Of a stretch of DNA of 20,000 nucleotides, positions 1 to 20,000 are shown piece by piece; the stretch's first letter is position 1; the number at the start of each line of letters is the position of its first letter. The notes below the pieces were generated by a model. That model worked only from the letters and a program-made list of their open reading frames with translations, searched no databases and had not been told where the DNA came from. Made by a program: the position numbers and the translations under genes. Origin of the DNA: an uncultured virus (IMG/VR IMGVR_UViG_3300044641_006529) (lineage: Duplodnaviria > Heunggongvirae > Uroviricota > Caudoviricetes); IMG/VR virus record IMGVR_UViG_3300044641_006529. One strand, written 5' to 3'.

Positions 1-1
1 T

Positions 2-1336
2 TTTGCCAATAATTTAGAAGTTATCGTTGCAATTAGCCGTGAAGGTACGGCTGGTGCAGATGGCGCAAACTCCACTCGTTATGGTTTTGATAGTACCACT
101 ACCGCCCCTACTGCTCCAACCGCAAATAGATTTGCAACCGACAATACCGACCTAACATTGGTAACTGCTTTTAGTGCAGACCAATTAAACCAAAACGGAT
201 TAAATTTTACTGATTGGTGGACATTATTAGAAAATTGGTACAATACAAAAGGTTTAGCTAACAACCTATTGCAAATTCGTGAGGTTGGAAATGATAGTAA
301 TGTTTTTGGTAGTTATAATATAATACAAGTAAAGTGGTTTGGAACTTATGTCACTTTAGATTTACTCTTTCTCGCTGGACAAGGAACATTAGACCCTACA
401 AAAACCTATGTAATAAGTTATGCACTCGTAGGGGCTGAGGGTTCTGCTAATCAAGGCATATCGGCTGCAAATAATGTACAATGGATTTATGATACAGTTA
501 GTCCACCATTGGGTGCTTATTTTGCGTATCAAGGAACGGGTGGTTTGGCTTCTCAAATTACTTCTTTTGAACTAAACGATACAAGCACTACGGGAAATCA
601 ATTTGATTGGTTAGAGTATGCAAGAACAACATCGCTAACGGGTAGTGTTGGTATTTTATCGGTTTGTGATATAACAAGCCCTACTACTCAAAGCAATTTT
701 ACAATAAGTAGCATAACGGATGATGGTGGGTATCATACTTTTAATGTTAGTTTTTTAGGTGGAGCTGATTTTGATTTTAATACATTAACGGCATCAGCGT
801 CAACAGTTTCATTCGCATACGTTTTTAATGGCGTAGGCGGTGGTGGTACGATAGGTGTTTATTATCCCGATATATCTTCGCCAATTGATTTGGCAACAAA
901 TACGATGGTATTTACGGGTGGTGGTGTTACCGTAACCCAAATAAGCGCAAGCGATGTTGAAATAAACATTCCAAGTGGTGGTAGCGATGGTTCTATTGTT
1001 GCATCAATACGCTCATTAAGCACATCAACAACGCTTTCTCCTTTCACGGTTGGCGCTTTAACCATACCTTATAATGGAAATATAACGGGATGGACTATTT
1101 TTAGCGATGTTTCGGGTAGTTGCACGGTTGATTTTTTAAGTGGGAGTTATGCCTCATATCCACCAACTACAAGTATTTTTAGTGGCAATGCACCAAATCT
1201 TGCATCAAACGTAAAAAACGAATTATTAAGTTTGTCTATTGGCGTTACACAAGGCGATGTTTTACTCTGTAATCTTGTATCTATTTCGGGTACAATGTCG
1301 AGAATTGATGTTACATTATTAATCACAAAATCGTAA
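2..1336 (+). CDS. 5'-truncated virion spike/fibre-like protein with repeated beta-rich domains separated by Gly-rich linkers
   Basis: Frame is open from position 2 (FANNLEVIVAISREGTAGADGANS...), so the listed start at 158 is internal. Two ~130-aa modules each follow a G-x-x-G-A/S linker; the C-terminal domain (IPYNGNITGWTIFSDVSGSCTVD) resembles phage fibre ends. Confidence 0.65.
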   Translation, partial: FANNLEVIVAISREGTAGADGANSTRYGFDSTTTAPTAPTANRFATDNTDLTLVTAFSADQLNQNGLNFTDWWTLLENWYNTKGLANNLLQIREVGNDSNVFGSYNIIQVKWFGTYVTLDLLFLAGQGTLDPTKTYVISYALVGAEGSANQGISAANNVQWIYDTVSPPLGAYFAYQGTGGLASQITSFELNDTSTTGNQFDWLEYARTTSLTGSVGILSVCDITSPTTQSNFTISSITDDGGYHTFNVSFLGGADFDFNTLTASASTVSFAYVFNGVGGGGTIGVYYPDISSPIDLATNTMVFTGGGVTVTQISASDVEINIPSGGSDGSIVASIRSLSTSTTLSPFTVGALTIPYNGNITGWTIFSDVSGSCTVDFLSGSYASYPPTTSIFSGNAPNLASNVKNELLSLSIGVTQGDVLLCNLVSISGTMSRIDVTLLITKS

Positions 1337-1340
1337 TTAA

Positions 1341-4300
1341 ATGGCAGCATTAACTTGGACGGGTGCAGTAGATAATAATTATAGCAATGGCGGTAATTGG
1401 ATTGGCGGTACTGGAGGCGCACCATTAAATAATGATACAATTACGTTTAGCGGGTCTGTTGATTGTAATTTAGGAACAAACAGAACCATTGGTGGGGTTA
1501 CATTTACTGGATACACGGGAACATTAATATTTGGCACGTTTAACCTACTTGTAAATGGAAATTTAACCCTACAATCATCGGCTATTAATACTTCGGGTAC
1601 TGGTTTGCTAATTATCGGCACTACTTCAACAATTACTCCAAACGGTGGCAGTTGGTCGGGCAACCTTCAATTAGGCAGCGCAACGTCAATAACTATTTCT
1701 TTGGCTGGTGGTTTTAGCGTCACACAAACACTATCATTTTCATCCACCGTATCATTAGCGGGAACAACATCGAGTTTTAATCTAACAGCAAACGGCAACG
1801 TGGTTGCTAATGGTGGTTGTATTGTTTCAACTACGGTTTCAAATCCCATAACGCTTGTATTTGCTGGTGCTACAACCCAATGGTCGGGAACGGGTAGATT
1901 AGGCTGTAATGTTCAGTTTTTAAATCCAGCAGCCAATTTTACAGTCAGCAGTACGGTTGAATTTGGGTCTATTGTAAGCGGCTCTCAACCACCGCAACTT
2001 CAAGCTATTTCAGCAGCATCAATAACAACGTCAGCCTCAACATTAAATATTATTGGTAATTGCTCGTTATCCACACAATCAGTTATTTGGAATAATGTTG
2101 TCTTTATAAACACAGTTAATCCTTTCCAAGTATTTTGTGGTGAAACATTAAAAATTGGTGGTTCTTTGACAAATAATACTTCCGTTATTCTCGCAAAGTC
2201 AGGCCCAACTATTACCTTACAATTAAACGGCAGTTTAATAAATAATAGTTTGATAAACACCCCCTTTGGAGTAACGTTCAAGATTGAGGTTTTGGGTAAT
2301 GCTTCAACGCCATCAGAATTATTTACGAATAACCCATCTCCATTTGGTCAACTCTATGTAAATTGCGACATTGATATAGTTGCTGGCGCAAATACAATTG
2401 TATTATCAAATTCAATCAATGGTTTGAGCGGGCTTACAAATATATTTACCTTTGGAAACCCAAGCCTTATTGGTGGAAGCACAAGCCCACGTTTTAGATA
2501 TGTTTCGGGCAACTTTACAACAAGTGGCAGAACTATTTATTTACAAGGTTGTACCCTTGAAATGAATGGGTACTCATTGGGTGATGTGGGTATAGTGCCT
2601 ACGCAAGCGCAAGGTCTTGGCAATGATTTTTACACCATAAATCTTGTAGGAAATACATCAATTTCGGGTTCGTTAATAACGGGTGTAAAAAATTATTCGG
2701 GTGGCGGCATTATAAATAGCACTACGGGTACTAATCTTGACATTGGAGGCTCTTTAACTGCTGGATTTACTCAAATAAATCAAATAGGAGGCAATACTAT
2801 TTTACGAATGGTGGGGTCGGGTACGCTTGGCGGTAGTTCTTATACTTGGAGCAACGTTACGCTACAATCGGGAAACTACACCATAACCAATTTTAAATAT
2901 GGTAATCCTTATGTAAGCGGTATTTATGTAGGTATTTTACCAACATTTCTATATGTTGGCGGTGCAATTACTTGGAATGGAACACTATCAATAACAAGAG
3001 CAATTTTGGATTTAGGCGCACAAGTGCTGAATAATTTAACAATAGCTACAAGTAATAGTAGTAATAGTGGTTTTGCATATTTTATTAGAATTAAAGGCAG
3101 TATTTTAAATGTAAATGGCAATTTTAATATTGGCGATGCTGCTAATCAATATGGCTTTTTTGAACTAAATGCCGACCCATTAACTCCAACGGCAAGACTT
3201 GATGTTTTTGGCAATGTTACTTTGGTTGGAACTATTGGGTTTAGCGGTATTAATGGCACAAGCCGTATTTATATGCGAGGAACTGGCACATTGTCGGGGG
3301 GTACATTTGCTGGCAATGGTGGATTTGGTGTTGATGTTTTTATACAAGGCGTTGCAATTACAATTGGCAATGTTACATTTACTCCACAAGCTGGTAAACG
3401 GTTAGAATACATAAGCACTTCGTCCTCATTTAATACTTCGACTGGGCTTATATCAATATCCAACACATTAACTATTAAATCATTGGGTCAAAATTTCGGT
3501 GATGTTTTATTGGCGGGAAATATAATACTTGAAGATAATTTGACGTTGAGCGACTTTACAACGGATAGTTTAGCCAACGCACAAAGACTTATAAGCGGAA
3601 CTGGATTAACCTTAACCATTAGGCGAAACTTAACTTTAAATAATAGTGGTGGGGTTTTAACAACTTCGGGTGTTACTCCTATATCCAAAATAGTTTTGGA
3701 CGCTTCTGAAACGGGTACTGGTACTTGGAGCGCAACAAATCAGCCAATAACAACAATAGACGTTGACCTAAATGCGCCTACACGAACAATTAATGTAACT
3801 GGCACGGTTGGTTTTAATGGTGGTGCTGCGCCACAAAAAACTCTAAAATGGTTTAGCGGAACAACTATTTCAGCAGCGGGTAGTACACTTACAACAAATG
3901 GCGGGTTTTTCGATTTAGGAAATCAAGCGTGGGGTTCATTTGTTGTAGGTGGTGGTACGTCAATAAGTTTAATATCAGATGCTAATTTTACTAATGTAAC
4001 CGTTGGTTCTGCCAACACTACTACTACATTTAATGGGGTGAGTTCGGCAAAGGTGTTAACGATTAATGGAAATTATACATTTAATGGCTCAAACCATTTA
4101 ACTGGAGTTGTCCCCGTAAGTATATTATATAATGGCAATGGCACTTGGACATCAAGCGGATTAACGGTATTAGATATTACGCTTGCAGCGGGAACACGTA
4201 CATTAAGCGGAACAATTTCTTGGGGCGGTAATAAAACATTCATTGCAACGGGGGGTACATTAGCATCGGCTGGTTCTACGTTTAGTGTAGTCGGCAGCAA

Positions 4301-5063
4301 TACAATTACGGTTGACAGAGTAACGATTGGCAGCTTTAACAATGTAACAACATCGGCTAACACAACAACCACATTAAATGCTCAAATGGGCATATTGGGA
4401 ACGTTGGCTTTAAGCAATACGGCAGCAAATGTAACAACATTTGCGTCAAGTTCGACTTTTGGATGGAACGCTGTTAATTTTACTCACGGTGGGGGCGATA
4501 CAATTTGCATACTAAACGCTGGTTCTACTTATAATGTAAGCGGTACGTTTACGCTTTTGGGAACATCAAATACGGTTAGGGCAACTTTGCGTTCAAGTAA
4601 ACTTTCAAGTTTTACTGGTACGGCAAATGGTACAACATTAACATTAGCTACGCCTCCGAGCGGAACGCCTATTGAACCAAATATGGTTTTAAGCCAAGCA
4701 TCGGGTGTCGCCCCACTTTCGTCTTTTGGAGCAATGCTTCCTAACAGACCTATAATTCAAAGTGGTGCTGGATTAAGTTGGGTTCTTGACCCAGCGTTTC
4801 CCGTTCCAGCTTCAACTGGTTCAATACCTATGGAGGCTGGTATAAAAGCTAACTTTAACCTTGCTGCTGGTACTGGAAATGCGCTTGTGTTAAATGCCAC
4901 TACCAAAGACATTAATTCGATTGGTGGGCAAACTATCTATGCTTTCCAAACCTATTTGGATACCCCAACAAATCCACAAGCGAATTTATTCAGAACAATT
5001 AACTGGAACTCATTGCTACCACCATCTTCACCGATTGGAGTAGGATTTTTAAGCGTAACATAA
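1341..5063 (+). CDS. Large (1240 aa) beta-solenoid/adhesin-like virion protein, putative receptor-binding spike
   Basis: N-terminal WTGAVDNNYSNGGNW..P..NDTITF motif typical of beta-helical adhesin passengers. Very G/T/S/N-rich, nearly uncharged, recurrent L-x-V-x-G-N-L-T and G-x-G-T-W/L-S units, no signal peptide; starts 4 nt after the previous stop. Confidence 0.7.
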   Translation: MAALTWTGAVDNNYSNGGNWIGGTGGAPLNNDTITFSGSVDCNLGTNRTIGGVTFTGYTGTLIFGTFNLLVNGNLTLQSSAINTSGTGLLIIGTTSTITPNGGSWSGNLQLGSATSITISLAGGFSVTQTLSFSSTVSLAGTTSSFNLTANGNVVANGGCIVSTTVSNPITLVFAGATTQWSGTGRLGCNVQFLNPAANFTVSSTVEFGSIVSGSQPPQLQAISAASITTSASTLNIIGNCSLSTQSVIWNNVVFINTVNPFQVFCGETLKIGGSLTNNTSVILAKSGPTITLQLNGSLINNSLINTPFGVTFKIEVLGNASTPSELFTNNPSPFGQLYVNCDIDIVAGANTIVLSNSINGLSGLTNIFTFGNPSLIGGSTSPRFRYVSGNFTTSGRTIYLQGCTLEMNGYSLGDVGIVPTQAQGLGNDFYTINLVGNTSISGSLITGVKNYSGGGIINSTTGTNLDIGGSLTAGFTQINQIGGNTILRMVGSGTLGGSSYTWSNVTLQSGNYTITNFKYGNPYVSGIYVGILPTFLYVGGAITWNGTLSITRAILDLGAQVLNNLTIATSNSSNSGFAYFIRIKGSILNVNGNFNIGDAANQYGFFELNADPLTPTARLDVFGNVTLVGTIGFSGINGTSRIYMRGTGTLSGGTFAGNGGFGVDVFIQGVAITIGNVTFTPQAGKRLEYISTSSSFNTSTGLISISNTLTIKSLGQNFGDVLLAGNIILEDNLTLSDFTTDSLANAQRLISGTGLTLTIRRNLTLNNSGGVLTTSGVTPISKIVLDASETGTGTWSATNQPITTIDVDLNAPTRTINVTGTVGFNGGAAPQKTLKWFSGTTISAAGSTLTTNGGFFDLGNQAWGSFVVGGGTSISLISDANFTNVTVGSANTTTTFNGVSSAKVLTINGNYTFNGSNHLTGVVPVSILYNGNGTWTSSGLTVLDITLAAGTRTLSGTISWGGNKTFIATGGTLASAGSTFSVVGSNTITVDRVTIGSFNNVTTSANTTTTLNAQMGILGTLALSNTAANVTTFASSSTFGWNAVNFTHGGGDTICILNAGSTYNVSGTFTLLGTSNTVRATLRSSKLSSFTGTANGTTLTLATPPSGTPIEPNMVLSQASGVAPLSSFGAMLPNRPIIQSGAGLSWVLDPAFPVPASTGSIPMEAGIKANFNLAAGTGNALVLNATTKDINSIGGQTIYAFQTYLDTPTNPQANLFRTINWNSLLPPSSPIGVGFLSVT

Positions 5064-5074
5064 TTTCTTTCAAT

Positions 5075-5224
5075 ATGAACAAAACGGTCAAAATAGCAAC
5101 AATATTAATAGGCGTAGGACTTGCGGGTTTTGTGGGCTACAAAATCTATAATTACTATCGCTTTCGTTCGGGAAACCCAATTAAAGACAATCGTAAAATT
5201 GATATAGTAACCGATAAGAAATGA
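5075..5224 (+). CDS. Small single-TM membrane protein, 49 aa (not in the ORF track)
   Basis: MNKTVKIATILIGVGLAGFVGYKIYNYYRFRSGNPIKDNRKIDIVTDKK*. Fills the gap and its TGA overlaps the next ATG (ATGA, 5221-5224). Confidence 0.8.
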   Translation: MNKTVKIATILIGVGLAGFVGYKIYNYYRFRSGNPIKDNRKIDIVTDKK

Positions 5225-5715
5225 AAAAAAAAATTACAACTCCGATAATTCTCGGTGTTGCTACATTTATTGTAGTAGCTGGGATTTTTGTTTATTCTCA
5301 AATAAACAAGCTGAAAAACTTTACGCTTAAATTTCATAAGATAAAGAACTTTAAGGCTTCGTTGAGCGCAATAACTTTTGACCTTTATATGAAGTTTACA
5401 AATAACTCTGATATTCAAATAGCTTTGGTCGAACAAAACTATAAGATATATCTTAATGGTACATTTGTAACAAACCTAAGTTCAAAGGACAAACAAGTGA
5501 TTGCGCCAAAAGGGGATTCAATTTTAAAGGTGGGTGTTAATATTACCGCTGCACGTTTGGGTACACTATTAGGTTCAATGTCTGTGCAAGAGTTGGGCAA
5601 AATCAAGCAACAAAAACTGCGTATTGATAGCGAAATTAAATATGACCGTAATGGCAAAACACTATCATTCAGCACAAGTTCAGAAGATACAATTCAAAAA
5701 TGGATTGAGGAATAA
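5221..5715 (+). CDS. LEA_2/WHy-like domain protein with N-terminal membrane anchor
   Basis: N-terminal TM (PIILGVATFIVVAGIFVY), then LEA_2-like pattern FTNNSDIQIAL..QNYKIYLNGTFV....QVIAPKGDSILKVGV. Confidence 0.65.
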   Translation: MKKKITTPIILGVATFIVVAGIFVYSQINKLKNFTLKFHKIKNFKASLSAITFDLYMKFTNNSDIQIALVEQNYKIYLNGTFVTNLSSKDKQVIAPKGDSILKVGVNITAARLGTLLGSMSVQELGKIKQQKLRIDSEIKYDRNGKTLSFSTSSEDTIQKWIEE

Positions 5716-5721
5716 TTGAAT

Positions 5722-5729
5722 TATATTTG
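5722..5729 (+). promoter_or_regulatory. Bacteroidota sigma-A -7 element (TATATTTG)
   Basis: Matches TAnnTTTG, intergenic, 21 nt before the ATG at 5751. Confidence 0.6.
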
Positions 5730-5750
5730 TACTCATAAAATCAAATCAGT

Positions 5751-5993
5751 ATGAATATGTTTAGCAACCTTATGGGCGGTCTTATTGACAAAGAACAGAT
5801 TACCCACGATACAATCCAAACTACTCTTGAAAACATTGCAGAAGAACTAAACTGCAACTGGAACGAGTTTTTTGTAATGATTAAGCCTACCGACAACGAG
5901 TTTGAAATGAAGTTTTACATTTACCAACAAGCTACTGGCGAAGCACCAAAGTTTGTTCGTGAAATTTCGCTCAAAGAGATATTGGGTGGATAA
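5751..5993 (+). CDS. Hypothetical acidic protein, 80 aa
   Basis: Clean ORF with a promoter box upstream, packed against the next gene; no recognised motif. Confidence 0.7.
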   Translation: MNMFSNLMGGLIDKEQITHDTIQTTLENIAEELNCNWNEFFVMIKPTDNEFEMKFYIYQQATGEAPKFVREISLKEILGG

Positions 5994-6001
5994 ATAATTT
6001 A

Positions 6002-6715
6002 ATGCTTATGAGTTTACTTGCAGACTTTTTTTCGACCATTTTAGCTGGGGAATCAAAAACTTATAACGACCATAATTGGTACATTACTGGAAGTAAACTA
6101 AAGGGCTACATTCAAGGTGGCTTTGGAACGCCCTATTCATTACTGGGCAATAAGCCTTTAAGCGAACACACCATTGGTGAAGTTATGCAATTTCAATCAA
6201 GGGGAAGGGATGCTACGGGTCAATTGTGGGCTACGGGTAGGTATCAAATTATACCCACAACTTTTAAAGGGTTAGTTTCTGATTTGAAGCTAAAAACCAC
6301 CGATAAGTATGACAAAGCAACCCAAGATAAAATGGGATTGCGCTTGCTTACGGAAAGAACCAACTTGCGTAACTATTTAACATCAGCCGTTCCCGACACT
6401 ACACAAAATCTTGAAAAAGCTGCTTTATCGGTTGCTATGATATGGAGTTCGGTTGGAGTGCCATATCAAGTTCAAGGCAAATATGGAACGGTTCAAAAAA
6501 ACCAGTCGTATTATTCGGGCGGTGGTGATAGGGCAAGTATTACAACCGAAAAGGTGCAAGAAAAACTAAAGGCGTTAAGAAATAATTGGTTAGCAGCAAC
6601 AACGGAAACGATTGTTGAAAAAAAAAAATTAGTTGGTGCGTTCGCTTTTTTGCTTGTATTAGCATCGGGCTGGGTCGCATATCGTCTTTATATAAAAAAA
6701 CCTATAATTCCGTAG
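6002..6715 (+). CDS. Lysozyme-like muramidase/lytic transglycosylase (lambda-R/GH104-like) with C-terminal TM anchor
   Basis: Candidate catalytic Glu in AGESKTYN, TIGEVMQFQ, ATGRYQIIPTT and TQDKMG motifs. C-terminal KKKLVGAFAFLLVLASGWVAYRLY helix. Confidence 0.8.
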   Translation: MLMSLLADFFSTILAGESKTYNDHNWYITGSKLKGYIQGGFGTPYSLLGNKPLSEHTIGEVMQFQSRGRDATGQLWATGRYQIIPTTFKGLVSDLKLKTTDKYDKATQDKMGLRLLTERTNLRNYLTSAVPDTTQNLEKAALSVAMIWSSVGVPYQVQGKYGTVQKNQSYYSGGGDRASITTEKVQEKLKALRNNWLAATTETIVEKKKLVGAFAFLLVLASGWVAYRLYIKKPIIP

Positions 6716-6718
6716 AAT

Positions 6719-7339
6719 ATGACATCACCTAAACTTGTTGATTTAATACATTCACTAAAAAATAAAGATTATGTGGTTTTTGAAGAACCGTATAAATTAA
6801 ATATTGTAGGCATACGCTCGGCTGATGCAAAACAAAATTCATTCGATGATTTAATTTGTGTTTTTTATAAAGACGACAACAATAAGTGGGAGTACAATTG
6901 TTATGCAGCAACCACCGACCCAGGCACATATTTTCTTAACAACCCTATGAGCGGTCTTGGTACAGCCGCTTTAAAAGAGGGGCAATATATAGATGCTTAT
7001 GCACAAGGGTTGCACAAAGGTCAGTATAAAGCACTTGTTCAAGCTGAACCAGTTACAACATATCGTGACCCCGATAGAAATTCCATATTTGATTTTAACA
7101 GCAAAACAACAACTGGCAAGTATGGTATAAATATTCATAAAGCTGGTGCTAATAGCGAAGTAGTAAATAACTGGAGTGCTGGTTGCCAAGTTTTTAAACG
7201 CTCAAATGACTTTGCTGATTTTTTAAAATTAACCGACACACACCGACAAAAGTATGGTAACAAATTCACCTACACTTTGCTTGACGAACGAGCGGACTTA
7301 AAAAAAAAAGAAGATACCTCTTGTACGCATCTCTCTTAG
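6719..7339 (+). CDS. L,D-transpeptidase (YkuD)-like peptidoglycan-active protein; -1 frame extension to 7428 adds a TM anchor
   Basis: GINIHKAG...NWSAGCQVF gives the His...S-x-G-C arrangement of YkuD-fold enzymes; ATTDPG motif. Ends shortly after an A10 tract at 7300-7309. Confidence 0.7.
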   Translation: MTSPKLVDLIHSLKNKDYVVFEEPYKLNIVGIRSADAKQNSFDDLICVFYKDDNNKWEYNCYAATTDPGTYFLNNPMSGLGTAALKEGQYIDAYAQGLHKGQYKALVQAEPVTTYRDPDRNSIFDFNSKTTTGKYGINIHKAGANSEVVNNWSAGCQVFKRSNDFADFLKLTDTHRQKYGNKFTYTLLDERADLKKKEDTSCTHLS

Positions 7340-7428
7340 TTCTCGCTGGTGGGGTATTTGTTTATTGGAAAGGCTATTTCAAAGAGTATTTAAAAACGCC
7401 AAAACAACTAATTAACAATTTAAAGTAA
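7300..7428 (+). CDS. Out-of-frame C-terminal TM segment of the upstream gene (reached by -1 frameshift or one extra A)
   Basis: -1 frame reads KKKRRYLLYASLLVLAGGVFVYWKGYFKEYLKTPKQLINNLK*, has no ATG of its own, and stops 2 nt before the ATG at 7431. Confidence 0.7.
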   Translation, partial: KKKRRYLLYASLLVLAGGVFVYWKGYFKEYLKTPKQLINNLK

Positions 7429-7430
7429 AA

Positions 7431-7871
7431 ATGATTATTAGCGGAAAAGTAAAAAGTAATGGTAATGATTTGCTAATTGGTGCGATAGTTTACGAATCGT
7501 CCGAAGCGGGTGCGCCTATCAATAATGTTGCAACAACGACAAGTGTTGATGGAAACTACACGCTCAATACAAAAGCAGCCAATAGCTATCTTACGGCAAA
7601 GCTAATAGGATATTCAGCTAAAACTATAAAAGCAGAAAATCCAAGTATTAATTTCGTATTACAGCCTACTACACAAACATTGGGTACGGTGGAAATATTT
7701 GCGGATGCACCAAAGCCCCCCGAACCGCCAAAGCCTCAACCACCACCACCCAAAATAAGCTGGTGGGATAAAAACAGCCTTTACGTTTATTTGGGTGCTG
7801 GGGCATTAGCAACAATAATTATTGCAGCAATCATAACCTCGCAAATTAGTAAACCAGTTAAAGGTGCATAA
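7431..7871 (+). CDS. CarboxypepD_reg-like (SusC N-terminal extension-like) domain, Pro-rich linker and C-terminal TM
   Basis: ISGKVKS..NDLLIGAIV...TTTSVDGNYTL...LTAKLIGYSAKTI...INFVLQP..QTLGTVEI follows the SusC/TonB-dependent receptor NTE pattern; then PKPPEPPKPQPPPPK and LYVYLGAGALATIIIAAII. Confidence 0.75.
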   Translation: MIISGKVKSNGNDLLIGAIVYESSEAGAPINNVATTTSVDGNYTLNTKAANSYLTAKLIGYSAKTIKAENPSINFVLQPTTQTLGTVEIFADAPKPPEPPKPQPPPPKISWWDKNSLYVYLGAGALATIIIAAIITSQISKPVKGA

Positions 7872-7877
7872 ACCTCC

Positions 7878-7903
7878 AAAGCAGCCAATCGGTTGCTTTT
7901 TTT
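7878..7903 (+). terminator. Rho-independent terminator between the convergent arms
   Basis: AAAGCAGCC-AATC-GGTTGCTTT hairpin followed by a T run, between the stops at 7871 (+) and 7902 (-). Confidence 0.75.
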
Positions 7904-8570
7904 ATTTTGGTAGCGTTGCTAAACCAAAGCCAAGTAAAAACCCGAAGCCAATTTTTGCCCCAGCCGTTTCATACCAACGTTTCTTTTTCATCAAATAAAT
8001 ATTGTCGAAATTGGTAAGTTGAACGTTGGGGTTGTCTATTTTTAATCGTACAACTTGATGTGACTTCCCTAAAAACCTTCCTCTCCATCCATTTACCAGC
8101 GTATCCCCCACAGCATAGGTAAAATTAGCTTTCGTAATGAACGAATCTATTTGAATGGCATTTTTTGTAATAGTTCCACCGACTGAATACCATTTGTCTG
8201 TTTTGTAAAATGACTGAGGCACGGACAAACACGAATCACCACAATTGTTTTCGTTGGTTTGCGCTAAAGGTATTTCGGTTTTTGTTACAATTTTAGTTTG
8301 CACTTTAACTATTTCTTTAGGCTTACGCATTTCCAGTTCTTTGATAATTTGTGCATAATTATCTTTTATACCATTAGCGGTGCTAAGTTTGTAACGCAAA
8401 CTAACCAATTGACTTGAATCAGCTTCACGTCTTATTATGTATTTATTGTTTTCCGACTGGGCAGCGGTCAGTTCTCTTTCGATTTGCGACACGTAACTGG
8501 CTTCATTGATAGCAAATAGTGTAAGTGCTGTAATAACAGCGGCTATAAGTAGCATTTTAACCTTTTCCAT
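7902..8570 (-). CDS. Putative spanin-like lysis protein (N-terminal TM, coiled coil, beta region, hydrophobic C-terminus)
   Basis: N-terminal hydrophobic helix, helical periplasmic stretch, C-terminal KKKRWYE..KIGFGFLLGFGL. Architecture recalls DUF6549-like proteins near Bacteroidota phage lysis genes (by eye). Confidence 0.5.
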   Translation of the reverse strand: MEKVKMLLIAAVITALTLFAINEASYVSQIERELTAAQSENNKYIIRREADSSQLVSLRYKLSTANGIKDNYAQIIKELEMRKPKEIVKVQTKIVTKTEIPLAQTNENNCGDSCLSVPQSFYKTDKWYSVGGTITKNAIQIDSFITKANFTYAVGDTLVNGWRGRFLGKSHQVVRLKIDNPNVQLTNFDNIYLMKKKRWYETAGAKIGFGFLLGFGLATLPK

Positions 8571-8757
8571 AGTTTATTTTTTTTAGTAGTTTATTCCAAC
8601 ACGTTTTAAAATTGTTAGAGTTTCTTAGTTTTTCTTTCAAAACCACTTTAGCTGTTTCTATTGGCATTTCGTAATCGCCAACATATTCTGCAAGAGATAT
8701 GATTAATTTATCGTCAGCCTCTTTATCAGACTTTGGCAAAAACTCGGCTGGGTTCAT
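8557..8757 (-). CDS. Hypothetical protein, 66 aa
   Basis: ATGA overlap with the PAS-HisKA stop, and overlaps the start of the spanin-like gene. Confidence 0.6.
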   Translation of the reverse strand: MNPAEFLPKSDKEADDKLIISLAEYVGDYEMPIETAKVVLKEKLRNSNNFKTCWNKLLKKINYGKG

Positions 8758-9323
8758 ATTTGCTGTGCTGCTTTTTTGACTAATTTTTTAATTGAATCGT
8801 CTAACCGCTCAACAGCCTCTCGCATCATTTTTATTAGTTCGATATTTTCGTTGCTCGTTTCGTCCGTAGATTTAGAAAGCATTAAATCGCACAATCCAGC
8901 TATGCTGGTTAAAGGTTGCCTAATTTCGTGAGATAGCATAAACCGTATATCCTCTAATAGCGTTTTTTGCCGTTCGTATTCGTGGCTTGGGATATTGCTT
9001 ATGTCCAAAATGGGTGCGCCAACAAAATGGAAAGAGTTTAGAATAAAGTACACGTTAAATAAATTCCAACGCAAACTTTGGTTTTTCTGTTTTATTCTGA
9101 AATAGAACCGTATCGGCTCAGACGGGTGCGCTTTAGATTTTTCAATAGCTTTCAGTAATTCGTTTTTGTCATACGAATCAACTATAAAATCGTCAAACGT
9201 TTTAGGTTTGATGTGGCTGGTATATTCTTCAAATAAATCATTGGCAATTATAATCGCCCCCGACACATCAGATACAAAGTAGAACAAGTCCAACGACTTG
9301 TGTAAAAGGTATTTTACAGACAT
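8754..9323 (-). CDS. PAS-like domain plus HisKA (DHp) phosphoacceptor domain, no HATPase_c
   Basis: PAS-like N-terminus (FYFVSDVSGAIIIANDLF...FRIKQKNQSLRW); H-box SHEIRQPLTSIAGLCDLM; second helix AVERLDDSIKKL, then stop. No N/G1/F/G2 boxes. Confidence 0.8.
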   Translation of the reverse strand: MSVKYLLHKSLDLFYFVSDVSGAIIIANDLFEEYTSHIKPKTFDDFIVDSYDKNELLKAIEKSKAHPSEPIRFYFRIKQKNQSLRWNLFNVYFILNSFHFVGAPILDISNIPSHEYERQKTLLEDIRFMLSHEIRQPLTSIAGLCDLMLSKSTDETSNENIELIKMMREAVERLDDSIKKLVKKAAQQI

Positions 9324-9361
9324 TAATGGAATAGCTATATTTCATACTGCCTTTAGTATAA

Positions 9362-9369
9362 CAAATATA
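9362..9369 (-). promoter_or_regulatory. Bacteroidota -7 element (TATATTTG)
   Basis: Intergenic, 38 nt upstream of the PAS-HisKA ATG. Confidence 0.55.
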
Positions 9370-9380
9370 GCAAAAATAAA

Positions 9381-9974
9381 TTATGCAATTGCTGTACGCA
9401 AATCGCTGATTAGTTTGCCCCAACTATTGTTAATTATGCAACGGTTCAAGTATGCAATAGTAATAAGCACCATTAAAGGCAAATAAACTATTGTTGCCAC
9501 ATCATCATTACTTGTTTTGTGTGTAGTGTATGTGGGCTTATCGTAATATTTAACGGTGTATCTACTTAACGTGCCAAACTGGTAGTTTGAGGGCTTAATT
9601 GTGTCGCTGGGGTAAAATGTAATCATAGGTTTTTCGGTTTGTTGCTGCGGCTCAGTTTGCATATCGGTTAAAATAGTATCGCCATCGTGTAAATAAAGAT
9701 ACATATAATTTCCAAAACCATCTGATACGGGAACAATACGAATAGAATCATACCCAGTTTCAACAATAGGTGCTTGTGGTTCTTCAACATCATTAACTAC
9801 TACGTAATCATACTCTATCAAGGTGTCATTGTGGGCGTATGGATTAATATGAGTGCTGTAAATAGCAGAACCACCAGCATCTTCGTAAGAATGTGTTGTC
9901 TGACTATGACCTTTTTTGATTTTATGCCTTACAACCTTAATTGTATCGGCTGGTATTGAATTATTGCATTTCAT
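9381..9974 (-). CDS. Hypothetical protein with C-terminal TM
   Basis: 197-aa ORF overlapping the holin-like stop; hydrophobic VATIVYLPLMVLITIAYL near the C-terminus; repeated DT(I/L) motifs. Confidence 0.6.
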   Translation of the reverse strand: MKCNNSIPADTIKVVRHKIKKGHSQTTHSYEDAGGSAIYSTHINPYAHNDTLIEYDYVVVNDVEEPQAPIVETGYDSIRIVPVSDGFGNYMYLYLHDGDTILTDMQTEPQQQTEKPMITFYPSDTIKPSNYQFGTLSRYTVKYYDKPTYTTHKTSNDDVATIVYLPLMVLITIAYLNRCIINNSWGKLISDLRTAIA

Positions 9975-10218
9975 CTGAGCCTCCGTTCTTTTTGTAGTTT
10001 CCTAAATACTTAAAAAACGCTACAAAGTCTATGGTATTATTGATAAATCCCCCAGCAACAAGTAGTATAATTCCAAAAACAGCCTTTTCTTGGCTTATTT
10101 TGTCAAAATACCAAAGGTACAGCGTTATCAATATAGCCAAAGAGCCAAAAGTTTCTTTCCAGTTCTTTAGCAATGCTAATATAATTTTAATCCATCGGGG
10201 GTAGCGTACTTCGGACAT
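9961..10218 (-). CDS. Putative holin (2 TM)
   Basis: MSEVRYPRW...KNWKETFGSLAILITLYLWYF..AVFGIILLVAGGFI with a charged C-tail. KNWKxT is common in Bacteroidota phage holin-like proteins; ATG at 10218 preferred over 10233. Confidence 0.55.
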   Translation of the reverse strand: MSEVRYPRWIKIILALLKNWKETFGSLAILITLYLWYFDKISQEKAVFGIILLVAGGFINNTIDFVAFFKYLGNYKKNGGSDEMQ

Positions 10219-10284
10219 AGACCAACATAACAAAATGCTTAATCTGATAATGCTGATATAGTGCCTACTAAAACAAAGTTTGTA

Positions 10285-10309
10285 GTGCTAATAAATTTAC
10301 GATTAGCAC
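10285..10309. other. Intergenic inverted repeat (possible terminator or operator)
   Basis: GTGCTAAT-9 nt-ATTAGCAC upstream of the holin-like gene. Confidence 0.35.
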
Positions 10310-10360
10310 AGCAAAAAGTTGTCTGAATACTATATATTTATTACATAGCTTGGTTTGTGG

Positions 10361-10594
10361 CTATTTGTAACGCTTATTAAAATGCCGAAACAACGCTTTT
10401 TCTACCTTGTAATGCTCAACAAGATTGGCTTGAACAAAGGGATTTGTTGCAAATTCGGGGATAAGCAAATCTACAAACGATTTAGGGTTTAATTCTTCAA
10501 CCCGTGAGGCAAATTTGATTAATTCGTCCTCAGTAAATCCTTGCTTATACTGGGTAGGGTATGAATAAACGCAATCGGTCAGAGTAATCTCCAT
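10361..10594 (-). CDS. Hypothetical protein, 77 aa
   Basis: ATG-started ORF on the dominant strand; no recognised motif. Confidence 0.6.
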   Translation of the reverse strand: MEITLTDCVYSYPTQYKQGFTEDELIKFASRVEELNPKSFVDLLIPEFATNPFVQANLVEHYKVEKALFRHFNKRYK

Positions 10595-10601
10595 ATATTT
10601 G
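10594..10601 (+). promoter_or_regulatory. Bacteroidota -7 element (TATATTTG) for the FkbM gene
   Basis: 21 nt before the ATG at 10623; touches the start codon of the divergent gene. Confidence 0.5.
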
Positions 10602-10622
10602 GTTTGTTTAAATTATATTAGA

Positions 10623-11291
10623 ATGAATGAGTGTTTTATTGAGCAGTTTGAATTGTGCAACAACCAGCACGGTTTAACAATATTTGACGTAGGGGCTTCG
10701 TTCGGACAAACCGCAGAGGTGTATGCAGCCTTAGTGCCTAACTCCAAAATACATTGCTTTGAACCTTTTGTTGACGCTTTTACCATATTGGCAAAAAATT
10801 GTAGCCAAATTCCTAACATATCGCTTATCAATAAAGCCGTTTCAGATACAAATGGTGAAGCAATATTTTTCGTAAACTCCAGCAGCCTAACCAATAGCTT
10901 GTTAGAAACAGATAATGATAGCGCACACTTGGTTTGGGGAAATGGCTTATTAGAAACAAAATACGCAATTGGCGTTTCCACGATAACCTTAGATACCTAC
11001 GTCTTTGAAAATAAGATACCATACATTGATATTCTAAAAATTGATGTGCAAGGGGCTGAAAACAAGGTATTGACTGGAGCGGCAAAATGTTTCTTTGAGC
11101 GAAAAATAGGACTTGTATATACTGAAATCATTACAGCAAACACTTACGTTAATCAAGTAGGCTACAACGAAACAATATCGCTAATGGAGGCTTTAGGGTA
11201 TGACCTTCACAAGCTATACAATCACAGCTACGACAATGCTGGGCAGCTAAGACAAGTTGATGCTTTATTTGTTCCAAGAGTTAGCGTTTGA
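10623..11291 (+). CDS. FkbM-family SAM-dependent methyltransferase
   Basis: IFDVGASFGQ, IHCFEP, INKAVSD..G, TITLD..IDILKIDVQGAE, QVDALF motifs. ATG at 10623 preferred over TTG at 10599. Confidence 0.9.
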   Translation: MNECFIEQFELCNNQHGLTIFDVGASFGQTAEVYAALVPNSKIHCFEPFVDAFTILAKNCSQIPNISLINKAVSDTNGEAIFFVNSSSLTNSLLETDNDSAHLVWGNGLLETKYAIGVSTITLDTYVFENKIPYIDILKIDVQGAENKVLTGAAKCFFERKIGLVYTEIITANTYVNQVGYNETISLMEALGYDLHKLYNHSYDNAGQLRQVDALFVPRVSV

Positions 11292-11526
11292 GATTTAACA
11301 ATTCGTATTTTGTTTCAACAAAAAAGTTGCTGCAATCTTTACCGCTGAGTTCTTTAACTGGGCAATTTTGCGGACTTGCTGAAATAATTAAATCCAGCGT
11401 TTTGGAAACGATTTTTTTAACGGCTTCTAATTCAACATTGTTTAATGCACTAAGCCCCATCAATGAGGCGTAGCTTTCCACCAGTTTATTTGCATAAACA
11501 AAAGGTTGCATATCTTTTGACATCAA
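11281..11526 (-). CDS. Small phage hypothetical protein
   Basis: A.KLV...KTLDLII....FFVETKYELLNL resembles a common small Bacteroidota-phage family; ATGA overlap with the upstream gene. Confidence 0.6.
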   Translation of the reverse strand: MMSKDMQPFVYANKLVESYASLMGLSALNNVELEAVKKIVSKTLDLIISASPQNCPVKELSGKDCSNFFVETKYELLNLKR

Positions 11527-11765
11527 TAGTAGTTTTTAACCACGTAAGAATCGCAATCTACGTAATTTATCAAACCATATATTGACGAATTTTCCTCCCC
11601 GCAGTTAAACGCTTCTTTAATTTGATTTAATTCGGTAGTGCGTAAACTGGAAATTAAATCAATTGCATCTTGATACGCTTTTCGGCTATCTTCGGTTTTA
11701 GCATCCGATTGACGCTTGTTCAGTTCCTCTATTGCGAGAAATAAGGCTGTTCGTTGTTTTTCCAT
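11523..11765 (-). CDS. Small phage hypothetical protein
   Basis: Likely start MEKQRTALF at 11765, just after the upstream stop; ELNQIKEAFNCG...SYVVKNYY pattern of a common Bacteroidota-phage family. Confidence 0.65.
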   Translation of the reverse strand: MEKQRTALFLAIEELNKRQSDAKTEDSRKAYQDAIDLISSLRTTELNQIKEAFNCGEENSSIYGLINYVDCDSYVVKNYY

Positions 11766-11767
11766 AA

Positions 11768-12163
11768 TTATTGGCTGCTCCACATAAAGGTAGCTTTCCC
11801 GTTTTCGGGTATAAATAAAGTAATGTTTGCAACATTTCCGTTTTGAGAGTACATTCTCCACGAATTGTTATTTACAATTACATATTGCTTATTGTAAATC
11901 TCTACAAGGCTGTTTAATGAGCCTTGTGTTTTAGGTTCTATAAAAGTCGCGTTACACGTTTGGCTTTTGTCAAAGAAAAAATAAGTCACCAAGTAGTTAC
12001 CCAACAGCATAGCGGCATATTTATCTCCATCATCAGTCGTTCCCACAGTAATACCATCGTCCTTAAATTCGGAGTAAATATCACCTATTGTACTACCAAG
12101 CCTTGCTTGTGAGTTTGCGCTGAGTGTAAATAAACTAAGCACAATTATAAAAAGACGTTTCAT
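11768..12163 (-). CDS. Exported protein with Sec signal peptide
   Basis: MKRLFIIVLSLFTLSANS|Q: SPI-type signal with Gln at +1, typical of Bacteroidota. Confidence 0.7.
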   Translation of the reverse strand: MKRLFIIVLSLFTLSANSQARLGSTIGDIYSEFKDDGITVGTTDDGDKYAAMLLGNYLVTYFFFDKSQTCNATFIEPKTQGSLNSLVEIYNKQYVIVNNNSWRMYSQNGNVANITLFIPENGKATFMWSSQ

Positions 12164-12351
12164 ATTTTGACCGCATTGCTAATAGCATCGTAACAAATTT
12201 GCTGTACGACTTCTTTACCGCCAAGCATATTAATTACAGATTCACGGATAAAGATATTAATTGTATTCTTTTTATCGTCTATTGGTTTACGACCAGCGTT
12301 CGATTTTTTTTCGGGTTGAGAGGCTCTTTTGGGTTTCATATCAATCATCAA
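12160..12351 (-). CDS. Small putative DNA-binding protein (AGRKP plus ribbon-helix-helix-like)
   Basis: KSNAGRKPIDDKKNTINIFIRESVINMLGG. Confidence 0.5.
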   Translation of the reverse strand: MMIDMKPKRASQPEKKSNAGRKPIDDKKNTINIFIRESVINMLGGKEVVQQICYDAISNAVKI

Positions 12352-12574
12352 GTTTAGAAATTATTAGTTCGGTTAGGGCTTCGGGAGTTAGTTCTAAATA
12401 AAGAAAATCAAGCAAAGAACCCTCAATTAGTGTTAGGCTTTCAAGTTCAAAATCGGATGCGGAGCCTGGGTGTGCGTTGTCAACTGGGTAGTGTACGGCT
12501 GGCTCACCCTCTGAATAATATCCAGTAGCCTCAAATACCACATCGCCCAGTTTAATTGTAATTGTTTTGGTCAT
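12341..12574 (-). CDS. Hypothetical acidic phage protein
   Basis: GYYSEGEP......HPGSASDFELES pattern; overlaps the next gene. Confidence 0.65.
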   Translation of the reverse strand: MTKTITIKLGDVVFEATGYYSEGEPAVHYPVDNAHPGSASDFELESLTLIEGSLLDFLYLELTPEALTELIISKLDD

Positions 12575-12579
12575 AAAGC

Positions 12580-12604
12580 AAAAAAATGGGGGCTAACAGC
12601 CCCC
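12580..12604 (-). terminator. Rho-independent terminator
   Basis: GGGGGCT-AAC-AGCCCCC hairpin with an A7 run on the + strand (U tract on -), 20 nt after the stop at 12625. Confidence 0.75.
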
Positions 12605-12624
12605 GTCAAGGTTAGAAAAAAAAC

Positions 12625-13008
12625 TTATCCAAAAATTACTTCTCCAAAGAAAATGGTCTGTATAACAACATCGGCATCAATAACATCATCGCAACCAGTT
12701 TCAATGTTAGTCATATTATCAAACGGCACTAACTTAATGCGGTTATAAATGTCCTCCATCTTAATCGCTTTGGTGTACTCTCCATCGTTTTCGTGGTCAA
12801 CAATAGATAGTTCTTTGCCGTCTTTTAGGACTTGCATCCATACGTCCTCTAAACAAGGATTTTCTAATTTTTGCTTGGCTGCTTTGTAATCGTTTTCGTT
12901 GCAGTCAACTTCCAGCCCGTAACCAGCTAACCAGCCAGTACCCGCTGCGTTGCAAAGGGAGTTATAGAAAACTTCCTCTGCTTCTGTGTTTGTGAGTTCA
13001 ATTGTCAT
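12625..13008 (-). CDS. Acidic phage hypothetical protein
   Basis: C-terminal DADVVIQTIFFGEVIFG motif; has its own promoter and terminator. Confidence 0.75.
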   Translation of the reverse strand: MTIELTNTEAEEVFYNSLCNAAGTGWLAGYGLEVDCNENDYKAAKQKLENPCLEDVWMQVLKDGKELSIVDHENDGEYTKAIKMEDIYNRIKLVPFDNMTNIETGCDDVIDADVVIQTIFFGEVIFG

Positions 13009-13028
13009 ATACTTGAATTTAGTTTAGG

Positions 13029-13036
13029 CAAATATA
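13029..13036 (-). promoter_or_regulatory. Bacteroidota -7 element (TATATTTG)
   Basis: 20 nt upstream of the ATG at 13008 in an AT-rich intergenic region. Confidence 0.6.
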
Positions 13037-13180
13037 AACAAATTATAATAAACCAAAAATTTTATTGTAAATTAATTATATGCTATTTATTTTTCAATTA
13101 CTTGGGCAATTTCCGTCTTGGGTAAACTCAAAGGTCACATATTATTTGTATTTGCGAAAATTTATAGCGGCTATTAGATA

Positions 13181-13931
13181 GTTAGCAGTAATACTACATT
13201 CCATCTCCGAATAGAGTTTTCTGCGTTAAATCTTTTTCTTTTCTTTTTTCTTCCCACGCTTTAAAAAGTAGTTTTGGGTCTTGTTTGTAAATATAAAATT
13301 CTGTTTTGTCAAATAAGCCACTTGCATAATACCAACTTGGAAATGGTGGTCTATCTCCGCTATATGATATTCGCTTATCAAACATCATTACATTAAAATC
13401 TTTTGCTTTTGAAATTATCTTTACAAAACTCGCACTTTGAATTGAGGTAGCCGACATTAGTAGGCAAAATGGTTTATTCAATCCTATACACCTTTCAAAT
13501 ATTTTGTTTTTAATACTAAATGGTGGGTTTGTAATTATTACATCATATTGTTCTGTTGGTTCGTAATTTAAAAAATCTTGTCCATTATCAATATGTGAGT
13601 GTATTACATTAAACCCTTCAAGTTTAAATACTTTTACATATTCACTCCGTTCCTTGTCGCAAGGACACCATATCGTTTTAAAGCCCTTATTTTTCATAAA
13701 AGGCACAAGTATTTCTACTATGTATTTCGGAGTGTAATATTCATCTCCTTGTTCTGTTACTATCTGTAAACTCATATTTTTAATTTTATTTTAATATTTT
13801 GCCCTCGCACAAAAAAAAAGAAAAAGGTTCGGTTCTTCTATTGAGCATTTGTGGTTAATTACCGTACTATTGCTAACACCACCTATACGCAAGTTTTGTG
13901 AAAAACAAAACCTGACGTATAGCTGTAAACG
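13181..13931 (+). mobile_element. Integron-like gene cassette carrying the adenine MTase (gene antisense to the attC-like site)
   Basis: Begins GTTAGCAGTAATAC (13181-13194). Its near-complement GTACTATTGCTAAC (13864-13877, 12/14) opens an attC-like hairpin that ends at G|TTAGGT (13931). Confidence 0.55.
13194..13775 (-). CDS. Phage DNA N6-adenine methyltransferase
   Basis: DEYYTP, IWCPCD, GQDFL, DVIITNPPFS (motif IV) and FDKRI; no cognate endonuclease nearby. Confidence 0.85.
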   Translation of the reverse strand: MSLQIVTEQGDEYYTPKYIVEILVPFMKNKGFKTIWCPCDKERSEYVKVFKLEGFNVIHSHIDNGQDFLNYEPTEQYDVIITNPPFSIKNKIFERCIGLNKPFCLLMSATSIQSASFVKIISKAKDFNVMMFDKRISYSGDRPPFPSWYYASGLFDKTEFYIYKQDPKLLFKAWEEKRKEKDLTQKTLFGDGM

Positions 13932-13937
13932 TTAGGT
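13871..13937 (+). repeat. attC-like (Flavo-1-like) imperfect palindrome
   Basis: TGCTAAC-accac-CTATACGCAAGTTTTGT-gaaaa-ACAAAACCTG(A)CGTATAG-ctgtaaac-GTTAGGT: AAC/GTT ends, unpaired spacers, long stem with one mismatch and one extrahelical base. Confidence 0.65.
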
Positions 13938-13979
13938 GCAATAAAAAATAAATTTCCCACCGCACCCAACTATAACATC

Positions 13980-14204
13980 TTAGCTTAATGATACCCAAAA
14001 ATCATAATATCCGTCAGCATCCTTTACGGCTTTTACATTATAACCTTGTGAAATTAGTTCCGAAGTTATTGATGCTGCTTTCGCTTTTTTTGCGTTGAAA
14101 TAACTTTTACCGTAACCCATTACAGCAATTCTGTTTCCGCTTGCTGGTATATTTACATTATACCCAGCTTTTTGCAATTTTTCTTTTAAGTCTTGTAAAT
14201 TCAT
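13980..14204 (-). CDS. Hypothetical protein, 74 aa
   Basis: Clean ORF with an internal duplication (LQKAGYNV / LISQGYNV); near-consensus CATATTTG at 14236-14243. Confidence 0.65.
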   Translation of the reverse strand: MNLQDLKEKLQKAGYNVNIPASGNRIAVMGYGKSYFNAKKAKAASITSELISQGYNVKAVKDADGYYDFWVSLS

Positions 14205-14260
14205 TTTGTTTTTGTTTAAATTTATAAGTTAGGTACAAATATGCAACATTTTACGTCAAG

Positions 14261-14560
14261 TTAGCGGCAAGCTGACAAACGCTTTTCAAAATCATTCAGC
14301 ACTTTGACTAAATCATTTAGGTTTTCAAAAGCCCATCTTTCTGTTTTTAATACATAATAAACACCACCGCCAGCATCTTCTGTGCTTACTTCAAGAAACT
14401 GTAAACCATCAGAGTTGCTATCCGCTTCTTGTGTATATTCAACTAATACTTTATTAACTGATACTGGTTGTTCCGATGAAGGAAAGCCAGCCGCTAACAA
14501 AGTATTGCCGACAATAGCGGCTTCTGTGCTTATTTCAACTTTTTGTTCTTTATTATTCAT
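14261..14560 (-). CDS. Hypothetical protein whose N-terminus is encoded by an attC-like arm
   Basis: DAGGGVYYVLKTERWAF domain. Stop codon lies within GTTAGCGGC; the segment TEAAIVGNTLLAAG is the reverse strand of GCCGCTAACAAAGTATTGCCGACAATAGCGGCTTC. Confidence 0.7.
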   Translation of the reverse strand: MNNKEQKVEISTEAAIVGNTLLAAGFPSSEQPVSVNKVLVEYTQEADSNSDGLQFLEVSTEDAGGGVYYVLKTERWAFENLNDLVKVLNDFEKRLSACR

Positions 14561-14642
14561 TTTTTCTTAATTTAAAGTTTTGTAATTATAATTCCGTCTA
14601 TCAATCATTCGTTTTTAATGCCTCCGTTATTGGTGTATAAGA

Positions 14643-15356
14643 TTAAAATAAAGTAGTTTGAATTGCTGGTTTATAATCGGCAGCATAACGACCATTTATT
14701 CCTTTAGGGTATGGATGAATTGAATAAGCCAGTTTTTGCCTCATTTCTTTGATGGCTCTTTTGCTCCCCAGCAAGTAGAAATAACGGTGCTTTTGACTAC
14801 GTGCTTTATGATACACGTTATCCGCTCCAAATTTTTGCTTTAACAGAGCAATCCTATCTGTGTTTTCGGGTAGTTCGTCCATTCTGCCAACTTTCTCCAA
14901 TATGGTTGTTGCGTGTAGGTGTTCGTATCCTTTTACCATTACATCATATCTGACCTCTGTTAAACCAGTATAAATCCAGTTAGTCGCTTGGTAAATATAT
15001 CCGTGATGCTTTTGTTCGGTGTCAGCATAGCTAACTATAACGTGCGGCTTTGGTAACAGCTTTAAAGATTGTGAAACGAAAAACGAGAGTGCGTTTTTAG
15101 TTAGACCTTCATTAACGACCAGCCGATTTAACTCTAAGAACGTTTGCTGAAAACAACCACTAAATGCGCCTTCAATTAATGATGCTGCCATCGGTCTGCC
15201 AAATGTTATTACCCCTACCAAATATTTGTTACTATCAAATAGCCCAAACGCATAGCTTATACTCGGCAACCTACGTGCGTAGTGTTTCTTTAAAATCCAA
15301 TCGTGTGTTTGGAAATTGTCAATTGATGATACGCTGTAATTCGATTTAACTGGCAT
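14643..15356 (-). CDS. mom: Mom-like (phage Mu Mom family, GNAT fold) DNA adenine-modification enzyme
   Basis: KKHYARRLP...FGLF...GVITFG.P...LELNRL...SFFVSQSL...IVSYADTEQKHHGYIYQATNWIYTG...KHRY. Confidence 0.8.
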   Translation of the reverse strand: MPVKSNYSVSSIDNFQTHDWILKKHYARRLPSISYAFGLFDSNKYLVGVITFGRPMAASLIEGAFSGCFQQTFLELNRLVVNEGLTKNALSFFVSQSLKLLPKPHVIVSYADTEQKHHGYIYQATNWIYTGLTEVRYDVMVKGYEHLHATTILEKVGRMDELPENTDRIALLKQKFGADNVYHKARSQKHRYFYLLGSKRAIKEMRQKLAYSIHPYPKGINGRYAADYKPAIQTTLF

Positions 15357-15778
15357 CAGAATAGGCTTAATTGCGTGGTTGTAAATTGCTTTTCGCCAAA
15401 ATAGTTAATATGCTCATTAACCTTGTCCACCACAATTTTTGCCCTTGCGCTTGGTTGCTTAGTAAGAAACATACCTCTGCGTTTGAGCATATAAGGGGGC
15501 TTTAAATCAAAGTGCGTGTATTGTTCTTTTGTAGGGTCTAAAATCTCACCAGTATTTTTATTCTGCAACCACCAATGAGTAGCCCTACCGCCTTCATCGT
15601 TATAAACAGCGTAATAGACATCGTAATTTTCTTTGTCTATCAAATGGTACAATGCTTCCGCTCCTATGTAACAATGACCTTCAAGCGGATGCTCTTGCTT
15701 CACCCAACGCCCCACCAGTAAATCGGGCGTTAGGTTGTCTTGTACCAGCTTAATAATTTCGGGATAGCCAAAAATCAT
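15356..15778 (-). CDS. Papain/transglutaminase-like Cys-His-Asp protein
   Basis: GHCYIGAEAL, THWWL and ILDPTKEQY give a C-H-D triad; ends in QLSLF; TGATG overlap with the mom-like start. Confidence 0.65.
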   Translation of the reverse strand: MIFGYPEIIKLVQDNLTPDLLVGRWVKQEHPLEGHCYIGAEALYHLIDKENYDVYYAVYNDEGGRATHWWLQNKNTGEILDPTKEQYTHFDLKPPYMLKRRGMFLTKQPSARAKIVVDKVNEHINYFGEKQFTTTQLSLF

Positions 15779-16089
15779 AACGAAGCAATGCCCTTACGCA
15801 CCTCTGTATCCAGCTTGTGACGCTCTTTGTAAGTTTCGCCACGCAAATCTTCACGTTCCTCTTGCAGTTTGCGTCTGCAACGGCTTATGTTTTCAAACTT
15901 AGGCAAATCACCATTGCTAATCATTCGTAGCAAGTCCACAGCGTTCATCTGACTAATCTGCTCCTTGCCAATGGTTTTATAATAAACCATAGCAACTAAG
16001 CTGTCGTCCGAATCTTTGGTTTTGGGATAAGAAATTAGTAATGCCTCAACAACGTCCTTAACGTTACGCATCTGATTAATTTTGCTCAT
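15775..16089 (-). CDS. Phage protein, possibly HTH DNA-binding; paralog of 19707-20000
   Basis: Start MSKINQ at 16089 preferred, since 16233 overlaps the upstream gene. YPKTKDSDDSLVA...LPKFENISRCRRKLQE...LRG. Confidence 0.7.
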   Translation of the reverse strand: MSKINQMRNVKDVVEALLISYPKTKDSDDSLVAMVYYKTIGKEQISQMNAVDLLRMISNGDLPKFENISRCRRKLQEEREDLRGETYKERHKLDTEVRKGIASL

Positions 16090-16147
16090 AGGTTTTATGC
16101 TGAAATTTATTTGTAAATATATTAAAATTAAATCAAAACGAAATGTT

Positions 16148-16420
16148 TTAGAAATAATCGTAACAAAAAATTGGAGGAAATTCCGTTTCCAGCCCAATGC
16201 ACTCAACATTATAATAAAAATAGTCAACGGCATCTTCCCTACTCATATCCTTATCCCTCACAAGCATTGTAACTATTTTCTCAATAGAATAAATAAGACG
16301 TTCACGCCTCATATCTATACCAATAACAGCATCGTCAAATTCCTCAATGCGAACCAGCTTCAAAAAGCCCTCATCAATTTCGCCTTTAAACCCTAATAAA
16401 ATCTTATCTATGATTCTCAT
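16148..16420 (-). CDS. Conserved phage hypothetical protein
   Basis: FDDAVIG...IYSIEKIV..L...MSREDAVDYFYYNVE......PIF is a widespread phage family pattern. Confidence 0.75.
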   Translation of the reverse strand: MRIIDKILLGFKGEIDEGFLKLVRIEEFDDAVIGIDMRRERLIYSIEKIVTMLVRDKDMSREDAVDYFYYNVECIGLETEFPPIFCYDYF

Positions 16421-16593
16421 AGGGGAGTAATCAAGTCGTCCATTTCAACAACATATTTAATCAAACCAGCGTCCTTTTTGGATAGTTGAATAAATAAGCT
16501 GATAGCATCAAAAATATCGGTGGCTGTAATAGTTTTTCCCGAAATAACAGCTTTATCCGAATTTACATAATAGCCAATGTGAAAACGTTTCAT
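16417..16593 (-). CDS. Hypothetical protein, 58 aa (not in the ORF track)
   Basis: MKRFHIGYYVNSDKAVISGKTITATDIFDAISLFIQLSKKDAGLIKYVVEMDDLITPL*; fills the gap with an ATGA overlap at 16417-16420. Confidence 0.7.
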   Translation of the reverse strand: MKRFHIGYYVNSDKAVISGKTITATDIFDAISLFIQLSKKDAGLIKYVVEMDDLITPL

Positions 16594-16595
16594 AG

Positions 16596-16877
16596 TTAAT
16601 TATACAAAATTGATATTAATACCATCGAATAAGCCTCTTGAAACGCATACTGGTCAATCAAATATCCACCATTGCGGTCAATGCCCAGCTTATTCTGAAT
16701 TGACAAAATACTAATTTCATTCATATACACCGTAGGTAGGTTGCGGAAAAAATGAAATTTAGTGTTTCTGCTAACTTGCTTTGCTGTAAGAGGCATAAAA
16801 CCATTCGGGTAGCCAACAGCAATTGATGAATCCTTATAACGTGAAACCCATTCACCATTCATTCTATTAGTTGTCAT
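16596..16877 (-). CDS. Hypothetical protein, 93 aa
   Basis: Co-directional, tightly packed ORF. Confidence 0.6.
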   Translation of the reverse strand: MTTNRMNGEWVSRYKDSSIAVGYPNGFMPLTAKQVSRNTKFHFFRNLPTVYMNEISILSIQNKLGIDRNGGYLIDQYAFQEAYSMVLISILYN

Positions 16878-16898
16878 AGTGTGTTCAAATTTAATTTA

Positions 16899-17108
16899 TT
16901 ATTTCAAATAAGTGTTAACATTGTGAATAAGGCTTTCGTAAATGTTTTTATGCTTTTCGTAGCGTTCGGGGCTTTGCTCCATATCAAGCGTAGCTGTATG
17001 GGTAATTGCAATAATCATTTCCAGCAGAATAAAGTTTTCGTGCGGAGTGTTTGTGTTTACAAGCGACAAAAGTGCGCTGGTTGGATTTTGTTGTGGTGAA
17101 TTGTTCAT
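16899..17108 (-). CDS. Hypothetical protein, 69 aa
   Basis: Co-directional ORF with an AACAC-type start context. Confidence 0.6.
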   Translation of the reverse strand: MNNSPQQNPTSALLSLVNTNTPHENFILLEMIIAITHTATLDMEQSPERYEKHKNIYESLIHNVNTYLK

Positions 17109-17138
17109 TGTGTTATAGATTAATTGTGTTATAGATTA
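17107..17138. repeat. Perfect 16-bp tandem duplication
   Basis: ATTGTGTTATAGATTA twice, at the start of the 16899-17108 gene. Confidence 0.9.
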
Positions 17139-17179
17139 AAAGTTATGCAGTTGGGTCGGATGCTGCGCCCCGTAATTAA

Positions 17180-17422
17180 TTAAAAAGTTAAAACAGCTTC
17201 AATTACGGTGTCATTGTTTACAATCTTTGCCGATAGCCAGTTGTTGTCCTTTGATAGTTCAAACTCAAAACCATAAAATTCGCAGTTTTTACGTGTTTCG
17301 CCAGTCAATTCTCCTTGCAGCTTAATATTGCTTTTGGCGAAGAAATTAACGCAGTAAAACATATTTACGTCAATTCCAAGTTCAGTCAATGCTGCCATTT
17401 GATTTGTGATGTGTGTGTTCAT
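17180..17422 (-). CDS. Hypothetical protein, 80 aa
   Basis: Co-directional ORF starting CTATGAACAC. Confidence 0.65.
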   Translation of the reverse strand: MNTHITNQMAALTELGIDVNMFYCVNFFAKSNIKLQGELTGETRKNCEFYGFEFELSKDNNWLSAKIVNNDTVIEAVLTF

Positions 17423-17432
17423 AGTTTAGTTA

Positions 17433-17645
17433 TTATGGTTGAAGTTTAAAAGTACGTGAGAACCCAGTTGTGCTAAAGCTGGTCAAAAGTGTTTTAGGTT
17501 GCTTAAATAAGCGTTTCGCTTCGTTTTTGGACACAAATACTTGGATGCGTGGCGAAGTGATGTCTGAGCGCAGATAAATAGATAACAAATAGCGGTCAAC
17601 AAGTACACGGCTATTAAAAACGGTTAATACAATGCTGGTTTCCAT
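17433..17645 (-). CDS. Hypothetical protein, 70 aa
   Basis: TAATG overlap with the upstream stop. Confidence 0.55.
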   Translation of the reverse strand: METSIVLTVFNSRVLVDRYLLSIYLRSDITSPRIQVFVSKNEAKRLFKQPKTLLTSFSTTGFSRTFKLQP

Positions 17646-18445
17646 TATGCTGTTTTGATGTGGTTTAATTTAACTCTGTTGATGTAGGTTAGGTTTTTGC
17701 CCACGCTTACAACGTGCTTGGAAATAGTGCCGCTTAACGCTACAATATCATTCGGATTAATATTAAAACCTTTGTCGTAAATGTAGATTAAATCGCCATT
17801 ATAGAGCGACAAATGAATGGTGGTATATTCCTCGTTTTTGCGAACGCTCAAAACCTTTGCCTCGCTGGTTAGTTTGTCGCCAATTTGACCAACGTGCTTT
17901 GAAGTACACGTTTTAAGGTTTTCTTCGGTGCGTTCGTTGTAAAAAACGGTTGCTAACTCTTTTGCCGCTTGAAGTAGCTTGTAGTCCTTGTCACGCTTCG
18001 GGTTGAAGTTGTTAGCAAACCACACTACGTATGCCCTATCTTCCTCCCAAATTTCGCCCATATTTTTGCCAATGTGCTTACCAAATGACATTACTGGCTG
18101 TGGCTCACGTAAACGGTTTCTAAACGAACAAACCTTTGCATCGTTGTTATTTTCGGTTGCTACGATAACTGGTATAGGTTGACGGTTTAAAAACTCCAAC
18201 GCTGAATCCAGCTTTACAAAATCGCTGGTAACGTTCTTAATGTACGTGTAAGGGTTAACATAACGTGATTGTGATTGCTTGAATCGGTATAGGGTAAAAT
18301 ACACTTGATGCTCACCAGTAGTATCAATAATGTAATAGCCCATATTGTAGCTTTTGCCCTCATTGGCTTTATCGACCGAATCGTAGATTTTTTGAATTGC
18401 CGCTTCGTCATATTGACGCTGTGTGCGAATTGGTGCTGTGTTCAT
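17645..18445 (-). CDS. Protein with an FGK(H/Y)xG..Y..W module (ExoX C-terminal/DUF3820-like) and a C-terminal OB-fold-like domain
   Basis: MSFGKHIGKNMGEIWEEDRAYVVWF; SKHVGQIGDKL..KVLSV...GTISKH...TYINRVK. Confidence 0.55.
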   Translation of the reverse strand: MNTAPIRTQRQYDEAAIQKIYDSVDKANEGKSYNMGYYIIDTTGEHQVYFTLYRFKQSQSRYVNPYTYIKNVTSDFVKLDSALEFLNRQPIPVIVATENNNDAKVCSFRNRLREPQPVMSFGKHIGKNMGEIWEEDRAYVVWFANNFNPKRDKDYKLLQAAKELATVFYNERTEENLKTCTSKHVGQIGDKLTSEAKVLSVRKNEEYTTIHLSLYNGDLIYIYDKGFNINPNDIVALSGTISKHVVSVGKNLTYINRVKLNHIKTA

Positions 18446-18475
18446 AAGGATTATAGTGTTAAGTTAGTTTAAATG

Positions 18476-18500
18476 AAAATGGGGGCTTGTATGCCCCCTT
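18476..18500 (-). terminator. Rho-independent terminator-like hairpin
   Basis: GGGGGC-TTGTAT-GCCCCC with a short A run, just after the stop at 18510. Confidence 0.6.
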
Positions 18501-18509
18501 ACGATAGGT

Positions 18510-19292
18510 TTATGATTCGTAGTTGATATATGCTGCTTTTCCACGCTCACAATCCATCTTTTTAAGCGTTAGGTTGTATTTTTCCAACACAGTCGCAACA
18601 TCATACAGCCCAGTAGAAATATAGCGTACACACGGCATCTGTCCAAACTCATACTTTGTAGTGCCGCCACCAGTTGAATTGCCAAAAAAATTGTTATTGT
18701 AATGGTCAACCATTAAGAAGCTATCCACACGCAAGTAGATACCGTTTTGATGCGCCTCCAAATAAACAATTGGGTTTTCCTCGCTCTGATAACTACGATA
18801 GCCACCAGCGGTTTGATAGCAATCATTATCTCTTGTATGGAAAACCTCTACCCCACGACAAACCGCAAATACTTTAGGTTCATCGTGCTGACACGTAACA
18901 GATTTGTAAGTGTGCTTTGGTGTGCAGATAGGTAAACGTTCCGCATCCGAATATATGCCGTAGTAAGAGGGGCTGACAAAGAAACTATACAAGCGCACCT
19001 TATCGCAATATTCAGTAGCGTAAACCAACATATTCTTCAAATCAAAATGACCAGTTTCTTTTGCCCCAGTCCAATGTGGTTTGATAGCCGATTCATCGGT
19101 TTCGCAATACAGCGCAAAATATTTACTGATTATTAACCCAACAAGAGTAGTAGGGTTTAAATCCAACGAATATTGTAGGCTATTATGCGCCTCTTTGAAG
19201 AAAGGTAACATTTTAGTATAGTTCGGTGCATAAAACACACGACCAAGCACTTTTGAGGCTACCAGTTGTTCTGTTTCTAATTGAGTGTTCAT
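18510..19292 (-). CDS. Hypothetical protein, 260 aa
   Basis: Long ORF with its own promoter and terminator; Tyr/Cys-rich, no recognised motif. Confidence 0.75.
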   Translation of the reverse strand: MNTQLETEQLVASKVLGRVFYAPNYTKMLPFFKEAHNSLQYSLDLNPTTLVGLIISKYFALYCETDESAIKPHWTGAKETGHFDLKNMLVYATEYCDKVRLYSFFVSPSYYGIYSDAERLPICTPKHTYKSVTCQHDEPKVFAVCRGVEVFHTRDNDCYQTAGGYRSYQSEENPIVYLEAHQNGIYLRVDSFLMVDHYNNNFFGNSTGGGTTKYEFGQMPCVRYISTGLYDVATVLEKYNLTLKKMDCERGKAAYINYES

Positions 19293-19315
19293 AGTGTTAA
19301 GTGTTAAAGTTTCAG

Positions 19316-19323
19316 CAAAGCTA
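19316..19323 (-). promoter_or_regulatory. Bacteroidota -7 element (TAGCTTTG)
   Basis: 23 nt upstream of the ATG at 19292. Confidence 0.6.
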
Positions 19324-19386
19324 CAAAAATAATTTTAATAAAAACAAAATAAAATTGTAGAAAAATACAATGGACTGAATAGCAAT

Positions 19387-19412
19387 AAAAAAGGGGCTTT
19401 TTACACCCCCTT
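19387..19412 (-). terminator. Rho-independent terminator
   Basis: Minus strand AAGGGGGTGTAAAAAGCCCCTTTTTT directly after the stop at 19416. Confidence 0.7.
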
Positions 19413-19415
19413 AAA

Positions 19416-19613
19416 TTAAACTTTCTTAATTACCTCTCCGTGCTTTAACAGAAAGGTTTTACGTATCCCGTTACACGATATATAAACATAATCATTGGTT
19501 ATTCGATAAACCTTAGATTTACTTCGATGTTTTCGCCCACCAATTAAAACTTGAAATTCGATAGTATCTCCTACCGAATAAGTGTTTCCAAAATAATCTG
19601 TTGCTGTGTTCAT
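19416..19613 (-). CDS. Small basic protein, possibly SH3/KOW-like barrel
   Basis: DYFGNTYSVGDTIEF...KVYRIT..YVYI pattern. Confidence 0.6.
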   Translation of the reverse strand: MNTATDYFGNTYSVGDTIEFQVLIGGRKHRSKSKVYRITNDYVYISCNGIRKTFLLKHGEVIKKV

Positions 19614-19637
19614 AGCTTAAAGTTTTAAATGCTGGTA

Positions 19638-19645
19638 CAAATGTA
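19638..19645 (-). promoter_or_regulatory. Bacteroidota -7 element (TACATTTG)
   Basis: 24 nt upstream of the ATG at 19613. Confidence 0.6.
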
Positions 19646-19706
19646 CTACCATAAACGACAAAACCAAATATATTTATAATATACTTGTAGTCAACAACTT
19701 ATAAAG

Positions 19707-20000
19707 TTAAAGGTTATGTATCTCTTTTGAAATGTTCGCTGCCCTTGTCTGACGTTCAGCGTATGTTTTGCCCCTTACTTCGGGATGCTGCTCTTGTATT
19801 TTAGCCCTTGTTCTACGTATGGTTTCAAAAGACGGCAATTCACCCGCAGCCATCATTTTTAACAAGTCCTTTCCAGTTATTTCGTCCAGCCTTTCTTTAC
19901 CGATTACAAAAGCCCAAACGTTAGCAACCAGCTTTAAATCGCTGTCACGCAAAGTAGGGTATTTTAACAGCCAATTGTAAACTTCCTCTTTGATGTTTTT
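19707..20000 (-). CDS. 5'-truncated phage protein, paralog of 15775-16089
   Basis: Frame is open to the window edge: KNIKEEVYNWLLKYPTLRDSDLKLVA...LPSFETIRRTRAKIQE...VRG. Confidence 0.75.
   Translation of the reverse strand, partial: KNIKEEVYNWLLKYPTLRDSDLKLVANVWAFVIGKERLDEITGKDLLKMMAAGELPSFETIRRTRAKIQEQHPEVRGKTYAERQTRAANISKEIHNL

Follow-up and report, generated by a model that had tools for sequence, protein, structure and literature searches.

Poly-A tracts at the anchor junctions of two adjacent cell-wall enzyme genes in uncultured freshwater phages: candidate paired slippage hinges

A run of eleven A's in a lysozyme-like gene of an uncultured tailed phage may be one of two slippage-prone poly-A hinges in a conserved two-enzyme wall-degrading module of uncultured freshwater phages. 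The window, that is, the whole stretch of 20,000 nucleotides analysed here (IMG/VR record IMGVR_UViG_3300044641_006529), carries two adjacent genes for cell-wall enzymes, and in both a poly-A tract lies where the catalytic domain gives way to a C-terminal membrane helix (Table 1). The tracts recur at the same positions in relatives, the relatives differ in frame state at the tract of the second gene, and the anchor that is out of frame in that gene shows coding constraint between two diverged relatives. In the explanation that we favour, each hinge would lie between the catalytic domain and the C-terminal helix, and one A more or less would determine if the helix is joined to the enzyme. Gene 1 is written in the genome in its anchored form, and RNA polymerase slippage on A11, which we infer, would yield a minority of transcripts with one A fewer or one A more; the transcript with one fewer would give, in the window, an anchor-less enzyme of 209 aa. 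Gene 2 is written in its free form, to which an extra A in the transcript (or a -1 shift) would attach the anchor. If slippage takes place during expression, its rate would set a ratio of tethered to free enzyme that may matter for lysis. The explanation as a whole falls, in our estimate, slightly short of an even chance. It is more doubtful that the module represents homopolymer recoding at both hinges with opposite defaults, in which slippage on A10-A11 would fix the proportion of the lysozyme that is tethered rather than free and the proportion of the L,D-peptidase that is free rather than tethered.

Runs of this length are within the range in which slippage has been described. For E. coli RNA polymerase, the reported requirement is at least seven T's, and more A's (PMC6260861), and long poly(A) runs in cell-wall genes of endosymbionts are reported to give 12-50% frame-corrected transcripts, with 25-30% for Shigella spa13 (PMC5009743). 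An earlier note on this DNA had proposed a shared slippage-based system that switches the anchors of both enzymes on and off; its tracts, its junctions and its opposite defaults stand, whereas the role in the virion membrane that it attached to them is not supported, the stop after the run is not a conserved design and the system is not family-wide.

Two wall enzymes and their junctions

Table 1. Coordinates of the two enzyme genes, their anchors and the three long A runs in the window
Feature	Position	Strand	Description
Third A10	5224..5233	+	Codons 2-4 of a 164-aa protein (gene 5221-5715) with an N-terminal membrane helix
Gene 1, 237-aa peptidoglycan hydrolase	6002..6715	+	ORF, PHROG and structure match
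Gene 1 catalytic domain, lambda-lysozyme-like (predicted)	within gene 1		Residues 1 to ~198, followed by linker, Lys run and C-terminal membrane helix
A11 run, in frame	6618..6628	+	Glu206, Lys207-209; catalytic domain/anchor junction
Gene 1 anchor, coding part	6629..6712	+	Residues 210-237: hydrophobic helix ~210-227, basic tail
Gene 2, zero frame, 206-aa enzyme, no anchor	6719..7339	+	Ends 10 codons past the A10 run
A10 run at the gene 2 junction	7300..7309	+	Catalytic domain would be joined to the anchor frame by an extra A in the transcript or a ribosomal shift of -1
Gene 2 anchor, -1 frame	7310..7428	+	Arg-Arg-Tyr-Leu-Leu-Tyr, hydrophobic helix, basic tail; stop 7426-7428

No DNA match was obtained among 50,697 phage records, protein matches to known phages were only three, all weak (28-29% identity) and all to Synechococcus phages, and a scan of bacterial and archaeal genomes for a host returned two weak, unrelated loci only.

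Gene 1 matches the PHROG family phrog_90, 'endolysin' (E = 1.4e-16). Its AlphaFold model (pLDDT 86, with a helix at residues 211-230) was aligned by VIA-align to 8kea_A at Z 9.7 (147 aligned, rmsd 3.7) and to lambda lysozyme 1am7_A at Z 8.6 (136 aligned, rmsd 4.5); the row that follows these two reaches Z 4.7, and Foldseek matches to the PDB were weak (best E 0.025, none at E <= 0.001). Pfam and NCBIfam searches gave no match for either enzyme (for gene 2, none in Pfam at E <= 0.01), and sequence searches of the PDB returned no match for gene 1 and nothing meaningful for the two enzymes. The motif Gly16-Glu17-Ser18 is invariant in 52 sequences, and Glu17 falls in the first helix region. On this model, gene 1 is predicted to have a lambda-type lysozyme or lytic transglycosylase fold, with Glu17 as a conserved putative catalytic residue near the N-terminus. 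The protein consists of an N-terminal catalytic domain and a C-terminal membrane helix and has no N-terminal signal. Classification as a SAR endolysin was considered and rejected, as the N-terminus is occupied by the catalytic Gly-Glu-Ser motif and the sole hydrophobic helix is C-terminal. The C-terminal tail is present in 118 of the 120 listed clusters of gene-1 homologs, P0041 and P0060 being without it. A crude filter also flagged P0007-P0009 as tail-less, yet these have the helix, which contains Pro.

The base immediately 5' of A11, at 6617, is G, and after Lys209 the reading frame continues with Leu-Val and an 18-residue hydrophobic stretch. When the sequence is translated from 6618 with one A removed, a stop follows after one further codon and the product has 209 aa; the earlier note had thus correctly read A11 as in frame, placed at the boundary between catalytic domain and membrane helix, and one A away from a truncated enzyme. 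Its suggestion that the anchored form serves in the virion membrane at entry is without support; C-terminal-anchor endolysins are already known from tailed phages, and the upstream genes resemble tail fibre or virion proteins.

Gene 2 matches phrog_3000 (E = 1e-40) and also phrog_33083, 'endolysin' (E = 1.1e-12). All 28 sequences compared share His140 and Ser153-Ala-Gly-Cys156, and we take this Ser-x-Gly-Cys-type motif to be diagnostic of YkuD. The YkuD or L,D-transpeptidase fold accounts for 17 of the best 19 VIA-align rows (Z 4.1-7.2), which were obtained with a low-confidence model (pLDDT 57). The two tandem enzymes therefore appear to differ in fold, one lysozyme-like and the other YkuD/L,D-transpeptidase-like, and they carry poly-A at the same junction with opposite default frames, as had been pointed out before. 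Read in the -1 frame from 7297, gene 2 continues with Lys-Lys-Lys-Arg-Arg-Tyr and a hydrophobic helix and ends at 7428, and the stretch Lys-Lys-Lys-Arg-Arg-Tyr-Leu-Leu-Tyr of this out-of-frame anchor is identical in the in-frame homologs L006, L008 and P0124. We also considered the tail as a separate small membrane-protein gene and rejected this for two relatives, L055 and L063, whose anchor frames contain no ATG, GTG or TTG; the anchor frame of the window offers a single start-like codon, a TTG that falls within the conserved motif.

The A run of gene 1 across relatives

The run was analysed in 38 clusters of gene 1, formed at 80% nucleotide identity, by shuffling synonymous codons according to each locus's own usage. 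Left out were open reading frames running off the contig (L023, L060, L066, L070, L073), homologs below 44% identity, those with no C-terminal helix (L068, L069, L077-L079, L082, L083, L087 and others) and L024, whose contig changes into unrelated G+C-rich sequence; the anchor-less L080 was counted among the 38, with 2 observed against 2.75 expected, and the result is unaffected by it. Runs of A9-A12 stand at the same junction in 15 of the 38 clusters, against an expectation of 8.3 +/- 2.0 for runs of at least nine (P = 0.0004), and the longest A runs summed over all clusters come to 254, compared with 227.8 +/- 9.4 after shuffling (P = 0.0018). Where the junction is encoded as Lys-Lys-Lys, it is pure AAA in seven of nine clusters, compared with 6 of the 28 Lys runs that these loci have at other places (Fisher P = 0.004); for the latter 11.7 pure runs would be expected, and they are usually broken by AAG. 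At the junction itself, homologs do not freely break the run with AAG, since it is unbroken up to A9 in all nine Lys-Lys-Lys clusters. The excess of AAA over AAG that the earlier note had anticipated at this place is thus found when the family is pooled, by the first and the third of these comparisons, but in no cluster individually (all P >= 0.17 among the 38), and the excess of A runs in gene 1 as such is visible only in the pooled family. With the codon usage of the window (AAA 283, AAG 109; GAA 210, GAG 70), its own A11 has P = 0.27 given Glu-Lys-Lys-Lys and is unremarkable alone.

The clusters are related to one another. On a tree of the catalytic domain, the long-run state changes about 8 times (bootstrap range 7-9), and the well-supported branches force only at least three origins; because of this relatedness and the few origins forced, the 15 long-run clusters count as less than independent. 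Synonymous sites among the clusters should nevertheless be saturated, judging by reasoning from the end branches, whose median length is 0.32 amino-acid changes per column. The residue before the run is Glu, Val, Gln or Leu and the residue after it is Leu, Ile, Tyr, Pro, Asn, Ser or Thr, with the run constant at 9-12. The frame is intact in 35 of the 36 clusters with a Lys run and truncated in one; P0041, at 209 aa, ends directly after its Lys run. The anchor is kept with a longest A run of at most seven in 23 of the 38 clusters; the run is therefore dispensable, and the poly-A system is not family-wide.

The earlier note had also pointed to the clean stop that follows the run after loss of one A. 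Stops lie 1-9 codons past the run in the 15 long-run clusters, while run-less homologs, read in that frame, reach a stop after a median of 5 codons (Mann-Whitney P = 0.075), and a second chance figure is P = 0.079, so that the immediate stop of the window is within chance and not a conserved design. Of the 15 long-run lineages, 10 also run into a stop within 5 codons when one A is inserted. A conserved other frame after such an insertion was considered and rejected, the tail being 34 codons long in the window and 0-22 in the other lineages. As far as these alignments indicate, the slippage product of gene 1 would be a truncation only, with no conserved other-frame part, and the comparisons among relatives lend moderate support to a gene 1 hinge.

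These data also bear on a reading in which the run is a functionless by-product, arising where Lys residues cluster beside a membrane helix in an AAA-preferring phage of 37% G+C, with harmless slippage products and no selection against the run. Such Lys-rich stretches are common at membrane helices as a feature of topology, and if the free catalytic domain is a working enzyme, as this reading assumes, slippage noise would be tolerated. The unremarkable A11 of the window, the lack of any singly significant cluster, the 23 clusters without a long run and the near stop within chance all fit it, and at least 80 of 99 scored gene-2 homologs end shortly past the catalytic domain, which indicates that loss of the anchor is tolerable. 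By base composition, the A runs of the window are more than chance: it contains three of at least ten against 0.096 expected, all located at 5224-7309 and each adjoining a membrane segment. The third of them, at the start of another membrane protein, fits the by-product reading. It is part of this local pattern but is not conserved, being absent from the start of the gene in its four homologs found (L005, L006, L008, L046), and a role in making two products is not plausible for it; it shows that Lys runs beside membrane helices are encoded as poly-A in this phage in any case. The spanin-like gene (7902-8570) uses AAA AAG AAA, in line with the contrast drawn in the earlier note. Nevertheless, relaxed selection predicts poly-A at the level of codon usage, and both the number of long runs (15 against 8.3 +/- 2.0) and the share of pure AAA at the junction (7/9 against 6/28) lie above it. 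A by-product also leaves unexplained why the out-of-frame anchors of gene 2 are open and constrained, and why every out-of-frame case for which DNA is available needs the same shift by one additional A. We consider this reading unlikely, although it keeps an appreciable chance.

Frame states of gene 2 and the level of switching

Loss of frame in gene 2 is concentrated at the tract. Among the 160 clusters listed, a stop follows right after the run in 8 of the 17 with a Lys-Lys-Lys junction and in 2 of the 143 others (Fisher P = 1.1e-7), and the frame state differs among close relatives specifically at this tract, as it does at phase-variable tracts. The truncated clusters are 69-98% identical to L055 and 84-96% identical to the window, comprise up to 20 member sequences each and come from several sources; P0122 (96% identity) and P0123 (84% identity) have the same truncated tail as the window. 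The out-of-frame loci for which DNA is available are the window, L055 and L063, which all have A10 and all need the same shift, one additional A or -1. The opposite defaults seen in the window recur in L055 and L063, where a gene 1 with A11 in frame is directly followed by a gene 2 with A10 out of frame, and over the Lys-run clusters the default differs by gene, with 1 of 36 truncated for gene 1 and 8 of 17 for gene 2 (P = 0.0002).

The out-of-frame anchor also shows coding constraint in one pair of relatives. Over its 32 codons, L055 and L063 differ by 12.8 changes on 20.8 synonymous sites and by 11.2 changes on 75.2 non-synonymous sites, which corresponds to a dN/dS of ~0.13 (binomial P = 0.0005 for the synonymous excess); for the catalytic domain of the same pair, dN is 0.128 and dS 0.512. 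This coding constraint could date from in-frame ancestors. The in-frame tail of P0245 and the out-of-frame tail of L063 differ at only 2 of ~30 residues and are thus nearly identical; therefore, the frame was switched recently. Taken together, the relatives give strong support to a gene 2 hinge, as judged from their sequences.

The same observations can be read as switching in the DNA alone, in which replication slippage at a contingency tract would produce lineages or sub-populations with an anchored or a free allele and nothing special would happen in expression. In agreement with this, the truncated gene-2 clusters (98, 87, 78, 75, 73 and 69% identity to L055) are interleaved with anchored ones (85, 82, 82, 82, 80 and 79%), the tails of P0245 and L063 are close to identical across the two frames, frame loss is tied to the Lys run, and in gene 1 the cluster P0041 stops at the corresponding place. 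On the other hand, A10/A11 is the same in contigs from two other studies (apart from a base change in one of them, given below) and the truncated allele persists down to 84% identity in P0123, so the alleles are stable and not flickering. In addition, A11-A12 of gene 1 should be at least as mutable, yet it is almost never out of frame (1/36), which selection for the anchor could also explain. We regard switching confined to the DNA as fairly improbable.

A second product could also be made by a ribosomal -1 frameshift, or by sliding on the A-rich stretch, instead of by RNA polymerase slippage. The classical slippery A-AAA-AAA occurs within the runs, the -1 frame goes on with AAG in L055 and L063, the resulting protein is identical to that from insertion of one A, and in E. 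coli iterated AAA codons are reported to reduce the yield of protein more strongly than AAG codons do (PMC4363877). However, there is no stable structure in the 87-91 nt downstream (z = +1.82 and +0.14 for the window, -0.53 for L055 and -0.77 for L063), so that the heptamer is present with downstream folding no better than shuffled, although some sites work without structure. In gene 1 of the window, moreover, a -1 shift would lead into an unrelated, non-conserved tail of 34 codons and not to a clean truncation. The ribosomal reading is, in our view, quite improbable.

The tract lengths themselves are not an assembly slip. They were read from contigs, which drop rare variants. In run X2, which comes from a different sample and study, one contig covers 5973-7267 and another 7243-7446, both with zero differences, and a contig of run X6 covers 7113-7371, again with zero differences. 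A11 is confirmed in X2, whereas X6 has G6617A, which makes an in-frame A12; A10 is confirmed in the contigs of both X2 and X6, which belong to two other studies. The contigs of run X4 end before both tracts at a depth of 2-3, and these ends are not taken as heterogeneity. That homopolymer sequencing or assembly error hides a gene 2 that is in truth in frame, with the mirror image an artefact, can hardly be right even though homopolymers of 10-11 are error-prone, depth is low (2-8) and the X4 contigs stop short, since X2 and X6 agree on A10 (only X2 agrees on A11, X6 arriving at A12 by base change), P0122 and P0123 carry the same truncated tail from other sources, and six further truncated clusters of the L055 clade have 1-20 members each, one of them on 16 contigs.

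Relation to known systems

Endolysins with a C-terminal transmembrane domain have been described recently from Hafnia phage Enc34 (ORF39), Salmonella phage BSPM4 (M4Lys), the chi-like phage Siskin and Acidovorax phage AP1 (LysAP); they resemble gene 1 in having an N-terminal lysozyme-type domain, a C-terminal membrane domain and no N-terminal signal. In the cases of Enc34 and M4Lys, toxicity to cells is reported for the full-length protein alone and lysis is reported to be independent of a holin, while the route of the catalytic domain to the wall is given as unknown (PMC8943055). By analogy with these solved C-terminal-anchor endolysins, we suggest that only the anchored form of gene 1 may be able to lyse without a holin. 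Gene 1 differs from them in that its catalytic domain is predicted to be lambda-lysozyme-like, whereas theirs belongs to the PHA02564 family (no entry titled Enc34 endolysin is among the best 50 VIA-align rows for gene 1), in that one helix is predicted where they have two, and in that a second enzyme of another fold, with an anchor of its own, adjoins it. A homopolymer at an endolysin anchor junction was not found in the available text of the literature on C-terminal-anchor endolysins, nor by title under endolysin frameshift or slippage.

If one gene makes both anchored and free forms, it would be a natural system for a direct test of the anchor's role. The consequences for annotation would be practical, because for gene 2 the genome sequence alone would predict the wrong, anchor-less product in many relatives, and calling the gene complete or calling it broken would both mislead. 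Poly-A kept at the hinge and usually avoided elsewhere in these phages would moreover point to a second selective pressure on synonymous codons. Should homopolymer recoding at both hinges prove true, it would be a previously undescribed means of controlling when or where lysis takes place, and no recoding signal for the anchoring of an endolysin would have been described before it. We judge the candidate hinge to be an instance of known homopolymer recoding or phase variation, newly applied to C-terminal-anchor endolysins.

The closest precedents on the recoding side are slippage genes such as Shigella spa13 and other type III secretion genes, Citrobacter tssM, IS elements and cell-wall genes of endosymbionts, which, as far as these two sources describe them, likewise have ~9-11 A's in the coding sequence with the C-terminal part in another frame, and which conserve both the run and the frame that follows it (PMC5009743, PMC4256274). 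The present case differs in that the genes encode phage lysis-type enzymes, that the part switched would be a membrane anchor, that two adjacent genes have opposite defaults and that slippage is proposed from the tracts. Bacterial contingency loci resemble gene 2 in that the frame toggles among close relatives at the tract (the 8/17 against 2/143 above). They usually switch a whole gene near its 5' end, whereas here only the C-terminal anchor is affected and both states are an enzyme. In SAR endolysins, tethered and free states of one enzyme control access to the wall. The comparison of SAR and C-terminal-anchor endolysins has also been drawn in the literature (PMC8943055). The SAR helix is N-terminal and is released after synthesis, whereas the helix in the two enzymes described here is C-terminal and the choice would be made at mRNA or protein synthesis.

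Poly-A tracts and the enzymes that carry them

The observation of poly-A tracts in gene 1 (the lysozyme-like ORF) and gene 2 (the L,D-transpeptidase-like, or LDT-like, ORF) is confirmed, and the earlier note had described the tracts and frames correctly in every detail that ORF translation and base positions allow to be checked, including the AAA AAG AAA of gene 7902-8570. In gene 1, Leu-Val and an 18-residue hydrophobic stretch follow directly after the A11 run, and by translation the loss of one A brings a stop one codon past the run and a 209-aa product. In gene 2, the -1 frame from the A10 run encodes the residues Lys-Lys-Lys-Arg-Arg-Tyr-Leu-Leu-Tyr, followed by a hydrophobic helix and then a basic tail, with a stop at 7426-7428. 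The G+C content of the window is 37.1%, and three A runs of at least 10 were observed in it versus 0.096 expected from base composition. Slippage at the third run could only abolish the 164-aa protein encoded there, which has a weak LEA_2-like domain; such a run is absent in the four homologs found (L005, L006, L008, L046).

Coordinates of the genes, tracts and related features
Feature	Location	Strand	Description
Gene 1	6002-6715	+	ORF, 237 residues
A11 run of gene 1	6618-6628	+	preceded by G6617; codes Glu206, Lys207-209
Gene 2	6719-7339	+	ORF, 206 residues; begins three bases past gene 1 stop
A10 run of gene 2	7300-7309	+	zero frame ends ten codons further on
Third A10 run	5224-5233 (gene 5221-5715)		Lys2-4 (codons 2-4) of a 164-aa protein with N-terminal membrane helix
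Third C-terminally anchored protein	7431-7871		directly after gene 2; carboxypeptidase-regulatory-like domain, Pro-rich linker, membrane helix
DNA methyltransferase-like gene	one of 13194-13775 and 14643-15356 (first named)	-	phrog_799, E = 5.7e-31
Mom-like DNA modification gene	one of 13194-13775 and 14643-15356 (second named)	-	phrog_1384, E = 7e-55
Tandem gene 2 copies, relative L053	3222-3815 and downstream		
Tandem gene 2 copies, relative L056	957-1550, 1558-2241		
Tandem gene 2 copies, relative L063	1642-2229, 2245-2847		

The A10 and A11 tract lengths are real, as they are reproduced in Logan contigs of other samples and studies. Contigs 5973-7267 and 7243-7446 of sequencing run X2 and contig 7113-7371 of run X6 have zero differences from the window, and in X6 contig 6567-6754 the substitution G6617A turns the gene 1 run into an in-frame A12. 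At the protein level, the nearest relatives of gene 2 (P0122, 96% identity; P0123, 84%) are also 206 aa long with the identical short out-of-frame tail. In the low-depth run X4, contigs end on both sides of both tracts (window 6570-6650, 7296-7312), for which low depth or length heterogeneity could be the reason, and contigs cannot discriminate between the two.

Pfam and NCBIfam gave zero matches for either protein. Among PHROG families annotated as endolysin, gene 1 matched phrog_90 (E = 1.4e-16), and Gly16-Glu17-Ser18 is invariant. Its structure model, built from 52 sequences (pLDDT 86), was compared with about 48,000 solved chains, and its two best matches were 8kea_A, a baseplate protein of a cyanophage (Z 9.7, 147 aligned), and 1am7_A, the lysozyme of phage lambda (Z 8.6, 136 aligned), with lytic transglycosylases far lower (Z 4-5); Foldseek by itself was weak. 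The best structural match of the catalytic domain (6002-6600) is one domain of the baseplate protein. The PHROG profiles that it hit span 632-1168 positions, and this lysozyme domain is thus commonly a component of large virion proteins; in the window, it stands alone with its anchor. Gene 2 matched phrog_3000 (E = 1e-40) and also an endolysin PHROG. Its model is poor (pLDDT 57), and with this model 17 of the 19 top structural matches were proteins of the L,D-transpeptidase fold (Z 4.1-7.2); all 28 sequences compared share His140 and Ser153-Ala-Gly-Cys156. Thus, "lysozyme" and "LDT-like" are reasonable fold names for these putative enzymes.

Genes upstream of gene 1 resemble virion or tail-fibre proteins, and the methyltransferase-like and Mom-like genes sit in a divergently transcribed block. 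No near relative of the phage was present among 50,697 deposited phage genomes, and most of the sequencing runs containing it carry the label of lake water metagenomes. The N-terminal domain of 7431-7871 (Pfam E = 2.4e-7, just under cut-off; NCBIfam E = 3.1e-11) is of the kind seen at the start of SusC/RagA outer-membrane proteins, which hints at a putative Bacteroidota host. Genes 1 and 2 are adjacent in loci where both were found, and their order varies, with gene 1 first in the window, L055 and L063 and gene 2 first in L006, L008, L017 and L022.

Frame and anchor among relatives

The gene 2 family comprises 3,597 matches, with at least 600 stretches in IMG/VR, and is mostly without an anchor. 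Of 99 homologs scored in loci, the C-terminal helix is in frame in at least 13. In three others, namely those of the window, L055 and L063, the helix follows an A10 run and lies in the -1 frame, and the remainder terminate soon past the catalytic domain. Anchored members mostly have an Arg-rich junction with zero A run. In the 160 gene 2 protein clusters listed, a stop right after the junction was found in 8 of 17 with Lys-Lys-Lys versus 2 of the 143 in which the junction is different (Fisher P = 1.1e-7), and when Lys-run clusters are ordered by identity, truncated ones are mixed among anchored ones. Lys runs do not account for every frame loss, since P0144 (210 aa, Arg-rich junction) looks frame-shifted at the junction and has a basic non-hydrophobic tail where P0145 has a helix.

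The window, L055 and L063 all require one extra A or a -1 shift to reach the anchor, and neither L055 nor L063 has an ATG, GTG or TTG in its anchor frame. These two out-of-frame anchors differ by 24 bases over 32 codons, with 12.8 synonymous changes in 20.8 sites and 11.2 non-synonymous changes in 75.2 sites (dN/dS about 0.13; synonymous excess P = 0.0005); for the catalytic domain, dN is 0.128 and dS 0.512. This ratio indicates that translation of the anchor frame is ongoing or ended only very recently. Such constraint is compatible with slippage in expression or with frequent switching of lineages between in-frame and out-of-frame alleles, and does not say which. Only two residues separate the tail of P0245, which is in frame, from that of L063, which is out of frame.

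Some relatives carry two tandem gene 2 copies, the first without and the second with an anchor, which is in frame in L056 and out of frame in L063. In L018, L028, L039 and many IMG/VR loci (e.g. L164, L167, L172), an anchor-less gene 2 is followed by an overlapping small membrane-protein gene with its own start, possibly an unfused equivalent of the anchored form.

For gene 1, 496 homologs were found, and 118 of the 120 listed have a C-terminal helix; P0041 stops right after the Lys run and P0060 earlier. The DNA set contained 69 complete anchored homologs in 38 clusters at 80% nucleotide identity, and L024 was left out of the counts as a probable assembly chimera (at about 2320-2432, its A+T-rich lysozyme gene switches abruptly to unrelated G+C-rich sequence). 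A run of 9-12 A's lies just before the helix in 15 clusters, and 23 have 7 or less. When synonymous codons were shuffled per cluster by its own locus usage, none of the 38 departed singly from expectation (all P ≥ 0.17; window P = 0.27). The summed longest run was 254 versus 227.8 ± 9.4 expected (P = 0.0018), and the 15 clusters with runs of at least 9 compare with 8.3 ± 2.0 expected (P = 0.0004). Lys codons inside the Lys runs were AAA 44 times (37.9 expected) and AAG 5 times. Lys-Lys-Lys was pure AAA at 7 of 9 gene 1 junctions, the other two having AAG last and still an A9-A10 run, versus 6 of 28 control runs elsewhere in the same loci (11.7 expected; Fisher P = 0.004), two of these six being gene 2 junctions. 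The long-run state requires about 8 changes on the catalytic-domain tree (bootstrap range 7-9), and well-supported branches demand at least 3; with end branches at a median of 0.32 changes per column, synonymous sites should, we reason, be saturated. Judged by the criterion of the earlier note, the outcome is mixed: homologs with a Lys run do not freely interrupt it with AAG, but most homologs keep the anchor without a run.

Loss of one A in the 15 clusters with a long run places a stop 1-9 codons past it, with a median of 4, versus a median of 5 codons in the same frame from the helix start of run-less homologs (P = 0.075). When one A is inserted instead, the corresponding medians become 2 and 11 (P = 0.079). 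The helix-coding stretch is A+T-rich, and any frame shift soon reaches a stop. The clean immediate stop singled out earlier is therefore not distinct from what run-less homologs have, and we rejected it as a designed feature. The anchor is lost in 15/15 long-run clusters after a one-A deletion and within 5 codons in 10/15 after an insertion; in the window, the insertion gives a 34-codon unrelated tail that is not conserved.

The reading frame was out in 1 of 36 gene 1 Lys-run clusters versus 8 of 17 for gene 2 (P = 0.0002). The opposite defaults proposed earlier, gene 1 anchored and gene 2 free, are real and recurrent, as this mirrored pair is also present in L055 and L063.

Slippage and the role of the anchors

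As judged from sequence comparison, support for the idea of a hinge switch prone to slippage is good for gene 2 and moderate for the lysozyme tract of gene 1. The second frame could also be reached by ribosomal frameshift, stimulated or unstimulated; no stable RNA structure was found downstream of the tracts (z-scores +1.82, +0.14, -0.53, -0.77), which gives no support for a stimulated shift but leaves an unstimulated one unaffected. In a comparative study, slippage by the E. coli polymerase is reported to require at least 7 T's, or a larger number of A's (PMC6260861), and a review puts frame-corrected transcripts at 12-50% for endosymbiont cell-wall genes with long poly(A) runs and at 25-30% for spa13 of Shigella (PMC5009743). 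The A10-A11 tracts fall within the range where bacterial RNA polymerase slips. Because of this and the lack of stable downstream structure, slippage in transcription appears to be the best reading for both tracts, and would yield the second product; genetic switching at the same tracts over evolutionary time would be compatible with it.

We found no description of a homopolymer controlling an endolysin membrane anchor in literature searched mainly by titles and abstract openings. The virion-membrane role that had been proposed is unsupported, with zero indications for it. The Enc34 endolysin is described as having an uncommon arrangement, with a C-terminal membrane domain and an N-terminal domain without a known export route, and Enc34 and M4Lys as toxic only as full-length proteins (PMC8943055). 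By analogy with these proteins, we infer that the anchored forms would act alone at the host inner membrane, and that the free forms would need holin.
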